From: an uncultured Bacteroidales bacterium
GTDB lineage: Bacteria; Bacteroidota; Bacteroidia; Bacteroidales; UBA10428
NCBI GenBank assembly: GCA_964618645.1
Contig: CAZUBW010000001.1
Location: 83,236 to 147,235 of the forward strand
Length of the DNA stretch: 64,000 nt
Direction: 5' to 3'
Part shown: in pieces, positions 1-64,000 of the stretch
How positions within the stretch are numbered: the stretch's first letter is position 1
Layout of the letters: the number at the start of each line of letters is the position of its first letter
The notes under the pieces: generated by a model
What the model was told of the DNA's origin: nothing
Seen by the model: only the letters and a program-made list of their open reading frames with translations
Databases searched by the model: none
Made by a program: the position numbers and the translations under genes

Positions 1-362
1 AAGAACTGCTGAACGAAGATTCTTTTCCGTTTACCGGTGAAATCCTGCGTAACCTTGGCAGTTTTGAGATTGACGTTGTAGAATCGCTGATTCCGGTAAA
101 AGCCATTACAGTCAATACGCTGCATGGCCGTCAGGATAGTATTCAACGGGTTAAGAACCGTTTCAAGTGCGAGATCGAAACCATGTCGGGTGCTGCTTTT
201 TTTTATGCATGCCTGATGGAAAGAATTCCCTTTTTGCAAATCAGGTCGATATCCTATTTTGTGGAAATCAGAAAGGTTGACAACTGGCATCATCCGCTGG
301 CACTAGGCAATCTTACCACTACAGTACTGGAAATCCTCGAAGAACTGAGGGTTGATAAATAA
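1..362 (+). CDS. mqnB: futalosine hydrolase-like nucleosidase (MqnB type), C-terminal fragment; 5' end lies outside the window
   Basis: The frame is open from the window edge to TAA at 360-362. The translation ...ITVNTLHGRQDSIQRVKNRFKCEIETMSGAAFFYACLMERIPFLQIRSISYFVE... resembles the C-terminus of PNP/UDP-fold MqnB proteins. Confidence 0.6.
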   Translation, partial: ELLNEDSFPFTGEILRNLGSFEIDVVESLIPVKAITVNTLHGRQDSIQRVKNRFKCEIETMSGAAFFYACLMERIPFLQIRSISYFVEIRKVDNWHHPLALGNLTTTVLEILEELRVDK

Positions 363-415
363 AGGCTGTTAAACAGCCATAAAATTGTTTACTTTGCAGG
401 TTAAATATACAACAC

Positions 416-1381
416 ATGATTATCATAACAGGTGCTGCAGGTTTTATTGGGAGTAACCTCACCGGATTTCTGAACAGACAGGGAATGAATGAACTGGTTA
501 TTGCCGATGCCTTCGATAACAATGCCAAAATGCATAACCTGCAAAATAAAACTTATCTTCACAAAGTACACCGCGAAGAATTGTTTACATGGCTGAATAG
601 TCACCATAGCCATGTTGATTTCATATTTCACATAGGGGCGCGTACCAACACGGCCGAATTCGACCGGAATGTATTTGACCGTTTAAACCTGGGTTATACC
701 CAGCAATTGTGGCAGGCCTGCACACGTTATGAAATACCGCTGATTTACGCTTCTTCAGCTGCAACATACGGCGACGGATCGCTGGGTTATGCCGATGATC
801 ACAACCTGGTTCCCAGGCTAAAACCGCTGAATCCTTACGGGGAGTCGAAAAATGACTTTGACAAATGGATGCTGGGACAAAAGGAAACACCTCCGTTTTG
901 GGCAGGGCTTAAATTTTTTAATGTATACGGTCCCAATGAATACCATAAAGGTCGTATGGCTTCTGTGATTTTCCATGCCTATAACCAGATAAGCGAAAGC
1001 GGCAAAATGAAACTGTTCCGTTCACACAAGCCCGGTATTGAGGATGGATGCCAGCAGCGCGACTTTATTCATGTGGCTGATCTAACAGATGTGATTTACT
1101 GGCTTTATCAAAACCGACCTGCATCGGGACTGTATAACCTGGGCACAGGTAAAGCCAGGACTTTTCTGGATCTGACCCATGCAACATTTCGTGCCATGGA
1201 ACTGGAACCTGTAATCGAATTTATTGATACACCGGTTGATATACGCGACAAGTACCAGTATTTTACAGAAGCCCGAATGGAAAAATTACGCCAGGCAGGT
1301 TACACAAAGCCATTTACCTCGCTCGAGGAAGGTGTTTACGACTATGTAACCCATTACCTGAATGGGAAAAACTACTATTAA
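416..1381 (+). CDS. hldD: ADP-L-glycero-D-manno-heptose 6-epimerase (NAD-dependent epimerase family)
   Basis: 321 aa ORF with N-terminal Rossmann motif IITGAAGFIGSN. ASSAATYG, PLNPYGESK, FNVYGPNEYHKGRMASV and NLGTGKARTF align closely along the full length with E. coli HldD/RfaD. Confidence 0.85.
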   Translation: MIIITGAAGFIGSNLTGFLNRQGMNELVIADAFDNNAKMHNLQNKTYLHKVHREELFTWLNSHHSHVDFIFHIGARTNTAEFDRNVFDRLNLGYTQQLWQACTRYEIPLIYASSAATYGDGSLGYADDHNLVPRLKPLNPYGESKNDFDKWMLGQKETPPFWAGLKFFNVYGPNEYHKGRMASVIFHAYNQISESGKMKLFRSHKPGIEDGCQQRDFIHVADLTDVIYWLYQNRPASGLYNLGTGKARTFLDLTHATFRAMELEPVIEFIDTPVDIRDKYQYFTEARMEKLRQAGYTKPFTSLEEGVYDYVTHYLNGKNYY

Positions 1382-1404
1382 GCAGCCGGCATTTTATATA
1401 CGGC

Positions 1405-2826
1405 CTACTCCATTCCTTTGATCTCGGCTACAAGTTTTTGCAGCACCTCTTTGGCATGACCAAACAGCATTCTTGTCTTGTCGTTGAAAAACAGGTTGTT
1501 TTCAATGGCAGCATATCCCTTACCCATACCCCGCTTGATAACAATAATATTTCTTGCCGCGTGTGCAAGAATGATGGGCATACCGTATATCGGTCCCGAA
1601 GGATCGTCAAGGGCTGCAGGATTCACCACATCGTTTGCGCCAATAACAATGACAACATCCACGTTGGGCATATCGGGGTTGATATGATCCATTTCCACCA
1701 ACTTCTCATAGGGAACGTTGGCCTCGGCCAACAGCACATTCATGTGGCCCGGCATACGACCTGCCACCGGGTGTATGGCATACCTGACATCCACCCCCCT
1801 TTCGGACAATAAAGTGTCGAGCTCACTGCATATATGCTGTGCCTGGGCAGCAGCCAAACCATAACCGGGAACAATCACTACTTTCTGGCTGTAATTGAGC
1901 AGGATTCCAGCATCGCTCAGCGAAATTTCCCGGATAGCTCCTGTCACCTGTTTACCACCAACAGCCGTGCTGCCACCGAATGCACCAATAATAACATTTA
2001 GAAGCGACCTGTTCATTGCCCGGCACATGAGCAGGGTAAGTACCATTCCGGCAGCTCCTACCAAAATACCACCCAAAATCATGGCCTGATTGCTGTAAAT
2101 GAAACCTGCAAGTGCAGCGGCAATACCGGTAAGGGAATTCAGCAGCGAAATCACCACTGGCATGTCTGCACCGCCAATAGGCATTACAAAGGTGATTCCA
2201 TATAATATCGAAAATGTAAAGAGCACATACACGAGAATTTTGAATAACCCGGGTTCTGCAGCCGGTAACAGCATGAACACGATTATGGCAATCAACATCA
2301 ATAACATGGTCAGGTTAATGTACTTCATAACCGGCGAAAGCCAGTCCTTTATTTTGCCATCGAGCTTTCCATAAGCGATAAGGCTGCCGCTGAAGGCTAT
2401 GTTACCTGTAGCCATACCCAAAAGCGTCACCAGTTGCGAATCGTTTCCGGGATTTCCCGATTCAATTAGCGCCACCAGGGCAGAAGCTATTCCACCTGTC
2501 GCATTAAACAATGAAACAAGCTGGGGCATAGCGGTCATTTTTACCCTGCGGGCAATTGTGATACCCACCACAGTAGCTGCCGCAATGACAGCCAACACCA
2601 GCAACGCGTTTTTAATCCCGATATTCTGACCTTCTGCGTCTTTATGGAGGATCAGCGTAGTAATCATGGCCAGCAACATACCACCTGCTGCCCATATATT
2701 GCCCGCACGGGCCTTATCGGGTTTGCTGAGCATTTTAAGCCCGATTACAAACATAACGGCGGCGATAAGGTAACTCAAATCGAGGAGGACCATTCCGGCA
2801 TTGCTTATTTCGAAAGGCATATGCAA
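1405..2826 (-). CDS. pntB: NAD(P) transhydrogenase subunit beta
   Basis: 473 aa with a polytopic N-terminal membrane domain and a C-terminal NADP(H)-binding dIII (VVIVPGYGLAAAQAQH, HPVAGRMPGHMNVLLAEA, IGANDVVNPAA). Confidence 0.92.
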   Translation of the reverse strand: MHMPFEISNAGMVLLDLSYLIAAVMFVIGLKMLSKPDKARAGNIWAAGGMLLAMITTLILHKDAEGQNIGIKNALLVLAVIAAATVVGITIARRVKMTAMPQLVSLFNATGGIASALVALIESGNPGNDSQLVTLLGMATGNIAFSGSLIAYGKLDGKIKDWLSPVMKYINLTMLLMLIAIIVFMLLPAAEPGLFKILVYVLFTFSILYGITFVMPIGGADMPVVISLLNSLTGIAAALAGFIYSNQAMILGGILVGAAGMVLTLLMCRAMNRSLLNVIIGAFGGSTAVGGKQVTGAIREISLSDAGILLNYSQKVVIVPGYGLAAAQAQHICSELDTLLSERGVDVRYAIHPVAGRMPGHMNVLLAEANVPYEKLVEMDHINPDMPNVDVVIVIGANDVVNPAALDDPSGPIYGMPIILAHAARNIIVIKRGMGKGYAAIENNLFFNDKTRMLFGHAKEVLQKLVAEIKGME

Positions 2827-2832
2827 AAGCTT

Positions 2833-3156
2833 TTATGTTTTAGGATTTCTTTTTTTTCTGAACATTTCCAACATACGGTCGGTAACGGAAAAACCTCCTG
2901 CAACGTTTAGGGTCGCAAAAAACACAGCGAGAGCGCCAATGATAACAGACGGACCCGGATTTGAAAGATCGGCATGGCCCAGCAGGATAATTCCGCCAAT
3001 GATGATAACACCACTGATGGCGTTGGCGCCGGACATAAGAGGTGTATGCAATACCGAAGGTACATTTGAAATTACCTCAATGCCCAAAAAGATGGCCAGT
3101 ACAAGAATGAAAATCTCCTGCCGGAATTCACTGATAAATTGCAACGCAGTATCCAT
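2833..3156 (-). CDS. pntAB: NAD(P) transhydrogenase subunit alpha part 2 (membrane part)
   Basis: Small hydrophobic protein containing HTPLMSGANAISG. I take the start at the internal ATG (MDTALQF...) one nt after the pntAA stop; the tracked ORF 2833-3216 would overlap pntAA. Confidence 0.85.
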   Translation of the reverse strand: MDTALQFISEFRQEIFILVLAIFLGIEVISNVPSVLHTPLMSGANAISGVIIIGGIILLGHADLSNPGPSVIIGALAVFFATLNVAGGFSVTDRMLEMFRKKRNPKT

Positions 3157-3157
3157 A

Positions 3158-4297
3158 CTATTCGATTTTGTTTTTTTCGTAAAAAGCAGCAACAGCTTCG
3201 TGCTTAATAAAACCATTGTGCGTCAGACAAGTTTTGCTAACGATCTCATCGTCAAAATGGAGGTAAAACTGACCATTGGAGTCGATCAGCAATTTGGTAA
3301 AATTTAACAGGTTATTACTGAACATCCGGCTGGCATCGAGGGGCATGGCTGCAGGATAGCTGCTGTTACCAATTATGGTAATGCCATTATGACGGATAAC
3401 CTGGTTGTTCACGGTGAGTTCACAGTTACCTCCGCTTGCTGCAGCCAGGTCAACCACAACCGATCCAGGCTGCATAACGTTAATAGTACTGGCATAAAGC
3501 AAAAGCGGAGCTTTTTTGCCGGGTATCTGGGCAGTGCAGATTACACAATCGGCTTTTTGTGCGTGATTATGAATAAGCTCGCGCTGCTGTTGCTGGTAAG
3601 CTTCGCTTTGCTCAACTGCATAACCTCCGGCTGCTTCACTTTCCATGGACCCCTGCACCTCAATGAATTTTCCTCCAAGGCTTTGCACCTCTTCCTTTAC
3701 AACAGAACGAACATCAAAAACCTCTACAACAGCACCGAGTCTTCGCGCGGTGGCCAATGCCTGAAGTCCGGCTACTCCCCCTCCGAGAATCAGTACCCTG
3801 GCCGGTTTAATGGTTCCGGCAGCAGTCATAAACATCGGGAAAAACCTGGGCAGGTGATCTGCAGCCTGAATTACGGCCTTATACCCCGAAACAGAGGACA
3901 TGGATGACAGGATATCCATCGACTGCGCCAGGGTGGTCCGGGGTAAGAGATCGAGACTAAAGGAGGTTACGCCGAAGGTTTTGAAGGCATCAATCAGTTC
4001 ATTTTGCTGGTATGGCTGAAAATGGCCAATGGCGATACTGCCTTTCTTTATTCCCGGCAATTCGTTTGGATGCAGTGCATTGATCATAACCAGGCAATCG
4101 GATGCTGACAGCACAGTTGCACGGTCAATCACCTGCGCACCTGACTGCTCATAATCGCTATCACCAAAAAAAGAACCATCACCTGCACCTGATTCGACAA
4201 GGACTTTTAGCTTAAGAGCCAGAAAAGCCTTTGCTGTATCGGGTGACATGGCCACCCTTGTTTCACCTGGATTTTCCTTTAATACGCCTATTGTCAT
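3158..4297 (-). CDS. pntAA: NAD(P) transhydrogenase subunit alpha part 1 (dI, alanine-dehydrogenase fold)
   Basis: 379 aa with the GGGVAGLQA Rossmann motif. This is the split three-gene pnt layout directly upstream of pntAB-pntB. Confidence 0.9.
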   Translation of the reverse strand: MTIGVLKENPGETRVAMSPDTAKAFLALKLKVLVESGAGDGSFFGDSDYEQSGAQVIDRATVLSASDCLVMINALHPNELPGIKKGSIAIGHFQPYQQNELIDAFKTFGVTSFSLDLLPRTTLAQSMDILSSMSSVSGYKAVIQAADHLPRFFPMFMTAAGTIKPARVLILGGGVAGLQALATARRLGAVVEVFDVRSVVKEEVQSLGGKFIEVQGSMESEAAGGYAVEQSEAYQQQQRELIHNHAQKADCVICTAQIPGKKAPLLLYASTINVMQPGSVVVDLAAASGGNCELTVNNQVIRHNGITIIGNSSYPAAMPLDASRMFSNNLLNFTKLLIDSNGQFYLHFDDEIVSKTCLTHNGFIKHEAVAAFYEKNKIE

Positions 4298-4409
4298 GTT
4301 TATCCCCTCGTAATTGGATATGTTAATTAAACTTATTCATTGAACAGTTGTTATGTATGAAGTTACTGTATTCTTTACAGGTAAACAATAAGTGTGTTGA
4401 AATGTTTGC

Positions 4410-4417
4410 TAAATTTG
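4410..4417 (+). promoter_or_regulatory. candidate Bacteroidota -7 promoter box (TAAATTTG) for sucAB
   Basis: Exact match to TAnnTTTG, 47 nt upstream of the sucA ATG at 4464. Confidence 0.4.
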
Positions 4418-4463
4418 AGAAAAGCACCGGATTTTGTACCGATATTAAACTTTGAATAACCTG

Positions 4464-7277
4464 ATGGATCCACTTTCCTTTCTGGGCAACAGCGAAATCG
4501 ATGCCATTGACCAATTGTACCGGCAGTATCTCGAAGACCCCGATTCTGTTGATACAAGCTGGAAGACTTTCTTTGCCGGTATGGATTTTGCCGGCAGGTT
4601 CCGTTCTCCGGCCGGGGAAACCAGCGAATACATTGACAAGGAATTTAAAGTGTTAAACTTCATTGATGCTTACCGGAAAAGAGGTCACCTTTTTACCACC
4701 ACCAACCCGGTGCGCACACGCCGTAAGTACTACCCTACCCTGAACCTTGAAAATTATGGTCTGTCGGCCGGAGACCTCGACACTGTTTTTCAGGCCGGCA
4801 CTGAAATTGGCATTGGCAGCACCAGTCTCCGGAATATTCATGAACATCTGCAGCAAACTTATTGCCAATCGGTTGGCGCTGAGTATATGTTCATCAGGGC
4901 TCCGGAAAAGATCAGCTGGCTGAAAAAAAGAATAGAGGGCAGTCGTAACCGGACAGATTTTGATGCTGAGACCAGGAAAAACATCTTTCATCACCTGAAA
5001 AAGGCCGTCGGATTTGAAAACTTCATTCACCGCAAATTTGTTGGACAAAAAAGGTTTTCGCTCGAAGGAACAGAAGCACTGATACCTGCACTGCATTACC
5101 TGATTGAACGCGGCTCATCACTGGGAGTTGAGGAATTCTTCCTGGGAATGGCCCATCGCGGAAGACTAAATGTACTGGCCAATGTTGTTGAAAAGCCTTA
5201 CGAGAATATATTCCAGGAATTTGTTGCTGAAGAATACGAAGACCACATTGCCCTGGGCGATGTGAAATATCACCTGGGCTATTGTAATACCGTTACTTTA
5301 GCAAACGGAAAGCACATAAGCCTTAACCTTGTCCCCAATCCCTCGCACCTCGAAAGTTCCTCGCCGGTGATTGAGGGAGTAGCCCGTTCACGCATCGATC
5401 ACCATTATAAGGGTGACTTTTCGAAGGTGTTACCCATACTTATCCATGGCGATGCGGCCATTGCAGGGCAAGGCATTGTTTATGAGGTAGTTCAGATGGC
5501 AGAATTACCCGGCTATAAAACCGGGGGCAGTATTCATCTGGTTATCAACAACCAGGTTGGTTTCACCACCAATTATCTCGATGCCCGATCGAGCACTTAT
5601 TGTACCGACATTGCCAAGGTTATCAAAGCACCGGTTTTTCATGTGAACGGTGATGACACGGAAGCACTGGTGCATACAATTTTAATGGCAATGGACTACC
5701 GCTATACATTTGCTTCGGATGTGTTCATTGATATTTTATCGTACCGAAAATATGGCCACAACGAGGGGGACGAACCCAGGTACTCGCAGCCTACACTTTA
5801 CAAAGCCATTGCCAATCATCCCAACCCAAGGGACCTATATGCGCAGGAACTCATAAAACAAGGTGTATTAACGGCCACAGAAATAAAAGATCAGCAACGT
5901 GCATTTGATATTTTCCTGGAAGAGAAGCTGGCTTTATCTAAAAAGCTGGGCAAAGTATACATACAACGATTCATGCACGATACCTGGAAGCGGTTTAAAC
6001 ATGCCTCGCGTGAGGACTTTGACAAACATTATCCCGATGAATTCACACCGGATCTGCTGCTATATATTGGTGACAAAATAAACCAGATACCTCCGGGCGA
6101 TAAGTTCATCGACAAAACCGTTAAATTGGTTGAAGACCGCCGTAAAATGCTAGCTGAGGGTAAAATCGACTGGGCCCTGGGGGAATTGCTGGCATATGGT
6201 ACTTTGTTATACGAAGGCCATTCAGTGAGAATAAGCGGACAGGACTCCATTCGGGGCACTTTTGCCCACCGGCATGCGGCTCATGTGATTGAAGACACTG
6301 ACTTTAAGTATATCCCTCTCCGGCATGTTTCTGCCAACCAGGGGACCTTTGAAATATACAACTCGCCCTTAAACGAATACGGGGTACTCGGGTTCGAATA
6401 TGGTTATGCACTGGCACATCCCAACGGACTGACCATTTGGGAAGCCCAGTTTGGCGATTTTGCCAATGTTGCGCAGGTAGTTGTCGATCAGTACATCAGC
6501 TCGGCAGAAGAAAAATGGGGCCTTATGAACGGCCTGATATTGTACCTGCCTCACGGATTCGAAGGTCAGGGACCTGAACACTCCAGTGCACGCATTGAAA
6601 GATTCCTGTTGCTGGCAGCCCGCAATAATATGCAGATAGTAAATCCCACAACGCCTGCCAACCTTTTCCACCTGCTCAGGCAGAGCATAAAAAGGAATTT
6701 CAGGGTTCCGCTAATTGTTTTCACGCCCAAAAGTCTGCTGCGGCATCCTTTATGTACCTCCACGCTTGCTGAATTAACCACAGGTCATTTCAACGAAGTG
6801 ATTGATGACGCAGATACCGATGTTGACGAAGTGCGCAGGTTGGTGTTTTGTTCAGGTAAAATTTATTACGACCTGCTGGCACGAAAAATTGAATTTTCAG
6901 CACGCGATATCGCGCTGGTAAGGATTGAACAATTACATCCCTTTCCAAAAGCACGGATAGAACAAATCATCAAAAAATACAGGAATGTATTATTAACACT
7001 ATGGGTACAGGAAGAGCCAGGGAACATGGGCCCGTGGCGACATATACAGGACGAATTCAAGCAAGGTCAGATTGTACCTATATACAGGCAACCCAGTGGA
7101 AGCCCTGCCACCGGACTGCTTAAACTGCATCAGATAGGCCAGGAAGAAATAATTAATAAGGTATTCCGGAAGTGCGAGTGCGACCTCAAGCGGAAGTATT
7201 GTGGTCTTCAATGCTCCAATGGAAGCATGCGTCAGCAAATGCTAAAACAATACAGTTATTTCCCTGAAAAATCGTAA
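4464..7277 (+). CDS. sucA: 2-oxoglutarate dehydrogenase E1 component
   Basis: N-terminus [37 protein letters not shown] and TPP-enzyme core ([36 protein letters not shown]). Start placed at the ATG at 4464 rather than the TTG at 4452. Carries an unusual Cys-containing C-terminal tail (see findings). Confidence 0.92.
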
Positions 7278-7287
7278 TCTTCCCATT

Positions 7288-8520
7288 ATGATCATAGAGG
7301 TAAAAATACCATCGGCCGGTGAATCGGTAACTGAGGCAGCTATAGGAAACTGGATTTCGGCAGACGGTTCATATGTCGAAAAGGACGAGGAACTTGCTGA
7401 AGTAGAAACCGATAAGGCCACATTGCCGCTGATAGCGCCCGAATCGGGACGTTTAACCATTCGCGTTAAAGCCGGACAAAAGGTTAATGTAGGCGAAGTG
7501 GCCTGCACCATTGACACAGATTCCGTCAGTGACAGCCCAGTAAAAAAAGAAGTCGTAACCGAGCCCCAGCCAGCACCTCCCGCTGAAACGGCCAGCGATC
7601 TGTCAAAGCATAATGAAGCAGAACTATCTGCCATAAAAACAACCCCACTCGCCAGGAGCATGATGCAGGCACATAACCTGAGCATTGACGATATCATTAA
7701 CGGACTCAGGAAGATAACACGCCAGGAGGTAGAAATGGTGGTCAAACAAACAATGGCAGCGAAACCGGGACCGGTCATTTTTAAGGACGAACGCGAAACC
7801 GAGCGGAAAACCATGAGTCCCCTACGCCGGAAACTCAGCAAACGACTGGTTGCCGTGAAAAACGAAACCGCCATGCTTACCACTTTTAACGAGGTGGACA
7901 TGAGTCGGGTAATGCAGCTGCGAAAGCAATACCAGGAACGCTTTATTGCCAGATACGGACAGAAACTGGGTATGGTATCTTTTTTTGCTAAAGCTACTAC
8001 CCTTGCTTTGAAGTTATTCCCCAGGGTTAATTCAATTATTGACGGCGATGATGAAATTATTCCCAAATATACCGATGTTGGTATTGCCGTTCAAACAGAT
8101 AAGGGCCTTATGGTGCCTGTAATCCGGAATGCCCATTTGCTGAGTCTTCCCCAAATTGAATTACAAATTGCCGCTTTAGCCGAAAAAGCAAGGGCTTCAA
8201 AACTATCTATCGAAGAGATGACCGGTGGTACCTTTACCATAACCAATGGCGGCATTTTTGGTTCCATGCTTTCAACGCCAATCCTTAACCCCCCGCAATC
8301 GGCCATTCTGGGTATGCACAATATTGTTGAGCGTCCGGTAGCCATAAACGGCACTGTACATATCCGGCCCATTATGTATGTGGCACTTTCATATGACCAT
8401 CGTATGATCGACGGACGCGACTCGGTGGGATTTCTGGCAAAAATCAAAGAACTTTTGGAAGAACCGGTAAAAATGGCTGTTGACCCCCTGGCTTCCGACG
8501 AGTTTCTGCTGGGATTATGA
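7288..8520 (+). CDS. sucB: dihydrolipoyllysine-residue succinyltransferase (2-oxoglutarate dehydrogenase E2)
   Basis: Lipoyl domain with VETDKA, an Ala/Pro linker, an E3-binding segment, and a catalytic domain ending in SYDHRMIDG. Starts 10 nt after sucA. Confidence 0.92.
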
Positions 8521-8627
8521 TTTTGCTCTTTGGCAAACCCAAAAAGTTTTGCTATATTTATATAATCCAAAATACCCGCAAGCGCTGAGTAAACCGTGTG
8601 ATTTTTGTGCAGTTAACAGTTGCTGAG

Positions 8628-11600
8628 ATGTTAATCAATCCTAAGTTGTATTTACTGATCTGCTTTTTAATGCTGGGTTTAACAGGCAGTTTTTCGCAGC
8701 CCCCTGATTTACAGTTTCATTATTTTTCGAGATCCGAAGGAGTTTTTAATTCTTCGATTTATGCTGTAAACCAGGATTCAACCGGGTATATATGGATTGC
8801 CACCCGCGATGGGCTGTACCGGTATGATGGCTATGAATTTGTTTTATACACGGCACGGCAAAACGATTCGGCTTCCCTACCCAGCAAAAGCGTTAATTGT
8901 CTTTATACCGACTCAAAAAACAGACTCTGGGCAGGTACATCTTTGGGTGTTGCCTTATACGAAGCTGACCAGGATCATTTCATTCGGGTCGCAGATAATC
9001 GTGATGGAGCAGGATTGTCAGATCTGAGCATCAATCAGATTGGTGAAGCCCCCGATGGTTCAATATTGGTTTGCAGCAGCAGCGGAATTTTCAGTTACGA
9101 TGAAGAAAACAAAATCTTTGTATCCTATATTCAATTAGAAAACACTCAAATAAACCACTTTGTAGTTGATAAACCTGATGTGATATGGCTTGCCTGTTCA
9201 GCAGGCCAAGGGTTGGTCAAATACTACATCAAATCGGGCAAATGGGATAAAGTGCTTGCTGCAGGAAATTACCCGCCCTTGCATGCCGACATCAGTTACC
9301 TTGCCCTGAACGGCAATTCATTATACCTGGCCACCCTTGGTGAGGGACTTAAAATGTACAATACAGAAACCGGTAAACTCCAACATTACCACTATAACAA
9401 TGCAGATGAAGCTATGGTGGTTTCTGTCTATATCGACAGGGAAGGAAACGCCTGGTCGATTGACCATACAGGCCTGAAATTTGTCGACGAGAATACCGGA
9501 TATTTGTTCGGTTACTACCCAAACTTCGAAATCTCCGGCACTGTCAGAGCTAATGCCAAAAGAATATTTCAGGACAGGCAGGGCAATTACTGGGTAAACC
9601 ACGATCCGGGAGGCGTGGGTATTAGTGTAGTAAGGAAGGGATTCAGGCATTACAGCCATTCCGGCAGCCAACCCTGGATCACTGAAAACTCCAGTATTAC
9701 CGCATTATGCGAAGATATGAACGGCAGTCTCTGGATTGGTTATCATACAGGGGGAATTGACATTTTCGAATGGCAAACAGGCAGCGTCAAAAGGTTACGG
9801 CATAACCCAAACAACAAATCCAGCCTTGGCAGAGGAAGCATACTTTGCTTATATCGCGACAGCCATGGTACCATGTGGGCCGGAACCTATTTCGACGGGC
9901 TGCACCGGTATGATGAAAAAACCGGCAGGTTTATTCATTACAGCCACAATCCTGCTGACAATTCCACCATTGCAGGAAATGATGTGCGTTCCATTGTTGA
10001 GGACAACGATGGTAATTTATGGATCGCGATACATGGAAAAGGAGTGGATAAATTCGACAGAAAGCTGCAGCAATTCATCCATTACAGTAATGCCTCCGGC
10101 AACCTTTCAAATGACTGGACTTTCCAGGTTATTATTGACCATGTGGGTGACCTTTGGGTTGCCACCTCGTGGGGATTAAACCGGCTCAGGAAAGGACAAA
10201 GAACTTTTGAATCCTGGCTCAATAACATTGATGATAGCACCAGCCTTATCAATAACCTGGTTAATACACTTTATGAGGACGATAGAAATAATCTTTGGAT
10301 TGGCACAGCTTCAGGGCTTTGCAGGTATGACAGGCACACCGGCTTTATGGTGCATTACCCGCAGGTCCTGGGCAACCTGAACATATCCGGGATAGTAAGT
10401 GATAACGATGGTCTTATATGGATCAGCAGCCTCCACGGGCTTACCAGGCTAAATGCGGATGATAATTCGGCAATAACATTCACATCCGACGATGGCTTAT
10501 TGTCAGATGAGTTTAATCCACGTTCACTTTACAAAAACAACAAAAACGAACTTTTCTTTGGCGGCACCAAAAGCATTGAGGTATTCACTTCAGACGAGCT
10601 GGAATACAATACAATTCCCCCTGCCATTATCATCGACAGGATTAAAATATTCGACAGGGAACTTACCCCTGCAAACTCGGATATCCTGAACAAACACATC
10701 AGCAGAACCAGCAAAATAGTGCTCAGGCATCAACATAATAATATCACCCTTGGATTCAAAGCGCTTAATTTTATTAATCCGCATGCAAACCGTTATGCCT
10801 GTTTCCTGGAGGGATTCGACAAGAGCTGGCAGCAAAAGGGGACATCGCGGGAAGCCGTTTATACCAACCTCGACCCGGGCAGGTACACTTTCAGGGCGAT
10901 TGCATCAAATAACGACGGTTATTGGAATATGAAAGGTGCAAAGCTCGAGATTGTAATTCTTCCGGCCTGGTATGCTACGCTTATCTTCAGGTTGCTTTTA
11001 GCCGGCCTGCTGGCGCTGGCGGTATTCGGATTTATCCGGTTGCGGACAAAAAATTTACAGAAACAGAAAATACTCCTGGAAAAAGCGGTACAGGAAAAAA
11101 CAAAAAACCTGGCTGAAGCCAATCTTGAGTTGCAAAAACTTAACGCCACCAAGGACAAATTATTCTCAATCATTGCACACGACTTGAACAGTCCCTTTAA
11201 TACCATTCTGGGTTTTTCCGAAATGCTGGCTACCCGCTATGAAACCTTGAGCGATAAAGACAAAATGGTCTTTGCCAAAGCCATCAACTCCTCCTCCGAA
11301 AGAGTGCATGTACTGCTGCAAAATCTCCTGTTATGGACACGTTCGCAAACCAGCCAGATCAAGCCATATCCCGAGAATACTGACATACCTGCTATTTTAA
11401 AAGAAATATCAGCCCTGGTTAAAGAGACCCTGAAAACCAAACAGATCACCCTTGAAATTATCTGCCCGGAAACCATTACCGCCTGGGCTGACAAAGAAAT
11501 GGTTAAGACCATATTGCGCAATTTGCTGAGCAATGCCATCAAATTCACACCTAAAAACGGAAACATAATCGTGCGCGTTGAAGATACAGATTCACACATT

Positions 11601-11831
11601 AAGATATCAGTAACCGATTCGGGATTGGGCATATCATCTGCCAAAATCAGGGAAATACTTTCCAATGTGTTAACAATACCCGAGCAAGGTACTGAGGGTG
11701 AAATGGGAAGCGGGCTTGGCCTTACCCTCTGTAAGGACTTCATTGCTATAAACCAGGGTGAGTTCCATATCAACAGCAAAAAAGGCGAAGGTAGTACCTT
11801 TGCTTTCACCCTGCCTGTTGGTTCGATTTAG
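8628..11831 (+). CDS. sensor histidine kinase with periplasmic two-component-regulator propeller / Y_Y_Y region (no receiver or AraC output)
   Basis: Signal/TM, then many W..T..GL..YD propeller repeats, one TM (LIFRLLLAGLLALAVFGFI), a coiled coil, the HisKA H-box FSIIAHDLNSPF, and HATPase_c (DSGLGIS, GSGLGLTLC). Start set at ATG 8628; the ORF track opens at GTG 8598. Confidence 0.8.
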   Translation: MLINPKLYLLICFLMLGLTGSFSQPPDLQFHYFSRSEGVFNSSIYAVNQDSTGYIWIATRDGLYRYDGYEFVLYTARQNDSASLPSKSVNCLYTDSKNRLWAGTSLGVALYEADQDHFIRVADNRDGAGLSDLSINQIGEAPDGSILVCSSSGIFSYDEENKIFVSYIQLENTQINHFVVDKPDVIWLACSAGQGLVKYYIKSGKWDKVLAAGNYPPLHADISYLALNGNSLYLATLGEGLKMYNTETGKLQHYHYNNADEAMVVSVYIDREGNAWSIDHTGLKFVDENTGYLFGYYPNFEISGTVRANAKRIFQDRQGNYWVNHDPGGVGISVVRKGFRHYSHSGSQPWITENSSITALCEDMNGSLWIGYHTGGIDIFEWQTGSVKRLRHNPNNKSSLGRGSILCLYRDSHGTMWAGTYFDGLHRYDEKTGRFIHYSHNPADNSTIAGNDVRSIVEDNDGNLWIAIHGKGVDKFDRKLQQFIHYSNASGNLSNDWTFQVIIDHVGDLWVATSWGLNRLRKGQRTFESWLNNIDDSTSLINNLVNTLYEDDRNNLWIGTASGLCRYDRHTGFMVHYPQVLGNLNISGIVSDNDGLIWISSLHGLTRLNADDNSAITFTSDDGLLSDEFNPRSLYKNNKNELFFGGTKSIEVFTSDELEYNTIPPAIIIDRIKIFDRELTPANSDILNKHISRTSKIVLRHQHNNITLGFKALNFINPHANRYACFLEGFDKSWQQKGTSREAVYTNLDPGRYTFRAIASNNDGYWNMKGAKLEIVILPAWYATLIFRLLLAGLLALAVFGFIRLRTKNLQKQKILLEKAVQEKTKNLAEANLELQKLNATKDKLFSIIAHDLNSPFNTILGFSEMLATRYETLSDKDKMVFAKAINSSSERVHVLLQNLLLWTRSQTSQIKPYPENTDIPAILKEISALVKETLKTKQITLEIICPETITAWADKEMVKTILRNLLSNAIKFTPKNGNIIVRVEDTDSHIKISVTDSGLGISSAKIREILSNVLTIPEQGTEGEMGSGLGLTLCKDFIAINQGEFHINSKKGEGSTFAFTLPVGSI

Positions 11832-11982
11832 ATACTATTTTTGCCAAAATCAGTATATCAGTAGTCACATGAAAGTGTTTACCTTTTGATTTTTATGTAC
11901 TATATTAGCCCGGCCAACAAACCAACCTGGCATGCATTGCTGATTTTACCGGTTGTGATTTGGCAAAGCAAAACTAACAGAC

Positions 11983-13236
11983 ATGATAAAGCTGACGATC
12001 ATACGATTGGAGAAATTTCGGCCTTTGACCGTTATAGCCGTTATTATTTCCCTGCTGGTAGCATGCCAGAAAGATACAGATCCGCCGGTTGAATATGAAT
12101 ATCTTGTTGATTATAAGGTTAATAAAATTTATTCGACAGATATACTTAAAGCCATGATGCTGATCCAATCGGCAATTTACCCCGAAATCAGCGACATAGT
12201 GCATAATATTGATTATGGTGTGCAGGTTTTCCAGGTTACCTATAAAACCCATTATCGCGATTCGGTTATTGAAGCATCGGGTTTGGTTTGCATTCCGACA
12301 AGTCAGGCCAATTTTCCGGTAATCAGTTTTCAGAACGGGACCAACACCAGTCATGAAAACGCACCATCGGTTAACCCGTCCAATCAGAACTATATGCTGA
12401 TGGAAGCCATGGCAAGTAATGGGTATATTGTCCTGATAACCGATTATATCGGGTTCGGCAGTTCATCGGATATTGTTCATCCATACTACCACCGTACTTC
12501 CTCAGACAATGCCGTTATCGACCTGGTTAACGCCTTTAACGAAATGGATGAATATGATCTGTTTCTGGCAAACGGCAACAACAAGCTCTATCTTATGGGT
12601 TATTCGCAGGGCGGGTGGGCTACGTTGTCGGCATTGGATGCAATAGAAAACAGGCAGGCGCTTGATATGGATATCGAAGGGGTATCATGCGGGGCCGGGG
12701 CTTATAGCCTGATGGCCATGTCGGAATATGTACTTGGACTTGAAACCTTTCCAGGTCCTTTATATTTGCCCTATTACCTTTACGCCCATCAGTTTTACGG
12801 GTCCATCAGTGCACCACTCAGTATTTTCTTCAAGGATCCATATCCCATGATCATACCTTCGTTATTCGATGGATCACTTAAAAATGACGAGGTTAATGCT
12901 GAGCTCACTACCCAGATAGCCGATTTGGTTACCGACAATATGCGCAATAACTTAGCTTCGGACCAAACATTTGGTGAGCTCAGAATGGCAATGGAGGCAA
13001 GCAGCGTAGCAGGATGGAACACCAGTGTACCATTGCGGTTTTATCATGGTACGGCCGATGAGCATGTTCCTCCACAACAATCATTACTGGTTTATAACGA
13101 ATTTATTAATGCCGGTAGTAATACCGATATGGTGAAACACATTACCAAAGAAGGGTTGAATCATGGCACATGCCTTATTCCCTGGGGATTGGAAACAATT
13201 GACTGGTTCAACACCCTAAAATCAAACAACCAATAA
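11983..13236 (+). CDS. secreted alpha/beta-hydrolase, lipase-like lipoprotein
   Basis: Lipobox LLVAC, nucleophile elbow GYSQGG, and an overall secretory-lipase-like layout. The exact substrate is unknown. Confidence 0.6.
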   Translation: MIKLTIIRLEKFRPLTVIAVIISLLVACQKDTDPPVEYEYLVDYKVNKIYSTDILKAMMLIQSAIYPEISDIVHNIDYGVQVFQVTYKTHYRDSVIEASGLVCIPTSQANFPVISFQNGTNTSHENAPSVNPSNQNYMLMEAMASNGYIVLITDYIGFGSSSDIVHPYYHRTSSDNAVIDLVNAFNEMDEYDLFLANGNNKLYLMGYSQGGWATLSALDAIENRQALDMDIEGVSCGAGAYSLMAMSEYVLGLETFPGPLYLPYYLYAHQFYGSISAPLSIFFKDPYPMIIPSLFDGSLKNDEVNAELTTQIADLVTDNMRNNLASDQTFGELRMAMEASSVAGWNTSVPLRFYHGTADEHVPPQQSLLVYNEFINAGSNTDMVKHITKEGLNHGTCLIPWGLETIDWFNTLKSNNQ

Positions 13237-13256
13237 TCTTCTATCTCTAATATTTT

Positions 13257-14288
13257 ATGTTACAACAATTCACCCACCGGAGATATAATGCCTTAAACGG
13301 CGAATGGGTACTGGTAGCTCCGCATCGTACAAAGAGGCCCTGGCAGGGCCAACAAGAAGAGCAAGCCCGTAAAGCAAATATTACTTTCGATCCATCGTGT
13401 TACCTTTGCCCGGGAAACCAGCGAGCCAGCGGTGCAAACAATCCCGATTACAAATCGACATACGCCTTTGTAAACGATTTTAGTTCACTTATTGATGATA
13501 TTCCGGAATTCAGCCATAATGAAGATGATTTGCTGGTTGCGCGTTCGGAACGCGGCATATGCAAAGTTGTTTGTTTTTCGCCACGGCACGATCTTACACT
13601 GGCAGAAATGGAAATTACCGATCTGTGTAACGTTATTACCACTTGGCGTGAAGAGTTTAAAAGCCTGAGTGCATTGCCTTTTATTAATTACGTGCAGATA
13701 TTTGAGAACAAAGGTGAAATTATGGGTTGCAGTAACCCTCACCCGCATGGCCAGATATGGGCGCAGGAAACCATTCCGGGTGAACCGGCCAAAGAACAGG
13801 AACAACAACTGAAATACTTTGCCCAGAAAAAATCCCCCCTGTTAATTGACTACCTGCAACTTGAGTTAAGAAAAAAGGAGAGGATCATTTACGAGAACGA
13901 CAGCTTTGCTGTGCTAGTGCCCTTTTGGGCGATATGGCCATACGAAACCATGATCCTGCCCAAACGCCCTATTCAGAACCTCCTTCAGTTCTCTGGTGAT
14001 GAAATAACCCGTTTTGCAGAAGCCATCAGTGCCATCACAATCAGGTATGACAACCTTTTTAAGGTTTCTTTTCCTTATTCATCTGGAATTCATCAAGCAC
14101 CTACCGATGGGAAGCCACATAACGAGTGGCAGTTTCATATGCATTTCTATCCCCCGCTGCTCAGGTCAGCCACCATCAAAAAATTCATGGTCGGATACGA
14201 AATGCTTGCCAACCCGCAACGTGATATCACTGCAGAAACAAGTGCCGGAATATTGAGAGACCTGGCAGGCGTTCACTATAATAAATAA
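13257..14288 (+). CDS. galT: galactose-1-phosphate uridylyltransferase
   Basis: 343 aa with the CYLCPGN zinc motif and the active-site CSNPHPHGQIWA motif typical of class I GalT. Confidence 0.9.
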   Translation: MLQQFTHRRYNALNGEWVLVAPHRTKRPWQGQQEEQARKANITFDPSCYLCPGNQRASGANNPDYKSTYAFVNDFSSLIDDIPEFSHNEDDLLVARSERGICKVVCFSPRHDLTLAEMEITDLCNVITTWREEFKSLSALPFINYVQIFENKGEIMGCSNPHPHGQIWAQETIPGEPAKEQEQQLKYFAQKKSPLLIDYLQLELRKKERIIYENDSFAVLVPFWAIWPYETMILPKRPIQNLLQFSGDEITRFAEAISAITIRYDNLFKVSFPYSSGIHQAPTDGKPHNEWQFHMHFYPPLLRSATIKKFMVGYEMLANPQRDITAETSAGILRDLAGVHYNK

Positions 14289-14293
14289 CGCGG

Positions 14294-15010
14294 TTAAAGA
14301 AAATTCCGGTTCAGAAATTCCTGAAACCTGTCCTTGTACTGATCACCGACAGGTATATATACTTTGCCGAAAATGATCCGGCTACGCTCAATGGTATCAA
14401 TTTTTTCGAGGTTGACGATAAAGGACCGGTGAACCCGCATGAATTTCGCGTCCGGTAATTTACCCTCAAGTTGTTTCAGCGAAGTCAGTGATAAAATTGG
14501 TTTGGGATCATTCCGTGTGTACACTTTAACATAGTCTTTCAATCCTTCGATATAGAGAATATCGTTAAAATTTATGCGCCGGATCTTGTATTCCGATTTC
14601 AGGAATAAAAACTCGTTGTTAGCTTCAACTTGTGTTGTTTCGTGCTTATTTTCCAGTTGTATCAGCCGCAATGCCTTTTGCGTAGCTGTAAAAAACTCCT
14701 CGTAGCTAAAAGGTTTCAGCAGGTAATCCACTACTTCAAGCCTGAAACCTTCCAGGGCATATTTTTCATAGGCGGTGGTAAAAACAACTTTCGGGCCTTT
14801 TTTCATGGCACGTGTAAATTCAATGCCGGTAAGATCCGGCATTTGTATATCAATAAATATCAAATCCACTGCATTCCCGGCCATAAATTCAACCGCATCA
14901 AGTGGATTATCAAACTTCCCGACAAGATTCAGACCGGGCGTTTTTTCGATGTACCCTGCCACCAGTTGAAGCGCCAGCGGCTCATCGTCAATGGCTATTG
15001 TATTGATCAT
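14294..15010 (-). CDS. LytR/AlgR-family response regulator (REC + LytTR DNA-binding domain)
   Basis: REC motifs (IAIDDE, DLIFIDIQMPDLTG, LLKP) and a C-terminal LytTR domain (FMRVHRSFIVNL). Overlaps the upstream kinase gene by 23 nt. Confidence 0.88.
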   Translation of the reverse strand: MINTIAIDDEPLALQLVAGYIEKTPGLNLVGKFDNPLDAVEFMAGNAVDLIFIDIQMPDLTGIEFTRAMKKGPKVVFTTAYEKYALEGFRLEVVDYLLKPFSYEEFFTATQKALRLIQLENKHETTQVEANNEFLFLKSEYKIRRINFNDILYIEGLKDYVKVYTRNDPKPILSLTSLKQLEGKLPDAKFMRVHRSFIVNLEKIDTIERSRIIFGKVYIPVGDQYKDRFQEFLNRNFL

Positions 15011-16100
15011 CGGATGGGTTATTTGTCAGCAAAATTTGTATAACAACCTGATATGCCGATTCAGTTTTTTCAATTGCGAAGGTATGCTGTCCGGGAAATA
15101 ACAGCTTCAGCCTTTTCTGCAAATTTTCCAGTCCGATTCCGGAATTTCCGTTTGATTTGGCCTCACTGCCAGGGAACAGGCTGTTTACACAACTGAAGGT
15201 AAGCATTTTTGATGACACTTCCATGGCAACCTCAATAAAAGATTTTTCGCGGTAACTGACACCATGTTTAAAAGCATTTTCAATAACTGAGATAAAGAGT
15301 AACGGGGGAATACTAATGTTGGTATAATCTGCCGGAAAAGAAACGTTGAGTTTCACTTTATCGGTCAACCTAAGACGCATCAGATCGATATAATTATTCA
15401 TAAAGTCAATTTCGTCCGATAATTTGGTTTGGCCTCTTTCGGATTCATAAAGCAGGTAACGCATCATTTTCGAAAGCTTCAGTACGGCATCTTTCGAGTC
15501 GTCGGTATTGATACTGATAAGCGAGTAAATGTTATTCAGTGTGTTAAAAAAGAAATGCGGACTGATCTGGTTTTTCAGAAAGGCCAGTTCGGAACTCAGT
15601 TTTTCTTTTTCGAGCTCTTTTTGTCGTTTTTCGATGTCGGAATGGCGTTCGATAACCCTCAATCCCAATGCCAAAATGGTAAATGCCACTGCATTAAAGG
15701 TGAAATTGTAAATATGACCAAGACCAAAGGGTAACCTGATTGCTCTTCTCCGCTCCACAGGGGGAGGTGGTAGTTCTCTTCGTTCAGCCGACTCCCTTCT
15801 GAACCTGTCGCGCTGACCTTCGTCAGGCCCTTCATCAAAAATAACCTGACTAATCCCAACACTTGCGAAAAAAAGTGCAACCACCAGCAAAAACGCATAA
15901 AGGTAGTAGCTCAGTTTCCGGCCCTTCATAAAATAGCGGGGAATCAGAAGCAGGTAATTGCCGTAAAACAACAGGAAATTAATCACCATATTAACAAAAA
16001 CAGCAACGAGGAATTCCCGGGGTATATCCCACCTTAACATTCCGTACAATGGAAAGCCGAGCAAAATTGCCCAGGCTGCGATGTGCAGAAATACCTGCAT
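14988..16100 (-). CDS. LytS/YehU-type sensor histidine kinase (His_kinase PF06580-like + GHKL ATPase)
   Basis: N-terminal TM helices, a charged Pro/Arg/Glu linker, the H-box LKNQISPHFFFNTLNNI, and a C-terminal ATPase with GIGLENL. Start uncertain, either 16124 or the internal ATG at 16100. Confidence 0.8.
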   Translation of the reverse strand: MQVFLHIAAWAILLGFPLYGMLRWDIPREFLVAVFVNMVINFLLFYGNYLLLIPRYFMKGRKLSYYLYAFLLVVALFFASVGISQVIFDEGPDEGQRDRFRRESAERRELPPPPVERRRAIRLPFGLGHIYNFTFNAVAFTILALGLRVIERHSDIEKRQKELEKEKLSSELAFLKNQISPHFFFNTLNNIYSLISINTDDSKDAVLKLSKMMRYLLYESERGQTKLSDEIDFMNNYIDLMRLRLTDKVKLNVSFPADYTNISIPPLLFISVIENAFKHGVSYREKSFIEVAMEVSSKMLTFSCVNSLFPGSEAKSNGNSGIGLENLQKRLKLLFPGQHTFAIEKTESAYQVVIQILLTNNPSDDQYNSH

Positions 16101-16157
16101 TCCCTTTCCCCTGGTTTTCCACATAGCTGTTTTTGTTTTAACCTGTTTATCTGTTAA

Positions 16158-16326
16158 TTAGAGCTTGTCAATAAAGTTAGAAAAATGTATAATTAGCCAT
16201 GTGTCTGTTCAGAGAGTTCCATTTGCAAGGCTTGCGCAGTCCGAAAATGCGGAGTTTACTATTCGTAAATGAGCAATTTTCGGACAAGCGTAACGCGGCA
16301 AATGGGACTTTATGGACAGACACTAA
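16158..16326 (-). repeat. stop-codon-abutting structured repeat, long form, copy 1 (123-nt imperfect hairpin at 16201-16323 plus a conserved ~30-nt distal box)
   Basis: Near-identical copy at 56983-57143. Internal helices are GTGTCTGT/ACAGACAC, CCATTTGC/GCAAATGG and TCCGAAAAT/ATTTTCGGA. It begins 3 nt after the TAA of the ABC permease gene. Confidence 0.85.
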
Positions 16327-17547
16327 TTATTCGTAGCGCAATGCCTCTATGGGATTGAGGTTAGCTGCCTTACGGGCAGGGTACCAACCAAAGAACACCC
16401 CAATGACAAAACAAACGATAAAGGCCAGTATAACAGCTTTGGATTGTACGTAAGCTTCACTGTCCATAAGCGAACTGGCTCCTTTGGCTATCAGATATCC
16501 CAATATTATTCCCAAAACACCTCCAAGTATACTCAAAATGATCGATTCCACAAGAAATTGTTTAAGAATATCCTGACCGCGTCCTCCAATGGACATACGC
16601 AGGCCTATTTCCCTGGTACGTTCAGTTACCGATACAAACATTATATTCATGATACCTATACCACCAACCAATAATGAAATGCCGGCAATAGCTCCCAGCA
16701 GGTAGGTCATGATATCAGTAATAGAGGTCATGGTAGCCATTAATTCCGACTGCGACATAATGCGAAAATCATTCTCATCTGTTTCTTTCAGTTTATGTGT
16801 ACGTCGCAGGATTTCCTCTATTTCGGTAATGGCTGCAGCTGATTTCTCCTCGGTAACAGCTGAGGCGTATATACCATTGATATAATCGATGGCAGCAAGG
16901 CGTCGCTGAACGGTTGTATAAGGTGCAACAATAAGATCGTCCTGATCCTGCCCCATCCCACTTTCACCCTTTTCTTCAAGCACGCCGATGACCTGAAAGG
17001 GAATGTTTTTAATGCGGATAGAAAGACCTACCGGATCAGCGTCATCACCAAACAGGTTCTCAACAACGGTCTGACCAACCAGGCAAACCTTGGCCATACT
17101 TTTAATTTCCTGTGTGGTAAATAACCTGCCGTTTGCTATTTTGAGCTTCCTGATATCCATGTATTCTTCACTGGCACCGTAAATAGTGGTTTGCGTATTC
17201 TGGTTGCCATAAATAACCTGACCGCTGGCACGCACTTCGGGCGATACAGCAGCTATATTGGAAGCTTCGTTTCGAATGGCTATAACATCATTCATTTTCA
17301 TTGCCTGGGAAGCGGAACTCCCCAGACTTACTCCTCCACGGCGCATGAAATTTGGCATTACCATAATCATGTTGGTACCCATGCTGGACATTTCCTCGCG
17401 CATGCTACGTTTTGAACCTTCGCCCAAAGCAAGCATGGCAATCACCGAAGCCACGCCAATAATGATACCCAGCATGGTTAATATGGCCCTAAGCCGGTTT
17501 CTCACAAGGGCCCTGACGGCTATCCTTAATAAATTGGCAAAATTCAT
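16327..17547 (-). CDS. ABC transporter permease, MacB/FtsX family
   Basis: 406 aa with an N-terminal TM, a large periplasmic MacB_PCD-like domain and a C-terminal FtsX 3-TM bundle. Follows the ATPase gene. Confidence 0.88.
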   Translation of the reverse strand: MNFANLLRIAVRALVRNRLRAILTMLGIIIGVASVIAMLALGEGSKRSMREEMSSMGTNMIMVMPNFMRRGGVSLGSSASQAMKMNDVIAIRNEASNIAAVSPEVRASGQVIYGNQNTQTTIYGASEEYMDIRKLKIANGRLFTTQEIKSMAKVCLVGQTVVENLFGDDADPVGLSIRIKNIPFQVIGVLEEKGESGMGQDQDDLIVAPYTTVQRRLAAIDYINGIYASAVTEEKSAAAITEIEEILRRTHKLKETDENDFRIMSQSELMATMTSITDIMTYLLGAIAGISLLVGGIGIMNIMFVSVTERTREIGLRMSIGGRGQDILKQFLVESIILSILGGVLGIILGYLIAKGASSLMDSEAYVQSKAVILAFIVCFVIGVFFGWYPARKAANLNPIEALRYE

Positions 17548-17555
17548 AGCTAAGT

Positions 17556-18317
17556 TTATTTAACGTCAAATTCTTCGATATTCTCTACTGGCATGTTTTT
17601 AAGCATTTCTTTGGCAACCAGCCTGTCTGTAACCAATTGCTCATGCCTGATAAGACCGTCGCGAAATACCACGTTCCGGGTAGCAAACCTGGCAATATCG
17701 GGTTCGTGTGTAACATAAACTATGGTACGTCCACGCGCATTCAGATCCTGAAATAACTCCATTATTTCAAACGAGGTGCGCGTGTCGAGGTTACCAGTTG
17801 GTTCGTCTGCCAATATCATCACCGGGTCATTAACCAGTGAACGGGCAATGGCTACACGTTGCTGCTGTCCGCCCGACAATTGGTTGGGCATGTGATGCAT
17901 ACGATCGGCCAGTCCCACAGCTTCCAAAGCCTTTATTGCTCTTTCTTTCCGCTCTTTTGCTTTTACCTTTGCATTATAAAACAACGGGAGCTCAACATTT
18001 TCAAGCGCTGTAGTACGCGGCAACAGGTTATAGGCCTGAAAAACAAACCCCAGCTTCTGATTGCGCAATCTCGCCAGTTCGTCCCTGCTCAGGCTTTTTA
18101 CATCGGCCCCGTCGAGGTAGTAATCCCCTTTGGTAGGTTTGTCGAGGCATCCCAGTATGTTGAGCATGGTTGATTTACCGGATCCGCTCACCCCCATTAC
18201 GGCCACAAATTCTCCTTCCTCGATCTTCATATTCACTCCCCGTAAGGCATGTACGGTAACTTCGCCCACATGATAGTCCTTCCGGAGGCCGTTGATTTCA
18301 ATAATTGTTTTTCCCAT
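17556..18317 (-). CDS. ABC transporter ATP-binding protein (MacB/LolD-like)
   Basis: Walker [10 protein letters not shown], signature LSGGQQQR, Walker [12 protein letters not shown]. Confidence 0.92.
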
Positions 18318-18350
18318 TTTCGTAACTTTTAGTGTATCAACTTTCCGGCA

Positions 18351-19676
18351 TCAGAACGGGAATGGTCCCCTGGGCCGCTGATCTGACTGACTTTCAGATT
18401 CTTTTTCCTTTCCCTCACTCATGGAGATCACTACTTCATCGCCCTCTTTTAAACCGGTTACAATTTCCACAAAGTTACCATTGTCGATACCGGTTTTAAT
18501 GGGGTTGGGCCTGATGCCTCCCTTGTCGTCTTTCACCCATACCATTTTCATATCACTTGCACCACCAAAACCTCCGAAACCTCCCTGCGGCATAGCCGGG
18601 AAACCGCCAGTTGGCATGGTCTGGCCGGCAGGCATTTGCCGGGTTTGTGCCTGATTGCCCGTACCACTCTGTGCTCGTGCACTACCTGGCATGCCTTGTG
18701 GAAAAGACCCCTCTGGTGCATTCTTCATCATTTTCTCTATTTGCTTTTGCATATAAGCCATGTCGGGGGTAAAACGGGTGGCTTTACCAGCCAGCATCAG
18801 TACACTGTCTTTCTCTTCGACATAAATGGTTGCGTTTGCGGTCATGCCTGGCATCAGCTTTTTGTCAGGATTAGGTGCGCTCAGAATCACAGCGTAGGTC
18901 ACCACGTTGTTGGTGGTGGTCGGCTGAAGTCTCACTTCAGATACTGATCCGTCGAATTTAAGGTCGGGATAAGCATCAACAGTGAACTCCACGCGTTGAC
19001 CCTTTCTTACATTTCCAATGTCAGCCTCACTTACGCTGGTTTCTACTTCCATTTGGGTAAGATCGTTTACAATGGTAAAGAGGGTTGGCGTATTAAAGCT
19101 GGCAGCCACTGTCTGGCCTTCTTCAACTGCTCTGTTCAGCACTACACCATCTATTGGTGAGGTGATGGTGGCATAGTTCAGGTTGGTAAGGTTCCGGTCA
19201 TAAGACGATTTGGCATTCTTAAGCGATGACCTGGCATTTTCGTAGTTGTACAATGCCTGGTCATAATCCGATTGAGCAATCAGCTTTTTTTCATACAAAG
19301 CTTTCATCCGGTTAAAGGTTGCCTCCTGATAGGTCAGCTGTGCCTGTGCCTGATCAAGTGTGGCCCTGCTTTGCTCAAGTTGGGCAGCAAGCTGCTTCTT
19401 ATCGAGTTGGGCCATTATTTCACCTTTTTTAACATCATCGTTAAAGTCGACATATATCCTGTCTATAATACCGGATACCTGTGTTCCTACATCTACTGAA
19501 GTAACCGCTTCGATAGTACCGGTGGCAGTTACCACGCTGGTTATTTTCCCTTTTTCAACCTTTACGGTTTCAAATGTATAGGCTTCATCTTTATGGCCAA
19601 ACGGTTTAAAGATCAACAAGGCCATAACGGCGACTGCCACAATCACTACGCCAAAAATGATCACTTTCTTTTTCAT
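18351..19676 (-). CDS. efflux periplasmic adaptor (HlyD/MacA membrane-fusion protein family)
   Basis: N-terminal TM, barrel-sandwich/lipoyl segments, a coiled-coil hairpin (QLEQSRATLDQAQAQL...), and beta-barrel domains. Contains an unusual Gly/Pro/Gln/Met-rich insertion. Confidence 0.85.
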   Translation of the reverse strand: MKKKVIIFGVVIVAVAVMALLIFKPFGHKDEAYTFETVKVEKGKITSVVTATGTIEAVTSVDVGTQVSGIIDRIYVDFNDDVKKGEIMAQLDKKQLAAQLEQSRATLDQAQAQLTYQEATFNRMKALYEKKLIAQSDYDQALYNYENARSSLKNAKSSYDRNLTNLNYATITSPIDGVVLNRAVEEGQTVAASFNTPTLFTIVNDLTQMEVETSVSEADIGNVRKGQRVEFTVDAYPDLKFDGSVSEVRLQPTTTNNVVTYAVILSAPNPDKKLMPGMTANATIYVEEKDSVLMLAGKATRFTPDMAYMQKQIEKMMKNAPEGSFPQGMPGSARAQSGTGNQAQTRQMPAGQTMPTGGFPAMPQGGFGGFGGASDMKMVWVKDDKGGIRPNPIKTGIDNGNFVEIVTGLKEGDEVVISMSEGKEKESESQSDQRPRGPFPF

Positions 19677-19716
19677 AGCTTTATTATTTACTTTTTAATG
19701 ATATGCTTCTTTGGGA

Positions 19717-21072
19717 TTATAAGGTTAAAGGAATGCCCATGTAAAAATCAAGGATTTTATAGCTGAATATAAGGTTGTATTTCGACTGCAGCCATTGACT
19801 TTCTGCTACAATCAGGTTTGTTTTTGAAACCTGGTAATCCACCGAGTTGATAATTCCCTGGTTAAATTTTTCATCAGACAGGGCAGACGACTCTTTTATG
19901 GCGGTATAATTCTCGAGGTTTGCCTCATATTCCATTTGTGCCGAAAGTACGTCCTGACAAGCCTGTTCAATACTTTTCCGCAACTGATTTCGGGTTTCCA
20001 GCTCACTCAGCTCAGCCTGCTGGTAATTGAGTTGGGCCAGCGCCACACTGGTTTTTGCCTGTTTTCGCTGATAAATTGGAATGGAAAGAGAAAGGCCTGC
20101 AGCGGGCGACAACGCATGATCGAGTTGTTTGAAGTAACTATCTTCTGATCCGTTATCCGAGAAGCTGGCGCCTGTTCCTACGCTGGCACTGGCAGAAAGA
20201 CTGGGATAGAAGGCTGCCCTGGCAATTTTTTCATCCAGCAGGGCTATTTCTTTACTGACAGCTGCACTTTTCACTTGTGGTTTAATAGCCAGGGCAGTGT
20301 CATACACTGACTGTACAACAGGTAATCGCTGCTGGTTCAATGTTTCATCGAGATTGGGCTTGGCAAGTTCGAAACTTGCGCTTACCGGCAATTCCATAAG
20401 CTGCATAAGGTTTACCTTGGCAATGGCCAGCTGACTGATAGCATTTGCCAGGTTCAGCTTTTGAGTGGCCAGTTGTGATTTTACCTGAAGAAAATCTGCT
20501 TGCGAAATAACCTGCAGATTCATGCGTTCTTCAGCCAGGTTAACCTGTTGTGTTGTTGATTCGATCTGCTTTTCGGAATTCTTTACCTGCTCTTCGGCAT
20601 ACAATACCTGTAAAAATGCATTAAGAATGCTCAGGCTTATCGATTCGCGGGTATTTTCGAGATTATACCTTCCGGTTTCTATATCAAGTTCCGATTGCTT
20701 GATCTGGTTATTCAACCGCATCCCGTTATACAGGGTAACATTGGCGTTTACCCCATAGCTGGTGCTATTGCCGGCATCGAATCCACTCCCATATACCATT
20801 TCGCCAGTACCGGCATCCAGGGTCCCGGGTCTGCTCCATTTGAAATTCTGGTTAACCGAGGCATTCACCGAAGGAAGCCGCTGTGCCTTTACTTGTCCGG
20901 CCTGGTATTCAAGCGAAAGATTGGACAACCCGGCCTTCCTTACCGTTATATTCTGCTCAAGTGCATAGTTTATACAGGCTTCAAGCGTCCAGGGTTTTCC
21001 ATCCTGGGCAGCAATACCCGTACCCATAAAAAACAACCCTGTTCCAACCCATAAAACCAGTCTCATCCGCAT
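19717..21072 (-). CDS. TolC-family outer membrane efflux protein
   Basis: Signal peptide starting at MRMRLVLWVGTGLFFMGTGIAAQ, followed by the two-repeat OEP architecture. I prefer the ATG at 21072 to the ORF-track start at 21189. Confidence 0.85.
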   Translation of the reverse strand: MRMRLVLWVGTGLFFMGTGIAAQDGKPWTLEACINYALEQNITVRKAGLSNLSLEYQAGQVKAQRLPSVNASVNQNFKWSRPGTLDAGTGEMVYGSGFDAGNSTSYGVNANVTLYNGMRLNNQIKQSELDIETGRYNLENTRESISLSILNAFLQVLYAEEQVKNSEKQIESTTQQVNLAEERMNLQVISQADFLQVKSQLATQKLNLANAISQLAIAKVNLMQLMELPVSASFELAKPNLDETLNQQRLPVVQSVYDTALAIKPQVKSAAVSKEIALLDEKIARAAFYPSLSASASVGTGASFSDNGSEDSYFKQLDHALSPAAGLSLSIPIYQRKQAKTSVALAQLNYQQAELSELETRNQLRKSIEQACQDVLSAQMEYEANLENYTAIKESSALSDEKFNQGIINSVDYQVSKTNLIVAESQWLQSKYNLIFSYKILDFYMGIPLTL

Positions 21073-21336
21073 CGTAAGGATCCTGTATATCCAAATTCCG
21101 GAATCACATAAAAATGAAAAGCCGGCATGCATTAATTCATGCCTGTTTTTGTTTTTTATCAAAAATGCTCGTCTCATAACATTATTCAATTTTGGTATAA
21201 AAGTATGCGGACCATTTTTGACGACCTAACATAATAGAAGAATACCCCTTTTTCATAGACTAACGGGCATCTTTCAGCTATCACCGGACAACCATCCTAA
21301 ATGCTGTTAACAGGAATCAGCTGTTGGCCATTAGAT

Positions 21337-21427
21337 ATTAGCTGTGAGCTATGAGCTATTAGCTGTGAGCTATTAGCTGTGAGCTTTGAGCTTTGAGCTT
21401 TGAGCTTTGAGCTTTGAGCTTTGAGCC
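21337..21427. repeat. 13 tandem heptads with invariant (G)AGCT core (attagct/gtgagct/atgagct units, then 5x ttgagct + ttgagcc)
   Basis: Read directly. AGCT recurs at strict 7-bp phasing across 91 bp. The array is flanked by GCCATTAGATA / GCCAATAGATA direct repeats and the GCCATTAG...CTAATGGC inverted pair. Confidence 0.9.
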
Positions 21428-21508
21428 AATAGATAAAAGCTAATGGCAAACAATCATGAATTGAAATCAGAGGCTCATAATATCAATATATTTTCTTAAA
21501 CTTGCACT

Positions 21509-22153
21509 ATGAAGTGGATGGACAATTTCAAAGCATACATGGGCAGGCGTGAGCTAAGGACTCACCTGAAGGACCGGAATCGCACACCTGTGGTATGCAA
21601 TATTGAACATGCCAAACACATAGGCATCATTTACAATGCCACCGAAGGCGTTAGTTTTGAAATAATCCGTAACCTGGTAAAGGATCTCTCCGGGTCGTCG
21701 CGCAAGATAACCGTTCTGGGATACGTCGACAGCAAGAAACTAATTGATAATTATTTATACCGGAAAGGTTTTGATTTCTTTTCAAAGAACGACCTGAATT
21801 GGTATTGGCGACCAGTTTCGCCACTGGTTGATCAATTCATCAAGGAACCTTTTGATTTGCTGATCAACCTTAGCCTCGAAAACCATTACCCCATTCAGTA
21901 TATTACCGCGATATCTCCCGCTACGTTCAAAGCAGGGAAGTTTTCACCCGATGATATTTACCTCGATCTGATGATCGACATTGAAAAAGAGAAACAAGCC
22001 ATGCAGGCCTTGCAGCAGGAAATTGGAAAAGAAAGCAACCGCAAACGCAGCAAGGATGAAATTGAGGCTGACATTCAGAGAAAAACGGAAACCGAAATCC
22101 AGCTCAACTTTCTCATACGCCAGCTCATGCATTATTTATCTGTTCTTAAATAA
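21509..22153 (+). CDS. hypothetical protein (conserved-looking cytoplasmic protein with a charged coiled-coil C-terminus), upstream of dapA
   Basis: 214 aa ORF with no long competing ORF on the opposite strand and 11 nt spacing to dapA. I recognise no motif. Confidence 0.65.
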   Translation: MKWMDNFKAYMGRRELRTHLKDRNRTPVVCNIEHAKHIGIIYNATEGVSFEIIRNLVKDLSGSSRKITVLGYVDSKKLIDNYLYRKGFDFFSKNDLNWYWRPVSPLVDQFIKEPFDLLINLSLENHYPIQYITAISPATFKAGKFSPDDIYLDLMIDIEKEKQAMQALQQEIGKESNRKRSKDEIEADIQRKTETEIQLNFLIRQLMHYLSVLK

Positions 22154-22164
22154 TAAACCGATCT

Positions 22165-23049
22165 ATGGACCATAAGAAATTCACAGGCACAGGTGTGGCC
22201 ATTGTTACGCCTTTCAGAAATGATGGCAGTATCGATTTCAAATCGCTGGGCAAGTTACTCGAGCACCTCATAAAAGGTGGAGTCAATTACGTGGTAGCGC
22301 TGGGCACCACCGGCGAATCCGTTACCCTTACCAAAGACGAAAAAAAGGCGATCATTAATTTTGTTACAGATACCGTAAGCAGCCGAATACCTGTTGTTGT
22401 CGGCGTTGGCGGGAACAATACGCAGGAAATTCTCGACACCATCAAACATACCGATTTTACGGCTATCGACTGTGTACTGTCGGTTTCACCTTATTATAAC
22501 AAGCCGTCCCAGCAAGGCATATACCTTCATTACAAGGCCATTGCTACTGCCTGCCCTGTACCGGTGATCATTTACAATGTACCAGGCCGCACAGGATCAA
22601 ATATTTCAGCCGAAACCACCCTGAAGCTTGCCAGTGACTGCAAGTCAATTATTGGCACCAAGGAAGCTTCGGGAAATATGGCGCAAATCATGCAGATCAT
22701 CGGAAATAAACCGAAAAATTTCCATGTAATATCGGGTGATGATGCCCTTGCGCTTCCCATTATTGCCATTGGAGGAGCCGGTGTTATTTCGGTTACAGCC
22801 AATGCTTTTCCCCATGAAATTTCCAGCATGGTAAATCATGGGCTTAAAGCCGAAATGTCAAAGGCTGCCAGCATCCATTACAAAATGCTCGACATAACCA
22901 ATGCCCTGTTTGAAGAAGGAAGTCCTGCCGGAGTGAAAGCCATGCTTGATATATTAAAAATTGCACCCCAAACGGTAAGGTTACCCCTGGCACCGGTAAG
23001 TGAGCAGCTTTCCAAGAAGCTTGAGATGCTCGCAAAAAAGAACAAATAG
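22165..23049 (+). CDS. dapA: 4-hydroxy-tetrahydrodipicolinate synthase
   Basis: 294 aa with GTGVAIVTPF, ALGTTGES, and YNVPGRTG with the downstream active-site Lys region (GTKEASG). Confidence 0.92.
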   Translation: MDHKKFTGTGVAIVTPFRNDGSIDFKSLGKLLEHLIKGGVNYVVALGTTGESVTLTKDEKKAIINFVTDTVSSRIPVVVGVGGNNTQEILDTIKHTDFTAIDCVLSVSPYYNKPSQQGIYLHYKAIATACPVPVIIYNVPGRTGSNISAETTLKLASDCKSIIGTKEASGNMAQIMQIIGNKPKNFHVISGDDALALPIIAIGGAGVISVTANAFPHEISSMVNHGLKAEMSKAASIHYKMLDITNALFEEGSPAGVKAMLDILKIAPQTVRLPLAPVSEQLSKKLEMLAKKNK

Positions 23050-23110
23050 ACTACGCCCTCTCATACAGAAAAAATTCACACTTACATAAACCAATTAATC
23101 ATTCCTTATC

Positions 23111-23677
23111 ATGAAAACTAAACTATTTTTAACCGTGCTGTTTGCTGCCCTTCTCGGTGTTTCAACAACCAAAGGACAAGGCTTTCAACCTCCTGCTCCC
23201 GGCAAGGCAGTTGTTTACATTGCGCGTACCACCAGTTATGCCATGGCCGTATCGTTTGAGTACTTCCACAACGATAAATTCATCGGCATTTTCAAAGGCA
23301 AAAATTACATGCGCTACGAATGTGACCCTGGCAAACAATTGATTTGGATATCTTCGGAAAATAAGGAGTTCATTGAGTGTGACCTTAAGGAAGGGGGATC
23401 TTACGTGATAATAGTCAATATTTACCCTGGGGTTATGAAAGCAAGGATGGAGAGCAGTCCCATTACTGCTTCTGACGAGAGGTTTGCCGATGTGAAGGCA
23501 CTTGTTATGGATAAAGCTCCGGTGGTTACCCCACAGGAAAAAATAGATGCCACCAATAAAAAACTTGAAAAGTTTATTGCCGAATGGATGTCACGGTACG
23601 AAACCGAAATAAAAGGTATCAAGGAAACCGATAAATTAACCCCTGATATGGCACTGCCTGAAGAAGCCATGAAGTAG
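23111..23677 (+). CDS. secreted hypothetical protein (weak DUF2846-like pattern)
   Basis: Signal peptide MKTKLFLTVLFAALLGVSTTKGQG. The VVYIAR...KFIGIFKGKNYMRYECDPGKQLIW pattern resembles DUF2846-type proteins, recalled from memory only. Confidence 0.6.
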   Translation: MKTKLFLTVLFAALLGVSTTKGQGFQPPAPGKAVVYIARTTSYAMAVSFEYFHNDKFIGIFKGKNYMRYECDPGKQLIWISSENKEFIECDLKEGGSYVIIVNIYPGVMKARMESSPITASDERFADVKALVMDKAPVVTPQEKIDATNKKLEKFIAEWMSRYETEIKGIKETDKLTPDMALPEEAMK

Positions 23678-23689
23678 AATTCTCCAAAT

Positions 23690-23830
23690 AAAAAAAGGCT
23701 GTCTAAAAAGTCCGATAATCGGAGCCGTCATTGCGAACGAAGTGAAGCAATCTGCTATATATTAGAAGATTGCTTCAGTCGTCCCTCCTTCGCAATGACG
23801 GTTTCCAACTTTTTAGATAGCCTCTTTTTT
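23690..23830. terminator. 126-nt long imperfect hairpin flanked by A7 and T6 runs; likely bidirectional terminator / REP-like element between convergent genes
   Basis: Outer arms GGCTGTCTAAAAAGT / AACTTTTTAGATAGCC, middle CCGTCATTGCGAA / TTCGCAATGACGG (13 bp), inner GAAGCAATCT / AGATTGCTTC (10 bp). A-run at 23690-23696, T-run at 23825-23830. Confidence 0.7.
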
Positions 23831-23841
23831 ATTCAATAGAC

Positions 23842-26800
23842 TTACTGTTTTTCAGCCATGCTTTGTGCCCCATGGCAATGTTTGTACTTCTTACCACTTC
23901 CGCAGGGACATGGGTCGTTTCGGCCCACCTTTTTTTCAACCCGTACCGGCTGTACATGCTCTTCCTTTTTTTGTCCCCCAGCCTGATCGGGTTGGAATTC
24001 GCGTTTGCTGGTTTCCAGTTTACTGAAATCAGTACGCCGTGGTGCCTGGGCACGTTGTACACCACTGGCATCGCGAATGGGTAATTGACCCCGAAGCAGC
24101 ACACTGGTAACCTCGCGGTTTATCTTATCGATCATGGTCCTGAACAACTCAAACGATTCGAACTTATAAATGAGCAGGGGATCTTTTTGTTCGTAGGTTG
24201 CGGTTCTTACCGACTGCCGCAGATCGTCCAGTTCACGTAAATGTTCCTTCCAGGCCTCATCGATGGTATGCAACATAACGGTTTTTTCGAGCGACCTTGT
24301 CAGTTCTTCGGCATTTGACTGGTAAGCCTTTTCGAGGTTGGTAAGCACATTGAAAATCCTTGTGCCGTCGGTAATAGGGACAACAATATTTTCATACAGC
24401 TTCCCTTGTTTTTCGAACACATCGCGGATCACTGGCAATGCCTGTTTGGCTATCATCTGCTGTTTACGCTGATAAGTTTCGCGTAAGGCCTGGTAAGATT
24501 TTTCGATAATATCACCCCCCGAAAGCTTATTGTATTCCTGCTGGGTAACAGGAGGTTCAATAGAAAGCTGTCGTAATACATTGAACTTGAATTCGTCAAA
24601 TTCTACCTGTCCGTGGTATTGATTAACCAGGCTCTCACAAACATCGTACATCATATTGGCTACATCAAGTTGGATACGCTCTCCGTATAAGGCATGTCTT
24701 CTTTTGGTGTAGATCACCTCGCGCTGGGAGTTCATCACATCGTCGTACTCGAGCAGGTGCTTACGGATGCCAAAGTTATTCTCTTCAACCTTCTTCTGTG
24801 CCCGCTCAATCGACTGGGTAATGAGCTTGGCCTGAATAGGTTCGCCCTCGTTCCATCCCATCTTGGCCATCCATCCGGCAATACGGTCAGAGGCAAACAA
24901 ACGCATAAGGTCGTCCTCGAGCGAAACATAAAACTGCGATGACCCGGGATCGCCCTGCCTACCGGCACGTCCGCGCAACTGGCGGTCGACGCGCCGCGAT
25001 TCATGTCTTTCGGTACCTATAATGGCAAGTCCTCCGGCTTTCCGCACATCTTCGGTGAGTTTAATATCAGTACCCCTGCCCGCCATATTGGTGGCAATGG
25101 TAACAGTTCCTGTGCGGCCGGCTTCAGCCACAATTTCTGCTTCGCGCTGATGCAGTTTGGCATTAAGTACATTGTGTTTTATGCCTTTTAACTTAAGCAT
25201 CCTGCTCAGCAACTCGGAAATTTCCACCGAGGTGGTACCTACCAATGAAGGTCGTCCGTTATTATGCAAAGTTACTATCTCATCGATAACGGCATTGTAC
25301 TTTTCGCGTTTGGTACGATAAATCAAATCCTCACGATCGTCACGGACAACCGACCTGTGGGTTGGAATAACCACCACATCCAGCTTATAGATGTTCCAGA
25401 ATTCACCGGCTTCGGTTTCGGCAGTTCCAGTCATACCGGCCAGCTTATGGTACATTCTGAAGTAATTTTGCAGGGTAATGGTTGCAAAAGTTTGTGTGGC
25501 AGCTTCAACCTTTACCCTTTCTTTGGCTTCTATGGCCTGGTGCAATCCTTCGGAATACCTCCGGCCTTCGAGGATACGCCCGGTTTGTTCATCAACAATC
25601 TTAACCTTGTTATCCATTACCACATAGTCGACATCACTTTCGAACATGGTATAGGCTTTCAGTAACTGGTTAACGGTATGGATACGGTCGGATTTGATGG
25701 CATAGTCCTGTAACAGCTTATCTTTCTGCAGTAGTTTTTCTTCTGCCGAAAGTCCCGCTTTTTCCAGTTCGGCAATTTCAGACCCTATGTCGGGCATGAT
25801 AAAGAAATTGGGATCTGAAGCTGTTCCGGTGATCAGGTCTGTTCCTTTTTCGGATAATTCAACCGAATTGAGTTTTTCGTCAATGATAAAATAGAGATCG
25901 TCGGTAACTACATGCATGTTTTTGCTGTTTTCCTGCATGTAGAAATTCTCGGTTTTCAGTAAAAGAGCTTTATTACCCTGTTCACTCAGGAATTTGATAA
26001 GGGGTTTGTTCTTGGGCAACCCTTTGAACGACTGAAGCAATTTAAATCCGCCTTCCTCGGTTTTGCCTTCGGCAATAAGCTTTTTGGCTTCAGCAAGCAT
26101 ATTGGTGACCAGGGTGCGCTGCGTGTTGACGAGCTTTTCAACCTGGGGTTTGAATTCTTCAAATGACTGATCGTCTCCTTTGGGTATTGGACCCGAGATG
26201 ATCAAAGGTGTTCTGGCATCATCAATCAACACTGAATCCACCTCGTCGACAATGGCATAATGATGTTTACGCTGCACCAGGTCGTTTGGACTGCCGGCCA
26301 TGTTGTCGCGCAGGTAATCAAAACCAAACTCATTGTTGGTTCCATAGGTAATATCAGCCAGATAGGCTTTACGCCGGCTGTCGGAATTAGGCTGGTGTTT
26401 GTCGATGCAATCAACTGTCAACCCGTGAAATTCAAAAACAGGTCCCATCCATTCCGAGTCGCGCCTCGACAGGTAGTCGTTAACAGTAACAATATGAACA
26501 CCCCTGCCTGCCAACGCGTTCAGAAATACCGGCAAGGTAGCAACCAGTGTTTTACCTTCGCCGGTGGCCATTTCTGCTATTTTCCCCTCGTGAAGTACTA
26601 TGCCGCCTATCAGCTGTTCGTCGTAATGAACCATATCCCAGGTGACCGGGTTACCACCGGCAAGCCAGGTATTCATATGCCTTGCCTTATCACCGTTAAT
26701 CTGAACACTGTCTTTTTGCGATGCCAGGCTCCGGTCCATATCCGTTGCAGTAACCTCAATGTAGGGGTTCTCCTTAAACCTGCGGGCGGTTTCCTTCACC

Positions 26801-27144
26801 AGCGAAAAGGCTACGGGCAAAACTTCAAGCAATGACGTTTCGAGTTTGTCAATAATGTCCTTCTCGGTTTTATCAATTTCGCGATATAGTTCCTCCATTT
26901 TCTCCACATCAACAGAACCCTGTTCAATGGTGCTTTTCATTCCGGCAATGTGATCTTCCAATTCCTTTACCGAGCCCTGAACATAGTTTTTTATTTCAGT
27001 GGTTTTAGCCCTGAGTTCATCATTCGAAAGCTTTTCAATCTCACTGTAAGCTTCACGGATTTTGTTCAACAAAGGAATGATTTCCTTGATATCGCGTTGT
27101 GACTTACTGCCGAAGAATTGTTTTAAAACGTTTGTTAATGCCAT
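23842..27144 (-). CDS. secA: preprotein translocase ATPase SecA
   Basis: 1100 aa with DEAD-motor motifs ([39 protein letters not shown]) and a C-terminal zinc-binding [14 protein letters not shown]. Confidence 0.95.
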
Positions 27145-27170
27145 GTTATTAAATTACAATCAGATAAAAT

Positions 27171-27199
27171 AAAAAAACAGGGGCTGACAGGTCAGCCCC
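27171..27199 (-). terminator. rho-independent terminator downstream of the ferritin gene
   Basis: Minus strand reads GGGGCTGAC-CT-GTCAGCCCC followed by CTG and T7. Confidence 0.75.
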
Positions 27200-27250
27200 A
27201 GGTAAAAAGCAGCACCCGCAGGCTACAAAGCAGTAGCTGCCGGATGCGTT

Positions 27251-27739
27251 TTATTCATCTCTAAGCGACATAATATCGCGGTCGAAGACATACAAATTGC
27301 CGTTACCAATAAGCTTCAGCTTATCAAGTAACTGGGTGGAATTGGCTTCTTCTTCAATCTGTTCGGTAACAAACCACTGAATCCAGTTGTGCGTGGTATA
27401 GTCTTTTTCATCCATACAAACGGCCACAATGCTGTTGATTGATGCGGTGATAAACTGTTCGTGTTTGAGCACTTCTTCAAACATCTTTTTTACTTCGCCA
27501 AAATCCTGTTCAGGTTTTTTGAAAGCAGGAATAACAGCTTTTCCGCCTCTTTCGTTGATATACCTGACAATTTTCAGCATATGCTCACGCTCCTCGTCGG
27601 ATTGTGCATAAAGCCAACCGGCTATACCGGCCATACCTTTTGTTTCGGCCCATGATGCCATAGCCAGGTAAAGGATTGAGGAATATCCTTCCTTCTCTAC
27701 CTGCTCATTTAATATCTTTTCTACTTTCTTATTCAGCAT
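27251..27739 (-). CDS. ftnA: non-heme ferritin
   Basis: MLNKKVEKILNEQVEKEGYSS...EEREHMLK... shows four-helix ferroxidase-centre residues. Start taken at ATG 27739. Confidence 0.85.
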   Translation of the reverse strand: MLNKKVEKILNEQVEKEGYSSILYLAMASWAETKGMAGIAGWLYAQSDEEREHMLKIVRYINERGGKAVIPAFKKPEQDFGEVKKMFEEVLKHEQFITASINSIVAVCMDEKDYTTHNWIQWFVTEQIEEEANSTQLLDKLKLIGNGNLYVFDRDIMSLRDE

Positions 27740-27772
27740 AATCTTATTTTTTATCGGTTTAATTGTACAAAA

Positions 27773-27780
27773 CAAAATTA
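27773..27780 (-). promoter_or_regulatory. candidate -7 box (TAATTTTG on minus strand) for the ferritin gene
   Basis: Plus-strand CAAAATTA lies 34 nt upstream of the ATG at 27739. Confidence 0.4.
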
Positions 27781-27814
27781 GGAAAAAAAACTACGTTCAT
27801 TTCAATGATTATCC

Positions 27815-29041
27815 TTACATATTCCGGATGATTTCATGGCCAAATTCTGAACATTTTAATTTAGTGGCCCCCTGCATCAGTCGTTCGAAATCGTAGGTAA
27901 CCCGCTTCGATTGAATAGCACCTTGCAATCCTTTAACAATCAAATCCGATGCTTCCTTCCAGCCCAGGTATTCAAACATCATGGCGCCCGACAGAATAAC
28001 AGAGCCAGGATTTACCATGTCTTTTCCTGCATATTTTGGGGCAGTTCCATGGGTTGCCTCAAAAATGGCATGCCCGGTATCGTAATTGATATTCGCACCC
28101 GGGGCAATACCTATACCACCAACAATGGCTGCCAGGGCATCAGAAATGTAATCGCCGTTCAGGTTAAGCGTGGCAATTACCGAATACTCAGCCGGACGGG
28201 TAAGTATTTGTTGCAGGAAGGCATCGGCAATGACATCTTTTAACACAATTTTTTTACCGGTTTTGGGATTGGTAAACGAACACCAGGGACCTCCGTCCAT
28301 CTCGGCCGCTCCGAATTCAGTTCGGGCCAACTGGTAACCCCAGTCGCGAAATCCACCTTCTGTAAATTTCATGATGTTTCCTTTGTGTACCAGTGTAACT
28401 GAAGGAAGATCGTGCTCAATGGCATAACGAATAGCTGCCCTGACCAGACGTTCTGAGCCTTCGCGCGACACAGGCTTTATGCCAATGGAGGAAGTTTCAG
28501 GGAACCTGATCTTGGTAACTTTCATCTGCGAACGCAGAAAATCTATAACCTGCTTTGCTTCAGAACTTCCCGCCATCCATTCAATTCCGGCATAGATATC
28601 TTCGGCGTTTTCTCTGAAGATGACCATATTGGTGGTTGAAGGATCTTTAACCGGTGAAGGAACCCCTTCATAATAGCGTACCGGGCGTAAACATACATAA
28701 AGATCGAGCATTTGCCGGAGAGCAACATTGAGCGAACGGATACCTCCGCCAACCGGTGTGGTAAGCGGTCCCTTAATAGCCACCAGGTATTGCCTGATGG
28801 TATCCAGGGTGTTATCGGGCAGCCAGTTACCTGTTTTATCAAATGCTTTTTGCCCTGCAAGCACCTCTTGCCAATATATTCTGCGCTTTCCACCATAGGC
28901 TTTTTCAACAGCGCTATCAAAAACAGTAACCGAGGCGGCCCAAATATCGGGTCCTGTGCCATCACCTTCGATAAATGGTATCACCGGATTGTCTGGAACA
29001 ACCAGCTTTTGGTTGTGCATGGTAATTTGCTCTCCGCTCAT
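27815..29041 (-). CDS. icd: NADP-dependent isocitrate dehydrogenase (homodimeric prokaryotic type)
   Basis: 408 aa with [41 protein letters not shown] and [11 protein letters not shown]. Confidence 0.92.
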
Positions 29042-29052
29042 ATTATTTGGTT

Positions 29053-30831
29053 TTATTCGAGTTCAAGGTTTAACTTTTGCCTGAAGGCAGTTAAAGCAGG
29101 GTTCTTTTGGCTAAGATACCTGAATTTTTCTTCACTGGTGTATAATTTCACCTTTTGGTTTTCCGGTGCTTCTGATAGCCTTGCCACAATGGTAATCCTG
29201 TTGTTGCCAAAGGCATGTTGCAGGTATTTTTCAAGGTCGGACCGGGTGGTATTGTTGAAATCGTCCATCTGTGACCCGTTATTCAGGTCTACCTGAATGG
29301 CATCTTCACCGGCAATGACAGGTTCAACACTTCTGAGCGTAACAGCCATACGGGGCCTGCTTTCGCGGAGTTGTGCAGCGTATTCCGACCAATAATGATG
29401 TAACATTTCGGAAGTTAATGTTTTTGCAGGAGTATCGGTATCCAACCCCGCTTCTTCGTTGTCACCCTCCTCATTTTCAATGTCGACAGCATTAACTTCC
29501 GGTTTTCTGCCTGCCGCGTTCAGCGCTTCTTTAATTGATATCTGGTGAAATGACTGGCGACCATTGTCCGGTTCCTTTGTAAGCACCGGCTTTGGAACAG
29601 CGTTAGTAACAGTACCATTATTATCAAGGGCTGCCGGGGCAGATTCCTGGCGTGTTGATACAGGATTACTTCCGGCGGAATGCTCACTTATTTCCGGAAC
29701 CTGAAGTACCTCCTGTTCACGTATCAGGTTTTTTTTTTCGCCGGCAATGTTGCATAGCCGTATGAGTGCAATTTCGAGATGAAGACGCTGGTTTCGGCTT
29801 GCTTTATAGGATAGCTCGCACTGATTGCATATCTCCAATGCCCTGAAAAGAAAATCACTGCTGCATTTAACAGCCTGCTGACGATAACGGTTTTTCAACA
29901 CTTCGCTTACTTCGAGCAGCGGAAGTGTAGCTTCGTCGTGACAGACCAGCAGGTCGCGAAAATGCGATGACAGTCCGCCTAAAAAATTCTGTCCGTCGAA
30001 ACCACGCTGCAGGATATCGTTGAAAATAACCAGCGCTTTTGTGGCTGATCCCTCCAGGAAAACTTCGGTTATGTTGAAAAAATACTCGTAATCAAGCACA
30101 TTCAGGTTTTCGAGTACTTCGCGGTAGGTAATGTTCCGGTTTGAAAAACTGGCCACCTGATCAAAAATCGACAAGGCATCGCGCATGGCCCCGTCGGCTT
30201 TCAGTGCAATAACATTCAACGCCTCCTCCTCAAAAGCAATACCCTCCAAGGTTGCTACCTTGGCAAGGTAGGCCACAATGTCCTCAACCCTGATGCGATG
30301 AAAATCGAAGATCTGGCAACGCGACAATATGGTCGGAATAATTTTATGCTTTTCGGTTGTAGCCAAAATGAAAATTGCATGTTCGGGAGGCTCTTCCAAC
30401 GTTTTGAGAAACGCGTTAAAGGCTGCCTGCGAAAGCATATGTACCTCATCGATGATATAAATACTGTATTTCCCTACCTGGGGCAGGATTCTCACCTTTT
30501 CGATAAGGCTTCTGATGTCATCAACCGAGTTATTGGAAGCAGCATCGAGTTCGTGTATGTTAAATGACCTCGATTCGTTAAACGACTTACATGATTCGCA
30601 CTGGTCGCAGGCTTCGGTATCCGCCGTGCGGTTAAAACAATTGAGTGTTTTAGCAAAAATACGGGCGCATGTTGTTTTTCCTACCCCTCTCGGACCACAG
30701 AAAAGATATGCATGGGCTATCTGCTGCGTTCGGATGGCATTTTTAAGCGTGTTCGTAACCGAAGGCTGACCAACAACCGTATCAAAATTTACCGGCCGGT
30801 ATTTTCTTGCTGAAACAACAAAGTCACTCAT
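29053..30831 (-). CDS. dnaX: DNA polymerase III subunit gamma/tau
   Basis: RKYRP, Walker [10 protein letters not shown], zinc module CDQCESC, Walker [13 protein letters not shown] sensor, and a long C-terminal tau region. An A10 run at codons 365-368 is described in findings. Confidence 0.93.
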
Positions 30832-30850
30832 GAGGGCAAAACTCTACCGG

Positions 30851-30858
30851 CAAAGATA
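30851..30858 (-). promoter_or_regulatory. candidate -7 box (TATCTTTG on minus strand) for dnaX
   Basis: Plus-strand CAAAGATA lies 20 nt upstream of the dnaX ATG at 30831. Confidence 0.35.
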
Positions 30859-30920
30859 TTTAATAAAAGCTTTTTTATCCGCTATGTTAATAAAAAATAT
30901 CGCAATCGCTGAAGGTACAA

Positions 30921-31039
30921 CCCTGACAGGGTTTTAAACCCTGTCAGGGGTCTGATGGGGTTTTAAACCCTGTCAGGGGTCTGATGGGGTTTTAAACCCT
31001 GTCAGGGGTCTGATGGGGTTTTAAACCCTGTCAGGGGTC
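30921..31039. repeat. 29-bp tandem repeat (~4 copies), each unit carrying the palindrome CCCTGTCAGGG; one inverted copy at the left end
   Basis: CCCTGTCAGGGG occurs at 30939, 30968, 30997 and 31026 (exact 29-bp period). CCCTGACAGGG at 30921 forms a perfect hairpin with the first unit. Confidence 0.9.
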
Positions 31040-31068
31040 ATGTATGTCCGTGTGGTGCAAGCTCATTA

Positions 31069-32160
31069 TCAAGGAATCAGTCTTACGTTTCCGTAATGCG
31101 ATGTAATATTAACCTCAGCATTGGCCTGCTGATCAGCTCCAATAACTCCGTTGATCTTCATTTCGTTGTTTTCGTTAAAGCGGTTCAACCGGTTGTTATC
31201 TTCGGGGTAGACAATACTGCAATACTTTGCATAACCGTTTAACCGGTAGGTTGCATCACCTGCAATGCCCAGCCTGTAATTGCCATAGCTGTTATTCACC
31301 TTAATGGCTTCAAAACCCGATGGAATATGATCAACAATAACGTCGGAGTACCTGGTGTCGACCTGCAGTTTTCCAGTAAGTTCGTTTATCCTGAAATGCC
31401 CGTAAGCAGCATTTGTCACAAAATTATTGAGTTTTACAAGCTCGTAGGTATCGTACTTGCTTTCAGATACAATGGATGTGCCATTGGTGACAAATACTTT
31501 TGAATACTTGCTCAGGATAACCAGCGCCTTGCTTTCGGTTATGCTGATTTTGGAGTATTTTATATCCATTTCAATCCACCGGCATTCCTGTATGGTTCCG
31601 TTTGAATAGGACAGCAGAATTTTCGACAAGGGTTCTTTGGAGCTATGGATGATTTTGTTGGCTGTTAGCTTTCCATACTTTATATCCAGGGTGGAAGTAG
31701 AAGTAAGTTCGTCTATAAAAACATTACCATATTTGTTAATCAGGTTTACCGGAACGGTTTTAGGCATGGAAACCGTGTAATTGATCTGAAGACCGTCCTT
31801 TCCGGAGTTAAAATTCCTGAAATATTTACCAAAATCATCGTCAATATTGGTAACTGCCCTGATGGCATCACCTTCCTGGGTGATTTCGATACTGATCATA
31901 TCCAGCAGTTCCTCGGCTTTTTCCCTGTCCTTCACATTCACCCTGATCTGTACATCAATGGTGATGGCCGGATCTTCGCGGTTCACAATATCAATATTTC
32001 CGTATTTGTTAAGCATCTCGAGCCGGGTTGAAGGCTTAACAACGAATTCTTTTTTAATTTCCCGGGTAAAAGTGCCACCTTCCTGCGCCATCATTTGCAG
32101 GTAAATGAACAATGCTGTGAACATTGCTATGGCTGTCCGTTTGTGTAATATTGTTTTCAT
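31069..32160 (-). CDS. DUF4097-like beta-strand-repeat protein (putative adhesin fold), secreted
   Basis: Signal peptide from MKTILHKRTAIAMFTALFIYLQMMAQ. Has about ten repeats of the xKYGNvxI type (NKYGNIDIV, NKYGNVFID, SHYGNVRLIP). The alternative start at 32190 abuts the upstream stop. Confidence 0.7.
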   Translation of the reverse strand: MKTILHKRTAIAMFTALFIYLQMMAQEGGTFTREIKKEFVVKPSTRLEMLNKYGNIDIVNREDPAITIDVQIRVNVKDREKAEELLDMISIEITQEGDAIRAVTNIDDDFGKYFRNFNSGKDGLQINYTVSMPKTVPVNLINKYGNVFIDELTSTSTLDIKYGKLTANKIIHSSKEPLSKILLSYSNGTIQECRWIEMDIKYSKISITESKALVILSKYSKVFVTNGTSIVSESKYDTYELVKLNNFVTNAAYGHFRINELTGKLQVDTRYSDVIVDHIPSGFEAIKVNNSYGNYRLGIAGDATYRLNGYAKYCSIVYPEDNNRLNRFNENNEMKINGVIGADQQANAEVNITSHYGNVRLIP

Positions 32161-32190
32161 GGGAATAATTTTTATTTTCAATGAATTCAT

Positions 32191-32733
32191 TTATAATAAT
32201 GCATTGTTGGTTTGGGATGTACGGGTAATGATCATGTCCATCAGGTCGATCTTCACCTGGTAAAAATTGATAATGGCACTAACGATCCTCTCGTCATCGG
32301 GATTTTGACGTAAGTCCTCCTTCAGGGCCATCATCTGTTTGTCCATATCGTTTAGTTCATCCAAAATTTGTTGTTTTTCAGCTTTTCCATTTTTAAAATT
32401 CAGCGTCTGCAATTGACTATAATATAAATCCAATTGCCTTACATAATAGGCTTCAGCTTCTTTTAATTCAGGCGAAGACGCATAGGTAAGTAACTGCTGC
32501 ATTTTGCCGGTAACCAGCTTATATTCATGGAAAGAAGCATAGGAAATAATCGCTAAAAACAAAACGGCGGCTGCTACCTTCAGCAACACCAACACCGTTT
32601 TGCGCGAACGTTTCTGATGAAATGCATCGAGCTTCTGATCAAATCGCCCGAAATGCCCCGGCAAGGGTTCCCCGGTATCAAATCGTTCAGGATTTTCCCT
32701 GACAAATTCATCCAAAGGCTTCATCGTTTTCAT
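32191..32733 (-). CDS. putative membrane-anchored anti-sigma factor
   Basis: 180 aa with one central TM (VLVLLKVAAAVLFLAIISYA). Overlaps the ECF sigma gene by 26 nt. Assignment is by position only. Confidence 0.45.
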   Translation of the reverse strand: MKTMKPLDEFVRENPERFDTGEPLPGHFGRFDQKLDAFHQKRSRKTVLVLLKVAAAVLFLAIISYASFHEYKLVTGKMQQLLTYASSPELKEAEAYYVRQLDLYYSQLQTLNFKNGKAEKQQILDELNDMDKQMMALKEDLRQNPDDERIVSAIINFYQVKIDLMDMIITRTSQTNNALL

Positions 32734-33280
32734 TTTTCAAATAGGCAATTAATTTCTTTCTGGCCCTTGCTAATTGCGACCTTGAGGTAGATTCACTGAT
32801 GTTAAGAATAGAGGCTATCTCCTCGTGGTCGTAACCCTCAAATAAGGCAAGCGACAGAACAATTCTGAAACCATCAGGAAGCTTTTCAATGGCATTTCGG
32901 ATAAGATTTATCTTTCCAATCAATTGCTCCTCATCCCACGATTCGTGTTCTGTTTCAGGTTTGTCTGCCAACCTGTCATCAAGCTCCTCGAACCTTATCT
33001 TTCTGGCTCTGAGTATATCAATGGACTTATTGATCACAATCCGCTTCAACCAGGCCCCAAAACTCATTTCACCCCGGTAGGTATCAATTTTCAGAAAGGC
33101 CGATAAAAAAGCTTCCTGCATCACATCTTCAGCTTCGGCCTGATCTTTTAGCATACGGTAACAGGCATTGTACATGGCTTTGTAATACAACCTGTAAATC
33201 TCCCGTTGTGCCAACCTGTCGCCTTTCCGGCACCTTTCAATGAACTCGAAATGGATCTGATAAGTTTTTGACCCGGTCAT
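32708..33280 (-). CDS. ECF-type RNA polymerase sigma-70 factor
   Basis: Region 2 (YRLYYKAMYNACYRML.DQAEAEDVMQEAFL) and region 4 HTH (GYDHEEIASILNISESTSRSQLARARKKL). Confidence 0.88.
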   Translation of the reverse strand: MTGSKTYQIHFEFIERCRKGDRLAQREIYRLYYKAMYNACYRMLKDQAEAEDVMQEAFLSAFLKIDTYRGEMSFGAWLKRIVINKSIDILRARKIRFEELDDRLADKPETEHESWDEEQLIGKINLIRNAIEKLPDGFRIVLSLALFEGYDHEEIASILNISESTSRSQLARARKKLIAYLKNENDEAFG

Positions 33281-33343
33281 TTACTCAATTATATAGACGT
33301 AAGACATTCCAACTTGCTGCAAATTTTCCGAAAAATAATGAAA

Positions 33344-34072
33344 TTACTTTTTCTCCGGGGTACCCTGCTGCTGATTATTATTAACCGGCTGGTACCACTG
33401 AAAGTTCTGTACAACATAAAAGGTAGGCATGTCGTTAAAGGATGCTGACCTGAAAAAAGCAGCGCCACAACCGAGTTCCAGGGCATCTTTCGAAAGAATG
33501 TTACTGCGGTGCAGCCTGGAATTCATCCATCCTTTAAGTTGTGCCTCACCAAATGAAAGATAGGTGTGCGGCAATATCAGTGCACCATCGGGTGTTTTGC
33601 TGAAATTACCCTTCCCGCGCAGGTAAATGGCTTCATTCGAAGTGTATTGCAGCCCGTATCCCTCTATCAGGTTCTCTGCCAGGTATGGATTGGTAATATG
33701 GCATAACAAGGCCCGGTCGTTTGGTGTTTTTTTTCGTTCATCTGAATGGTTGAGATGATCAAAGAAATTACCTGCAACCATGTCACGGGCATGCATTTCA
33801 GCAGACTGTTCAAGCATAGAGTTGTACGACAAAGGTTTTAGGTTATGTTTTACCCTAATCTCATTCGTAAGGTGGAAAATGATCTCGTTGATTCTCTTAT
33901 AATCGACATACTCAAAATCAATGGCTTCATGAAAAGCCTTTACTTTTCTGAAATCGCGCTGCAGAGATTGAATATCTTCCATCTTAATGGGTCTCCATAC
34001 CATAAATGAGGACAATACGATAGCGAAAAGGGCTATTCCTGCAACTGGTAATACTTTGGTTTGCATATTCAT
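33344..34072 (-). CDS. CAP/SCP/PR-1 domain protein (YkwD-like), membrane-anchored or secreted
   Basis: N-terminal hydrophobic segment and a CAP core (NEIRVKHNLKPLSYNSMLEQSAEMHARDMVAGNFFDH ... GWMNSRLHRSNIL). Start taken at ATG 34072; the TTG at 34090 overlaps the predicted promoter box. Confidence 0.7.
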   Translation of the reverse strand: MNMQTKVLPVAGIALFAIVLSSFMVWRPIKMEDIQSLQRDFRKVKAFHEAIDFEYVDYKRINEIIFHLTNEIRVKHNLKPLSYNSMLEQSAEMHARDMVAGNFFDHLNHSDERKKTPNDRALLCHITNPYLAENLIEGYGLQYTSNEAIYLRGKGNFSKTPDGALILPHTYLSFGEAQLKGWMNSRLHRSNILSKDALELGCGAAFFRSASFNDMPTFYVVQNFQWYQPVNNNQQQGTPEKK

Positions 34073-34087
34073 AAGATATGATGTTTT

Positions 34088-34095
34088 CAAATTTA
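34088..34095 (-). promoter_or_regulatory. candidate -7 box (TAAATTTG on minus strand) for the CAP-domain gene
   Basis: Plus-strand CAAATTTA lies 16 nt upstream of ATG 34072. Confidence 0.35.
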
Positions 34096-34255
34096 CCTAT
34101 TGTATGTAAAAGTTGAGAAATATTTAACACAATAAAGTCGGAAAAGTTAATATATTTAAAGCCCGGAAACAGTGTCCGAAAAAACACTGCCCTACTGTCT
34201 TCGTTGTATTTGCCGGCATTTTTACCGGAAAGCCTTTGATAAGCGACTATTTGCC

Positions 34256-35743
34256 ATGAAACCTGAAACAAAACTGGTATTATTGGTTGAGGAGAAAAAG
34301 AGCGATTGGAAAGCGCTCAAATCGTTATATGATCACGAGGACTACCCTATTCATATCATTGCAGTTCATTCCGTTGTAAAGGCGGCAGATAAACTCAGGA
34401 CAAATCACTGGCATGCTGTTGCCGCTGATTATGGCCTGATTAATGATATCAGCGCAAACCTGACGAGGGCCCTGGGCAATATTCCAATAATTGCCCTGAT
34501 TGACGCTGGAAACGAACACGAGGGTATCAGGGCGGTTCAGGAAGGGGCCAGTGAATTTCTGATAAAAGACGAACAGTACCGGTTTGTCAAGTTACTTCCC
34601 CTGGTTGTTCACAAATCGGTGGAAAAGGAAATACATCGGCTTGAACTGCAGAAATATCGTAATCAACTCGAAAAGATAGTGGAGGAAAGAACCATCGAAT
34701 TGATTGAAATGTATGGCAAACTGCAGGAAAATGAAACGAATTTCAGGAATATCTTTAATGGCAGTAGTGACGGCATTATCATAACCGACTACGAGCGGAA
34801 TTTTATTGAAGCCAACGATGCCTTGTTAAAACAATTTGGCGTTACCAAAGAATTTCTTGCATCAACGGCTATGATGGACTTTTTACTACCCGCCTTCAGA
34901 CCGAAAATTTTGGGAATGGATGAAAAACTTCTTGCCGGACAACCCTCCGGCAATGTTGAAGTTGAAATCCGCTCCCCTGTTAATGGTGAAACCCTCTATT
35001 ACGAAATCAGTATTGTCCCCATAATTTTCAACCAGAAGAATGCCCTGTTAACCATTATGCGCAATATTGCCGAGCGTAAAACACATGCACGTAAAGTTTT
35101 TGAAACCATCATTCAAACTGAAGAAGATGAGCGTAAGCGCTTTGCCAGGGATCTGCACGACGAAATAGGACCGCTCATCTCTGCGCTTAAAATATACACC
35201 AATTCATTTCTGGAAACAACCGATGCTGCCAGGAAAGACAAACTGGCCCGCCAGATCGGATCGATCATGCGCGACGTCATTGATTCCATAAAGATCATCT
35301 CAAACGACCTGAGTCCGCACGTACTCGAGAATTTCGGCCTCAAGGCCGCCATACAGAATTTTATCGACCTGTTTTCGAAAAATATCCAGATCACGTTTGA
35401 ATCAAACCTCGATAATCTGCGCTTTCCAAACACCACCGAATCATTGATCTACAGGATAATTAAAGAATTAATCAATAATACGGTTAAGCATGCCCGTGCT
35501 TCACAAATAAGTATAAACCTCGATTATTTTGATACGGTGCTGGTTTGTAATTACCGTGACAATGGTATCGGATTCGACTGGGAACAACAGTCAGGAACGC
35601 CCTCGAAAGGCCTCGGAATTAACAATATCATGGCCAGAGTCCGCTCACTTGGCGGGGAACTGGAGGTTCATTCAAAGCCAGGACAAGGATTCGCTATAAA
35701 TTTCGTATTTCAAACCATTCTTATAAATGCCAGTCAATCATAA
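34256..35743 (+). CDS. NarL-class sensor histidine kinase with N-terminal receiver-like domain and PAS domain (HisKA_3 + HATPase_c)
   Basis: REC-like N-terminus, a coiled coil, PAS (FRNIFNGSSDGIIITD), the H-box RFARDLHDEIGPLISALK, and an ATPase (DNGIGF, GLGINNI). Start taken at ATG 34256; the ORF track opens at GTG 34172. Confidence 0.8.
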   Translation: MKPETKLVLLVEEKKSDWKALKSLYDHEDYPIHIIAVHSVVKAADKLRTNHWHAVAADYGLINDISANLTRALGNIPIIALIDAGNEHEGIRAVQEGASEFLIKDEQYRFVKLLPLVVHKSVEKEIHRLELQKYRNQLEKIVEERTIELIEMYGKLQENETNFRNIFNGSSDGIIITDYERNFIEANDALLKQFGVTKEFLASTAMMDFLLPAFRPKILGMDEKLLAGQPSGNVEVEIRSPVNGETLYYEISIVPIIFNQKNALLTIMRNIAERKTHARKVFETIIQTEEDERKRFARDLHDEIGPLISALKIYTNSFLETTDAARKDKLARQIGSIMRDVIDSIKIISNDLSPHVLENFGLKAAIQNFIDLFSKNIQITFESNLDNLRFPNTTESLIYRIIKELINNTVKHARASQISINLDYFDTVLVCNYRDNGIGFDWEQQSGTPSKGLGINNIMARVRSLGGELEVHSKPGQGFAINFVFQTILINASQS

Positions 35744-36371
35744 AAAATATAAAGTTATAATTGCCGATGATCACACCCTTTTCCGGCAGGGATTAAGGCT
35801 GATTCTCGAAGATATTGATGGCTTAGAAGTCGTAGCGGATGTTGCCAATGGACAGGAACTTATTGACATAACCGACCAGTTTTTACCGGACCTGGTTATC
35901 ATGGATATCAATATGCCCATTGTAAACGGTATTGAAGCCAGCAGGGTGTTACTGCAAAAGTATCCCGACTTGAAAATCCTGGTTATCTCTATGTACAGTG
36001 ATGAACAATATTACAATAGTGTTATCGAAAACGGGGTTAAGGGCTTCATTTTAAAAGATGCTGAAAATACAGAACTAAGGGCTGCCGTAAATACCATACT
36101 GAACGGAAAGACCTATTTTTCGCAGGAATTATTGATCAAACTTATCCGTAGCAAACAACACCCTGTTAATGTTGCCATTTCACCCCGTGAACAGGAAGTA
36201 CTGGAACTTATCTGTCAGGGTCTTAGCACACAGGAAATTGCCACCAGGCTGTTTCTGAGTGACAGAACTGTGGAAAACCATCGCGCAAGCCTGCTTGACA
36301 AAACCGGCTGCCGTAATTCACTGTCGCTTGTTTTATATGCGATACGGAATAAGCTGGTAAGTCTGCAATAG
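35727..36371 (+). CDS. NarL/FixJ-family response regulator (REC + LuxR-type HTH)
   Basis: VIIADDH, DLVIMDINMP and KGFILKD, followed by the HTH LSPREQEVLELICQGLSTQEIATRLFLSDRTVENHR. Overlaps the kinase gene by 17 nt. Confidence 0.9.
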   Translation: MPVNHKKYKVIIADDHTLFRQGLRLILEDIDGLEVVADVANGQELIDITDQFLPDLVIMDINMPIVNGIEASRVLLQKYPDLKILVISMYSDEQYYNSVIENGVKGFILKDAENTELRAAVNTILNGKTYFSQELLIKLIRSKQHPVNVAISPREQEVLELICQGLSTQEIATRLFLSDRTVENHRASLLDKTGCRNSLSLVLYAIRNKLVSLQ

Positions 36372-36391
36372 GCAATTGCTGACATTAGAAA

Positions 36392-36910
36392 CTAAAAAAT
36401 AGCCTGAAACAGCGCCCTGAAAAAATAAAAGGCCAGTACAAATGCCACGACAACCTTCATGAATGTCCCCGCCAAAAAACCAATAAATGATCCGACGGCT
36501 GCCCGGGTTGCCTGCTGCGAATTCTGCCCGGCATAACGTTCACCAATAAGCGCCCCGATGAAGGGACCGCCCAGTATGCCGAACAGGCCAAAAGGCCCAA
36601 GTACAATACCCAGCATAGGCAATAGTATAACCCCAACAATAAGTCCAATGGTGCTTCCCCGCACGCCGGCCCGTGTACCACCGAATTTTTTCGTCCCCCA
36701 TATGGGAACCACGTAATCAATTACCGATACCACAATAATGATAAGGGCCCATATCACCAGCATGTTAACAGAAAACTGTGCGAATTTGGTCCAATGCAGT
36801 AACAACAACCCCAGATAGCTTATGGGGGGACCGGGCAAACCGGGCAATATGCTGCCAATGACACCTACCAGGATACAGATAATGCCTAAAACAACAAGGA
36901 GGTATTCCAT
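36392..36910 (-). CDS. DUF456-family membrane protein
   Basis: MEYLLVVLGIICILVGVIGSILPGLPGPPISYLG followed by four hydrophobic helices. Start taken at the internal ATG 36910. Confidence 0.65.
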   Translation of the reverse strand: MEYLLVVLGIICILVGVIGSILPGLPGPPISYLGLLLLHWTKFAQFSVNMLVIWALIIIVVSVIDYVVPIWGTKKFGGTRAGVRGSTIGLIVGVILLPMLGIVLGPFGLFGILGGPFIGALIGERYAGQNSQQATRAAVGSFIGFLAGTFMKVVVAFVLAFYFFRALFQAIF

Positions 36911-37016
36911 AGTATCAAGGATTAATAAGGTGTAACCACTATCAATTACCTGATGAAGATAGTACAAAAAAACCGAAAGCAACAGACCAATACGGGTCTC
37001 AACGCTGAAAAACGCT

Positions 37017-38342
37017 CTATTCGTTATGACCCTGCTGAATAATTACTTCACTTGGCTGCATATGCTTTTCTTTGTGCGGGGCATGCGGATGCCAGCCAAC
37101 CAGGTAAATCATTACAAAAAAGCCTACCACGTAGGCAATAGCCACATGCCAGCCTTTTCTAAGATAATTCACCGTGTTCTTGGCCTCGGGGTATAAATTG
37201 GAGAGGGCTACACCGGCCGAGGAACCAAACCAGATCATAGAACCTCCAAAACCAACGGCATAGGCCAGCACACCCCAGTCGTATCCGCCCTGTTCGAGGC
37301 ATAATTTGGTCAGGGGAATATTATCGAAGACTGCCGAAATAAAACCCAGGGCAAATGCCGTCCAGGCAGAGGCAGGCGGCAACTCTTCCACGGGCATCAA
37401 CGAGGCAATGGTAACCAGCGACATCAGAAAAACCGTTCCCATCCAGGCATTTTTCATCTCATGCCAGGGTGCTTTACGGATAAAACTACCAATGATAATG
37501 CCAATCCATACACCTAAGGCGGGAAAATCGAGGGTGTAATTGGTAACAATGGCAGATACCAGAATAAGGAAGACAATGCCGATCCGTGTCCAGTCGACTT
37601 TAATACGGGTACTGGCGTCCTTTATGATCCGGTTGTACCTGTCCTGTTGAATCGACCCCACAATGCCAAAAATCACGAGTGCCGCGGCTGCGGCTACAAA
37701 GGCATGCACCACATCCAGGGGGCTTACCCCGTCAATCCACATCAGGGTGGTGGTGGTATCTCCCACCACACTGCCGGCGCCCCCGGCGTTTGCAGCTGCA
37801 ATAATAGCAGCCAGAAATCCCAGGTGCACCTTGCCCTTGAATACAACCAGTGCAATGGTACCGCCAATCATGGCAGCCGCTATATTATCCAGAAATGAGG
37901 AGAGTACAAAAATAAAAACCAACAGTACAAAACCGCCTTTCCAGTCATCGGGCAGATAATGCGGCAGTATATCGGGAAATTTCGACTCCTTGAAAATCTC
38001 AGCCAGGATGGCAAAGCCAAACAACAATCCCAACAGGTTCAATAATATCCGCCATTCTCCTTCGTGGCCGGCGGTGCCTGCAAGGTGATCCCAGAAAGAA
38101 AATTCCGTGAAGGCATATTTGAGCACCAGGATTACCGCAAGCCCTGTAAGTGCAACATACATGGTTTTGTGGTGAAAGATGGCCACACCAAGCAGGGTTA
38201 TGGCAAAAACGATAAACTCGATACGGATACCCATAACAGCCGGCATTTTCCCATCGGCAGCAAAAAGAGCCTGACCCATCATCAATAAAAAGAACATGAT
38301 TCCGGCTACCCGGAACTTTTTCAGAAAATTCAAGTGTCTCAT
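37017..38342 (-). CDS. ion transporter of the NhaD/ArsB (IT superfamily) type, putative Na+/H+ antiporter
   Basis: About 12 TM segments with paired motifs SSFLDNIAAAMIGG and SAVFDNIPLTKL, reminiscent of NhaD. Start taken at ATG 38342. The substrate is not determinable from sequence. Confidence 0.6.
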   Translation of the reverse strand: MRHLNFLKKFRVAGIMFFLLMMGQALFAADGKMPAVMGIRIEFIVFAITLLGVAIFHHKTMYVALTGLAVILVLKYAFTEFSFWDHLAGTAGHEGEWRILLNLLGLLFGFAILAEIFKESKFPDILPHYLPDDWKGGFVLLVFIFVLSSFLDNIAAAMIGGTIALVVFKGKVHLGFLAAIIAAANAGGAGSVVGDTTTTLMWIDGVSPLDVVHAFVAAAAALVIFGIVGSIQQDRYNRIIKDASTRIKVDWTRIGIVFLILVSAIVTNYTLDFPALGVWIGIIIGSFIRKAPWHEMKNAWMGTVFLMSLVTIASLMPVEELPPASAWTAFALGFISAVFDNIPLTKLCLEQGGYDWGVLAYAVGFGGSMIWFGSSAGVALSNLYPEAKNTVNYLRKGWHVAIAYVVGFFVMIYLVGWHPHAPHKEKHMQPSEVIIQQGHNE

Positions 38343-38402
38343 ATATACCAGGAGATTATGCAGTTTAAAACTGGGGAGCAAAGATAGCAAGAAAAGGACA
38401 CG

Positions 38403-39404
38403 TTATTCACCCAGTGTAGCAACCATCACTGCCTTAATGGTATGAACGCGGTTCTCGGCCTGATCGAAAACAATGGAGGCTGGTGATTCAAAAACCTCGT
38501 CGGTTACCTCCATGGATTCAATTCCAAACTGCTTGAAGATATCCTCCCCTACCTTTGTCTGCCTATCGTGAAAGGCCGGCAGACAATGCAAAAACTTCAC
38601 ATTGGGATTGCCGCTAAGATCCAGCGCCTTGCGGTTAACCTGGTAGGGTAGTAGAAGTTTTACCCTTTCGGCCCATACCGATGCCGGCTCACCCATCGAA
38701 ACCCAGACGTCGGTGTAAAGGAAGTCAGCTCCCTTAACGGCTTTTTCAATATCGTCGGTTATGGTAACGCTGGCACCTGTTTGCCTGGCTATGTCCCTGC
38801 TGGTATTCACCAGCTCATCGGCAGGCTGACAAGCTTTGGGTGCTGCCGCCCTGAAATCGATTCCCATTTTGGCACAGCCTATCATCAATGAATTGCCCAT
38901 ATTGTTACGGGCATCGCCCAGGTAACAAAACGACATTTGATGTAAGGGTTTATCGCTATGTTCAATCATCGTCATCAGATCGGCCAGTACCTGGGTAGGA
39001 TGAAACTCGTTGGTAAGTCCGTTCCAAACCGGAATCCCCGAATAGGTGGCCAGATCTTCCACAACCTGTTGCCCGTATCCCCGGTATTCGATGCCGTCGA
39101 ACATGCGCCCCAATACACGTGCCGTATCTTTAACCGATTCTTTGTGGCCGATTTGCGAGCTCACCGGATCGAGGTAGGTCACATGAGCGCCCTGATCGTG
39201 GGCAGCTACCTCAAATGCACAACGGGTGCGGGTAGATGTTTTCTCAAATATAAGCGCAATGTTTTTCCCCTTCAGCCTGGGTTGTTCAGTACCGGCATAT
39301 TTGGCCTTTTTTAACTCAAATGACAGATCAAGCAAAAATCTGATTTCAGCAGGCGTAAAATCCAGCAGCTTCAGAAAACTACGGTTACGAAGATTGAATG
39401 GCAT
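38403..39404 (-). CDS. argF: ornithine carbamoyltransferase (canonical ArgF/ArgI/ArcB type)
   Basis: 333 aa with [26 protein letters not shown] and HCLPAFH, collinear with E. coli ArgI. Confidence 0.9.
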
Positions 39405-39465
39405 AATGGTTTCAGGTTAATAAATAATATAATAGGTATTCAGTAGCATTAAAAACAGAATACTG

Positions 39466-39473
39466 CAAAAATA
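39466..39473 (-). promoter_or_regulatory. candidate -7 box (TATTTTTG on minus strand) for the OTC operon
   Basis: Plus-strand CAAAAATA lies 62 nt upstream of the ATG at 39404. Confidence 0.35.
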
Positions 39474-39694
39474 GTCATTGCTTCGTTCAGTTGTTAATGA
39501 TATTTGTCATTTAATGTATTTTTATACCGTAAATATTAATATTAATTCCGTATAAATTGAAAATTTTCCCCTCGCTGGATTTTCATCCCCTATAATTGTT
39601 TTTTTATCTTTACATAAGGTCAGATTGATCAATGTATTGGAACCGCTGACGTGAAAGAGACGTACAAAACCAAAACGCACATTAACATCGCTAC

Positions 39695-40378
39695 ATGAAC
39701 AAACCACTGGTCGCTTTGCTTGTCATACCATGCCTGATAATGATATCCTGTAAAAAAAACGGAGATAACAACCTCATAACATCGGGACGCATTGATTACA
39801 ACATCACCTATCTGAATAACGATCTGGACAAAAAAACACGGGGTATTCTCCCTTCGCGTATGCGGCTGGAGTTTGACGAAGAACATGCCATTAACTTAAT
39901 AGACGGTTTCATGGGCATGTATAAGCTAAATTCCTATACCAATTTTAATTCGCGCAAATGCTCAACCGTACTTAAGGTGCTGGATAAACATTACCTGTTT
40001 AAGGGAGGCCGCGAAGAGCAAATGTGCTGTTTTGACAGGATGGATGATATGGAAATCGAGGAGACCGGTGAAACCAAAACCATAGCCGGATTTCTTTGCA
40101 AAAAGGCTTTGGTTACCTTGCCATCCACAGGTGAAACTTTCAGCATTTTCTATACCGACGAAATTGATCTTAAACATGCCAATGTTACCAATCCATACAA
40201 AAAGGTTAAAGGCGTGCTGATGGAGTTTGAATTGGATCTGCTTTACCTGGAAATGCGTTTTGTGGCAGAAAAATTCCAGCCCATTGAGGACACTGACTTT
40301 GCTTTTAAAATTAGCGAGAACAGCAAATTGGTATCACGCGACCAGATGACCAGGATTCTCAACAAGCTTATGGAATAG
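39695..40378 (+). CDS. hypothetical lipoprotein (distant GLPGLI-family-like pattern)
   Basis: Lipobox LIMISC. The segment KTIAGFLCKKALV...FYTDEI is reminiscent of Bacteroidota GLPGLI-family proteins, but the name motif is absent. Confidence 0.55.
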   Translation: MNKPLVALLVIPCLIMISCKKNGDNNLITSGRIDYNITYLNNDLDKKTRGILPSRMRLEFDEEHAINLIDGFMGMYKLNSYTNFNSRKCSTVLKVLDKHYLFKGGREEQMCCFDRMDDMEIEETGETKTIAGFLCKKALVTLPSTGETFSIFYTDEIDLKHANVTNPYKKVKGVLMEFELDLLYLEMRFVAEKFQPIEDTDFAFKISENSKLVSRDQMTRILNKLME

Positions 40379-40381
40379 TTA

Positions 40382-42325
40382 CTACTGAAAGGGTACAAGG
40401 GTTGGTTTTTGCGGAAAAAATCCGGTAAATCTTTCTTTGGGTATTCCGTCGATGATCAGGTTGCTTGCGTTGGCTTCGCCGGGTTTACCCGGATAAATGC
40501 CCAACCTCAGTACAAAGGTATCGAAAACCAACTGATCGTTTCTTAATCTCACGCCCACGCTAACGCCCGAGTAGAGATGGGATTCCTCGATCCTGTCGCT
40601 TTCTCCTGCCACCAGCGCCAAATCGATACTGCCAAAAAAAGCAAACCGGAATCCCAGTAATACATAAGGGCTGAAAAATACCGATTCGAAATTAAGCACC
40701 AGTTTTTTACTTCCTCTCAGCCTATAAGAATCAGAAAGTCCGGTTATACCTTCCTTATCGGCAATGGTGGTATACTCACCCATATACCGTTCAATACCAT
40801 CAAGATAAGTAAGGTTGATAAAATTCCTGTACTGAAATCTTTGCTGACGATGCAGGGCTGAGAAAAAGTGAAGCCGCGAGCTGAAAGTTCCCTGTTCGGT
40901 CTGGTTTTTATTAAGAAAGGTTCCGAATCCGAGCTGACCCGAAACGTAAGCGCCATTGTTGAAATAACTGCCGAAGGATCCGCCAACAGCAAAATACGAC
41001 CTGGTTTTGTATTCTCCCCACTCCACTCCTGCTGTAAAGTCGATGCGGTATCCATAAGGTACGTCCTCTGTGCGGCCAAAAGTATGGATAAGATTATCTT
41101 TTCTGAACCCCTGATGTGAAAATCCTGTGGAGAATAATAGCATCGTACGGTCCTGAAAGGCATGCAGGTACTGCTCATTTGTTGCCGGACCCTTGCTGAT
41201 TTCAAACTGATTCAACCGGCCTGTCAGGAAAAAGCCTTCTCCCGGCTTGTGTAATGGCAGGAAATGACCGACCCAGAAGTCAATGTTATTATAGGCCAAT
41301 GACACATCGGACAGTGTTGTATCCATTAGTTCAATGTTTCGTATGGCTGAGGTATTCTCAAAGGTCATTCCGCCGGCGTTACGAAAACTGCTTGTTCTGA
41401 AATCCCTTGACAATCCCATCGTCAGCGTTTCCTGGTTCCATTTATGAATATAATCAGCAATCCCCCTTGCATAAGTTCCGGCAACATTTTCCATGCCATA
41501 AGCCAGTCGATAGCCCAGATGGGGATGATGAGCCACGTCCCAGTATGAGGTTGCAGTTATCCGGTGGCCTCTTCCCAATACATTGTGATGCGTAACGCCC
41601 AGGTTTACCTGCGATGAACTGGCAATTTCAAGCTCAATGCCCAGTGGTATCCTGTCCTGTGTAACCAGCAACAAATCAATCGAGTCACTGCTTCCCGGTA
41701 CCCGTTTGGCCATAAAACCTGCGTCCATAATAAACGACAATTCCCTAAGCATACGCTCATTCTCAGCAATAACAAAAACGTCAAGCCTGTCGCCCGGATG
41801 AAATAACAAATAACGCTCAAGAACCTGTTTCCGGGTCCCTTTGTGTACCGATTCAACAGTTCTTTCGAGCCAGTTTGCAGAAACATGGCCGGTATCAAAC
41901 ACCGAAGGTGCAAACAGGTTTACATTCTCAAATTGAATGCTATGGATGATGCATCCGTCCATTGCCGCCATAATAGCGTTGTTAGCGGGAGATAGTGCTT
42001 TCGGAAGCGTACGGTTGAATAATAAACTATGAAGCTCCCTGATGATTCGTGAGTTGCCGTTTCGCAGCACAACACTGTCGATGGGTTTGTCGCGAATTTC
42101 CATCCAGGTTTGCATCAGGGGCGAGGGTAATCCGGATTTAACAAGGGTATCCTTTTTTTCCACCAATTGTTCAATTAACCCAAGAGAATCCGGACGCACT
42201 TCCTGTGCTGTGAGTACACCGGTGCCGCTAAATGCGGTCCATATAAGCATCAGGGTGGCAAAACAAGCATTCCTGTTACAACCAAATGCGACAACCCTTA
42301 TTTTGCTTATGTTTTCAATAACCAT
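40382..42325 (-). CDS. Omp85/TpsB-like outer-membrane beta-barrel protein with a single POTRA-like domain
   Basis: Signal-like N-terminus, a POTRA-like segment (IIHSIQFENVNLF...VLERYLLFHPGDRLDVFVIAENERMLRELSFI), then about 450 aa of alternating beta-strand pattern rich in G/Y/F. Start uncertain (42325 or 42379). Confidence 0.5.
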   Translation of the reverse strand: MVIENISKIRVVAFGCNRNACFATLMLIWTAFSGTGVLTAQEVRPDSLGLIEQLVEKKDTLVKSGLPSPLMQTWMEIRDKPIDSVVLRNGNSRIIRELHSLLFNRTLPKALSPANNAIMAAMDGCIIHSIQFENVNLFAPSVFDTGHVSANWLERTVESVHKGTRKQVLERYLLFHPGDRLDVFVIAENERMLRELSFIMDAGFMAKRVPGSSDSIDLLLVTQDRIPLGIELEIASSSQVNLGVTHHNVLGRGHRITATSYWDVAHHPHLGYRLAYGMENVAGTYARGIADYIHKWNQETLTMGLSRDFRTSSFRNAGGMTFENTSAIRNIELMDTTLSDVSLAYNNIDFWVGHFLPLHKPGEGFFLTGRLNQFEISKGPATNEQYLHAFQDRTMLLFSTGFSHQGFRKDNLIHTFGRTEDVPYGYRIDFTAGVEWGEYKTRSYFAVGGSFGSYFNNGAYVSGQLGFGTFLNKNQTEQGTFSSRLHFFSALHRQQRFQYRNFINLTYLDGIERYMGEYTTIADKEGITGLSDSYRLRGSKKLVLNFESVFFSPYVLLGFRFAFFGSIDLALVAGESDRIEESHLYSGVSVGVRLRNDQLVFDTFVLRLGIYPGKPGEANASNLIIDGIPKERFTGFFPQKPTLVPFQ

Positions 42326-42441
42326 CCTGATCTGTATCAGACAGTGTGAAAGAATTCTCTTAGCCCGCAAAATTAACATTTTTTAAAACACATCATTTTT
42401 TTAATTTCTTTTGATCAACCAAGTGTTGTAACTAATTTCAT

Positions 42442-42449
42442 TAACTTTG
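42442..42449 (+). promoter_or_regulatory. candidate -7 box (TAACTTTG) for the flippase-like gene
   Basis: Exact TAnnTTTG, 32 nt upstream of ATG 42481. Confidence 0.35.
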
Positions 42450-42480
42450 GCGGCTGAAAGTAAAAGCATTTTGTTGATCC

Positions 42481-43503
42481 ATGGTCAGAAAAATACTGAA
42501 TATTCTTAAATATCTTGCGTTTCTCGCAACCGGGATTTTTGTTTTCTGGTGGGTATACAAGGATGAGCCTATTTCGACCTATAAAACAGTTTTCGGGAAC
42601 CTTAATTTTTTCTGGATTGGGGTTTCGGTAGTACTGAATATTTTATCGCAGATCAGCAGAGCCATGCGCTGGAATATGCTCATAAAACCCCTGGGGTATA
42701 GCCCGCGGCTAGCCAATTCATATTTCTCCGTGGTACTTTTGTATTTTGTTAACCTTTTGATACCCAGGGCGGGTGAAGTCTTTCGGTGTACCGTAATGAC
42801 CCGGTATGAAAAAATTCCTTTTGTAAAACTTGCCGGAACCGTTTTTGTCGAGCGTATGGCAGATTTCATTACGCTGATGCTGCTGGCTGTAATTATTATT
42901 GCCAGTCAGTTTAACGTGTTCATATCCTTTTTCGATGCCCATCCCGAAATGAAAGGAAAGCTAACCGCGCTTTTTTCGATGCAAAATCTGGTCATTGCAG
43001 TGGGTGTATTAACCATACTTTTTCTGGCTTTCCTTGTTTTCAACCGTTATATCAGACAAAAAAAAGCAGAGAAGGAAAACAAGTTTATCAAAAAACTTAA
43101 ACTGATCAAGCGTCATTTCCTCGACGGTATCAGGTCAATAGCCAACCTCCAGAATAAGTGGCTTTTTATAGGACACACGCTGTTTATCTTTGTTATGTGG
43201 CTGTTTATGCTGTATGTAATATTTTATGCGTTCGAACCCACAGCACATCTGACTCTGCAAACAGGTATGATCACATTTCTGATGGGCGGCCTTGCCATGC
43301 TGGCACCTGTGCAAGGAGGCATAGGCCCCTGGCATTTTATGGTTTATGAAACACTTTTCATTTACGGCATTGATAAGGCCGATGGTAAAATTTTTGCACT
43401 GATAGCCCATACCTCCACCAACCTCATTTACCTGGTACTTGGCCTGGTGGCTTTTATTGTGCTTCCGCTGATCAACGCCAAAAGAAAACAAAAAGACAGT
43501 TAA
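42481..43503 (+). CDS. lysylphosphatidylglycerol-synthase-TM / UPF0104 flippase-like membrane protein
   Basis: 340 aa with about 8 TM segments and RAMRWNMLIKPLG with downstream RAGE motifs typical of this family. Confidence 0.6.
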   Translation: MVRKILNILKYLAFLATGIFVFWWVYKDEPISTYKTVFGNLNFFWIGVSVVLNILSQISRAMRWNMLIKPLGYSPRLANSYFSVVLLYFVNLLIPRAGEVFRCTVMTRYEKIPFVKLAGTVFVERMADFITLMLLAVIIIASQFNVFISFFDAHPEMKGKLTALFSMQNLVIAVGVLTILFLAFLVFNRYIRQKKAEKENKFIKKLKLIKRHFLDGIRSIANLQNKWLFIGHTLFIFVMWLFMLYVIFYAFEPTAHLTLQTGMITFLMGGLAMLAPVQGGIGPWHFMVYETLFIYGIDKADGKIFALIAHTSTNLIYLVLGLVAFIVLPLINAKRKQKDS

Positions 43504-43538
43504 CCGGTGTGGATTTATGGGGTAGCAAATGAGGCCCT

Positions 43539-46115
43539 TCATTCAACCCTAAACCGGAAATAACGTTCTACAGGATTTCCATCTGCGTCAATTCCGGTAA
43601 GGTGTCCCTGGAAAACTCCTTTGATATCAGATGTGTAAAAACTTATCAGTACAACATTTGCCTTGTTCATTGTAATCTTCGGATTCCAATACAATGTTTT
43701 CCGGTTATCTGACGATGCAGAGCTCTCAATGGAATAATCAGGAGAGTAAAACTCTCGCCCTGAATTCAGGATGTTCGTCCCAATCTGTAACTGCGGCTGC
43801 CTGTATCGATACATACCCTGAATGGTGGTAATTTCAATTACACCCCCGAAGTTGAGCGGTGTATATTTGTGAATATCCAGCAGCGACTGTGATATGTTTA
43901 TATTGGTAATGTCCGAAGGAATAAGACTCCTGAGCATGTCGGCCTGGTTACCCTTTAATGAACCGTTAATGACTATGATGGCTTCACCAGGTTTTACAGA
44001 ATCGATGTACTGCCTGTTCTCTGTAAAGAATATTTTGTTATCCCTAATGATGCAGGGCTTAATATCCTGGATTATATCAATAACATCGGTATAATTGGCA
44101 TATTGATTCGGGTCGTACTTTTTTCGCGATTCTTTTGCCGTTTTCCGGAATTTACCCGGTCCATACCGGAGTTCGTAAACCAGGTCGGGCTCGCCATAAG
44201 TTAAAAGGTCCTGTACTTTTAGTTTATGCAGATGTTTTGTATCTTCAGTCAACGTCTTTGCTACTTCCCGGGCGTAAACCTGGTCGGTCTCAGCATTCAG
44301 ACTGGTTTTGCCGGTGGCATCATAGGCTTCAATGTTTAGATATTTAAAATCAACTATATCCGTTCCAAATAGTACATTAAAATAACCTGTTTCATCGGAC
44401 TGGGTTTCGTAAGACCGGTAATTGGGGAAATGAGTAACCCTTATTTTGGCCAGTTGTGCAGTGTTTTCTTTTTTATCCGTTACACGACCGGATAATCCAT
44501 TGTGGCAAACATACGGCTGCCTTTCACTGTCCGCCGCCAATACCTCGCTCCAGTCAACTATTTTGTAATGGGTGGTAAGCAGTTCAATATCAGAGGGCGA
44601 TTTGGAGTCCAACGACGACGGGGAGATTGTATCGCATGGATCAGCATTAATAACCTGGTAAAAGTCACGGGTTGAGCGGTTACCGGACAAACGATCCAAC
44701 GACACTGCCATTGCCAGGTTATTTACCTTGCTGTTACCGGGATATTCAATAAGAACGTTCACCCGCTGCCGATTGCGGTAGATCTGATGGTCGGTTTTGA
44801 TTGCCAATGCCTCATGCAGCGTTTTTGCCTTTAAGAGTCGATCAGCCAGAAGTATTCCCCGTGAATCAAATAACGAGACTTGCATGATACCGGTAGAGGC
44901 CGGAACCAATGGAACAGTAACCAACGTGTCTCCACTGTAGGATAATCTGTAATTCCAGACGATCTGAGATTCCGATACGGCAACCAGGTATTGTGTCCGG
45001 TGTTGATTTCCTGTACTGGCTATATACAAATCAGCAGAATCAGCATTATTATCCATCAGCCGCATGATGGTGCCTTCGTTTTGAGCCATAGGTAAAGCAA
45101 CAATCATCTCCGGGTTCTCCGGTAAGTCAATTTTCAGGTATGATGTATCATTTCCCGGCGTATACATGAATGTTGCCAAACCATTCACCCCGGTTCGTAT
45201 ACGATGCAGAACATTGCCCCTGGCATCTGTAATTTCACCACGGATCATTTCGGGTAATCCGTATGGGTTCATCGCTTTAATGGCAAGGGTATTTTCCATT
45301 CCGATGACCAGATTACCGCCTTCGGGGAAAAACTCAACAGCCGGTTTTTCGGATGATGTCGGAATAAGTAAGGTATAATCACCTGAATAGCGGCGGTTTC
45401 TTATGGCAATACCAAGCATCATTATGCCATTGCCGGTTGGTACTTCAAATTGAATACGTGTTTTGCCCTTTACATCGGTATTACCTGTTCCCCTGATTTC
45501 AGTTTTGCCGAAAGTACCAACTGAATATTCATAATGCACATTCGGAACAACTTTTCCGGCAGGATCAGTAATAATGGCCACCGCGCTTAATGTGTCGCCC
45601 GCAGCGTACACGAGCTTGTCATAGAGCACTTCAACGTGAAAACGCTTTTCAAAATACCTGCTTACCAGTATTTCCTTCCTGTAAACTTCCCGTGGGCATT
45701 GGTTTTTCATCCAACCTGAATAAGCCACCAACCAGTATTTGCCGGGGATAGTTGATTTGGGAATCAGCAGGCGTCCTTCGGACTGATTGTCTATCAATGG
45801 ATAACGCCTGTAGATGATTTCTTCGCCATTTGTATTTAACAGTTTGATGAAGTAGTCATCTCCAAAAGACTGTGTTGAACCATATGCCGGAACAGTGACA
45901 TAACCCTTAAACCATAGGTCCTCACCTGCCCTGTATACAAATCTGTCGGTCATCAGATAAGCCTTTTGGGCAAAGAAGTGCTCATGATAATACCTGAGCT
46001 TTTGGGCTAATCCGGAAAAAAACAGGTCATCCGGAGACATTTCCCTGCTTGCTGGCAAAATCGTCAGCAGCGCAAAGACAGGGAAAAGTATCGGATTGAA
46101 TTTGGTTTTTATCAT
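43539..46115 (-). CDS. large secreted protein with MG2 (alpha-2-macroglobulin-like) N-terminal region and a Plug-like C-terminal segment; no beta-barrel
   Basis: Signal peptide; MTDRFVYRAGEDLWFKGYV (MG2-type motif); C-terminal VINGSLKGN...ITNINISQSL...GGVIEITT (Plug-like) and RKTLYWNPKITMNKANVVLISFYTSD. Last gene of the sigma/FecR operon. Confidence 0.5.
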   Translation of the reverse strand: MIKTKFNPILFPVFALLTILPASREMSPDDLFFSGLAQKLRYYHEHFFAQKAYLMTDRFVYRAGEDLWFKGYVTVPAYGSTQSFGDDYFIKLLNTNGEEIIYRRYPLIDNQSEGRLLIPKSTIPGKYWLVAYSGWMKNQCPREVYRKEILVSRYFEKRFHVEVLYDKLVYAAGDTLSAVAIITDPAGKVVPNVHYEYSVGTFGKTEIRGTGNTDVKGKTRIQFEVPTGNGIMMLGIAIRNRRYSGDYTLLIPTSSEKPAVEFFPEGGNLVIGMENTLAIKAMNPYGLPEMIRGEITDARGNVLHRIRTGVNGLATFMYTPGNDTSYLKIDLPENPEMIVALPMAQNEGTIMRLMDNNADSADLYIASTGNQHRTQYLVAVSESQIVWNYRLSYSGDTLVTVPLVPASTGIMQVSLFDSRGILLADRLLKAKTLHEALAIKTDHQIYRNRQRVNVLIEYPGNSKVNNLAMAVSLDRLSGNRSTRDFYQVINADPCDTISPSSLDSKSPSDIELLTTHYKIVDWSEVLAADSERQPYVCHNGLSGRVTDKKENTAQLAKIRVTHFPNYRSYETQSDETGYFNVLFGTDIVDFKYLNIEAYDATGKTSLNAETDQVYAREVAKTLTEDTKHLHKLKVQDLLTYGEPDLVYELRYGPGKFRKTAKESRKKYDPNQYANYTDVIDIIQDIKPCIIRDNKIFFTENRQYIDSVKPGEAIIVINGSLKGNQADMLRSLIPSDITNINISQSLLDIHKYTPLNFGGVIEITTIQGMYRYRQPQLQIGTNILNSGREFYSPDYSIESSASSDNRKTLYWNPKITMNKANVVLISFYTSDIKGVFQGHLTGIDADGNPVERYFRFRVE

Positions 46116-46136
46116 GATATGATTGATTTTGCTAAA

Positions 46137-47777
46137 TTATTCCTGGTCAGCATCCCGCGCTTGTTCATCATCTTCAGGCAATTCTTTTTCGGAGATCCTT
46201 TGCTCTTCTTTTTCTTCGTCTATACGAATGGCCTGAATTTCCCGTTCGGTAAAAAGTGTATTTCTCTTGCCAAGCCTGGTGATTGCCTTTTCCAGGGGCT
46301 CTTCCGGGATAATGATGTTCTCATCCCCCCAGAATTCCTGGTCGGTTTCGCCAATCTGTTTCTCCAGCACATCGCGTGGCTTTGAGACTTCTCCGGTTTT
46401 AAACCGTACAATATTAACGGTATCCTTGCTGGTGATCACAAACTCAGAAACCGACGAAAACACTGAGTTGAATTTATCCTGACGCTTGTCTTTTCGCCTT
46501 CTGACCCTCATGGTGACTTCACTGCGTGCATTGCTCAAATTCCAGCGGCTGTTATACAACCGGTAATAAACCTCATATCTTGCACTCAAGGGCTTAACCC
46601 CGGTTCGCCGTGGGGTTTTTCTTACATAGGTTCCTGCTGCATAACTCATTTCGTTTTCAGGAAGCTCAAAAGAGGCCCCTACAATGGCCAGGGTTTCGAC
46701 ATCAATGAATAACCTGCCTTTGTAACAGGGATACTTTACACCTTCGCGCTGATCAAAGGCAATCACGTATGTCAGCCTGTTGAAATGCGTAATTACCTTT
46801 TCGAGCTGGTATTCATACAGGGCAAAGTAATCGGCATCCAGGAAGGTAGGTTTGTTTTTCACGATATCAAGCTGCAGCGTGTTGTACAAACCTCCCTCGA
46901 CAATAAAATCAACAAACTCCTTTTCATCGGTGTTGCTGCCTTTCCTTCCCTTGAATATTTTAATCTGGTCGTCCCTCACTGAAGTGCAAGGTTCTTTATA
47001 AACCGTAATCACTGCTTCGGAAAGCGATACGTTTTTATTGTCCTGCCGGGTTGCCTCCCTGAAGAAACCGGTAAATACAGCAGCTTTCCGGTCGTAATTG
47101 TCAACAATTGACTCCATGGCTTTGGTAATGATATAAATAGGATCCATGGGTTTTACCACTATTTCCCTGATCTGCATACGTTCGGCTGAAAGTCTTACTA
47201 CCAGGATCCCTGAGTCGACCTCACTGATGGGAATGATTTTCATTTCATAACCCATATGCGAAATACCCAGGGTGTCGAGAGCATCCCCAGGTCTCAGCTT
47301 AATTTCGAACCTCCCCGAAGCGTTGGCAATGGTACCCTTGCTTTGATTACGGAGGAATATGCTGCTATAAGGCAGGGGGCGGTGCGACCGGCTGTCGATA
47401 ACAATACCCCTGACAGACCGGAAAGCGGAAGTTTCAGGCAACCTGACTACTTTGGGTATGAGCAGGATTTTTTTATTTTGCTCAAGAATGGTTATACTGT
47501 CGTATCTAAAAATATCAGCAAGATGCTGTCTGACAGTTTGTTTGCGATGCAAAACCGAAGCCAACCGGCGTGTATCAATTTGGGAAGTATAGGTAAAGGA
47601 GAATCGTCCTTTACGACTGATGGCCTTCAACAGATCATCTATTTCACCGGTGGTATGCGGGATACTTATCTCACGATCGAGCAGGCCCTGCTGGGCCATA
47701 ACCGATATTCCCGTATTCAGAAAGAAAAGGATCAACAATACGGGAAACAAAACCTGGTATTTTTCCCGCAGACTCAT
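46137..47777 (-). CDS. STN (secretin/TonB N-terminal signalling) + carboxypeptidase-regulatory-like domain protein lacking Plug and barrel
   Basis: Signal peptide; STN-like ISIPHTTGEIDDLLKAISRKGRFSFTYTSQID...VRQHLADIF...KKILLIP; CarbopepD_reg VRGIVIDSRSHRPLPYSSIFLRNQSKGTIANASGRFEIKL; about 330 aa of unassigned domain; acidic tail. Starts 11 nt after the fecR stop. Confidence 0.55.
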   Translation of the reverse strand: MSLREKYQVLFPVLLILFFLNTGISVMAQQGLLDREISIPHTTGEIDDLLKAISRKGRFSFTYTSQIDTRRLASVLHRKQTVRQHLADIFRYDSITILEQNKKILLIPKVVRLPETSAFRSVRGIVIDSRSHRPLPYSSIFLRNQSKGTIANASGRFEIKLRPGDALDTLGISHMGYEMKIIPISEVDSGILVVRLSAERMQIREIVVKPMDPIYIITKAMESIVDNYDRKAAVFTGFFREATRQDNKNVSLSEAVITVYKEPCTSVRDDQIKIFKGRKGSNTDEKEFVDFIVEGGLYNTLQLDIVKNKPTFLDADYFALYEYQLEKVITHFNRLTYVIAFDQREGVKYPCYKGRLFIDVETLAIVGASFELPENEMSYAAGTYVRKTPRRTGVKPLSARYEVYYRLYNSRWNLSNARSEVTMRVRRRKDKRQDKFNSVFSSVSEFVITSKDTVNIVRFKTGEVSKPRDVLEKQIGETDQEFWGDENIIIPEEPLEKAITRLGKRNTLFTEREIQAIRIDEEKEEQRISEKELPEDDEQARDADQE

Positions 47778-47788
47778 TTTCAGAAAAA

Positions 47789-48799
47789 CTACTTCCTGAC
47801 AATAAGTGCGGTTCCTGTTGTATCAAATTTCAGGCCGGCAACCAACTCAAGCTCCTTGAGAATTTCGTGCAATGGTTGATCCTGAAACTCTGCCGTAATT
47901 TTTTCCAGAAGAATAACATCAAAGGAAAGGTCTCTGTGAAAATGCCTGGCTATATCCACAATAGCTGAATCTATTGGCGTCTGATCAAAACTAAGGTGAC
48001 CTGTTTTCCACGAAAGAGCGTTTACCGGGATCCGATCCTCGACATGTATTTCGTTGTTATGATGTAAATAACCCGACTGATTGGCTTTCAGACTGATTTT
48101 TCGTGCAATGCTGTCGGCCGAAGAAAGCAAAACGGTTCCGGATAACACTGACACCTGTATCATACCGTTTATCTCGCATACTGCAAATTCGGTTCCGGTA
48201 ACCTCAATGACAGATTCACCGGAATATACCCTAAAAGGCCTGGAAGGATCACGTACTACTTTGAAAAGAGCCTCACCTTCAAGAATTACCTCCCGGGCAT
48301 TCTTTCCAAAATCGTCACGCAGGGTCAAATCCGATCCGGCATTAAGATTAACCGAAGATCCGTCGGGTAAAACAAACTGCTGCAATTTCTGCGGTGCCTG
48401 ATAGGTAATAAAACCCGTGGCTGTTTCGGGTTGCTTATGCGTCAACACCAAACGGTAGAACCCGTATGAAAGACCGAAGGTCAATGCCAGCAAAGCAGCA
48501 ACACGCAGAAAATATGAGGTAAGGGGAATTTTCCGGTAATTCAGGCTAACGGGAATATCAAGCCGGGCGCTTACCTTTTTCCAATCGGCATGGGTATCAA
48601 TTTGTTCAAAAAGCTGTAATCGTGCAGCCTCATTCCAAATATGCTGCATGAACCTGTACTCATCCAGCACTTCCGGATGCCGGGTAGCCTTACGGCGAAG
48701 TTCCTGCCCGTCAGCCACATCAACTTTTTCCAGAAGCATTTTTGTAATTAGGTCTCTATGCATTTTTGGTAATTCCATACTGAATCGTTTATATGACAT
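47789..48799 (-). CDS. FecR-family anti-sigma / signal transducer
   Basis: Cytoplasmic N-terminus, one TM (FLRVAALLALTFGLSYGFY), and a periplasmic FecR domain (LPDGSSVNLNAGSDLTL...EGEALFKV...PFRVYSGESVIEVTGTEFAV). Confidence 0.85.
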   Translation of the reverse strand: MSYKRFSMELPKMHRDLITKMLLEKVDVADGQELRRKATRHPEVLDEYRFMQHIWNEAARLQLFEQIDTHADWKKVSARLDIPVSLNYRKIPLTSYFLRVAALLALTFGLSYGFYRLVLTHKQPETATGFITYQAPQKLQQFVLPDGSSVNLNAGSDLTLRDDFGKNAREVILEGEALFKVVRDPSRPFRVYSGESVIEVTGTEFAVCEINGMIQVSVLSGTVLLSSADSIARKISLKANQSGYLHHNNEIHVEDRIPVNALSWKTGHLSFDQTPIDSAIVDIARHFHRDLSFDVILLEKITAEFQDQPLHEILKELELVAGLKFDTTGTALIVRK

Positions 48800-48890
48800 T
48801 TAAGTTATGAAATTCACTTACTTTTTTTCCCTTCCAACTTATAAACAGTTCATTAACATATTGAATATTTGTTTGTTAATAAATAAGTTT

Positions 48891-49361
48891 TTAACACTGG
48901 CGGATTTTCCCTTCCGGGAAATAATCTGACAATCGCTTGCGCAGAATTTTCAATGCTTTACTGATTTGGGTCTCGACTGTTCGTTTCGACAAATTCAGTT
49001 GTGTAGCAATTTCCTCATTTTTGATGCCCTCAAGACGGTTCATTTTGAATATTTTCCGGCACCGTGCAGGTAATTCTTCAATTACCTGGTGAATACGATA
49101 TTGCAGTTCAACAGAACTGATTTCACTCTCCAGGTTATCTTCATCTACGCGTTCAAGGTCGATACTTTTCAGATGTTTGTCCTGTATGCTGCGTTGGTTC
49201 AAATAATTCAGGCAACAATTATATACCGAACGGTACAAATACGATTTCACCGAAGTTTCAACCGACAGGTTATGCCTTTTTTCATATAGCTTCACAAAAA
49301 AATCCTGGACAATCTCACGTGCAATATCCATGTTGGTTACATACTTGTATGCATAAACCAC
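48891..49361 (-). CDS. ECF-type sigma-70 factor; conserved region 2 continues in frame upstream of the first canonical start (possibly to 49448)
   Basis: Region 2 AREIVQDFFVKLYEK and region 4 LPARCRKIFKMNRLEGIKNEEIATQLNLSKRTVETQISKAL. The only canonical start is GTG 49361, but LDEFEELFKRFYTPL lies in frame 5' of it (see findings). Confidence 0.75.
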   Translation of the reverse strand: MVYAYKYVTNMDIAREIVQDFFVKLYEKRHNLSVETSVKSYLYRSVYNCCLNYLNQRSIQDKHLKSIDLERVDEDNLESEISSVELQYRIHQVIEELPARCRKIFKMNRLEGIKNEEIATQLNLSKRTVETQISKALKILRKRLSDYFPEGKIRQC

Positions 49362-49557
49362 CAGGGGCGTGTAAAACCGCTTGAAAAGCTCCTCGAACTC
49401 ATCTAAGTTACCGGGATTTGAAGATGATATTGAATTATTTGTAATGATATTAAGGGGTTATAGATAAGGTTACAAAAAACAAATCTACAAAAAAGCAATT
49501 ATAAAATGCCTGTTTTACCAAAAGAACCAAAATTGTTGAATCGTTGAACAGAACGAT

Positions 49558-49565
49558 TATCTTTG
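49558..49565 (+). promoter_or_regulatory. candidate promoter for pgl: -7 box TATCTTTG with TTG 19 nt upstream (49536-49538)
   Basis: Exact TAnnTTTG plus a -33-like TTG at canonical spacing, 96 nt upstream of ATG 49661. Confidence 0.45.
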
Positions 49566-49660
49566 TTTATCCGGTATTTTTATGACTATGCTGACGGGTA
49601 AAAAACCTGAAATGCATATGCCGGCCAAAAACGATTTTCGATAAATCAATTGCTGCCCCT

Positions 49661-50872
49661 ATGAAAACCTGTCACCGCATGCTGCTATTCGCCTTATTAC
49701 CTGCAATTATGACTGGATGTACTTCACGAACAGGACAAAAGGAAGCCGAAACAGGCGTTCATGCCGATGCTGCAACAAATAATCCAATGTTATTATATGT
49801 AGGCACCTACACCCGTAAAGAAGGGCACGTAAACGGCAAAGCAACCGGTGTTTATGTTTACCGGATGGACACCGCAACCGGTGCACTCGAATATGTAAGC
49901 GCTTCGCCTTCAACTACAAACCCATCCTACCTGGCCATCGAACCTGGTGGCCGGTTTTTGTATGCCGTAAATGAAACCGGAAGCAATAACCCTGATTCCT
50001 CCGGGACAATCACTGCTTTTGCACTGAAGAACGGAGGCCGGGATCCCGTCTTTATAAACAGCGTACCTTCTGCCGGCAATTACCCCTGCCACATTATGGC
50101 CGATCAAAAGGGGAAATGGCTGGTGGTTTCGAACTACGGAAGTGGCAATAACGCCCTATTCCCCATTGAACCCGATGGTCGAATCGGAATGTTTGTTGCT
50201 GCGGACCAGCACACTGGCAAAGGTCCAACACCCAGGCAACAGCAACCACATGCCCATATGGCAGTAATATCGGCCAACAACAAATTTGTGTATACCTGCG
50301 ACCTGGGAACTGACCGTATATATGTCTATCGGTTACATACAAGCACGGATAAGCTGGCCCCTACCCCGGGTAATTATCATACCCAACCCGGAGCCGGCCC
50401 GCGCCACATGGTTATGCATCCCAACCTGCAAACTGCCTACGTGGTTAATGAGTTAAACGGAACCATCGAAAGTATGCATGTAGATACGGTATCGGGAAAG
50501 CTCAGCCGTTTTCAGGTCATTGCCACACTTACCGACGGAAACCCCAATGAAGCTTCGTGTGCCGATATCCAAATTACCCCATCGGGAAAATTCCTCTACG
50601 CCAGTAACAGAGGTACCTATAATACCATTGCCATGTATGCCATCGACGAAGTGAATGGAGAGCTCACCTGGCTTGGCAGCCAGCACGTGAAAGGAAAAAC
50701 ACCCCGCAGCTTTGCTATCGACCCCACAGGGCAGTTTCTATTGGTGGCCAATCAGGATTCGGATAACATTGTAACATTCCGCATACATCCTGAATCGGGG
50801 AAACTAATGGAAACCGGTGTTGAATCCAACGTGCCCACACCTGTTTGCCTGAAATTCATGCCCCGGCTATAA
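49661..50872 (+). CDS. pgl: 6-phosphogluconolactonase, 7-bladed beta-propeller lactonase family (lipoprotein)
   Basis: Lipobox IMTGC; YVGTYT start; repeated ..NPSYLA.., ..PCHI.., GAGPRHM, PRSFAIDP blades, as in YbhE-type Pgl. Confidence 0.8.
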   Translation: MKTCHRMLLFALLPAIMTGCTSRTGQKEAETGVHADAATNNPMLLYVGTYTRKEGHVNGKATGVYVYRMDTATGALEYVSASPSTTNPSYLAIEPGGRFLYAVNETGSNNPDSSGTITAFALKNGGRDPVFINSVPSAGNYPCHIMADQKGKWLVVSNYGSGNNALFPIEPDGRIGMFVAADQHTGKGPTPRQQQPHAHMAVISANNKFVYTCDLGTDRIYVYRLHTSTDKLAPTPGNYHTQPGAGPRHMVMHPNLQTAYVVNELNGTIESMHVDTVSGKLSRFQVIATLTDGNPNEASCADIQITPSGKFLYASNRGTYNTIAMYAIDEVNGELTWLGSQHVKGKTPRSFAIDPTGQFLLVANQDSDNIVTFRIHPESGKLMETGVESNVPTPVCLKFMPRL

Positions 50873-50884
50873 TGGAGTATTGCA

Positions 50885-51313
50885 ATGGACATTTCACAAG
50901 TACCGGTGGCCGAACGGAATTTTATCCCTGAACTACATTTCAGCGCTTCACGAAGCAGCGGACCTGGCGGCCAGCATGTGAATAAAGTCAGTTCACGCGT
51001 TGAACTGCGCTTTGACATAAGGGCTTCCGGCTTGCTATCCCCGGATGAAAAGGAACTTATTTTGGTAACACTGGCCAAAAGAATAAACAATAACGGCGAA
51101 CTCCTCCTGGTCTGTCAGACAGAGCGCTCACAATACGAAAACAAGGAAAAGGTAACGGAAAGGTTTTACAGATTACTGGTAAAGGTACTTACCCCAAAAA
51201 AGAAAAGAACCCCCACCCGTCCTACACGGGCATCCAGGGTAAAACGACTGGAATCCAAGCGCATACACGCCGAGAAAAAGAAAAGAAGATACGGCAGCCT
51301 CCATGAAGAATAA
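50885..51313 (+). CDS. arfB: alternative ribosome-rescue factor ArfB (peptidyl-tRNA hydrolase, RF-1 domain)
   Basis: 142 aa with the GPGGQHVNKVSSRVELRF GGQ motif and a basic C-terminal tail. Confidence 0.88.
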   Translation: MDISQVPVAERNFIPELHFSASRSSGPGGQHVNKVSSRVELRFDIRASGLLSPDEKELILVTLAKRINNNGELLLVCQTERSQYENKEKVTERFYRLLVKVLTPKKKRTPTRPTRASRVKRLESKRIHAEKKKRRYGSLHEE

Positions 51314-51315
51314 AC

Positions 51316-52740
51316 TTAACGCTCCTCAATACTGAAGATCTCATTTCGGTCGAATGTTTCCCAATACCGGATAGCCTTCATCCTGACAAGCTCCCAATAG
51401 ATGTCGCTGTCGAGTCCATAGATTTTTGTTAATTCCCTGATATCACCTTCGATTTTCTTCCGGATAGCATCGCGCAGGGTAACCCTGATGGTTCTGCTCA
51501 TATAGGTAAAATCAGCCATGGGCAGCCGTGAATCATCGGCGGATATTTTTATCAGCCCATGTCCCAGGGTGGCACCAGTACTTACCTGGAGTCCGTCATT
51601 CATGCAACTGAAAGGTGGTACAAGTCCGGCATAAGACAAAACTGTCATCTCATCAATGCCTGCCCTGAAGTATTCCTTTGCCCTCATACCCATTTTAACC
51701 CCAACAATGGCATAAATGCCCAAATGACGATGCATTTCGTTTGCCATAACCCCGGCAATCCATTCTTCCCTGCCGTATTTTTTCAAAGTATTATATGCAA
51801 TTTCCTGTATATCGTGGTAATAGTAAGCTGTATCCATCGGGAAAAACTCCAGTACCTGATTGTGATTAAAGGTTTCACCCAGAAATATACTCTTGCAGGC
51901 ACGATGCACTTCTTCAGCAGTGGTGGATGCGTGTAACTGATAACCAATCATCTTGTTCACTGTATCACGCCTGAAAAGCAAAGGAAAATGCAGGAACAGG
52001 GCCACCGATTCATCAAAAAATGCCTTTGAATAGGGTGTTTCTTTAATAGTCAGGCTTTCAATAACCTTTTGTGCATGAATAAGGGGAATATCCCCGATTA
52101 TGCCCGTAAAATGATCGTCGTAGCGGTTAAAAGAGGTAGCATTTACCAGCACCAGCGGAAGGTTATGAGCTACCACTGCGGATACAGAGCCAGTGTCGAT
52201 GTTGTAATTAAAATTGCCGGAGTTTAAGTCAAAACGATTGCTCCAGATAACCTGTTCCACCTGCTCAGTGAAACCTTTATGAAGCTGAGATATAGCATGA
52301 ACGCTGCTTAACCCACCCAGGCACAGAAAATCGATCTTCTCACCTTCCAGGTTGTCAAGCACTTTACCCACCAGCAAAATTGCATCGGGAGGTGCCAGGG
52401 TATCGGCATACCTTGTACCCCAGTCGAAGTCACGCGCCGGCAAACAACCCTTATTCGCTGATTGTTGACCATAAAAACAGCCAACTGGTAAACCCTGGTG
52501 ATGAAGATCATTGAGCAGACTTTTTACCTTATGGTAAGTGGTGCGGGCATCCAGTACGCCATCGGAGGTAGTTATGGCCAGTACCCTTATATCGGGCGAT
52601 GCCAGCAACATGCAAATGGTACGGAAATCGTCCAACCCGCCATCGGTATCAATAATCACATAATGACCCGATTTCCAGGGATGTGCCATCAAACTTAGCG
52701 GTAACAGCGCCAGCATCAGCCAGAATAGACCCTTTTTCAT
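51316..52740 (-). CDS. secreted fusion protein: inosine-uridine nucleoside hydrolase-like domain + FmdE-like domain
   Basis: Signal peptide MKKGLFWLMLALLPLSLMA; IIDTDGGLDDF (the IUNH DTDxGxDD motif); C-terminal HRHLGIYAIVGVKMGMRA...SCMNDGLQVSTGATLGHGLI resembles the FmdE fold but lacks its usual Cys/His ligands. Confidence 0.55.
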   Translation of the reverse strand: MKKGLFWLMLALLPLSLMAHPWKSGHYVIIDTDGGLDDFRTICMLLASPDIRVLAITTSDGVLDARTTYHKVKSLLNDLHHQGLPVGCFYGQQSANKGCLPARDFDWGTRYADTLAPPDAILLVGKVLDNLEGEKIDFLCLGGLSSVHAISQLHKGFTEQVEQVIWSNRFDLNSGNFNYNIDTGSVSAVVAHNLPLVLVNATSFNRYDDHFTGIIGDIPLIHAQKVIESLTIKETPYSKAFFDESVALFLHFPLLFRRDTVNKMIGYQLHASTTAEEVHRACKSIFLGETFNHNQVLEFFPMDTAYYYHDIQEIAYNTLKKYGREEWIAGVMANEMHRHLGIYAIVGVKMGMRAKEYFRAGIDEMTVLSYAGLVPPFSCMNDGLQVSTGATLGHGLIKISADDSRLPMADFTYMSRTIRVTLRDAIRKKIEGDIRELTKIYGLDSDIYWELVRMKAIRYWETFDRNEIFSIEER

Positions 52741-52806
52741 GTGAAAAACATAATAGTGTGTTGCCAAGGTAATACTTTCCGGTTGAATACCAAATGGCGT
52801 TTTTAT

Positions 52807-52814
52807 TACCTTTG
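52807..52814 (+). promoter_or_regulatory. candidate -7 box (TACCTTTG) for msrC
   Basis: Exact TAnnTTTG, 19 nt upstream of ATG 52833. Confidence 0.35.
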
Positions 52815-52832
52815 GTAACTAAATGACATACC

Positions 52833-53300
52833 ATGAGCGAAATAAAAAACCGTAAAAGGGCCAGATACCTGCGCATTCATGATCAACTGAAAGCGCTGGT
52901 GATAAAAAGTGAAAACATTACCTCGCGAATGGCGACAATCAATGCCATTTTATATCACAAAATGGATGGTTTTTTCTGGGTGGGGTTTTACTTACTCCAC
53001 GATAAAAAACTCCAGGTTGGTCCCTACCAGGGCCCTGTCGCCTGCCTTGAACTATCTTATCAGACCGGGGTTTGCTGGGCAAGTATAACATCGGGTAAAC
53101 CCTTACTTGTGCCAGATGTACATGCGTTTCCGGGGCATATTGCCTGTGATGCCCGGTCGAAATCCGAAGTGGTCATTCCCTGCAGGAATAAAGCCGGACA
53201 GGTAATTGGTGTACTTGATATAGACAGCAATCTATTGGACAATTTCGATGAAATTGACGTGCAGGAACTGCAAAAAATTGTTGACCTGCTGAATCAATAA
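52833..53300 (+). CDS. msrC: GAF-domain free methionine-(R)-sulfoxide reductase
   Basis: 155 aa. FFWVGFYL, GPYQGPVACLEL, GVCWA, VHAFPGHIACDARSKSEVVIP and GVLDIDS are collinear with E. coli YebR/MsrC. Confidence 0.8.
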   Translation: MSEIKNRKRARYLRIHDQLKALVIKSENITSRMATINAILYHKMDGFFWVGFYLLHDKKLQVGPYQGPVACLELSYQTGVCWASITSGKPLLVPDVHAFPGHIACDARSKSEVVIPCRNKAGQVIGVLDIDSNLLDNFDEIDVQELQKIVDLLNQ

Positions 53301-53317
53301 ACTGAAACTTATTGCGG

Positions 53318-53689
53318 TCAGCTGCGGTCAAAGCCTTCGAGCAGTTCAGCAATTTTCTCGATGGAATAGGGTTTGCCCATAATTTTGTTAAATCCGTTTC
53401 CCGGACAGTCCTCGATAAACATACCGGGCGTATGGGCGGTAAGGGCAACAATGGGGATATCCTTTTTGGGCTGCAGGAGGTTTTCACGTATGTATTTCAT
53501 GGCTTCCACACCATTCATAACAGGCATTTCAAGGTCCATCAGCACCAGGTCGATATCGTTATGCTTTTCCAACGCTTCCAGCGCCTCCCTGCCATTCTCA
53601 ACTTCAATAAAATCGTGCCCCAGGCTCTTCAAAATCTCTGAAACCAACAAGCGGTTCGTGTAATAATCATCTGCAACAATAATCTTCAT
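53318..53689 (-). CDS. stand-alone response-regulator receiver protein (CheY-like)
   Basis: 123 aa with IIVADD, DLVLMDLEMPVMNG, ALTAH and KP motifs. No output domain. Confidence 0.88.
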   Translation of the reverse strand: MKIIVADDYYTNRLLVSEILKSLGHDFIEVENGREALEALEKHNDIDLVLMDLEMPVMNGVEAMKYIRENLLQPKKDIPIVALTAHTPGMFIEDCPGNGFNKIMGKPYSIEKIAELLEGFDRS

Positions 53690-53712
53690 CTTTACTTTCG
53701 TTTGGAATATGA

Positions 53713-54396
53713 TTAACCCAGTTCACTTAGGGTTTTGATAATTTTCATACTTTTAATGGTAACCGTTGAACCATCTAGACTTATAATTTTGTCGTTTTTA
53801 AATTCGGACAGCGTTCTGATAAAGCTCTCCTTGGTAGTGCCTGCCAGTTCAGCCAGCTCACGCCTGGTAAAAGGGAATTCAAATACTTCGCTCCGGTAGA
53901 TAATTTCTGAAAAATAAAGGATAACATCGGCAATGCGGCCGGGCAATTGTTTATGCGACTGCCCGATGAGCCGTTCAAAAATAAACAACCCCTCTTCGCT
54001 TAACGAATGAATAACACTACAGACAAATTCGTTATTGCGCTGAATGACACTTTTGAACTTTTCCAGTGAAATATAACCAATGGTTACGCTATTGATAGCC
54101 GAAGCAGAAAACTGGTTGACCGCAGTATTAAAAGCAGACATAAGTCCGATAAACTCACCAGCCCGGGCTATTTTCAGAATAAAGTTCCGCTTATTTCTGC
54201 CCTCCTTATAGATTTTAACCAACCCCGCTTTCACAAACATTACATGCGAAACAGGGGTGTGCTGACGCAGGATGATTTCCTTACCTTCGAATCCGACAAC
54301 CTGAATATGATCTTTCAGTTCATCGATTTCGTCAGGCAAAAGACAACCTTCCATGGGTAACACGGAAAATAAAGCTGATGCTTGCCTGGTGGCCAT
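53713..54396 (-). CDS. Crp/Fnr-family transcriptional regulator
   Basis: cNMP-binding beta-barrel (GKEIILRQHTPVSHVMFVKAGLVKIYKEG) and a C-terminal HTH (RRELAELAGTTKESFIRTLSEF). Confidence 0.85.
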   Translation of the reverse strand: MATRQASALFSVLPMEGCLLPDEIDELKDHIQVVGFEGKEIILRQHTPVSHVMFVKAGLVKIYKEGRNKRNFILKIARAGEFIGLMSAFNTAVNQFSASAINSVTIGYISLEKFKSVIQRNNEFVCSVIHSLSEEGLFIFERLIGQSHKQLPGRIADVILYFSEIIYRSEVFEFPFTRRELAELAGTTKESFIRTLSEFKNDKIISLDGSTVTIKSMKIIKTLSELG

Positions 54397-54489
54397 ATAA
54401 AATTGATCTGGCTTAAAAGTAATAAAAAAAGAAGCCGGGAGCAGACCAATTTATGAACAATCGAAATGTTTTGGTTCAGCAGGCAGTTT

Positions 54490-55911
54490 CTATGCCTTGT
54501 GAAGCAGTTCGAGCATGTTGCCGACCGTGCTGATTTCAATGAAAGAAGCGCTTTGTGTCCATTCAAAGTTACCACCCACAACAACCACCTTGTCGGATTT
54601 CTCGAGCAGGTTTTGGTCCATAAGGGTATTGAGGGCCCTGATGATAAAATTGTGACTTTGTCCCTCAGACAGATGGTCGGCATATACACCAAAGGAAAGT
54701 GCCAGTTCGCGCACTACTCGTTTGTCGTAACACTGCGCAAAAATGAGTTTCCGGCCACGATAACAAGCCATATTTCTGATGGTACGACCTGTAGAGGTAT
54801 CAGCAATTATGGCCTTACAGTCGAGTTCAATGGATGCCTCAACCGCCGACTTTGAAAGGTAGGCCGATGTGCGGGTACTCATAACAAGCATGGGCGTAAC
54901 ATGCATATCACCGCGACTCTTTTCCACTTCGAGGGCAATACGCGACATGGTTTCCACCGCTTCAACCGGGTATTTGCCATATGCAGTTTCGCCACTGAGC
55001 ATAATGGCATCGGCTTTTGAATAAATGGCATTGGCAACATCCGATACTTCAGCCCTTGTGGCACGTGGATTTTCGATCATCGAATGAAGCATCTGGGTGG
55101 CTACAATTACCGGTTTTCGCGAATCGATACATTTGTTGATGATCATTTTCTGAATACCGGGAATCTTTTCATAAGGAATTTCAATAGCCAGGTCACCACG
55201 GGCAACCATCACCCCGTAAACATGAGGTAATATTTCATCGAGGTTGTCAACACCCTCCTGGTTTTCAATTTTGGCAATGATTTTTATCCGCGATTTCTGG
55301 TTATCGAGGATTTGCTGAATGGCCATCACATCCTCCTTATTACGGACAAAAGAATGCGCTATAAAATCTATGTCATTATCAATAGCCAGCTGAATATAGG
55401 CAATATCTTTCTGATTGAGCGAGGGCAGGTTAAACTTTACACCCGGAACATTAACGCTCTTTTTGCCATTAACATTACCATCGTTGGTGGCAATACAGAT
55501 AAGGGCGTCAGCCGATTTTTCCACCACAATGAACTCCAACTCACCATCATCAATCAGTATCTTTTTCCCGGGGGTCATTTCTGCCACAAAATGGGCATAG
55601 CTGACATATATACATTCGGGTGTTGAACTTAATGTTGGGTCTCCTTTTATTATTATGTGATCGCCCTTTTTGACGAACACTTTGTAATCCGATGGTGTAG
55701 TGCGGATTTCCGGACCTTTTGTATCCAGCATCAGCGGTATCTTCTCCGATACAGACCTGACATTGTTGATTACCTTAATGGTATCTTCAGCAGACTGATG
55801 TGCAGTATTGAGCCTAACCACGTTCATACCTTTATCATACAATTGCCGGATAAACTCCTTGTCGCATCGCAGGTCGGAAATAGTGGCAACTATCTTGGTT
55901 TTCTTGTACAT
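54490..55911 (-). CDS. pyk: pyruvate kinase
   Basis: KTKIVATI, MNVVRLNTAH, LDTKGPEIRT, MVARGDLAIEIP, VATQMLHSM and a C-terminal regulatory domain. Start at ATG 55911. Confidence 0.92.
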   Translation of the reverse strand: MYKKTKIVATISDLRCDKEFIRQLYDKGMNVVRLNTAHQSAEDTIKVINNVRSVSEKIPLMLDTKGPEIRTTPSDYKVFVKKGDHIIIKGDPTLSSTPECIYVSYAHFVAEMTPGKKILIDDGELEFIVVEKSADALICIATNDGNVNGKKSVNVPGVKFNLPSLNQKDIAYIQLAIDNDIDFIAHSFVRNKEDVMAIQQILDNQKSRIKIIAKIENQEGVDNLDEILPHVYGVMVARGDLAIEIPYEKIPGIQKMIINKCIDSRKPVIVATQMLHSMIENPRATRAEVSDVANAIYSKADAIMLSGETAYGKYPVEAVETMSRIALEVEKSRGDMHVTPMLVMSTRTSAYLSKSAVEASIELDCKAIIADTSTGRTIRNMACYRGRKLIFAQCYDKRVVRELALSFGVYADHLSEGQSHNFIIRALNTLMDQNLLEKSDKVVVVGGNFEWTQSASFIEISTVGNMLELLHKA

Positions 55912-55938
55912 AAACAACTGTTTAAATAAAAAGCGGTG

Positions 55939-55946
55939 CAAAAGTA
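55939..55946 (-). promoter_or_regulatory. candidate -7 box (TACTTTTG on minus strand) for pyk
   Basis: Plus-strand CAAAAGTA lies 28 nt upstream of ATG 55911. Confidence 0.4.
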
Positions 55947-55995
55947 TGAATTAACTTCAGAAAAACTATATTCACCCTAAATTTAGCCAAAACAA

Positions 55996-56910
55996 TTGGA
56001 TTGGTCAAGCTATTCATCCGGATATAAAGCATTTCTCAAAATAGAGAAATCGTTATCAGAAAACTCGGTCATGGCCTATTTAAGCGACCTGGAGAAACTA
56101 AAGTCGTATTTCGACCAGGAAGCCATTGAAATCAAACCCGAAGACATTAATCCGCAACAACTTAATGATTTCCTGATTTGGGCCGCAGAGGCCGGCATAA
56201 GCCCCCGAAGCCAGGCAAGGCTCGTTTCCGGTATTAAATCGTTTTTCAGGTACCTGTTAATGGAAGAAAAGATATCATCAGATCCTGCCGAACTATTGGA
56301 AACTCCAAAACCAGGCCGGAAATTACCGGTAGTGCTAAGTCTTGATGAAATCGACCGTATCATAGCAGCCATTGACTTAAGTCAGCACGAAGGGCACCGT
56401 AACAAGGCAATTATCGAAACACTGTACAGTTGCGGGCTGAGGGTGTCAGAGCTGACTGACCTGCGGTTAACCAACCTGCACTTTGCTGAAGGATTTATCA
56501 AGGTTACAGGTAAGGGAAGCAAAGAAAGGCTGGTTCCGATAAGCAATAAGGCCGTATACGAAATAGAAATCTACCTTTCGCAGTACAGGAGCCAATTAAA
56601 ACCTGTTAAGGGAGCCGAGAACATTGTGTTCCTGAATCGGCGGGGCAATAAACTCAGCCGCATCATGATCTTTAACATCATAAAAGACCTGGCATTAAAA
56701 GCCGCGATCCGTAAACCCATTAGCCCTCATACTTTCCGTCATTCATTTGCCACACATCTCGTCGAAGGAGGAGCAGATTTGCGGGCAGTTCAGGAAATGC
56801 TGGGCCACGAGTCGATTCTGACTACAGAAATATACACCCATTTAAACCGTGAATACCTGAGAGACGCTATATTGCGATTTCATCCGCGTTCCATCAGCAA
56901 AAAGCACTAA
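55996..56910 (+). CDS. xerD: site-specific tyrosine recombinase XerD
   Basis: 304 aa with an N-terminal SAM-like core-binding domain (FLKIEKSLSENSVMAYLSDL) and catalytic R...HTFRHSFATHL...LGH...Y residues. TTG start in the ORF track. Confidence 0.85.
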   Translation: MDWSSYSSGYKAFLKIEKSLSENSVMAYLSDLEKLKSYFDQEAIEIKPEDINPQQLNDFLIWAAEAGISPRSQARLVSGIKSFFRYLLMEEKISSDPAELLETPKPGRKLPVVLSLDEIDRIIAAIDLSQHEGHRNKAIIETLYSCGLRVSELTDLRLTNLHFAEGFIKVTGKGSKERLVPISNKAVYEIEIYLSQYRSQLKPVKGAENIVFLNRRGNKLSRIMIFNIIKDLALKAAIRKPISPHTFRHSFATHLVEGGADLRAVQEMLGHESILTTEIYTHLNREYLRDAILRFHPRSISKKH

Positions 56911-56916
56911 AAGCAA

Positions 56917-56951
56917 AATCCGGTCACTGCATGAATTCTGTTGACCGGATT
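56917..56951 (-). terminator. rho-independent terminator closing the 3'UTR of the 137-aa TonB-C gene (may also stop convergent xerD)
   Basis: 10-bp stem AATCCGGTCA / TGACCGGATT. On the minus strand it is followed by TTTGCTTTT. Confidence 0.6.
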
Positions 56952-56982
56952 GTTGCCCTGAAAAGGATTACAGTTTCACTAT

Positions 56983-57143
56983 TTAGAGCTTGTCAATATA
57001 GTAAAATGCTTAACCGGACATTTGTCTGTTCAGAGAGTTCCATTTGCAAGGCTTGCGCAGTCCGAAAATGCGGAGTTTACTATTCGTAAATGAGCAATTT
57101 TCGGACAAGCGTAACGCAGCAAATGGGACTTTATGAACAGACC
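56983..57143 (-). repeat. stop-codon-abutting structured repeat, long form, copy 2
   Basis: 57021-57142 differs from 16201-16323 at about 4 positions, and the distal box TTAGAGCTTGTCAATA is shared. Starts directly after the TAG (57144-57146) of the 137-aa gene. Confidence 0.85.
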
Positions 57144-57557
57144 CTATTCAAGGTCAAACCTGACTTGTACCAGCATGGGGCACCGCCTTGGTTCACCGTT
57201 ATGGGTGGCCGGTTTAAGTTTAACGCTTCTGAGCGCCTTACAAACCTGGTCGGCACAATTACATCCGATATCTTCAATAATAACAACGGATGAAACACTG
57301 CCATCCTTTTCAACCATACACATTACCTTTACAATTCCTTCCAGTCCGTTTTCAACGGCATCCTGGGGATAGGTAATAAGCTCGCCGAGTGTGGATGTAA
57401 GATCCAAACCATTCTCAGCCATGGGGTACACATCGTAATTCTTCAACAGATCAGCTTTCGGGTCTTTTTCTGCGTTGGTTTGAGCAGCAGCAAACGACAG
57501 CGACAAGACAAGCAAAACTGTCGAAAGAGCGGAACATTTTAAAATTAAAGTTTTCAT
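57144..57557 (-). CDS. short secreted TonB C-terminal-domain protein
   Basis: Signal peptide MKTLILKCSALSTVLLVLSLSFAAAQ. TonB_C pattern YPQDAVENGLEGIVKVMCMVEKDGSVSSVVI...KLKPATHNGEP. No Pro-rich spacer. Confidence 0.75.
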   Translation of the reverse strand: MKTLILKCSALSTVLLVLSLSFAAAQTNAEKDPKADLLKNYDVYPMAENGLDLTSTLGELITYPQDAVENGLEGIVKVMCMVEKDGSVSSVVIIEDIGCNCADQVCKALRSVKLKPATHNGEPRRCPMLVQVRFDLE

Positions 57558-57709
57558 TTTGGCGCGTTTTTGGTTACTGAATACCCATGATCAAGGCATG
57601 TGCCAAACCGTGTTTTTATCTGTTTATCTGCATCTTAAGGAACTTTAATTCATTCTCTCTTCACACATAATTGACACAATCCGTGCAATAAATGTCCGAT
57701 AACGAACAC

Positions 57710-57742
57710 AAAAAAACCAGGCTGAAATGCATTCGCCTGGTT
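57710..57742 (-). terminator. rho-independent terminator for the 161-aa TonB-C gene
   Basis: Minus strand reads AACCAGGC-(12 nt loop)-GCCTGGTT followed by T7. Lies about 90 nt downstream of the stop. Confidence 0.75.
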
Positions 57743-57769
57743 TAATCAGCAAGAAAAATGATTTAAATA

Positions 57770-57830
57770 GAACTTATCAATTAAGCTGGAAAAATGTTCT
57801 GCTGTTAATGTGTCTGTTCAATGACACTAA
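57770..57830 (-). repeat. stop-codon-abutting repeat, short form (termini and distal box present, ~100-nt core absent)
   Basis: Minus strand reads TTAGTGTC-ATTGAACA-GACAC then ...CATTTTTCCAGCTTAATTGATAAGTTCTA. This aligns with both ends and the distal box of the long copies. Confidence 0.7.
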
Positions 57831-58316
57831 TTAGTTGTTTATCACAAAGGATACTGGCAGTACCATGCTCATGCGCACCGGTTGACCGTTTTGGATAACC
57901 GGTTGAATTTTGGCTTTTTTGAGTGTTTTAAGCACTTCACCAGACAGGACTTCATTGTTGCTGTCGATAACCAGCAAATTGGAAAGTCTGCCACTTTCTT
58001 CAATGGTAAAGAATACTTTTACAAACCCTTCGTCACCGCTTTCGATGGCAGATATGGGGTAATGGATATTTTCACCCAGGTAGGTCATCAGATCGGTGTC
58101 TTCAAGTGGTTCTGCCAGCAGCATGATTTCCTCAATGGATTTGACATGGTTTTCAACAATAACTGTATCGCCGGCCGAAGATACGGTTCTATAGGTTACG
58201 AGTGTTCCGGTTTCAACAATTGTCCCGGGTGAGATCATACCGGATACAGTTGAAATGAATGCCGTTCCGAAAAGCAGAATGGCAAAAGCGGTCAAACTAT
58301 GCAGTGTTTTCATCAT
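57831..58316 (-). CDS. short secreted TonB C-terminal-domain protein (paralog)
   Basis: Signal peptide MMKTLHSLTAFAILLFGTAFI. TonB_C pattern YPISAIESGDEGFVKVFFTIEESGRLSNLLV...KIQPVIQNGQPV. Confidence 0.75.
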   Translation of the reverse strand: MMKTLHSLTAFAILLFGTAFISTVSGMISPGTIVETGTLVTYRTVSSAGDTVIVENHVKSIEEIMLLAEPLEDTDLMTYLGENIHYPISAIESGDEGFVKVFFTIEESGRLSNLLVIDSNNEVLSGEVLKTLKKAKIQPVIQNGQPVRMSMVLPVSFVINN

Positions 58317-58560
58317 GTTAAAGATTAATTAGGTTATTACGATTTTAATATCTTTATATCATTATATATGCCAAAAATCGTTAAACTTTAATGGTCTGTA
58401 ACTTACCGGCATATTTTACATGAAACGCCAACCGGAATATGTACGTATTCGGGCATGGCTTGTCCGCTATCGTACAAAATCCAAAAATGATGCTTTTCCC
58501 GAACAGAAAATTCATGTATTCTGCCTTTTCAGGCCATTTTTTTATTAAGTTTGTGCTTTT

Positions 58561-58568
58561 TAAATTTG
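58561..58568 (+). promoter_or_regulatory. candidate -7 box (TAAATTTG) for ppdK
   Basis: Exact TAnnTTTG, 44 nt upstream of ATG 58612. Confidence 0.4.
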
Positions 58569-58611
58569 AGCAGTTATTTTTAACATATTGAAAACTAAAT
58601 AATTAATAAAA

Positions 58612-61338
58612 ATGTCGAACATTAAACGCGTTTACACATTTGGGGCTAAAAAAGCCGAAGGTAAGGCAGACATGAAGAATCTGCTGGGTGGTAAGGGGGC
58701 GAACCTCGCCGAGATGTGTTTGTTAGGCCTGCCGGTTCCTGCAGGATTTACCATTACTACGGAAGTATGTACCGAATACTATGCCAACAATCATCAACTT
58801 CCGGCTGAGCTGATGCCTGAGGTTTGGGAAGCTATGAAAAAGACCGAGGAAACGATGGCTATGAAATATGGTGATCCCGAGAATGCGCTTTTGGTATCAT
58901 GCCGTTCCGGCGCCCGTAGTTCCATGCCCGGTATGATGGATACAGTATTGAATATAGGTCTCTGTTCAGCAACCATCCCCGGTTTCATTAAGAAAACCAA
59001 TAATCCGCGTTTTGTATGGGATTCGTACCGTCGTCTGATTATGATGTATGCCGATGTTGTTATGGAAAAAGCTGAAGGTCTTGAGCCGTCAGATGGAAAA
59101 GGCATCCGTAAACAGCTTGACGATATGCTGGATGAATACAAGCATAAAAAAGGTTACAAATCAGATACCGACCTCAATGCAGACGATCTCAAATTCCTGG
59201 CTGAAGAATTCAAGAAAAGGGTTCAAAGCTCACTGGGACAACCCTTCCCCGATGATGCCAAGGCACAGCTCGAAGGCGGTATTAAAGCCGTATTCAAAAG
59301 CTGGAACGGAAAAAAAGCTATTTCGTACCGTCGTATCGAAGGAATTCCTGACGAATGGGGCACAGCTGTAAACGTACAAGCCATGGTATTCGGAAATATG
59401 GGTGATACTTCTGCCACAGGCGTAGCCTTTACCCGTAACCCTGCAACCGGTGATAACCTGTTTTATGGCGAATGGCTTATCAATGCACAGGGCGAAGACG
59501 TGGTTGCCGGTATCCGTACCCCCAACCCGTTGAACAACGATACCAAGAATGAACAGAACCAGCATCTTTCCAGTATGCAGGAAGCCATGCCCGGAACTTA
59601 TAAAGAACTCAGCGATATCCGCGACATTCTTGAAAAATCGTTCAAGGATATGCTTGATATCGAATTCACCATTCAGGAAGGCACACTTTACATGTTGCAG
59701 TGCCGCGCAGGTAAACGTACCGGTACTGCCGCGCTGAACATGGCAATGGATATGCTTAAGGAAGGGCTCATTGATGAAAAGAAAGCGGTAATGCGCGTGG
59801 ATCCTGCACAGCTTGACGAATTACTTCACCCTATTTGCGATCCTGCAGCTGAAAAGAATGCAGCAGTAATTGTAAAAGGTTTGCCTGCAGGTCCTGGTGC
59901 TGCCGTTGGCAAAATTGTATTTACCGCTGAAGATGCTGTTGCCTGGAACCGTAAAGGTGAAAAAGTCATTTTGCTGCGCGAAGAAACCAATCCCGAGGAT
60001 GTTGAGGGTATGCGCGCTGCCGAAGGTATTCTTACTGCCCGTGGTGGTATGACTTCACATGCTGCATTGGTAGCCCGTGGTTGGGGAAAATGCTGCATTG
60101 TGGGCGCCGGAAACCTTCATGTTGACGTAGTCCGTAAAAAAGTAAAAATTGCCGGTAGTGATGTGGTTTTGAAGGAGGGTGATATGGTTACCCTGAATGG
60201 TACCAAAGGTAATGTATACCAGGGCGCTATTTCCCTGATGGATGCAACAGAAAACCCCAGGTTCCAGGAATTCATGAAAATGGTGGATAAAAACCGCACC
60301 ATGGGCGTGCGCACCAATGCCGATACGCCCGCCGATGCTAAAATCGCCAGGGATTTTGGCGCTGAAGGTATCGGGCTTTTCCGCACCGAACATATGTTCT
60401 ATGGCGAAGGCTCCGATCAGCCCCTGTTCCTGCTCAGGAAAATGATTCTCAGTAACACCGTTGAAGAACGCAAATCGGCACTGAACGAATTGTTCTCCTT
60501 TGTTAAAAACAGCCTTAAGGGAACACTCGAAGCCATGAACGGACTACCGGTAACCTTCCGTTTGCTCGATCCCCCGCTGCATGAATTTGTGCCGCAGAGT
60601 GCTGAAAAACAGGCCGAACTGGCTAAAGCGCTTGGGATTTCGGCTGCAGATGTTGCCAAACGTGGTGAATCGCTTCACGAATCAAACCCCATGATGGGCC
60701 ATCGCGGCGTTCGTTTGGGTGTAACATACCCCGAAGTCTCCGAGATGCAGATCAGGGCTATTTTCGAAGCCTACGCTGAACTTAAGAAAGAAAATAAGGA
60801 TCCTAAACCCGAAATTATGGTTCCGGTAACCTGCGATGTGTCTGAACTCGACTTTACCAAAAAGATAACCGACAGGGTTTATGCCGAAGTTTGCGCTAAA
60901 TTCGGACTGAGCGCTATTGAATACAAATACGGCACCATGATCGAAATCCCGCGTGCCTGTCTGCTTGCAGACCGTATGGCCAAGTCAGCTGAGTTTTTCT
61001 CCTTTGGCACCAACGACCTTACGCAGATGTCATTTGGTTTCAGCCGCGACGATATCGGCGGATTCCTGCATCATTACCTCGATTATAAAATGTTGGCAGC
61101 TGATCCGTTCCAGACCATTGACCAGGATGGCGTTGGCCAACTGATTAAGATGGCTGTTGACAAGGGACGAGGTACCCGTAAAGACCTTAAGGTCGGTATC
61201 TGTGGCGAACAAGGCGGAGACCCTGCTTCCGTTGAATTCTGCTACAAAACCGGGTTGACCTACGTAAGCTGCTCTCCATACAGGGTTCCCATTGCACGTT
61301 TGGCAGCAGCTCAGGCAGCTATCAAGGCCGCTAAGTAA
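58612..61338 (+). CDS. ppdK: pyruvate, phosphate dikinase
   Basis: 908 aa with an N-terminal ATP-grasp (LLGGKGANLAEM), the phosphohistidine swivel GGMTSHAALVARG, and a C-terminal PEP/pyruvate TIM barrel (FSFGTNDLTQ, CGE). Confidence 0.95.
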   Translation: MSNIKRVYTFGAKKAEGKADMKNLLGGKGANLAEMCLLGLPVPAGFTITTEVCTEYYANNHQLPAELMPEVWEAMKKTEETMAMKYGDPENALLVSCRSGARSSMPGMMDTVLNIGLCSATIPGFIKKTNNPRFVWDSYRRLIMMYADVVMEKAEGLEPSDGKGIRKQLDDMLDEYKHKKGYKSDTDLNADDLKFLAEEFKKRVQSSLGQPFPDDAKAQLEGGIKAVFKSWNGKKAISYRRIEGIPDEWGTAVNVQAMVFGNMGDTSATGVAFTRNPATGDNLFYGEWLINAQGEDVVAGIRTPNPLNNDTKNEQNQHLSSMQEAMPGTYKELSDIRDILEKSFKDMLDIEFTIQEGTLYMLQCRAGKRTGTAALNMAMDMLKEGLIDEKKAVMRVDPAQLDELLHPICDPAAEKNAAVIVKGLPAGPGAAVGKIVFTAEDAVAWNRKGEKVILLREETNPEDVEGMRAAEGILTARGGMTSHAALVARGWGKCCIVGAGNLHVDVVRKKVKIAGSDVVLKEGDMVTLNGTKGNVYQGAISLMDATENPRFQEFMKMVDKNRTMGVRTNADTPADAKIARDFGAEGIGLFRTEHMFYGEGSDQPLFLLRKMILSNTVEERKSALNELFSFVKNSLKGTLEAMNGLPVTFRLLDPPLHEFVPQSAEKQAELAKALGISAADVAKRGESLHESNPMMGHRGVRLGVTYPEVSEMQIRAIFEAYAELKKENKDPKPEIMVPVTCDVSELDFTKKITDRVYAEVCAKFGLSAIEYKYGTMIEIPRACLLADRMAKSAEFFSFGTNDLTQMSFGFSRDDIGGFLHHYLDYKMLAADPFQTIDQDGVGQLIKMAVDKGRGTRKDLKVGICGEQGGDPASVEFCYKTGLTYVSCSPYRVPIARLAAAQAAIKAAK

Positions 61339-61357
61339 CACTTTTTAATTGCTTTAT

Positions 61358-61394
61358 AAAAAGCCGCCAGATTCTTATCCGGCGGCTTTTTTTT
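61358..61394 (+). terminator. rho-independent terminator after ppdK
   Basis: GCCGCC-(12 nt)-GGCGGC stem followed by T8. Confidence 0.8.
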
Positions 61395-61408
61395 ATTGAC
61401 AAAAATCA

Positions 61409-61416
61409 TACCTTTG
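61409..61416 (+). promoter_or_regulatory. candidate -7 box (TACCTTTG) for pckA
   Basis: Exact TAnnTTTG, 42 nt upstream of ATG 61458. Confidence 0.4.
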
Positions 61417-61457
61417 CCCGGTTAGAAAAATGAGTATAAACAATAAAAATTGACCAA

Positions 61458-63059
61458 ATGAGCTTGTTCAGCCCAAACGACTTGGCCAAATATGGCATTA
61501 CCAATGTAAAAGAAGTAGTTTACAACCCTTCGTACCAGGAACTTTTTAATGCTGAAACTGATCCGAATCTGGAAGGTTTTGAAGTTGGTGAATTAACAGA
61601 TACAGGCGCCATAGCAGTGAAAACAGGGGTTTTTACCGGCAGGTCGCCAAAGGACAAATACTTTGTTAAAGATGCGGTTTCCGATAATACCATCTGGTGG
61701 GACGGAGTCATCAATAAATCAATCAATCAGGATGTCTGGGAGCATTGCAAAGGACTTGTAAGTAAACAACTATCAAACAAAGACAGACTTTATGTAGTGG
61801 ATGCCTTTTGCGGAACCAATGCCAATAGCCGGCTCAAAGTAAGGTTCATTATGGAAGTGGCCTGGCAGGCTCATTTTGTTACCAACATGTTTATCCGTCC
61901 ATCACATTACGAATTGGCCAATTATGGCGAACCCGACTTTGTGATGATCAACGGTTCCAAAACAATCAACCCGCAATGGAAAGAGCAAGGTCTGCATTCA
62001 GATGTATTTGTTCTTTTCAGTTTAGCTGAAAAGCTTTCGGTTGTTGGGGGTTCGTGGTATGGCGGCGAAATGAAAAAAGGTATTTTCAGCCTCATGAATT
62101 ACTATAATCCCCTGAAAGGAATGGCTTCTATGCATTGTTCGGCCAACGTAGGCGAAAAAGGCGATGTAGCGCTTTTCTTCGGCCTTTCGGGAACCGGTAA
62201 AACCACCCTTTCAGCCGATCCAAAAAGGTATCTCATTGGTGATGACGAACATGGCTGGGACGATGAAGGCGTTTTCAACTACGAAGGCGGATGCTATGCC
62301 AAAACCATTAACCTGAGTAAGGAAAACGAACCGGATATTTTCAATGCCATTCAACGTAATGCATTGCTTGAGAATGTTACGGTACGCAAAGATGGTTCCA
62401 TTGATTTTGCCGATTGCTCAATAACCGAAAATACCAGGGTATCCTACCCAATATACCATATTAATAAAATAGTATTGCCTTCAAAAGCCGGACATGCAAC
62501 AAAAGTTATCTATCTCTCGGCTGATGCATTTGGCGTGCTTCCCCCGGTTTCCATACTCGACCGGAACCAGGCCCAGTATCACTTCCTGTGTGGGTACACC
62601 TCCAAACTGGCCGGTACCGAACGTGGCATCACCGAGCCCGTTCCCTCTTTCTCACCGGCATTTGGTGAAGCATTCCTCACCCTTCACCCAACATACTATG
62701 CAAAGGAACTGGTCAGGAAAATGGACCAGCACAATGCCAAAGCTTACCTGGTTAACACAGGATGGAATGGCACAGGAAAGAGAATCTCCATTAAAGAAAC
62801 CCGTGCCATTATCGATTCCATTCTGGACGGATCTATCGAAAAAGCACCAACCAAACACATACCCCTGCTGAACCTTACCATTCCGGTAAGCTTACCCGGC
62901 GTTTCAGATGGTATTCTGGATCCGCGCGATACTTACACCGATAAATTGGAATGGGAACGTAAAGCCCGTGACCTTTCAGGCCGGTATATCAAATACTTCG
63001 AACAATATGCTTCAACCCCCGAAGGAAAAGCCCTGATTCCTTACGGACCACAACTCTGA
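61458..63059 (+). CDS. pckA: phosphoenolpyruvate carboxykinase (ATP)
   Basis: 533 aa with GRSPKDK, kinase-1a [20 protein letters not shown] and NTGWNG motifs. Confidence 0.95.
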
Positions 63060-63062
63060 TAA

Positions 63063-63090
63063 AAAATCCCGCCTATGGCGGGATTTTATA
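63063..63090 (+). terminator. rho-independent terminator after pckA
   Basis: AAAATCCCGCC-TAT-GGCGGGATTTT followed by a T-rich tail. Confidence 0.75.
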
Positions 63091-63170
63091 TTTATTTGAT
63101 TATCAATGTTTTAAAGTTCCCAAAATGAAAAAATAGGGGAATATGCGCTTGCCGGAAAAATATTTATATA

Positions 63171-63178
63171 TATATTTG
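63171..63178 (+). promoter_or_regulatory. candidate -7 box (TATATTTG) for plsY
   Basis: Exact TAnnTTTG, 26 nt upstream of ATG 63204. Confidence 0.4.
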
Positions 63179-63203
63179 CGGGCTCGAATCATTAAGTTCT
63201 TTA

Positions 63204-63872
63204 ATGCATATAGTATACAATATTGGCATCCTGATACTTGCCTACCTGATCGGATCAGTCCCTACTTCGGTATGGGTCGGCAAATCATTTTTTAGTATTG
63301 ATATCAGGCAACATGGAAGCAAAAATGCCGGTGCTACCAATGCAATGCGGATCTTCGGCTGGAAAGCCGGTCTGGCTGTCCTGGTTGTTGACGTATTCAA
63401 AGGCTGGCTGGCTGTTAATCTGATTCATCTTACCAATTACTATATTCCCGAAACGGGTGATTTTGTCGAGTTCCAATTGCTATTGGGAATTGCAGCCATT
63501 CTGGGCCACATTTTCCCTGTTTATGTTGGTTTTAAAGGCGGGAAGGGTGTTGCAACACTATTCGGTCTGGTGCTGGCCATTAATCCTGAGCCTACCTTGC
63601 TCTGCGTTGGTATTTTCATCGTAACCCTGATAGTTACCAAATACGTTTCGCTCAGCTCCATGGTTGCCGGCTTTGCCTTTCCGGTGGTGGTAATCTTTAT
63701 TTTTAAAACCACAACCCCTTCGCTTGTACTTTTTTCGATGATCATAGCTGTTTTATTGCTTTTCACCCACCAGAAAAACATTGAAAGACTGCTTCGGCGC
63801 GAAGAGAAGAAAGCATTGTTTCTGATGAGCAAACGGCGCAGGGAACTGGAACGTCTGAAACAATCGGCCTGA
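63204..63872 (+). CDS. plsY: glycerol-3-phosphate acyltransferase PlsY
   Basis: Polytopic membrane protein with LIGSVPTS, HGSKNAGATN and FKGGKGVAT motifs. Has a basic C-terminal extension. Confidence 0.88.
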   Translation: MHIVYNIGILILAYLIGSVPTSVWVGKSFFSIDIRQHGSKNAGATNAMRIFGWKAGLAVLVVDVFKGWLAVNLIHLTNYYIPETGDFVEFQLLLGIAAILGHIFPVYVGFKGGKGVATLFGLVLAINPEPTLLCVGIFIVTLIVTKYVSLSSMVAGFAFPVVVIFIFKTTTPSLVLFSMIIAVLLLFTHQKNIERLLRREEKKALFLMSKRRRELERLKQSA

Positions 63873-63882
63873 CCCGGTTTTA

Positions 63883-64000
63883 CTAGCCTTTTTTTCGCAT
63901 AAACTCCTCTTCCAGTATTTTATGAAGTGTTTTGGTGTCAACCGGGGTTAGTTTTCCCGACTCGGCCAGCGATATACCCCCGGTTTCTTCCGACACAATG
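63883..64000 (-). CDS. cdaA: diadenylate cyclase CdaA-like, C-terminal fragment; 5' end lies outside the window
   Basis: Minus-strand frame reads ...IVSEETGGISLAESGKLTPVDTKTLHKILEEEFMRKKG* with the stop at 63883-63885. VSEETG.IS.A..G.L is the conserved end of the DAC domain. Confidence 0.6.
   Translation of the reverse strand, partial: IVSEETGGISLAESGKLTPVDTKTLHKILEEEFMRKKG

Follow-up and report, generated by a model that had tools for sequence, protein, structure and literature searches.

Introduction

The ERIC elements of enterobacteria, also known as IRU, are a MITE family of 127-bp imperfect palindromes, and an orientation-dependent effect on the upstream mRNA has been reported for them (PMC2229807). 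The Correia or NEMIS elements of Neisseria are MITEs of 100-155 bp with terminal inverted repeats, and every frame of them contains stop codons; neighbouring genes are transcribed together with them, and their hairpin RNAs are proposed substrates of RNase III (PMC2229807). REPINs are doublets of REP sequences that do not move by themselves and depend on a RAYT transposase, supplied in trans from a single-copy gene (PMC3116915). Within the Bacteroidia, the class to which the host of the present element also belongs, MITEs such as BrickBuilt have been described in Porphyromonas gingivalis (PMC4596501). No description of the present family, or of MITEs in Marinilabiliales, was found in the searchable literature, which is absence of evidence only.

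The window is the whole 64,000-nucleotide stretch of DNA that was analysed, from an uncultured Bacteroidales bacterium (GCA_964618645.1 CAZUBW010000001.1:83236-147235), and it carries two copies of a short palindromic element (Table 1). This element is very probably a non-coding MITE of marine Bacteroidales that is mobilised in trans by an ISNCY-family DDE transposase. The family is new, but as selfish DNA it is of a common and familiar sort. The exception is that, in this subfamily, one particular end is located exactly at the stop codon of a neighbouring gene far more often than expected by chance.

Table 1. Coordinates of the two MITE copies in the window, their parts and the adjoining genes
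Feature	Position	Strand	Remarks
MITE copy 1	16161-16323	+	163 bp, between direct TAATTA repeats
Left target-site duplication TAATTA, copy 1	16155-16160	.	6 bp, identical to 16324-16329
Left terminal inverted repeat GAGCTTGTCAATAAAGT, copy 1	16161-16177	+	inverted match to 16307-16323; kept in all full copies
Left subterminal spacer, copy 1	16178-16200	+	most variable part of the family; contains TTGTCA-17-TATAAT match
123-nt imperfect palindrome, copy 1	16201-16323	+	folds; helix kept in the family alignment
Internal third copy of the terminal repeat, copy 1	16201-16217		pairs with right terminal repeat
Apical loop of the hairpin, copy 1	16260-16264		
Right terminal inverted repeat, copy 1 (reverse complement GTGTCTGTCCATAAAGT)	16307-16323	-	
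Right target-site duplication TAATTA, copy 1	16324-16329	.	16327-16329 is the permease TAA stop
MacB_PCD/FtsX permease gene	16327-17547	-	TAA stop inside right TAATTA of copy 1
LytS-type histidine kinase gene (His_kinase)	14988-16124		follows copy 1
LytTR response regulator gene	14294-15010		follows copy 1
MITE copy 2	56986-57144	+	159 bp, 4-nt deletion in left spacer
Left target duplication TATTTA, copy 2	56980-56985	.	agrees with 57145-57150 at 5/6 positions
Right target duplication TATTCA, copy 2	57145-57150	.	57145-57146 is the TA of the TAG stop
TonB_C gene	57144-57557	-	G of its TAG stop is the last base of copy 2
Xer-like tyrosine recombinase gene	55996-56910	+	other neighbour of copy 2

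Structure of the element

A preliminary description, made from the sequence, had placed a structured element of about 165 nt at the site of copy 1. A structured unit is indeed located there, but its boundaries have been corrected to 16161-16323, a 163-bp unit flanked by TAATTA. Alignment of the copies determined that the terminal inverted repeats are 17 nt long (GWGTCTGTCNATAAAGT), with GAGTCTGTCAATAAAGT at the left end and ACTTTATGGACAGACAC at the right end, that they pair in all full copies, and that the unit length is constant at 163 bp. A third copy of the repeat, GTGTCTGTTCAGAGAGT, lies in direct orientation 40 nt inside the left end, where it pairs with the repeat at the right end and so makes up the foot of the hairpin; owing to this extra internal copy, most of the element is a 123-nt palindrome. 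The palindrome and its helices are present and fold as had been described. As RNA, 16201-16323 forms one long hairpin with a folding energy of -74.4 kcal/mol (z = -8.9) on the plus strand, and the minus strand folds at -53 kcal/mol (z = -5.7). A conserved box had also been noted next to the palindrome; it consists of the left terminal inverted repeat and subterminal sequence. The element has no coding capacity, with no ORF of 60 aa or more inside the 163 bp, and its ends carry stop codons in all frames. The apex of the hairpin, GAAAATGCGGAGTTTAC, resembles the inverted repeat of Tn1546. This likeness was rejected as a coincidence, as the motif is apical and not terminal and the duplication is 6 bp and not 5.

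Gene context of the two copies

On the minus strand, copy 1 is preceded by genes for a TolC-like OEP, a membrane-fusion protein (MFP), an ABC ATPase (ABC_tran) and the MacB_PCD/FtsX permease, and it is followed by the His_kinase and LytTR regulator genes, in agreement with the neighbours first named for it. The foot of the hairpin is located 3 nt from the stop codon (TAA, 16327-16329, minus strand) of the gene for the MacB-type permease, as had been noted. The copy inserted into a TAATTA that included this stop, and the insertion lengthened the spacer between the permease stop and the start of the LytS-type kinase gene from 33 nt to the present 202 nt. Judging from its length, the 33-nt spacer before insertion is compatible with a single operon of efflux and sensor genes. 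Co-transcription of these genes, and a role of the hairpin between them in processing or stability of the mRNA, had been suggested at the outset; this is a reasonable hypothesis and a tentative one.

Copy 2 lies 40.8 kb from copy 1 in the same orientation. It is 93% identical to copy 1 over 148 nt, and the preliminary count of about 4 differences for a copy 41 kb away is exact for the hairpin, which differs at 4 positions. The left ~40 nt differ more between the two copies than the hairpin does, and this part includes the 4-nt deletion. An inverted repeat, AATCCGGTCA...TGACCGGATT, is found at 56911-56975 between the Xer-like gene and copy 2. It ends in a T-rich stretch on either strand and has the appearance of a terminator that acts in both directions, for the two converging genes. 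Copy 2 inserted at the TAG stop of the TonB-like gene, between this stop and the terminator-like hairpin downstream. It is probably part of the 3' untranslated region of the TonB-like gene, with the terminator-like hairpin beyond the element. No terminator-like site, that is, a G+C-rich hairpin followed by a T-run, was found over either copy on either strand, and the lack of a terminator T-run after copy 1 that had been pointed out holds for both strands. The element may be carried on the 3' end of the mRNA of the upstream gene.

Two other repeats were observed in the window. Four head-to-tail copies of a 29-nt unit, CTGAYRGGGTTTTAAACCCTGTCAGGGGT, are located without spacers at 30921-31038 in a non-coding stretch; each unit is a small palindrome (CCCTGACAGGG...CCCTGTCAGGG), and the array is unrelated to the MITE. 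A degenerate 7-nt tandem repeat of about 100 nt (AGCTGTG / AGCTTTG / AGCTATT) occupies 21316-21420, close to the start codon (at 21189) of the minus-strand gene for the TolC-like protein (19717-21189) and just outside its 5' end.

Copies, hosts and sister families

Further copies were searched for with a 21-mer of the hairpin apex in one genome per species. The two copies of the preliminary description are joined by 69 further loci in about 10 Marinilabiliales genomes. The carriers are eight Bacteroidales metagenome bins together with Anaerophaga thermohalophila and Marinilabilia salmonicolor, and no match to the apex 21-mer was found in viral contigs. The total is 71 copies in 10 genomes plus the window, many of them dispersed and beside unrelated genes. 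The lack of relation among neighbours that had been remarked on for the window extends to the family, as there are only 2 orthologous pairs among 29 abutting genes. Contig ends hold many copies. The Logan contigs with the permease gene of the window end 25 nt past the gene, as expected from a repeat that breaks assemblies.

A metagenome search with the right end alone returned at least 120 stretches. Among the matches listed there are many MITE subfamilies of 115-194 bp that have the right end in common, and their interiors are unrelated in sequence and hairpin-forming in every case. Tandems occur both head-to-tail and head-to-head, with one duplication in common. Dimers of about 310 nt consist of a sister MITE of about 141 nt and the 163-nt MITE with one TAAATA between them; they were found at L137:2281-2590, L099, L122 and L182, and also at L039:658-1020, L048:1639-2000 and L049:2792-3100. 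The junction of the dimer is the same at different loci, and the dimer apparently transposes as one unit via its outer ends. Mini-derivatives of 40-55 nt, which feature barely more than the two terminal repeats (e.g. TAGTGTCTGTCAATAAAGTTGGTAGAATGTTTATCCAGACACTAATTA), are located at L017:354-400 and L047:40-110 and point to abortive events or to deletion of the interior. A further short repeat that forms a hairpin (…CCACAAGTCACAGACTTGCGG…) and has no sequence relation to the MITE lies in or next to MITE copies in the burst genome, the bin with the most copies and with tandem arrays (L037:3600-3800; L047:~1480-1527). In L006, gapA (GAPDH) is situated between a truncated copy upstream (4762-4894) and a full copy downstream (6047-6207). 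The latter has its left end at the TAG stop of gapA, one of the rare left-end abutments. L006 had been considered as a candidate full-length element; this was rejected, as the locus is a truncated copy, gapA and a second copy.

Target-site duplication

The units are flanked by 6-nt direct repeats with the target consensus TAWWTA. The flank pairs agree within copies, for example TACTTA/TACTTA, TATTTA/TATTTA, TAAATA/TAAATA and AATCAG/AATCAG. A register test determined that only the 6-nt register gives agreement of the flanks, at 84% of positions, and that other registers give 23-47%. Additionally, the middle dinucleotide is identical in 25/31 copies, compared with 10.3 in shuffles and a maximum of 18 in 5000 shuffles. 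The flanking 6-mers thus co-vary between copies, which identifies them as a true target-site duplication. The flank logos are symmetric, Y-TAATTA-R, and the orientation of the element is therefore not dictated by the local target.

Insertion is also recorded in a filled and empty pair. L119 is filled (TAATTA-element-TAATTA), and the orthologous L072 has a single TAATTA with flanks that are 91% identical; the element of this pair is from a sister subfamily whose ends are the same. The L127/L161 pair would also fit an empty site, but its junction is too diverged. L018/L040 had been considered as another empty-site pair and is not interpretable. The reconstructed empty site of copy 1 had no match in JGI metagenome contigs. 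Mobility of a MITE or REP-like kind had been proposed for the two copies in the window. The MITE half of this proposal stands on the inverted repeats, the co-varying 6-bp duplication, the ~70 copies, the filled and empty pair and the cognate IS described below, and the REP half was dropped.

The ISNCY partner transposon

No transposase was found in the window or in the 69 genome loci, and these loci contain no multi-copy segments longer than 350 bp other than orthologous loci. Among the metagenome matches listed, seven right ends belong to an element of 1,681 bp, for example L149:120-1800. This IS is present in L149, L124, L178 and L184, all of them metagenome contigs. It begins with GTGTCTGTCTTTAAACTC at the left end and finishes with ...GGACATTATGGACAGACAC at the right end; the right end of L149:120-1800 matches that of the MITE at 21/22 nt, and this copy is flanked by a TAATTA/TAATTA duplication. 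The IS features one ORF of 450 aa, which scores 352.4 bits against NCBIfam NF033593, 'ISNCY family transposase' (cut-off 325), and 34.8 bits against Pfam DDE_Tnp_1 (cut-off 23). Apart from the ends of about 20 nt, the MITE and the IS are unrelated in sequence.

The 1,681-bp IS or a close relative is the likely source of the MITE transposase, because the right end of about 20 nt, the target and the length of the duplication are in common. Mobilisation of the MITE would take place in trans, with the DDE transposase of the IS acting on the same right end and producing the same 6-bp TAWWTA duplication. The IS probably belongs to the ISDol1 group of ISNCY, whose members in ISfinder are 1.6-1.9 kb long with 6-7-bp duplications, values which 1,681 bp and 6 bp fit. 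The flanks of the IS copies in L124 and L184 differ from each other, except that both copies have GACTAAATA at the left and TAATTC at the right, which form an imperfect duplication; a different repeated sequence may have been the site of both insertions.

Association with stop codons

An end was scored as abutting a stop codon when an open frame of at least 100 codons read towards it and stopped at the junction. The right end is at a stop in 29/58 copies, or 27/55 without orthologous duplicates, and the left end in 2/43. Unoccupied non-coding TAWWTA sites in the same DNA served as the control (n = 318); 24 of them (7.5%) overlap a stop in these registers, which is 3.8% per orientation. The excess of right ends over 3.8% has p = 5e-24, and the 27:2 split between orientations has p = 1.6e-6. 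The abutment on stop codons that copy 1 first suggested is therefore statistically strong and specific for one orientation (right end 27/55 versus 3.8% expected; left end 2/43).

The abutting copies form two classes. In the TAA class, with 10 copies including copy 1 of the window, the stop is the first three bases of the duplication. In the TAG class, with 17 copies including copy 2, the stop is made up of the last two bases of the duplication and the first G of the element. Reconstruction of the latter sites before insertion places a TAA or TAG there already, so that the native stop is the target and is not made by the element. In all abutting copies the TA of the stop is one of the two TA steps of the target, and only registers -3 and +1 occur. 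At about eleven copies a co-directional gene starts 13-54 nt past the left end, as at copy 1, which places the element often within tight operon junctions. In L068 (right flank of the copy at 5827-5988) and in L021/L058 the copies are not at a stop, and the right end directly follows a terminator-like hairpin (AAAAACCTCATT...AATGAGGTTTTCT; GCCCGGCACTTTTGCCGGGC); these right ends again face the end of a transcription unit.

The association depends on the genome. In the burst genome the right end is at a stop in 6/24 copies and the left end in 2/21, whereas all other genomes together give 23/34 and 0/19, a non-burst sample that is small (34 copies in 10 genomes). Burst and other genomes differ in stop abutment with a Fisher p of 0.003. 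An independent metagenome sample of all subfamilies gives 24/121 (20%) for right ends and 6/53 (11%) for left ends among the matches listed, and right ends of the full-length IS are at a stop in 0/7 among the same matches.

Conservation, age and RNA structure

The left 39 nt diverge from the family consensus by 16%, whereas the hairpin diverges by 8% at unpaired and 3.5% at paired positions. Abutting copies have fewer perfect duplications than other copies (5/24 versus 9/24) and their left 39 nt are more decayed (p = 0.037), but the hairpins of the two groups are equally intact. The copies at stops look older than the others. Three insertions are orthologous across species, and the hairpins of these pairs are 96.7, 95.9 and 92.7% identical, or 91-96% when the 21-mer by which they were ascertained is left out; the adjacent coding DNA is 83-92% identical and the left part of the element 77-80%. 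One of these pairs, L021/L058, features decayed termini and a compensatory change from T-A to C-G, and with such termini it is no longer able to move. The old orthologous copies and the end bias together hint at orientation-dependent retention with a constraint on the hairpin, possibly through an RNA effect. The same conservation of the hairpin could result from gene conversion among dozens of near-identical copies.

The covariation term determined with RNAalifold for 18 diverse copies is weak (-0.8), with a double change in 6/38 pairs, and our own count gives 8 distinct compensatory events, most of them in divergent species. The plus strand, which is antisense to the abutting gene, folds better than the minus strand in every subfamily. 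The difference in G-U pairs is mostly located at 2-3 positions of the foot, where the left and internal repeats differ from the right repeat; outside the terminal-repeat foot there are 45 G-U and 33 A-C, and counted per copy, stem changes that preserve the plus or the minus strand number 19 and 14 events. Assignment of a functional strand from the asymmetry of G-U and A-C was rejected on the basis of the location of the excess in the foot and of these two counts. On the plus strand of copy 1, TTGTCA-17-TATAAT at 16165-16193 matches the sigma-70 consensus at 11/12 positions. This match is absent from copy 2, which has a 4-nt deletion and different hexamers, and from the family consensus, and no promoter is conserved in the family. 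No described RNA family matches the element; the Rfam search gave 0 matches at the gathering score in the whole window. A permissive search returned a single hit, of 19 bits, to a plant miRNA precursor whose gathering score is 195; the hit is due to the long hairpin.

Origin of the stop codon association

Different explanations bear on the element as a whole and on its position at stop codons. An imperfect palindrome of about 123 nt just downstream of genes, together with a tyrosine recombinase gene 70 nt from copy 2, would be expected of a REP or REPIN-type repeat moved by a RAYT (Y1) transposase or of an integron attC-like site. Neither mechanism, however, yields terminal inverted repeats and a co-varying 6-bp target duplication; the element contains no GTTRRRY or RYYYAAC core sites; its copies are dispersed, alone or in element-element tandems, beside housekeeping genes (gapA, for instance) and not in cassette arrays; and a DDE partner was found. 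The 6-bp duplication and the filled and empty site pair refute both the REPIN and the attC reading, and the chance that either applies is vanishingly small. The better fold of the plus strand in copy 1 (-74 versus -53 kcal/mol) and in every subfamily, together with the 11/12 sigma-70 match of copy 1, would suit a small RNA gene with its own promoter at 16165-16193, whose product would be a hairpin RNA of 123 nt, complementary to the permease transcript at its 3' end. Housekeeping promoters of Bacteroidota use TTTG / TAnnTTTG and not a consensus of the TTGTCA-TATAAT type. The match is thus not of the kind used by these bacteria, it is private to copy 1 and missing in copy 2 and the family consensus, the G-U excess is mostly in the foot (45 versus 33 outside), and there is neither a terminator nor an Rfam match. 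Such a gene is very improbable. The remaining question is why a MITE of this kind is found at stops with its right end. A purely selfish model by itself leaves unexplained the orientation bias of 23/34 versus 0/19 outside the burst genome, the 93-97% identity of orthologous hairpins compared with 77-92% in the flanks, and the decay of the left end beside an intact hairpin.

Two readings of the bias itself have to be weighed. In one, which is doubtful, the association is purely mechanistic: the preference for TAWWTA makes stops (TAA/TAG) the commonest harmless site, and an asymmetric transpososome, with two repeats on the left and one on the right, senses the GC-richer coding side or the direction of transcription. 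The use of the TA of the stop by every abutting copy in registers -3 and +1 only, the presence of both ends above 3.8% in the metagenome (20% and 11% among the matches listed) and the different structure of the left and right ends all agree with it. It is opposed by flank logos without asymmetry beyond Y-TAATTA-R, by the 0/7 full-length IS ends at a stop among the matches listed, and by a bias that differs strongly between genomes with the same element (Fisher p = 0.003). The other reading is a tentative one, possible and somewhat improbable, and holds that an element of MITE origin is now kept by the host in many of its copies for a role as RNA, in 3' untranslated regions or between cistrons, other placements and orientations having been lost. 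A hairpin at the stop would shield the upstream mRNA from 3' exonucleases, or would escape an RNase cleavage that the opposite orientation would cause; this part is equally tentative. The right-end excess of 23/34 against 0/19 for left ends outside the burst genome goes with a symmetric target logo, and the bias is much weaker in the burst genome (6/24 versus 2/21) and among the metagenome matches listed (24/121 versus 6/53), as expected if retention and not insertion makes the bias. Additionally, the abutting copies look older with equally intact hairpins, and orthologous hairpins are 92.7-96.7% identical compared with 84-92% for coding DNA, with a compensatory change in the immobile pair. 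Against retention as an RNA element, covariation is weak (RNAalifold -0.8; 19 versus 14 events), recent activity, or gene conversion between the near-identical copies (about 30-70), may account for the conservation, the better-folding plus strand is antisense to the abutting gene with an asymmetry mostly in the terminal-repeat foot, and the non-burst sample is small (34 copies in 10 genomes). For the mobile MITE itself, we infer that the right-end excess would combine a TA-rich target supplied by stops with orientation-dependent retention by selection, the likely basis of which is that the two orientations place hairpins of different quality right behind the terminating ribosome. A more far-reaching proposal is unlikely, though not negligible: a MITE subfamily would have been domesticated genome-wide in Marinilabiliales as a stop-adjacent RNA module, with only the orientation that gives a mismatched (A-C) mRNA hairpin retained, tuning 3'-end stability or decoupling cistrons in operons such as macAB-tolC / lytS-lytTR.

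Significance

The MITE explains breaks of short-read assemblies at gene ends in these Bacteroidales, and annotators gain a defined repeat family with a consensus, ends, a 6-bp TAWWTA duplication and an ISNCY partner. Nearly all that is known of the lineages that carry it comes from metagenome bins; the cultivable carriers are Anaerophaga thermohalophila, with a copy at L045:4297-4456, and Marinilabilia salmonicolor, with one at L063:1663-1823. The family is raised above a routine repeat by its end-specific and genome-dependent stop association, which involves about half of the copies and two thirds of those outside the burst genome. If retention and not insertion is the cause, these copies would be a natural experiment in bacterial gene expression on a hairpin directly behind a terminating ribosome, and would parallel what has been proposed for ERIC elements in Yersinia.

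Comparison with known systems

The ERIC / IRU elements are like the MITE of the window in their similar size and long imperfect hairpin, in their location in transcribed intergenic regions near gene ends, and in their terminal inverted repeats and TA-containing target. They differ from it in that the sequences are unrelated and the hosts belong to a different phylum. ERIC duplicates TA and not 6 bp, and it is found in both orientations, whereas the subfamily of the window is strongly biased. To our knowledge ERIC has no partner transposase, and for the MITE of the window an ISNCY partner was found. The ISNCY-family IS at L149:120-1800 passes NF033593, whereas the MITE of the window is without a transposase.

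REPINs are also short hairpin repeats that are extragenic and often right after genes (PMC3116915). They lack terminal inverted repeats of the kind on which a DDE enzyme acts, and their insertion leaves no target duplication, whereas the MITE of the window has a 6-bp duplication. The MITEs of P. gingivalis, such as BrickBuilt, are probably a different family. The target duplication of the Correia / NEMIS elements is TA; these elements contain IHF sites and promoters directed outwards, and the MITE of the window was found to have neither. No fixed-end association with stop codons is reported for Correia / NEMIS. ERIC/IRU, Correia/NEMIS and the MITE of the window are alike in being short palindromic transposon derivatives that end up in transcripts beside genes.

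What the first reader, a model, noticed from the sequence alone, without database searches (positions are those of the whole stretch)
21318..21448. Thirteen phased heptads with an invariant AGCT core in the divergent intergenic region between the TolC operon and the dapA-upstream gene
21337-21427 consists of attagct/gtgagct/atgagct units followed by five ttgagct units and one ttgagcc. AGCT recurs every 7 bp for 91 bp. The array is bracketed by direct repeats GCCATTAGATA / GCCAATAGATA and an inverted pair GCCATTAG...CTAATGGC. Heptanucleotide tracts in promoter regions are classic slipped-strand contingency loci that change promoter spacing. They are unusual in an otherwise housekeeping neighbourhood. 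A 7-bp period also places successive AGCT sites on rotating helical faces, which argues against a simple protein-binding array.
Basis: seen in the sequence. Interest (0 to 1): 0.45.

Follow-up and report, generated by a model that had tools for sequence, protein, structure and literature searches.

The report
Heptamer-repeat hairpin element between promoters
The 7-base repeat tract is real, but it is one copy of several hundred such tracts in this uncultured Bacteroidales genome: a fast-changing hairpin-type repeat lying just upstream of two promoters, and probably not a dedicated genetic switch.

Summary
Observation confirmed. AGCT recurs every 7 bp twelve times (21340-21420), followed by one AGCC unit. 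Chance expectation is 0.

The array is not a lone oddity. The genome has about 44-52 GAGCT-core arrays and about 590 short-period arrays, and period 7 dominates. They are mostly intergenic, occur in every gene-orientation context, and show no strand bias.

The nearest relative (G017) has a 12-unit palindromic heptamer hairpin (22-bp stem) at the same site, with no GAGCT units. This genome keeps the outer stem and has 7 extra units (49 bp) in one arm. More distant congeners lack the element but keep the same about 30-nt block before the ATG. The array therefore lies upstream of the likely core promoter and does not alter its internal spacing.

GAGCT-family heptamers also form the inverted arms around a small four-helix-bundle (23S-IVS protein family) gene, both here and in a congener at a different site. 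All 20 sampled genes of that family in the genus carry such arms.

Best reading: a slippage-prone foldback repeat, a new member of the known but unexplained heptanucleotide-repeat class. A contingency-switch role is unsupported.

This scan had already flagged the same repeat class in this genome and in other Bacteroidales genomes.

The parts
21318..21450 (.). Whole foldback heptamer element: 19 units in the register NAGCYNN
   Evidence: phase and non-chance. (aligned with the 12-unit element of the nearest relative). (fold).
21337..21427 (+).
21381..21422 (+). Perfect run GAGCTTT x6. This is the youngest, lineage-specific expansion and lies inside the 49-bp (7-unit) segment absent from the relative.
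21322..21334 (.). Left half of the retained outer stem (TGTT.GCCATTAG)
   Evidence: pairs with 21440-21452; the relative's element folds as a 22-bp stem, z = -6.1.
21440..21452 (.). Right half of the retained outer stem (CTAATGGC.AACA)
21283..21315 (.). 33-bp segment directly left of the element that the nearest relative lacks
   Evidence: alignment A1.
21233..21282 (.). Block AATAGAAG...CATAGAC conserved in congeners that have a divergent upstream gene. Probably the upstream/-33 region of the TolC-operon promoter, or an operator. Its distance to the DUF6913 ATG varies from about 80 to 265 bp among congeners.
   Evidence: The function is inferred.
21196..21205 (-). Candidate -7 box of the TolC-operon promoter (minus strand TACTTTTA, close to the Bacteroidetes consensus TAnnTTTG)
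   Evidence: conserved in congeners, and preceded at 19 nt by TTTG in the array-free relatives. Inferred, not mapped.
21451..21508 (+). Spacer between the array and the ATG. It holds the genus-wide conserved block (ATCAATATATTTTCTTAAACTTGCA), with a candidate -7 box TATATTTT at 21487-21494. This is the likely core promoter and short leader of DUF6913-dapA.
   Evidence: conserved in all 30 congeners. (95% identical to the nearest relative). The TSS is inferred.
21509..22153 (+). DUF6913 gene, followed by dapA at 22165-23049
19717..21072 (-). TolC-like outer-membrane efflux gene, first gene of an OEP-HlyD-MacB ABC efflux operon

Best explanation
The element at 21318-21450 is a foldback (hairpin-type) heptanucleotide repeat. 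It consists of two convergent arms of 7-nt units (RGCYRTT units facing RGCYAAY units) and is one copy of a dispersed family in this Bacteroidales genome.

In the ancestor shared with the nearest relative it was a compact palindrome. In this lineage the left arm was overgrown by GAGCTDY units (D = G/A/T, Y = T/C). These are one base away from the ancestral TAGCTGT. The most likely mechanism is slipped-strand mispairing during replication, which added whole 7-bp units, most recently GAGCTTT x6.

The element lies in the spacer between two divergent core promoters, upstream of both. It most likely has no dedicated regulatory role here and is tolerated, fast-turning-over repeat DNA.

The same heptamer family supplies the complementary arms that close small four-helix-bundle (23S-rRNA-IVS protein/S23p-like, PF05635) genes into long stem-loops. 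Such a cassette has moved between genomic contexts. The dispersed arrays and gene-less hairpins are therefore best seen as arm material of that hairpin-cassette system, amplified and reshaped locally by slippage.

Shown: the anatomy, the genome-wide family, the orthologous comparison, and the link between arms and the four-helix-bundle gene. Inferred: slippage as the mechanism, the promoter positions, the lack of function at this locus, and the direction of descent between cassette arms and solo arrays.
For: Array and phase:
- The array is real and non-random.

Genome-wide family:
- 52 arrays have AGCT every 7 bp.
- 44 strict GAGCT arrays hold 351 units. The two variable positions use only GT, GC, TT, AT, TC and AC.
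- Period 7 is the commonest TRF period: 577 rows against 238 for period 6 and 243 for period 8.
- 588 merged arrays of 6-9 nt units cover 0.73% of the genome.
- 178 of 247 clusters are intergenic, although crude ORFs cover 90% of the genome, and they occur in all four gene-orientation contexts.
- There is no strand or position bias. Upstream of genes: 18 sense, 13 antisense. Downstream: 22 sense, 14 antisense.

Orthologous site:
- G017 (DUF6913 93% identical) has a 12-unit array with the same first and last units and no GAGCT units. It folds as a 22-bp stem.
- The window copy keeps the outer stem.
- Flanks are 92-95% identical, the array is 71% identical, and there is a 49-bp indel.
- The other 28 congeners read lack the element; those that keep the divergent TolC neighbour have a ~190-bp spacer. 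All 30, G017 included, keep the block before the ATG.

Other copies:
- Foldbacks of the same unit type occur at 7 or more other loci.
- Convergent inverted pairs were found only for the AGCT-core family: 4 of 43 arrays, against 0 for the 15 other cores tested, under strict criteria.

Four-helix-bundle link:
- 4 of the 5 PF05635 genes in this genome are bracketed by inverted 6-, 7- or 9-nt arrays, one of them by GAGCY arms. The predicted RNA fold closes that ORF, z = -5.9.
- The 71%-identical homologue in G023 also has GAGCT arms but different neighbouring genes.
- All 20 sampled PF05635 genes from 10 congeners have such arrays within 150 bp. Density is 1.36 per kb, against 0.14 per kb at control loci.

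Literature:
- Heptamer excess and the slippage proposal: Mrazek 2007, as cited in PMC4679880.
- 70-75 convergent inverted heptamer pairs in Xanthomonas, with length variation between species: PMC4692102.
Against: - No read or population data could be examined, so instability within a population is not shown.
- The promoters are inferred from conservation only, with no TSS data. If a promoter lies upstream of the array, the array would be in a 5'UTR. A hairpin built on heptamers does regulate hmw1A in Haemophilus (PMC12721329).
- Only 5 four-helix-bundle genes stand against hundreds of arrays in this genome. No gene fragments lie next to solo arrays. Copy number of these genes across the genus does not track the GAGCT or CAGCACC pattern counts. 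Descent of solo arrays from cassettes is therefore unproven, and the reverse (cassettes landing in or recruiting existing arrays) is possible.
- In this genome, same-family arrays bracket ordinary genes in direct orientation (16 gene sets) as often as in inverted orientation (15).
- The restricted D-Y variation and the recurrent AAA+WAGCT outer boundary (11 of 20 arrays) hint at some sequence constraint that neutral slippage alone does not explain.
Confidence: 0.68

Rival explanations
1. Contingency (phase-variable) locus. Gain or loss of 7-bp units changes the geometry of the divergent promoter region and switches or tunes the TolC efflux operon and/or DUF6913-dapA. A variant of this reading puts the array and its right arm in a 5'UTR as an RNase III hairpin, as in hmw1A of Haemophilus influenzae.
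For: The array sits in a divergent promoter region and carries a perfect 42-bp run. It differs from the relative by a 7-unit indel. It can fold with a downstream arm. A heptamer repeat with a hairpin and RNase III is a proven switch in hmw1A (PMC12721329).
Against: The array lies upstream of the only block conserved in all congeners, directly before the ATG. Relatives without the array keep that block. The distance from the upstream conserved block to the ATG already varies from 80 to 265 bp among congeners. The same arrays occur in convergent gaps and downstream of genes with no orientation bias. The genes are housekeeping. There are hundreds of such arrays.
Confidence: 0.08
2. A purely local simple-sequence repeat. 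The tract arose on the spot from a chance seed by polymerase slippage, which favours 7-nt units, with no relation to any dispersed element or cassette.
For: Heptamers are the commonest long SSR class in many bacteria, and slippage is the published proposal (Mrazek 2007, cited in PMC4679880 and PMC4692102). The whole-unit indel fits this, as do the higher-order 14- and 21-bp duplications.
Against: The same GAGCT core with the same restricted D-Y variation recurs at 44 loci. Outer boundaries recur. The same two-arm palindromic architecture recurs at 7 or more other loci. The family travels with a four-helix-bundle gene into a different context in another species. Independent seeds would not converge in this way.
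Confidence: 0.15
3. A functional DNA element. The array binds a protein or extrudes a cruciform that insulates or couples the two divergent promoters, or it is a cluster of AGCT methylation sites.
For: The AGCT core is invariant and the variable positions are restricted. The ancestral form is a stable palindrome. Seven-bp units return to the same helical face every 21 bp. Two C5 cytosine methyltransferase genes exist in the genome.
Against: AGCT is not depleted genome-wide. There is no positional rule relative to genes. The element is absent from most congeners, which have the same promoters. The specificity of the methyltransferases is unknown.
Confidence: 0.07

Closest known systems
Heptanucleotide long simple-sequence repeats of bacteria: cyanobacterial STRR (Mazel 1990), LSSR survey (Mrazek 2007), GGGAATC/GGGGAYT of Xanthomonas and Nostoc (Rehm 2015, PMC4692102), TAACTGA of Beggiatoaceae, cyanobacteria and a few Bacteroidetes (MacGregor 2015, PMC4679880)
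   Same: Tandem 7-nt units. Tens to hundreds of dispersed, mostly intergenic arrays per genome. Heptamers are the dominant period. Length and sequence differ between close relatives at conserved positions. Arrays are often paired in convergent inverted orientation, as in Xanthomonas. The function is unknown.
   Different: The unit here has a palindromic AGCT core (GAGCTDY / RGCYRTT) and cannot form a G-quadruplex. The host is an uncultured Bacteroidales. Many unit families coexist in one genome. The arms are linked to four-helix-bundle genes, a link I did not find in the four papers read here.
hmw1A/hmw2A (ATCTTTC)n phase-variable repeat of Haemophilus influenzae (PMC12721329)
   Same: A heptamer tandem repeat upstream of a gene, able to pair with a downstream arm into a long hairpin.
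   Different: In hmw1A the repeat is transcribed in the 5'UTR, cut by RNase III and controls a surface adhesin, and it is a single dedicated locus. Here the array lies upstream of the inferred promoter of housekeeping genes and is one of hundreds.
23S rRNA intervening sequences carrying an S23p/four-helix-bundle ORF (Leptospira, Coxiella; PMC4990558)
   Same: Complementary terminal arms form a long stem. In this genome and genus, genes of the same protein family (PF05635) are closed by such stems, built from the same heptamer families.
   Different: The window element has no ORF and is not in rRNA. Its arms are tandem heptamers rather than unique inverted repeats.
REP/BIME/REPIN and MITE-type palindromic intergenic repeats
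   Same: A short, dispersed, hairpin-forming, non-coding intergenic element with many copies.
   Different: There is no fixed-length consensus copy, no target-site duplication was seen, and no cognate transposase was identified. Y1 transposase genes occur in nearly all congeners regardless of repeat content.

Membership tests
Bacterial heptanucleotide LSSR / STRR-type arrays | Head-to-tail tandem repeats of a 7-nt unit | tested here: met
Bacterial heptanucleotide LSSR / STRR-type arrays | Many dispersed arrays of the same unit in one genome, mainly intergenic | tested here: met
Bacterial heptanucleotide LSSR / STRR-type arrays | Period 7 over-represented among short periods | tested here: met
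   577 rows for period 7, 238 for period 6, 243 for period 8..
Bacterial heptanucleotide LSSR / STRR-type arrays | Copy number and sequence differ between relatives at a conserved position | tested here: met
   The array at the citF end is also shared with G023 at a different unit number.
Phase-variable contingency locus (promoter or 5'UTR SSR) | Repeat lies between the core promoter elements, or inside the transcript or ORF of the controlled gene | tested here: inconclusive
   One search places the conserved promoter-proximal block downstream of the array. No TSS data are available.
Phase-variable contingency locus (promoter or 5'UTR SSR) | Unit number varies within a population | not testable with these tools
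The Logan contig of SRR8925767 breaks inside the run. Two metagenome scans found no other copy.
Phase-variable contingency locus (promoter or 5'UTR SSR) | Controlled gene is a surface, host-interaction or restriction-modification function | tested here: not met
   DUF6913 and dapA on one side, a general TolC-HlyD-MacB efflux operon on the other.
IVS-type hairpin cassette with a four-helix-bundle gene | Complementary arms forming a long stem | tested here: met
   For true cassettes.
IVS-type hairpin cassette with a four-helix-bundle gene | PF05635 ORF enclosed by the arms | tested here: not met
   There is no such ORF between the arms in the window. The 50-aa minus-strand ORF across the repeat has no family match. 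No PF05635 fragments were found.
MITE / REP-like mobile palindromic element | Multiple copies with the same terminal inverted structure | tested here: met
   7 or more other foldbacks of the same unit type. Their lengths vary.
MITE / REP-like mobile palindromic element | Target-site duplication and a cognate transposase | tested here: inconclusive
   The array-free relatives are too diverged to define insertion ends. Y1 transposase counts do not discriminate between genomes.
AGCT restriction-modification target array | AGCT avoided genome-wide, and an AGCT-specific methyltransferase present | tested here: inconclusive
   AGCT observed/expected is 0.89, similar to other palindromes. Two C5 methyltransferase genes of unknown specificity are present.

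The most novel reading that the evidence does not exclude
The long-unexplained bacterial heptanucleotide repeats would be the arm material of a mobile class of hairpin-closed gene cassettes that carry a four-helix-bundle (S23p / IVS-protein / Avd-like) gene. Solo arrays and gene-less hairpins such as this one would be their amplified remnants. The same link may hold across phyla: Xanthomonas, the source of the solved S23p structure, is also rich in convergent heptamer pairs, and cyanobacteria have STRR repeats.
Probability: 0.22. Interest if true: 0.7.

Novelty: new member of a known kind. Interest (0 to 1): 0.3.

Why it matters
For this locus the result is mainly corrective. A tract that looks like a phase-variation switch is one of hundreds of repeat copies, so annotating it as a regulator would be unsafe.

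The wider pattern is more interesting. Heptamer repeats have been noted in cyanobacteria, Xanthomonas, sulfur bacteria and Bacteroidetes since 1990 without an explanation. In this genus they are enriched about tenfold around four-helix-bundle genes, and they form the stems that close those genes. This gives a concrete, testable lead to their origin.

They also break short-read assemblies: 58 of 404 contig ends in this genome lie at such arrays.

Tried and rejected
- Rfam scan of 21000-21600 on both strands: only sub-threshold chance hits.
- The 50-aa minus-strand ORF through the array: no family match, and not conserved in the relative. It is an artefact of a stop-free repeat unit.
- Sigma-70-type promoter scan: no more hits than shuffles gave. 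This model does not suit Bacteroidetes.
- AGCT avoidance: not seen.
- Exact-protein look-up: it gave only a Logan contig that ends inside the repeat. The TolC protein was not on record.
- Two metagenome pattern scans with flank words: no hits.
- Orientation and position bias of GAGCT arrays relative to genes: none.
- Gene-bracketing rule: direct and inverted pairs around ordinary genes are equally common.
- Correlation of four-helix-bundle or Y1-transposase gene counts with repeat-pattern counts across 35 congeners: none.
- Remnants of four-helix-bundle genes beside solo arrays: none.

Full report
**Observation**

The stretch 21337-21427 reads as thirteen 7-nt units: attagct, gtgagct, atgagct, attagct, gtgagct, attagct, gtgagct, ttgagct x5 and ttgagcc.
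- TRF reports period 7, 12.4 copies, score 118.
- Five AGCT spaced by 7 bp match eight overlapping times in the window, all at this site. None of 100 dinucleotide-preserving shuffles gave a match.
- The flanks are in the same phase, so in the register NAGCYNN the element has 19 units (21318-21450), with GAGCTTT x6 at 21381-21422.
- On the minus strand to the left lies a TolC-like OEP gene followed by HlyD and MacB-type ABC genes. On the plus strand to the right lie DUF6913 and dapA.

**It is not a lone locus**

The window's genome has 4.32 Mb in 202 contigs at 45% G+C.
- It holds 52 arrays with AGCT every 7 bp.
- Of these, 44 are strict GAGCT arrays with 351 units. Their two variable positions use only GT, GC, TT, AT, TC and AC, so the unit is GAGCTDY.
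- TRF finds 577 period-7 rows, the commonest period, in many unit families.
- Merged arrays of 6-9 nt units number 588 and cover 0.73% of the genome.
- With crude ORF calls covering 90% of the genome, 178 of 247 array clusters are intergenic. They lie between co-directional, convergent and divergent genes alike.
- GAGCT arrays show no preference for the upstream or downstream side of genes, or for the sense or antisense strand.
- 58 of 404 contig ends lie at such arrays.

**The organism and the orthologous site**

The DUF6913 protein finds uncultured Bacteroidales genomes. In 35 genomes of the same genus the gene is nearly always present, and I read its upstream region in 30 of them.

The nearest relative, G017 (a Bacteroidales MAG, protein 93% identical), has a 12-unit heptamer array at exactly this place.
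- It has the same first and last units but no GAGCT units.
- As single-stranded DNA it folds into a 22-bp stem with one mismatch, z = -6.1.
- The window copy keeps the outer stem (21322-21334 with 21440-21452), with a swollen interior.

In the pairwise alignment:
- The non-repeat flanks are 92-95% identical.
- The aligned array columns are about 71% identical.
- There is an indel of exactly 49 bp, or seven units.
- A further 33 bp on the left is present only in the window genome.

The other 28 congeners read, whose DUF6913 protein is 55-75% identical, have no element here; where the divergent TolC neighbour is kept the spacer is about 190 bp. All 30 congeners, G017 included, keep a block of about 30 nt directly before the ATG. 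I take this block to be the core promoter and short leader (inference). The array ends about 60 bp before the ATG, so unit changes would not alter core-promoter spacing. An upstream conserved block (AATAGAAG...CATAGAC) sits at 80-265 bp from the ATG in different congeners, so that distance is not constrained either.

**A foldback family**

Elements with the same architecture, a run of RGCYRTT units facing a run of RGCYAAY units, occur at 7 or more other loci of this genome, along with solo arms. GAGCTGT differs from the ancestral TAGCTGT by one base. The window copy is therefore a foldback whose left arm was overgrown by the genome's abundant GAGCTDY type.

Under strict criteria, convergent inverted partners within 150 bp were seen only for the AGCT-core family: 4 of 43 arrays, against none for the 15 other cores tested. 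Looser reading of the flanks shows more such partners. Rehm et al. reported 70-75 convergent inverted heptamer pairs in Xanthomonas, with length differences between species (PMC4692102).

**Link to four-helix-bundle genes**

Earlier notes of this scan on other Bacteroidales genomes suggested that heptamer arms frame small four-helix-bundle genes. I tested this here.

In this genome:
- There are five PF05635 genes, and four are bracketed by inverted arrays of 6-, 7- or 9-nt units.
- One of them, on contig 95, has GAGCY-type arms. The predicted RNA fold pairs the two arms across the whole ORF, z = -5.9.

In congeners:
- Its 71%-identical homologue in G023 also has GAGCT-family arms, but neighbouring genes that do not match. 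The gene and its arms have therefore changed context together.
- All 20 sampled PF05635 genes from 10 congeners have short-period arrays within 150 bp, mostly of the same family in inverted orientation.
- Array density at these genes is 1.36 per kb, against 0.14 per kb at 28 control loci and 0 at six transposase loci.

Limits of this link:
- Only five such genes stand against hundreds of arrays.
- No gene remnants lie beside solo arrays.
- Gene counts do not track repeat-pattern counts across the genus.
- Same-family arrays bracket ordinary genes (mgsA, yqeY, yceD, ubiE) in direct orientation as often as in inverted orientation.

**Other tests**

- No Rfam family matches.
- AGCT is not depleted (observed/expected 0.89).
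- Two C5 methyltransferase genes exist, but their specificity is unknown.
- Y1 transposase genes occur in nearly all congeners.
- The GAGCT pattern gives 175 matches in this genome, 18 in G023, 6 in G017 and 6 in a genome of another family, and none in 37 others.
- The CAGCACC family shows a similar subclade-limited spread.
- Population-level length variation could not be tested.

**Conclusion**

The contingency-switch reading is not supported by position, by context or by the genome-wide distribution, although within-population variation remains untested. The element is a slippage-prone foldback heptamer repeat, a new member of the known but unexplained class of bacterial heptanucleotide repeats. 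Its unit family is shared with the stems of four-helix-bundle gene cassettes.

The scan had already flagged this repeat class in this genome and in other Bacteroidales genomes.

Noticed in passing
window 30929-31039: A perfect tandem repeat of a 29-bp unit, 3.8 copies. Each unit carries overlapping palindromes (GGGTTTTAAACCC and CCCTGTCAGGG), so it is a string of hairpins.
   Followed up: partly
window 21073-21189: About 105 bp lies between the position where congeners start their TolC gene, next to the promoter, and the signal-peptide start here (ATG at 21072). It is present only in this genome and its nearest relative. It contains a terminator-like hairpin (21124-21143) and stays in frame with the TolC ORF. 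It may be an inserted hairpin element or a leader attenuator.
   Followed up: partly
own genome contig 95, bases 1-660 (L083): A four-helix-bundle (PF05635/TIGR02436) gene closed by GAGCY-type heptamer arms. Three more such genes have 6-, 7- and 9-nt inverted arms (contig 25 near 34.6 kb, contig 3 near 90.6 kb, contig 35 near 8.8 kb).
   Followed up: yes
own genome contig 60, about 18470-18800: The fifth four-helix-bundle gene has no short-period arms. It is followed by a tandem repeat of a unit of about 100 bp that contains G-runs.
   Followed up: no
own genome contigs 2 (about 112 kb), 36 (about 28 kb) and 6 (about 60 kb): L080-L082: The housekeeping genes yqeY, yceD and mgsA are each flanked by nested inverted arrays in the same module order: an outer hexamer or CAGCACC run and an inner AGAACCA/AAGAGCC run.
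   Followed up: partly
GAGCT arrays genome-wide: The outer boundary of GAGCTDY arrays is often AAA followed by A/T-AGCT (11 of 20 independent starts). The inner boundary decays into GAGCC or GAGTT units. The arrays therefore have a polarity that neutral slippage does not explain.
   Followed up: partly
L034, L036, L037, L040 (congeners, upstream of DUF6913): Other species of the genus carry unrelated 7- and 8-nt tandem repeats in the same upstream spacer. This spacer seems to have gained short-period repeats repeatedly.
   Followed up: no

Follow-up and report, generated by a model that had tools for sequence, protein, structure and literature searches.

We consider here whether a run of ten adenines in a Bacteroidales dnaX gene marks the point at which a short, gamma-like form of DnaX is produced alongside full-length tau and, if so, whether RNA polymerase or the ribosome is responsible. 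The run lies in a 64,000-nucleotide stretch of DNA, referred to below as the window, and stop codons stand close behind it in both alternative frames. The reason why two DnaX forms are made is still debated (bioRxiv 10.1101/2022.11.10.516041), and the known routes to gamma come from very few organisms. The gene is identified as dnaX by the NCBIfam equivalog model NF011531 (796 bits against a cut-off of 685); TIGR02397 (dnaX_nterm) covers residues 6-360, and Pfam matches comprise DNA_pol3_delta2, the ATPase lid and domain III (PF12169, which ends at residue 363). The C-terminal domain of tau (precomputed family PF28557) is kept among the dnaX loci, as judged by tblastn, and in the window the zero frame runs on for 225 codons past the run, with no two-ORF layout. 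Our reading, to which we give a probability of about 0.65, is that the run serves programmed transcriptional slippage of the type known from Thermus thermophilus dnaX. The features on which the argument turns are collected in Table 1.

Table 1. Features of the dnaX locus around the candidate slippage site, in window positions.
Feature	Position	Strand	Remarks
dnaX ORF	29053..30831	(-)	Zero frame encodes full-length tau, 592 aa, 66.7 kDa, uninterrupted; from the ORF list
dnaX codons 1-363	29743..30831	(-)	AAA+ domains I-III, common to tau and predicted gamma; from PF12169 and dnaX_nterm ends
Hairpin CGGCTATGCAACATTGCCG	29742..29760	(-)	-5.7 kcal/mol; ends 3 nt (GCG) upstream of the run; candidate nascent-RNA slippage stimulator
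A10 run (T10 on the plus strand)	29729..29738	(-)	Codons 365-368, GAA AAA AAA AAC; candidate slippery site
+1 frame TGA (ACC TGA)	29724..29726	(-)	1 codon past the run; would end translation of mRNAs that have gained two A's or lost one
-1 frame TGA (CCT GAT ACG TGA)	29717..29719	(-)	3 codons past the run; would end mRNAs with one extra A, or translation by -1-shifted ribosomes
dnaX codons 369-592	29056..29727	(-)	Tau-only linker and C-terminal domain, missing from predicted gamma

First of all, the arrangement in the window is as the first-pass annotation had described it: an A10 run in dnaX at the domain III boundary with stops near in both other frames. The coordinates, both TGA codons and the codon numbering (E365, K366, K367, N368) are all confirmed. 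On the minus strand the site reads ATT GCC GGC GAA AAA AAA AAC CTG ATA CGT GAA, and the run starts five codons past the end of the dnaX_nterm model at residue 360. One extra A, or a -1 shift, would give a product of 371 aa ending in GEKKKPDT (42.0 kDa); two extra A's would give 369 aa ending in GEKKKT, and one A fewer 368 aa ending in GEKKT. The run is the sole homopolymer of at least nine bases in the window. Since 0.25 A/T runs of at least ten bases are expected per window under an i.i.d. base model, it is not significant by itself; what gives it weight is where it stands and that it is conserved.

A tract of this kind might have its origin or its effect in the DNA, either as a homopolymer assembly error or as a replication-slippage (phase-variation) tract that toggles tau in subpopulations. 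Homopolymers are both hypermutable and error-prone in sequencing, and two loci, L150 (A11-TGA on a 1.2-kb contig) and L051 (which contains N's), look like possible assembly problems. However, the A10 context recurs, identical, in L169, an independent Logan assembly. Of 64 distinct sequences, drawn from many projects, 61 have an unbroken zero frame, and differences in run length come from substitution of flanking bases rather than from indels. Furthermore, tau is essential, so that a heritable switch-off would be lethal. We thus hold an effect at the DNA level to be very improbable.

Second, the run and its stops are conserved. Whether Bacteroidota orthologs keep both had been raised together with the first description of the site, and the answer is positive in a comparison set of 64 distinct Bacteroidales dnaX sequences with a run at the domain III boundary. 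The run is A9 in 5, A10 in 46, A11 in 11 and A12 in 2 of these; it stands in codon phase 1 in 48, phase 2 in 13 and phase 0 in 3, and its offset from the domain III end ranges from 2 to 40 nt. Because phase and offset vary, the encoded peptide differs (EKKN, EKKK, QKKN, xKKK, KKKN), and by this comparison what is conserved at the boundary is the nucleotides and not the peptide. A stop within three codons in the -1 frame is found in 91% of the orthologs, against 31-32% in a null taken from the rest of the same genes, and a stop within six codons in the +1 frame in 85%, against 30-32%. Stops in both frames occur jointly in 80%, against 8-9% in the same genes, an enrichment of about ninefold, and in 26% at the same region of homologs that lack the run; all these percentages overstate the number of independent events, because the loci share phylogeny. 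In 59 of the 64 sequences an out-of-frame stop, mostly TGA, begins no more than 6 nt from the end of the run.

These figures bear directly on the possibility that there is no recoding at all and that tau alone is made, the run being a by-product of a Lys-rich linker (E-K-K-N/K) and a preference for AAA. Such a preference exists, with AAA making up 64% of Lys codons and GAA 65% of Glu codons elsewhere in these genes; with 44.5% GC the window is rich in A and T, a single A10 in 64 kb is in itself no improbable event, and the run is missing in many Bacteroidaceae. Against this, the run is kept unbroken through three codon phases and differing peptides, while just 40% of KK dipeptides elsewhere in these genes are written AAAAAA, and stops in both shifted frames are jointly about ninefold in excess. 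In addition, selection usually acts against long A/T runs in coding DNA, where they pose a hazard to both mutation and transcription (PMC1088944). An absence of recoding is thus improbable, and it is further opposed by a locus in which the reading frames are arranged the other way round.

This locus, L080, belongs to a member of the Prolixibacteraceae and has A10-G-TAA in the zero frame, with a 207-codon tau C-terminus, homologous to that of the other loci, in the -1 frame. Judged by its frames it is the reverse of the window, with gamma in frame and tau shifted, and because the C-terminus is in the -1 frame its essential tau can be obtained solely through recoding at the run. Two-ORF dnaX genes with A10 have been recorded in Flavobacterium, Cytophaga, Capnocytophaga, Chlorobi and Coraliomargarita (Antonov et al. 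2013, PMC3711429), where transcriptional realignment was inferred via alignment with Thermus (PMC3711429 Suppl. Fig. S3). They come from related phyla and classes and have their A10 at the same boundary as the Bacteroidales genes, and L080 matches their layout. In the two-ORF genes it is tau that depends on the shift, gamma being encoded in the zero frame; the window has these roles exchanged, with tau in the zero frame and gamma dependent on the shift. The single-ORF and two-ORF forms appear to be interchangeable, which implies recoding of high efficiency at the run.

Third, the form of the run points to the level at which recoding would take place. During transcription of the T10 template, the whole RNA:DNA hybrid of 9-10 bp would consist of rA:dT, and the nascent RNA could realign, so that part of the dnaX mRNAs would carry extra A's or, occasionally, lack one. 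From mRNAs with A10 or A13, ordinary translation would give tau of 592 or 593 aa; those with one extra A would be read into CCT GAT ACG TGA, and those with two extra or one fewer into ACC TGA. The outcome would be gamma-like proteins, 368-371 aa long and about 42 kDa in mass, with AAA+ domains I-III but not the C-terminal region of tau. The most frequent run length, ten, equals the length of the hybrid and exceeds the 7 nt of a ribosomal heptamer, and nine-long runs of A or T are described as slipping efficiently in bacteria, Thermus dnaX being an A9 case (in the accounts given by PMC5009743 and PMC1088944). Stops in both frames also favour slippage, because a purely -1 ribosomal mechanism needs the -1 stop alone. 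The suggestion that the arrangement is Thermus-like and yields a product of gamma size is therefore supported, on comparative grounds, by the retention of the run and both stops in orthologs. Slippage itself, its efficiency and the making and use of the short product are what we infer from these sequence comparisons.

Ribosomes could reach a similar, E. coli-like outcome from mRNA of uniform length by shifting -1 on A_AAA_AAA or A_AAA_AAC, both of which stand in frame in the window, or by sliding on poly(A), with the near stops ending gamma. Slippery heptamers are in frame in every codon phase of the run, and sliding of ribosomes on repeated AAA codons is known (PMC4363877). In 27 of the 64 relatives the run is followed directly by G. 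In the common codon phase this creates A_AAA_AAG, with a -1 stop one codon further on, and the -1 stop stands one codon past the run in 35 of 54; this is the layout of E. coli dnaX. Because the run holds in-frame heptamers, a ribosomal -1 shift or sliding could contribute to, or even dominate, the production of gamma. A heptamer would be enough for such a mechanism, but the conserved run has 9-12 nt, in most cases 10, and the stops in the +1 frame are conserved too. Moreover, A_AAA_AAC and A_AAA_AAA are far less shift-prone than A_AAA_AAG in E. coli (PMC5009743).

The accessory signals of ribosomal frameshifting also speak against it. The sequence 3' of the run in the window folds no better than shuffles (z between -1.2 and +0.1), and across 54 loci we found no conserved downstream structure (mean z = -0.27) and no structure common to them. 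The first-pass annotation had pointed to pairing of AACCTG (29730-29725) with CAGGTT (29703-29698). The complementarity exists, but its z is -1.2, 22 of 200 shuffles fold as well, it disappears in a larger context and it is not conserved, and the shuffles together with the 54-locus comparison rule out this pairing, or any 3' stem-loop, as a stimulator. A search of positions 29400-30000 against Rfam returned no dnaX frameshift element (for E. coli, the family RF00382), the sole hit at E values up to 10 being a sub-threshold chance match to Ysr100. The 20 nt that precede the run (TGCAACATTGCCGGCG) hold no AGGAGG-like, Shine-Dalgarno-like sequence, and there is no in-frame A_AAA_AAG heptamer in the window. 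A scan for terminators and promoters around the site gave nothing at the run, and a tRNA scan, made to judge the supply of tRNA-Lys, found no tRNA genes in the window. Taken with the hairpin described below, which would be unwound within the ribosome, the lack of these frameshift signals, the length of the run and the conserved +1 stops make ribosomal shifting an unlikely principal route in our judgement, though a more plausible one than either of the alternatives above. Transcriptional slippage is thus favoured over it, not proven.

Fourth, in the window's own clade the run is preceded by a hairpin. This clade (the +7 clade) comprises 26 sequences, and its hairpins end at a distance of 0-3 nt from the 5' end of the run. 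In the window the hairpin is weak, at the 25th percentile of random positions, with z = -0.77 against synonymous recoding (p about 0.2). Since registers differ between sublineages, a single consensus hairpin of fixed register was dropped, and the unbiased tests are those that are free of register. In a chimera test, the upstream sequence of each locus was joined to the two codons that precede the run in another locus. Native sequences have a mean of -6.95 kcal/mol and chimeras one of -4.27 (permutation z = -6.5, 0 of 20000 as extreme, 26 sequences), whereas ten control positions gave z from +1.0 to -2.4. Against synonymous recoding z is negative in 26 of 26 sequences, with a mean of -1.78. Covariation by column is illustrated, again because registers differ, in a subset of eight sequences picked post hoc: the third base of an Arg codon and the second base of the next-but-four codon form A-U in five and G-C in three, and are never unpaired. 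By these comparisons the hairpin is kept by co-adapted substitutions in the window's clade. The claim is limited to this clade, because the signal in other offset groups is weak and is equalled by a control: lineages with the run at least 15 nt past domain III have z = -2.7, against z = -3.0 at one control position.

A hairpin so near the run would fall within the ribosome footprint while the run is decoded; its position fits, on the other hand, a nascent hairpin that acts on RNA polymerase. By analogy, the clade's hairpin resembles stem-loop-assisted transcriptional slippage, and it would probably aid or tune slippage there in the manner of terminator-like stem-loop stimulation. The nearest known case is Roseiflexus IS630 (Penno et al. 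2015, via PMC5009743), in which, according to that secondary account, a nascent-RNA hairpin with terminator-like geometry lies directly 5' of a 10-nt slippage motif. The same account describes the IS630 motif as heteropolymeric (T5C5), with one specific 1-nt deletion and strict dependence on the hairpin; the window's motif, by contrast, is a homopolymer that should slip unaided. The hairpin here is lineage-specific and does not keep to one register, and the window's own copy is weak.

The closest counterpart of the whole arrangement is the programmed transcriptional slippage of Thermus thermophilus dnaX (Larsen et al. 2000, as related in PMC1088944 and PMC5009743). Going by those accounts, the two share the gene, a single ORF for tau, a sense-strand A-run past the gamma-equivalent part, near stops in both shifted frames and a predicted short product without the tau C-terminus; loci related to the window also have an A-run in the GCCTGA context of Thermus (PMC3711429 Suppl. 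Fig. S3). They differ in that the run is A9 in the Thermus gene as those accounts give it, and A10 in the window and A9-A12 in its relatives. The organism here belongs to the phylum Bacteroidota, order Bacteroidales, slippage is predicted from its sequence, and in the window's clade a co-adapted hairpin lies directly 5' of the run. E. coli dnaX, where -1 ribosomal frameshifting uses A_AAA_AAG, an upstream Shine-Dalgarno-like sequence and a downstream stem-loop, is the same gene with the same output (gamma consisting of domains I-III), an A-rich slippery site and a UGA soon after in the -1 frame. The window differs from it in having no A_AAA_AAG, no Shine-Dalgarno-like sequence, no significant or conserved 3' stem-loop and no covariance-model match. 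The single-ORF form of dnaX was explicitly left unassessed by Baranov et al. 2005. Most likely, then, the trick itself is the one known from Thermus, and what is new is the Bacteroidales single-ORF case together with the co-adapted 5' hairpin.

The Bacteroidales, a large and ecologically important order, would thereby join the lineages that apparently use the Thermus solution. The single-ORF form is invisible to programs that look for frameshifted genes, and standard annotation shows one plain CDS; the proteomes of run-bearing organisms probably include a DnaX species of about 42 kDa that is missing from their annotation. The co-adapted hairpin, if functional, ties homopolymer slippage to terminator-like mechanics of RNA polymerase. 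Tentatively, and with less confidence than in slippage as such, one may go further and view the hairpin and the hybrid-length A10 as a two-part, terminator-like module that sets the ratio of tau to gamma at RNA polymerase, with compensatory changes dictating even the two amino acids before the run. This might then be the first case of an essential cellular gene whose homopolymer slippage site is tuned by a hairpin, and a device that was lost in Bacteroides and Prevotella.

Finally, the distribution of the run within the order is itself informative. The run is missing from dnaX genes of the Bacteroides, Phocaeicola and Prevotella type, and because these do without it, gamma made by way of the run is not indispensable in the order. 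The run-less dnaX genes were searched for an alternative, an in-frame A_AAA_AAG/A heptamer closely followed by a -1 stop, and no consistent candidate emerged. A metagenome scan added few close relatives and returned mainly human-gut Bacteroides without the run, which served as a negative group. The run-bearing lineages, set against the run-less Bacteroides and Prevotella, thus constitute a natural experiment on the need for gamma.

The dnaX gene of the window matches the NCBIfam equivalog NF011531 at 796 bits (cut-off 685), with TIGR02397 (dnaX_nterm) spanning residues 6–360 and Pfam domain III ending at residue 363. At this boundary the minus strand reads ATT GCC GGC GAA AAA AAA AAC CTG ATA CGT GAA, and the A10 run, its codon numbering and the near stops in both alternative frames reported in the first-pass annotation are all borne out, the +1 frame continuing as ACC TGA and the −1 frame as CCT GAT ACG TGA. 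The predicted short products, of 368–371 aa and about 42 kDa (tau, 66.7 kDa), would fall in the proposed gamma size class. The A10 context is identical in an independent assembly (locus L169). No other homopolymer of at least 9 bases occurs in the 64-kb window; since 0.25 such runs per window are expected under an i.i.d. model, the run proves nothing by itself.

Features in and around dnaX in the window
Feature	Position	Strand	Details
dnaX ORF	29053-30831	minus	592 codons; ORF and family matches
A10 run (plus-strand T10)	29729-29738	minus	codons 365-368
5′ hairpin	29760-29742	minus	−5.7 kcal/mol; 3-nt spacer
Tandem repeat, perfect, 29 nt	30929-31039		3.8 copies; plus-strand unit GGGTTTTAAACCCTGTCAGGGGTCTGATG

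The first-pass annotation had called for a comparison with Bacteroidota orthologs, and there both the run and its flanking stops prove to be conserved. Among the 120 best homologs, which reach down to 55% identity, about 115 have E/Q-K-K-N/K in the protein after domain III, although the linker around it diverges fast. For DNA retrieval, the query was restricted to domain III and thus the run could not bias it; contig look-ups added 8 further close relatives. An A9–A12 run lies 2–40 nt from the domain III end in 64 distinct sequences (A9 in 5, A10 in 46, A11 in 11 and A12 in 2), its length varying through flanking-base substitution rather than indels. All three codon phases are used (48, 13 and 3 sequences), so that the run encodes different peptides, and outside it in the same genes just 64% of Lys codons are AAA and just 40% of KK dipeptides are AAAAAA. 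Together, these observations indicate that the target of selection is the nucleotide run and not a lysine patch.

Stops were counted in 54 distinct single-ORF sequences, with the whole gene or only the linker of the same genes as nulls. A −1 frame stop occurs within 3 codons in 91% (nulls 32% and 31%, respectively), a +1 frame stop within 6 codons in 85% (32% and 30%) and both jointly in 80% (9% and 8%; 26% in the same region of homologs without the run), percentages that are not independent counts because the loci are related. In 59 of the 64 sequences the first base of an out-of-frame stop lies no more than 6 nt past the run; the stop is usually a TGA, in contexts including CCTGA, GCTGA, GTCTGA and GCCTGA, the last also being the Thermus dnaX context (PMC3711429 Suppl. 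Fig. S3). This variety of contexts, offsets and phases argues for upkeep by selection, and some form of functional recoding at the run is, in our view, very likely. Two loci, L006 and L085, carry two successive A-runs 20–50 nt after domain III, A8 and then A9 about 10 nt on (TCA GAA AAA AAA GAA ATT CCT CAA AAA AAA ACG); their out-of-frame stops are more distant from the run than is usual in the other loci.

A ribosomal heptamer requires just 7 nt. We assign a probability of roughly 0.65 to transcriptional slippage as the main mechanism, and five observations favour RNA polymerase as the slipping machine. First of all, the run is held near hybrid length (mode 10), beyond the needs of a heptamer. 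Second, both shifted frames keep their stops, which is the expectation if transcripts carrying one extra A and transcripts carrying two were both common, as described for Thermus (PMC5009743 section 43, PMC1088944). Third, ribosomal stimulators were not found: there is no downstream stimulatory structure in the window (fold z between −1.2 and +0.1) or across 54 loci (mean z = −0.27), no Shine-Dalgarno-like sequence upstream of the window run and no Rfam match at the window site. Fourth, heptamers of the window type, A_AAA_AAC and A_AAA_AAA, are far less shift-prone in E. coli than A_AAA_AAG (PMC5009743). Finally, a hairpin sits 5′ of the run, so near that it would melt inside a ribosome decoding the run; its position is like that at the Roseiflexus IS630 slippage site, where, as in intrinsic termination, a nascent hairpin acts at the same place on RNA polymerase (PMC5009743 section 43). 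It is possible that the short product comes from ribosomes that shift, or slide on poly(A), as such sliding is on record (PMC4363877) and 27 of the 64 relatives have a G right after the run, so that in the common phase they contain A_AAA_AAG in frame and a −1 stop one codon on; the 10-nt mode, the two-frame stops, the missing stimulators and the 5′ hairpin point instead to RNA polymerase.

Over 56 loci, the best hairpins ending 0–3 nt ahead of the run are stronger than those at random sites within the same gene (median percentile 0.21; 32% of loci at or below 0.10 and 62% at or below 0.25). The source of this signal is the clade of the window (26 distinct sequences, counting the window), where the run begins 7 nt past domain III in the layout L-I-R-L-C-N-I-x1-x2-E-K-K. 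When the upstream 39 nt of each locus were combined in turn with the x1-x2 codons from all the others, mean energies in this clade were −6.95 kcal/mol for native pairs versus −4.27 for chimeras (z = −6.5; 0 of 20000 permutations as low); at ten control positions in the variable linker, z lay between +1.0 and −2.4 and native energies averaged −1.5 to −3.3 kcal/mol. Against protein-preserving synonymous recoding, z was negative in 26/26 (mean −1.78; p ≤ 0.1 in 54%). Sublineages differ in pairing register; in a subset of 8 sequences that have one in common, position 3 of the Arg codon is always paired with position 2 of the x1 codon, as A-U in 5 (x1 = Val) and as G-C in 3 (x1 = Ala). Given this co-adaptation and A-U/G-C compensation, the ‘variable’ residues x1 and x2 seem to be partly chosen by RNA pairing. 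The window's own hairpin is individually unremarkable under the random-position and synonymous-recoding nulls, and the signal is non-specific in lineages with the run further downstream. Where the run lies at least 15 nt after domain III (e.g. loci L026, L075 and L146), a control 50 nt past the run (native −4.5, chimera −3.6 kcal/mol, z = −3.0) equals the signal at the run, and there are hints of local structure near the segment coding for the conserved ...E-L-P-L-P-S-K, ~50 nt downstream of the run.

Many uncultured Bacteroidales lineages have the run, as do loci labelled Rikenellaceae, Paludibacter, Tannerellaceae and Prolixibacteraceae. The run is missing from 85 distinct loci of Bacteroides/Phocaeicola/Prevotella/Paraprevotella/Alloprevotella/Mediterranea type, none of which has a comparable heptamer with a near stop. 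Run-less genes of Bacteroides/Phocaeicola/Prevotella type carry a conserved linker motif, G-G-R-S-P-K-x-x-I-K-P-[IVL]-F, 10–25 codons after domain III (L011, L014, L015, L018, L021, L022, L028–L031 and others), which might mark a different route to gamma or to a substitute for it, for instance a processing site.

In a Prolixibacteraceae MAG (L080, JAFGAF010000470.1, 2554–2570), the zero frame reads CAA AAA AAA AAG TAA (A10-G-TAA), and the −1 frame holds a 207-codon ORF with homology to the tau C-termini found at other loci (E values as low as 6e-16). By this homology L080 is a two-ORF dnaX arrangement, a layout shared with the A10 dnaX genes of Flavobacterium, Cytophaga, Capnocytophaga, Chlorobi and Coraliomargarita, for which transcriptional realignment was inferred (Antonov et al., PMC3711429). 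That the same run occurs in both single- and two-ORF genes implies efficient recoding, a point noted for dnaX by Atkins et al. (PMC5009743). Locus L150, where A11-TGA lies on a contig of 1.2 kb, could be another two-ORF case or else a homopolymer assembly error.

The window site shares all sequence-level features of a Thermus-type dnaX slippage site, the likeness first proposed for it, and lacks those of the E. coli-type ribosomal element; it differs from the two-ORF form in encoding tau in a single ORF. In the papers searched, A10 dnaX of other Bacteroidota is described in two-ORF form only (PMC3711429), product-truncating slippage was expressly left out of the comparative screen of Baranov et al. 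(PMC1088944), and a literature search combining dnaX, Bacteroidetes and slippage or realignment returned nothing beyond these reports. The run in the window is real and, on comparative grounds, the slippage reading holds up. The site is a well-supported case that lends itself to experiment, not a new principle, with the clade-specific co-adapted 5′ hairpin possibly a new variant feature.

Upstream of dnaX, the tandem repeat, with short inverted repeats inside each unit, takes up much of the 237-nt intergenic region directly before the start codon, its four copies being the only matches within the window. One subgroup of related loci (L016, L017, L024, L025, L045, L050 at ~2736 and L060 at ~796) has a conserved A9 tract ~70 nt ahead of the dnaX ATG and directly 5′ of TTTG ... 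TAnnTTTG motifs, which resemble Bacteroidetes promoters; the tract may be UP-element-like.

Follow-up and report, generated by a model that had tools for sequence, protein, structure and literature searches.

How does a FecR-type anti-sigma factor receive its signal when the STN domain encoded next to it does not belong to a TonB-dependent transporter? This question is raised by a locus in the window, a 64,000-nucleotide stretch of a contig from an uncultured Bacteroidales bacterium. A sequence-only reading had proposed that the parts of a transducer are spread here over two non-barrel proteins, of 546 and 858 aa, in an operon with an ECF sigma factor and FecR. The present analysis supports this interpretation in part: the module content holds, but the split transducer is not the conserved essence of the system. 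What is conserved may instead be a four-gene switch that substitutes a soluble STN-bearing protein for the outer-membrane transporter with which FecR usually works, a conclusion to which we give an even chance.

The Operon

All four ORFs of the proposed minus-strand operon were found (Table 1). The genes for the sigma factor, FecR, the 546-aa protein, and the 858-aa protein are co-oriented, with intergenic gaps of 91, 11, and 21 nt. The sigma and FecR identities given to 48891-49361 and 47789-48799 are upheld by matches to TIGR02985, PF04773, and FecR_C. The layout is not due to chance, since comparative genomics shows the gene order to be kept in every informative related locus. No match to the 546-aa/858-aa family was found in the literature or among curated families.

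Table 1. Features of the sigma-FecR locus (window positions; residues are those of the respective protein).
Feature	Position	Strand	Evidence or remark
Candidate -7 promoter element TAGATTTG	49480..49487	(-)	Matches Bacteroidota housekeeping TAnnTTTG; tentative
ECF sigma, Bacteroidota FecI-like type	48891..49457	(-)	TIGR02985 3.9e-46, 157 bits vs cut-off 126; Sigma70_r2 and r4_2 matches
FecR-type anti-sigma, 336 aa	47789..48799	(-)	PF04773 2.4e-18; PF16344 (FecR_C) 1.3e-6
FecR cytoplasmic N-terminal part	48545-48799	(-)	
FecR transmembrane helix	48455-48511	(-)	Hydrophobic segment FLRVAALLALTFGLSYGFY, residues 97-115
FecR domain	48131-48391	(-)	PF04773
FecR_C (STN-like) domain	47801-47995	(-)	PF16344
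546-aa gene	46137-47777	(-)	ORF present
Signal peptide	47694..47777	(-)	Hydrophobic N-terminus conserved, then A-Q; end ...VMA-QQ
STN domain, residues 33-110	47448..47681	(-)	AF2, Foldseek, family Pfam and profile matches
NTE/CarbopepD_reg_2, residues 120-198	47184..47420	(-)	PF13715 1.8e-11, Pfam match residues 122-208; as at SusC N-termini
TonB-box-like QIREIVVKP, residues 202-210	47148..47174	(-)	Directly C-terminal to NTE
LolA/RseB/MucB-superfamily-like domain, residues 213-450	46428..47141	(-)	Foldseek on AF2 model
C-terminal tail, residues 451-546, helical and acidic, low confidence	46140..46427	(-)	pLDDT mostly <50
858-aa gene	43539-46115	(-)	ORF present
Export signal or signal anchor	46041..46115	(-)	Hydrophobic segment position-conserved among orthologs
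MG beta-sandwich array, residues 47-473	44697..45977	(-)	Pfam MG2, AF2, Foldseek
Pfam MG2 (PF01835), residues 51-131	45723-45965	(-)	9.5e-10, above cut-off
CarboxypepD_reg-like domain, residues 541-610	44286..44495	(-)	PF13620 1.1e-3; AF2 beta-sandwich
TonB-box-like KVQDLLTYGEP, residues 633-643, weak	44187..44219	(-)	Between CarboxypepD_reg and Plug core
Plug core, residues 663-764, motifs PSDITNINI and GGVIEITT	43824..44129	(-)	Family profile vs SusC plugs
C-terminal beta-sandwich, residues 786-858, motif DNRKTLYWNP	43542..43760	(-)	AF2 four strands, pLDDT 80-92

The STN-Bearing Protein

The 546-aa protein consists of a signal peptide, an STN domain, an NTE (CarbopepD_reg_2), the motif QIREIVVKP, a LolA/RseB/MucB-like domain, and an acidic tail. 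Gln29 is at least 90% conserved; the 546-aa and 858-aa families both have signal peptides but no lipobox. The window's 546-aa protein, searched alone, does not match Pfam STN; in its family, 41 of 55 aligned N-termini do (best 2.6e-15), and the best PDB match of the family profile is the PupA signalling domain (2a02). AF2 gives this region a beta-alpha-beta/beta-alpha-beta-beta topology (pLDDT 80-88), which Foldseek aligns with the PupB signalling domain 6ovm_B (TMt 0.72, rmsd 2.3 A), so the STN-like segment noted earlier is upheld. The CarbopepD_reg domain reported behind it is likewise confirmed by its PF13715 match. This NTE also matches TIGR04056 positions 2-83, its model resembles the SusC NTE domain 9hfj (TMt 0.81, Foldseek), and the family profile matches SusC 8aa4, 9hfj, and 6ytc.

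The motif QIREIVVKP was aligned by hmmsearch with LDEVVVV, VDEVVVT, and LNEVVVS of SusC proteins. In BT1763, the same place is occupied by VDEVVV, a TonB box that was tested experimentally and is functional (PMC7782687). Motifs of this type are kept in all three family groups, which share only ~30% identity, and AF2 models residues 200-209 as coil (pLDDT <50), so that the motif is predicted to be flexible. However, QIREIVVKP falls inside the span of the Pfam CarbopepD_reg_2 model, so a structural role, not one related to TonB, could explain why it is conserved.

Some 330 aa of this protein had been left unassigned. Residues 213-450 are indeed covered by no Pfam family, but Foldseek places a LolA/RseB/MucB-like domain there (E ~3e-7), with the tail behind it. 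The best Foldseek matches are MucB (6in9), RseB (2v43/3m4w), the LolA-superfamily protein 3buu, DUF1329 (4z48), and P. gingivalis LolA3 (9tp6), with E 3e-7 to 2.5e-4 and prob 0.98-1.0. AF2 confidence is only moderate here (pLDDT 50-79), normalisation to the RseB targets gives TM-scores of 0.24-0.29, and a profile search of the domain against the PDB gave no match. As a query alone, it retrieved 1155 clusters at 50% identity. We assign these residues with moderate confidence to a LolA/RseB/MucB-superfamily-like domain, which is most likely the sensor.

Sequence-level matches in relatives are sub-threshold (LolA_like, E ~4e-3; DUF5686, E 2.8e-5). DUF5686 (PF18939), a Bacteroidota domain usually found after CarbopepD_reg_2, shares its phylum and the preceding NTE with the 546-aa family, whose C-terminal domain has weak collinear matches to DUF5686 positions ~126-242. 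Such matches are confined to 5 of 47 members and stay below the Pfam threshold (at most 23 bits, with 39 required), and ~400 further DUF5686 positions have no counterpart. To our knowledge, no function has been established for DUF5686 proteins, nor has a link to FecR been reported. The acidic tail was seen correctly (16 of the final 46 residues are D or E); its sequence varies between orthologs.

The MG/Plug Protein

In the 858-aa protein, an alpha2-macroglobulin-like MG array is followed, near the C-terminus, by a CarboxypepD_reg domain and then the Plug core of a TonB receptor. Only 2 of 26 close family members have a Cys within the first 35 residues. The MG2-like N-terminus of the earlier reading is borne out by PF01835; the array is modelled with a pLDDT of ~85-94, and its Foldseek matches are C4/C3/C5, TEP1, and the E. 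coli/Salmonella alpha2-macroglobulins (E 1e-21 to 1e-16; TMt against the C3 beta-chain ~0.49). MG1-MG6 of these proteins (E. coli ECAM/YfhM, Salmonella A2M, C3/C4/C5/TEP) superpose on its N-terminal ~430 residues. Like bacterial A2M, it is periplasmic by its export signal, and its C-terminal sandwich is probably an MG/A2M-type domain: the distant relative P0231 has Pfam A2M (PF00207) at the equivalent position, and T9SS C-terminal-domain models gave no match. In contrast to A2M and C3, it has no thioester domain, CGEQ motif, CUB, or receptor-binding domain, and is less than half as long.

The CarboxypepD_reg and Plug insert lies, by linear order, roughly where A2M has its bait region/linker. 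PF13620 is matched by 32 of the 54 family members, with 3e-7 at best. Pfam does not detect the Plug-like segment in the window protein alone; the family profile matches the SusC plugs of 5t3r and 6zlt (3.2e-10 and 4.8e-10) and those of Cir, FepA, and PirA, and Pfam Plug is found in 10 of 54 members (best 6.9e-9), so this assignment also stands. The profile aligns the KVQDLLTYGEP region with VDEVVVTGY of SusC; the motif is poorly conserved (family consensus D....G.P) and helical in AF2. Since TonB-box-like motifs are kept after the NTE in both proteins, TonB may still take part in signalling even if uptake through a barrel does not.

The AF2 model of the whole 858-aa protein (pLDDT 80, pTM 0.72) shows beta-sandwiches and a small alpha/beta plug. 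In agreement with the earlier claim, neither large protein has a barrel in its AF2 model, and the 546-aa protein also lacks a plug.

Distribution and Gene Neighbourhoods

The 159 relatives found in species-representative genomes all come from uncultured Bacteroidales/Bacteroidia, and family members are known solely from uncultured organisms. FecR lies directly upstream of every STN-bearing member with enough upstream DNA (75/75), as against none of 39 STN-less paralogs. The survey of neighbourhoods that had been suggested thus shows strict co-occurrence, and none of the three observations named as fatal to the sequence-only reading (an N-terminus other than STN, a barrel, homologs never found together with sigma/FecR) was made.

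In type A, the clade of the window, the order sigma-FecR-STN protein-MG protein is kept in 32 of 32 informative loci, including ones in unrelated neighbourhoods. The type-B sister clade has no MG/Plug gene but an STN-less paralog instead, and distant MG/Plug relatives are stand-alone genes. Consequently, although STN, CarbopepD_reg, MG2, and the Plug core are all real, their distribution over two proteins is not the conserved essence, and any signalling role of the MG/Plug partner is not universal. The fusion protein P0322 (4 contigs, at least 2 samples) combines an NTE, a LolA-like domain, and a full MG/Plug part; it has no STN, and no FecR is encoded beside it. Relatives of the MG protein (P0231, P0237, P0238, and P0240) are fused directly to zf-HC2 anti-sigma domains, which suggests that MG arrays recur as ECF sensor modules.

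One explanation is that both proteins are periplasmic parts of a multi-component TonB-dependent transporter with its barrel encoded elsewhere, the 858-aa Plug filling a plug-less barrel and signalling still being triggered by uptake. Indeed, the two contain between them a genuine Plug core as well as STN, NTE, and TonB-box-like motifs, and one distant MG/Plug relative adjoins a SusC/SusD pair. However, no barrel gene is conserved beside the cassette in ~80 loci, type-B cassettes do without any Plug protein, and the Plug core sits deep in a beta-sandwich chain rather than near the N-terminus as in transporters; we regard this explanation as improbable. Another possibility is that both ORFs are functionless, degenerate leftovers of a SusC-type transducer gene, whose N-terminus typically carries such pieces. 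This is effectively refuted by full-length conservation in 159 species-level genomes and thousands of metagenomic clusters, with many invariant residues along the whole family alignment; moreover, the predicted folds are confident, and no SusC has a LolA-like domain or an MG array.

Start and Promoter of the Sigma Gene

The sigma frame is open from 49457, and in-frame region 2.1 sequence extends upstream of 49361 to that point. The GTG at 49361 is the sole canonical in-frame start, and starting there would delete region 2.1. Every intact ortholog has ATG or TTG 17-21 codons ahead of the FExLF motif; the window has no canonical start at this position, with CTT where several orthologs have TTG. 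The same start-less sequence recurs in a near-identical strain from an independent sample. Translation of sigma in this lineage is thus probably compromised or non-canonical, and the switch may be weakened or inactive.

That the system, real in relatives, is decaying in the window's lineage through loss of the sigma start has, in our view, a small chance of being correct. Against it, the genes for FecR and for the two large proteins are all intact (identity between independent samples is 100% for the 546-aa and 97% for the 858-aa protein), and the sigma frame is open and conserved upstream of the GTG, where ATC and ATT codons 2-3 codons past the ancestral start could act as weak non-canonical starts. 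In any case, such decay bears on the activity of one lineage and not on the nature of the system.

The element TAGATTTG sits 33 nt ahead of the point at which sigma begins in orthologs, and a block TTTT[TC]GTAG[AC]TTTGT is shared by at least 9 orthologs, where it lies at -27 to -33 relative to the start codon. We tentatively propose that a housekeeping-type promoter drives the operon in this lineage, as in the housekeeping priming of B. thetaiotaomicron ECF/anti-sigma genes (Martens 2009). An ECF-type promoter was sought in type-A loci and the window, and none was found; in type-B cassettes, a constrained one precedes the STN-less paralog.

A Proposed Periplasmic Transducer Head

The locus is perhaps best seen as a Bacteroidales-specific ECF-sigma/FecR operon with a soluble periplasmic "transducer head" in place of an outer-membrane TonB-dependent transducer, a view that we hold about as firmly as we doubt it. 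The cytoplasmic N-terminus of FecR would hold the sigma factor while, in the periplasm, the STN of the 546-aa protein would bind FecR_C and shield FecR from proteolysis, on the model of Pseudomonas transducer signalling domains and of RseB/MucB on RseA/MucA. Perception of the signal would fall to the LolA-like pocket, through a ligand of hydrophobic or lipidic nature, to the associated MG/Plug protein, or to both. Sensing would alter the contact between STN and FecR, perhaps aided by force that TonB exerts on the exposed TonB-box-like strand, whereupon FecR would be degraded and sigma freed.

Such a mechanism has precedents. SusC proteins use their N-terminal domains to bind the C-terminal domain of anti-sigma factors, and truncation of an anti-sigma periplasmic domain de-represses the system (PMC2709373). 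The FoxA signalling domain guards FoxR from proteolysis when the signal is absent (PMC11637429), and force exerted by TonB via the TonB box frees the FecR C-terminal domain (PMC12036975). RseB and MucB are described as protectors of anti-sigma factors that are LolA-like and respond to lipids (PMC12036975; PMC7400510).

The two large proteins might, on the other hand, be mainly products controlled by sigma, for example periplasmic proteins for envelope maintenance or anti-proteases, with the signal sensed by FecR itself or an unlinked transducer and STN giving feedback on the amount of product. Both genes lie in one transcription unit with sigma and FecR (gaps of 11-91 nt), as do SusC/D in Bacteroides switches, where the transducer doubles as sensor and product (PMC2709373). 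The MG array resembles bacterial alpha2-macroglobulins, the STN-less paralogs, P0322, and distant MG/Plug proteins occur without sigma/FecR, so these modules have a function of their own, and the type-B STN-less paralog lies behind an ECF-type promoter. Bacterial alpha2-macroglobulins are periplasmic defence proteins. We nevertheless find this reading unlikely: the restriction of STN to the copy following FecR indicates that communication with FecR is what this copy is made for, all STN domains known to us from characterised FecR partners are parts of sensors, and the fusions of MG arrays to anti-sigma domains suggest sensing, not output alone. Sensor and output roles of the two proteins can coexist.

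Relation to Known Systems

Like TonB-dependent transducer systems (E. coli FecA-FecR-FecI, Pseudomonas PupB-PupR and FoxA-FoxR, and Bacteroides SusC-like systems), the cassette has a FecI-like ECF sigma and a FecR with FecR and FecR_C domains, and the gene immediately downstream encodes STN, then NTE and a TonB-box-like motif as in SusC; the order STN then NTE is the reverse of the wording used for SusC transducers in PMC7782687. Housekeeping-type priming would, tentatively, be a further likeness to B. thetaiotaomicron. However, the 546-aa partner has neither plug nor 22-strand barrel and runs on into a soluble LolA/RseB-like domain, which makes it unable to import a substrate, and the sole Plug core is on a second protein, within an MG-domain array.

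In RseA-RseB (E. coli sigma-E) and MucA-MucB (P. aeruginosa AlgU), the sigma/anti-sigma operon also encodes a soluble periplasmic protein of LolA-like fold; this protein binds the anti-sigma factor on its periplasmic portion, blocks site-1 cleavage, and is released by lipid/LPS. RseB and MucB are the best structural matches of the 546-aa C-terminal domain, without detectable sequence similarity. Here, by contrast, the anti-sigma factor is of FecR type, its presumed binder is STN rather than the small C-terminal domain of RseB, and nothing in those modules corresponds to the NTE, the TonB-box-like motif, or the MG/Plug partner. Dma, also a Bacteroidota-specific ECF signalling system whose sensor is not a TonB-dependent transporter, differs in having a sigma of ECF21 type and an anti-sigma factor that itself extends to the outer membrane; here, FecR is ordinary, and the unusual part is the separate soluble STN protein.

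A periplasmic, transport-independent variant of cell-surface signalling is our best reading, with the scales evenly balanced, and a trigger other than TonB-dependent uptake is plausible. From the mechanism proposed, the pathway would report a periplasmic or envelope condition and not uptake through a barrel. If true, this would be an undescribed way to sense conditions inside the cell envelope.

The gene cassette and its flanks

Four open reading frames on the minus strand, which the sequence-only reading had listed as a sigma factor, a FecR protein, a 546-aa protein and an 858-aa protein, were all found in the window as described there. Since the intergenic gaps between them are 91, 11 and 21 nt, the four genes form one operon, referred to here as the cassette. 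The sigma factor matches TIGR02985, the Bacteroidota FecI-like subfamily, with 157 bits against a cut-off of 126, and both sigma regions 2 and 4 are covered. FecR carries the FecR domain (PF04773, 2.4e-18) and the FecR_C domain (PF16344, 1.3e-6), and it has a single, hydrophobic transmembrane helix at residues 97–115.

The flanking genes are unrelated to the cassette and lie in other orientations; they encode an LPG-synthase-like membrane protein (convergent), a lactonase (divergent), an RF-1-domain protein, a nucleoside hydrolase/FmdE protein and a GAF protein. A 665-aa ORF that adjoins the LPG-synthase-like gene has no Pfam match; at the syntenic locus L001, gene calling splits the corresponding region into two genes of 430 and 225 aa, neither of which has a Pfam match. 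In the 483-aa nucleoside hydrolase/FmdE protein, an FmdE domain is joined to an inosine-uridine nucleoside hydrolase domain, an unusual pairing that occurs in the near-identical contig L089 too.

Locations of the cassette genes, nearby elements and selected loci of relatives (window coordinates unless a locus is named)
Feature	Location	Strand	Remarks
858-aa protein	43539-46115	minus	ORF
546-aa protein	46137-47777	minus	ORF
FecR, 336 aa	47789-48799	minus	ORF
Sigma	48891-49361	minus	ORF; in-frame region 2.1 sequence runs on up to 49457
GTG of sigma	49361		
CTT at the site of the TTG start of several orthologs	49454-49452		
TAA stop	49458-49460		
TAGATTTG element	49480-49487	minus	
CAAAGATA/TATCTTTG element	49540-49560		between sigma and lactonase
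Lactonase gene	49661-50872		divergent
665-aa ORF	40382-42379	minus	
483-aa protein	51316-52767	minus	nucleoside hydrolase + FmdE
P0322 (fusion protein)	L087 7001-10978; L088 5141-9118		four contigs, at least two samples
Type-B operon, example	L050 ~6800-11400		
Genes 3' of type-B STN protein, examples	L050 11456-13348; L057 8518-10542; L078 9766-11886		

The 546-aa protein

Pfam detects in the 546-aa protein only CarbopepD_reg_2 (residues 122–208, 1.8e-11), the domain found at the N-terminus of SusC transporters and termed NTE here; the match to the SusC model TIGR04056 is limited to model positions 2–83 of 981. The sequence-only reading had also proposed an STN (secretin/TonB N-terminal signalling) domain. 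The window copy alone is below detection by Pfam STN, and the proposal was borne out by structure prediction and by the relatives. The AF2 model (46-sequence alignment) contains a beta-alpha-beta/beta-alpha-beta-beta unit at residues 36–108 (pLDDT 80–88), whose Foldseek match is the signalling domain of PupB from the co-crystal with PupR (6ovm_B; TMt 0.72, rmsd 2.3 A, prob 1.0). When the N-terminal segments of the family were aligned, 41 out of 55 matched Pfam STN singly (best 2.6e-15), and 20 of the 55 matched the FecR_C model, which is related to STN. Against the PDB, the profile of this alignment gave the PupA signalling domain (2a02) as the best match; next came the N0 domains of PilQ and the C-terminal domain of an anti-sigma factor from Bacteroides.

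Immediately C-terminal to the NTE is a TonB-box-like motif, QIREIVVKP (residues 202–210), which hmmsearch pairs with LDEVVVV, VDEVVVT and LNEVVVS of three SusC structures. At the same position in BT1763, 81-VDEVVV-86 is an experimentally tested TonB box that is unstructured in solution (PMC7782687). The motif is kept in all three subgroups of the family (as VQIxEVIVKP, IPLQEVIIR and VQLKEITIRP) at an overall identity of ~30%, and it is a low-confidence coil in the AF2 model, that is, predicted to be flexible. The order in the 546-aa family is STN then NTE, whereas Gray et al. place the NTE before the STN in SusC transducers (PMC7782687), and in the TIGR04056 SusC model the NTE comes first, with the TonB box and plug right behind it. 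No canonical STN-bearing SusC was found for this comparison in the window and the ~1.2 Mb of fetched loci.

The stretch that the sequence-only reading had left unassigned can now be given a fold in part: residues 213–450 are probably a LolA/RseB-like domain, a membership by predicted fold only. In the AF2 model, this region starts with helices and continues as ten long antiparallel strands plus internal helices, a prediction that resembles the open beta-barrel with helical elements of the LolA/RseB/MucB superfamily. The best Foldseek matches of the model, other than those to the NTE, all belong to the LolA superfamily (MucB, RseB, NE2245, DUF1329 and P. gingivalis LolA3), with E values of 3e-7 to 2.5e-4 and probabilities of 0.98–1.0. 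The pLDDT of the region is moderate (50–79), and the TM-scores normalised to the targets are ~0.25–0.32. Pfam LolA_like gave sub-threshold matches only, in four relatives (E 3.7e-3 to 6.5e-3), a profile of the domain found nothing in the PDB beyond chance kinase matches, and direct searches of the PDB with the 546-aa and 858-aa sequences returned domain-level or chance matches only. Because the model is moderate and the sequence support weak, the assignment is considered probable rather than proven. Two relatives, P0241 (901 aa) and P0256 (627 aa), each have two matched stretches of this domain, for which a tandem duplication is possible; both are also among the sources of the weak Pfam LolA_like matches.

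No Pfam or NCBIfam model covers this C-terminal domain. Pfam DUF5686 (PF18939) matches five of 47 family members at positions 126–242 of 669, the best score being 23.2 bits against a cut-off of 39.2, so that the family falls below the gathering score, and the window protein itself has no match. The link to DUF5686 stays weak, since a domain-profile search aimed at DUF5686-annotated proteins retrieved only the 546-aa protein's own family.

The N-terminus is a signal peptide ending in A-Q, with a near-invariant Gln and no lipobox; in Bacteroidota, substrates of signal peptidase I typically have Gln at +1. At the other end, residues 451–546 form an acidic, low-confidence tail. The T9SS models of NCBIfam (E up to 1) gave no match. 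Neither the 546-aa nor the 858-aa protein matches TonB_dep_Rec, and no barrel is present in either AF2 model; the 546-aa protein is, moreover, not long enough for a hidden TonB-receptor barrel and too highly charged for one. No Plug signal was found in it by Pfam, profile or AF2, the Plug core being confined to the separate 858-aa protein. The 546-aa protein is an exported soluble chain comprising an STN domain, an NTE, a TonB-box-like motif and the probable LolA-like domain. It shares the STN with TonB-dependent transducers but lacks their 22-strand barrel and the plug in the same chain.

The 858-aa protein

The AF2 model of the 858-aa protein is confident (pLDDT 80, pTM 0.72). An export signal and a helix are followed by MG-type beta-sandwiches up to residue ~473 and a helical linker, and then by a CarboxypepD_reg-like sandwich (541–610), two helices, a small alpha/beta domain (663–764), a disordered loop and a four-strand sandwich (807–857). 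Pfam MG2 is matched above the cut-off (9.5e-10). Foldseek matched the N-terminal half to the MG ring of C4/C3/C5, TEP1 and the alpha2-macroglobulins of E. coli (ECAM) and Salmonella, with E values down to 1.7e-21 and a TMt of ~0.49 against the C3 beta-chain. The protein has the MG array of the alpha2-macroglobulin/complement family but not its thioester features: no CGEQ was found, nor, in Pfam and the AF2 model, a TED, CUB or receptor-binding domain. In a distant relative, a Pfam A2M match falls where the C-terminal sandwich sits.

The family profile matches the plugs of SusC structures (3.2e-10) as well as those of Cir, FepA and PirA; the hallmark plug strands PSDITNINI and GGVIEITT fall within the plug alignment, and Pfam Plug itself is found in 10 of 54 family members. 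The order CarboxypepD_reg, linker, Plug is like that of the SusC N-terminus, and the linker shows a weak alignment to the TonB box of SusC. The earlier description of this protein as MG2-like plus Plug-like, with no barrel, was therefore correct by Pfam MG2, the plug profile matches and AF2. NCBIfam (E up to 1) contains no family of any kind that matches it, hence no T9SS sorting domain.

Linkage and fusions among relatives

Homologs of the 546-aa and 858-aa proteins are many, and all are from uncultured Bacteroidales or Bacteroidia, where they are annotated at most as "carboxypeptidase-like regulatory domain-containing protein" or "hypothetical". In a scan that took one genome for each of 185,579 species, 159 relatives were found, of which 80 loci were fetched. 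These were divided into type A, the window's clade, with more than 50% identity to the window's 546-aa protein, and type B, a sister clade with about 30–35%. In type A, the order sigma, FecR, STN protein, MG/Plug protein is found in all 32 loci with enough downstream DNA and is preserved even in unrelated neighbourhoods. That the cassette ORFs are gene remnants is a highly improbable explanation, and it is refuted by conservation. In type B (L038–L083), the order is an STN-less paralog (NTE plus LolA-like), sigma, FecR and STN protein, and there is no MG/Plug gene.

The STN-bearing members lie immediately downstream of FecR in 75 out of 75 cases with enough upstream DNA, and the STN-less paralogs in none of 39. 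This strict association points to the STN domain as the coupling device. An exhaustive search with the LolA-like domain alone found 1,155 clusters at 50% identity, whose proteins are of two sizes: ~505–545 aa, which fits the presence of STN, and ~417–436 aa, which fits its absence. A profile search with the domain found at least 5,915 clusters at 90% identity. Another explanation would be that the 546-aa and 858-aa proteins dock on a barrel encoded elsewhere; this seems unlikely, and no conserved barrel neighbour was found in the ~80 loci.

A natural fusion, P0322 (1,325 aa), joins an NTE and a LolA-like domain to a full-length MG/CarboxypepD_reg/Plug protein. Its LolA-like part is 36% identical to the window domain (E 8e-36), and its MG/Plug part gave BLASTP matches of 5e-32 and 9e-07 together with Pfam MG2, CarboxypepD_reg and Plug; it contains no STN and has no sigma/FecR genes upstream. 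To judge from this fusion, the LolA-like and MG/Plug modules very probably act together physically. Two proteins of ~1200 aa (P0190 and P0186; CarbopepD_reg_2, MG2 and Plug) were rejected as fusions of both window proteins, as hhalign aligned the CarbopepD_reg only, and P0234 was likewise negative.

Among the distant relatives of the 858-aa protein, P0231, P0237, P0238 and P0240 (1,000–1,250 aa) have an N-terminal zf-HC2 anti-sigma domain followed by an MG array (MG2, A2M and, in one case, A2M_BRD). They resemble anti-sigma factors whose periplasmic sensor part is alpha2-macroglobulin-like; this suggests that MG arrays are a recurrent periplasmic component of ECF switches. The distant MG/Plug relatives of ~800 aa are stand-alone genes with no sigma/FecR neighbours.

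Two loci have broken genes: the MG gene of L006 is split into several frames, as are the STN-protein gene, the MG gene and apparently the sigma gene of L037. Since the "contig_" names of these MAGs suggest long-read assemblies, the breaks are likely to be uncorrected indel errors rather than pseudogenes. In some type-B sub-clades, peptidase genes lie 3' of the STN protein on the same strand: an S9 prolyl-oligopeptidase family gene is immediately adjacent in 7 loci, and an M3 oligopeptidase is further 3' in 6. A Crp-like regulator is present in 13 loci and an uncharacterised 415–480-aa protein in 7.

Promoter elements and the sigma start codon

The sequence TAGATTTG, 33 nt upstream of the codon that corresponds to the orthologs' sigma start, matches the Bacteroidota housekeeping -7 element, and 9 or more orthologs carry the block at -27 to -33. 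In B. thetaiotaomicron, housekeeping priming of ECF/anti-sigma pairs has been described (PMC2709373), and the putative element fits such priming. A second TAnnTTTG-type element lies between the sigma and lactonase genes; it reads CAAAGATA in the sense of sigma and TATCTTTG on the plus strand, and its 8-mer is present in 16 of 32 orthologous upstream regions. It probably serves the divergent lactonase gene.

Ahead of type-B operons stands a bipartite motif of the ECF type under tight constraint, TAGGGT-N14-nCATCT, of which TAGGGT is present in 39/39 loci. The strict motif occurs 24 times, always at this position, and with a 14-nt spacer in all but one case (23/24). It is absent from the window and the type-A loci, bar chance intragenic matches on the wrong strand. 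Scans of the cassette for E. coli-type promoters and terminators gave nothing over the shuffled expectation, and Rfam gave no matches in the cassette and two type-B loci. Between the STN-less paralog and sigma of type-B loci (for example L048, L050 and L063) there is a long, conserved hairpin, AAAGCGCTGTCTG ... CAGACAGCGCTTTTT, in which changes from locus to locus are compensatory (GCGCTG/CAGCGC versus GCACTG/CAGTGC). Its loop of ~45 nt encloses the motif TTGTGTAACTTTACC, and it has no Rfam match; it could be a terminator or attenuator, or enclose an internal promoter.

All intact orthologs of the sigma gene have an ATG or TTG 17–21 codons before the conserved FExLF motif of sigma region 2.1. 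No canonical start is present in the window's 20 open codons upstream of region 2.1, where CTT stands at the site of the TTG of several orthologs. The independent, near-identical strain L089, from another sample, has the identical upstream sequence and likewise lacks a canonical start, so that the missing start is not an assembly error. Translation would then either begin non-canonically (at ATC or ATT, 2–3 codons downstream) or yield a region-2.1-less product from the GTG. A further reading of this loss is that the switch is inactive in the window's lineage; we consider it improbable, and it bears on activity rather than identity. The other three cassette genes of the window are intact.

A possible mechanism

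The domain architectures, export signals, absence of a barrel, operon structure, strict STN-FecR linkage and module fusion are established, and a mechanism may be built on them by analogy. [quoted passage not shown] Without a signal, the FoxA signalling domain binds FoxR and shields it from proteolysis (PMC11637429). In the Fec system, TonB force exerted via the TonB box frees a C-terminal fragment of FecR and starts a cleavage cascade (PMC12036975). RseB and MucB are LolA-like periplasmic protectors of RseA and MucA, released on outer-membrane dysfunction or lipid signals (PMC12036975, PMC7400510).

By these analogies, the STN of the 546-aa protein would dock on FecR_C and keep FecR stable. 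A periplasmic cue, perceived by the LolA-like pocket and/or the MG/Plug partner, would alter the STN-FecR contact, possibly via TonB acting on the exposed TonB-box-like strand, after which FecR would be degraded and sigma released. By analogy with RseB and LolA, the anatomy suggests a lipidic ligand as one candidate cue, the other being protease attack on the alpha2-macroglobulin-like partner; the S9 and M3 peptidase genes after some type-B cassettes give circumstantial backing to the protease idea. For the cassette itself, we infer the steps from docking to sigma release, with the action of TonB as a possibility.

In its fullest form, which we offer tentatively and regard as possible rather than likely, the cassette would be a TonB-energised, transport-independent periplasmic sensor. 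The LolA-like pocket and the alpha2-macroglobulin-like partner, with its Plug at the bait-equivalent position, would detect an envelope condition (for example, a mislocalised lipid or lipoprotein, or an invading protease) and expose the TonB box; TonB would then pull the STN and the attached C-terminal fragment of FecR away, releasing sigma. Another possibility, which we also hold to be a doubtful one, is that the 546-aa and 858-aa proteins are mainly outputs of the switch, with feedback mediated by the STN.

Relation to known systems and significance

FecR-type signalling is seen as a by-product of TonB-dependent import, with the outer-membrane transporter as the sensor. The cassette resembles such cell-surface signalling in its sigma/FecR/STN part, and it resembles RseA-RseB in having a soluble co-regulator that is predicted to be LolA-like, but it belongs to neither class. 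The Dma anti-sigma family was rejected as a relative, being of a different design with an ECF21 sigma and the barrel on the anti-sigma factor. Full-text literature searches gave nothing on a FecR-partnering STN protein without a barrel, on MG2-Plug proteins or on the function of DUF5686.

The family is conserved and uncharacterised, and it is large: more than 1,100 clusters at 50% identity, and metagenomic sequences in the thousands. Among the members linked to FecR, the signalling head of a transporter (STN, NTE and TonB-box-like motif) appears to have been moved onto a soluble, probably LolA/RseB-like domain. A match to STN, CarbopepD_reg or Plug does not, therefore, imply a TonB-dependent receptor, and annotation should be cautious on this point. 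If the proposed model is true, a natural system separates STN-FecR control from transport, so that the protection of an anti-sigma factor by STN and the need for TonB force would become directly testable. It would also provide Bacteroidota with an RseB-like envelope-sensing route, which to our knowledge has not been described for them, and a first functional context for two large groups, the "carboxypeptidase-like regulatory domain-containing" proteins and the hypothetical MG/Plug proteins. Were the TonB-energised sensor reading true, it would be the first example of a transducer's STN/TonB-box signalling head at work without an outer-membrane barrel, and the logics of FecA-FecR and RseB-RseA would be merged in one system.
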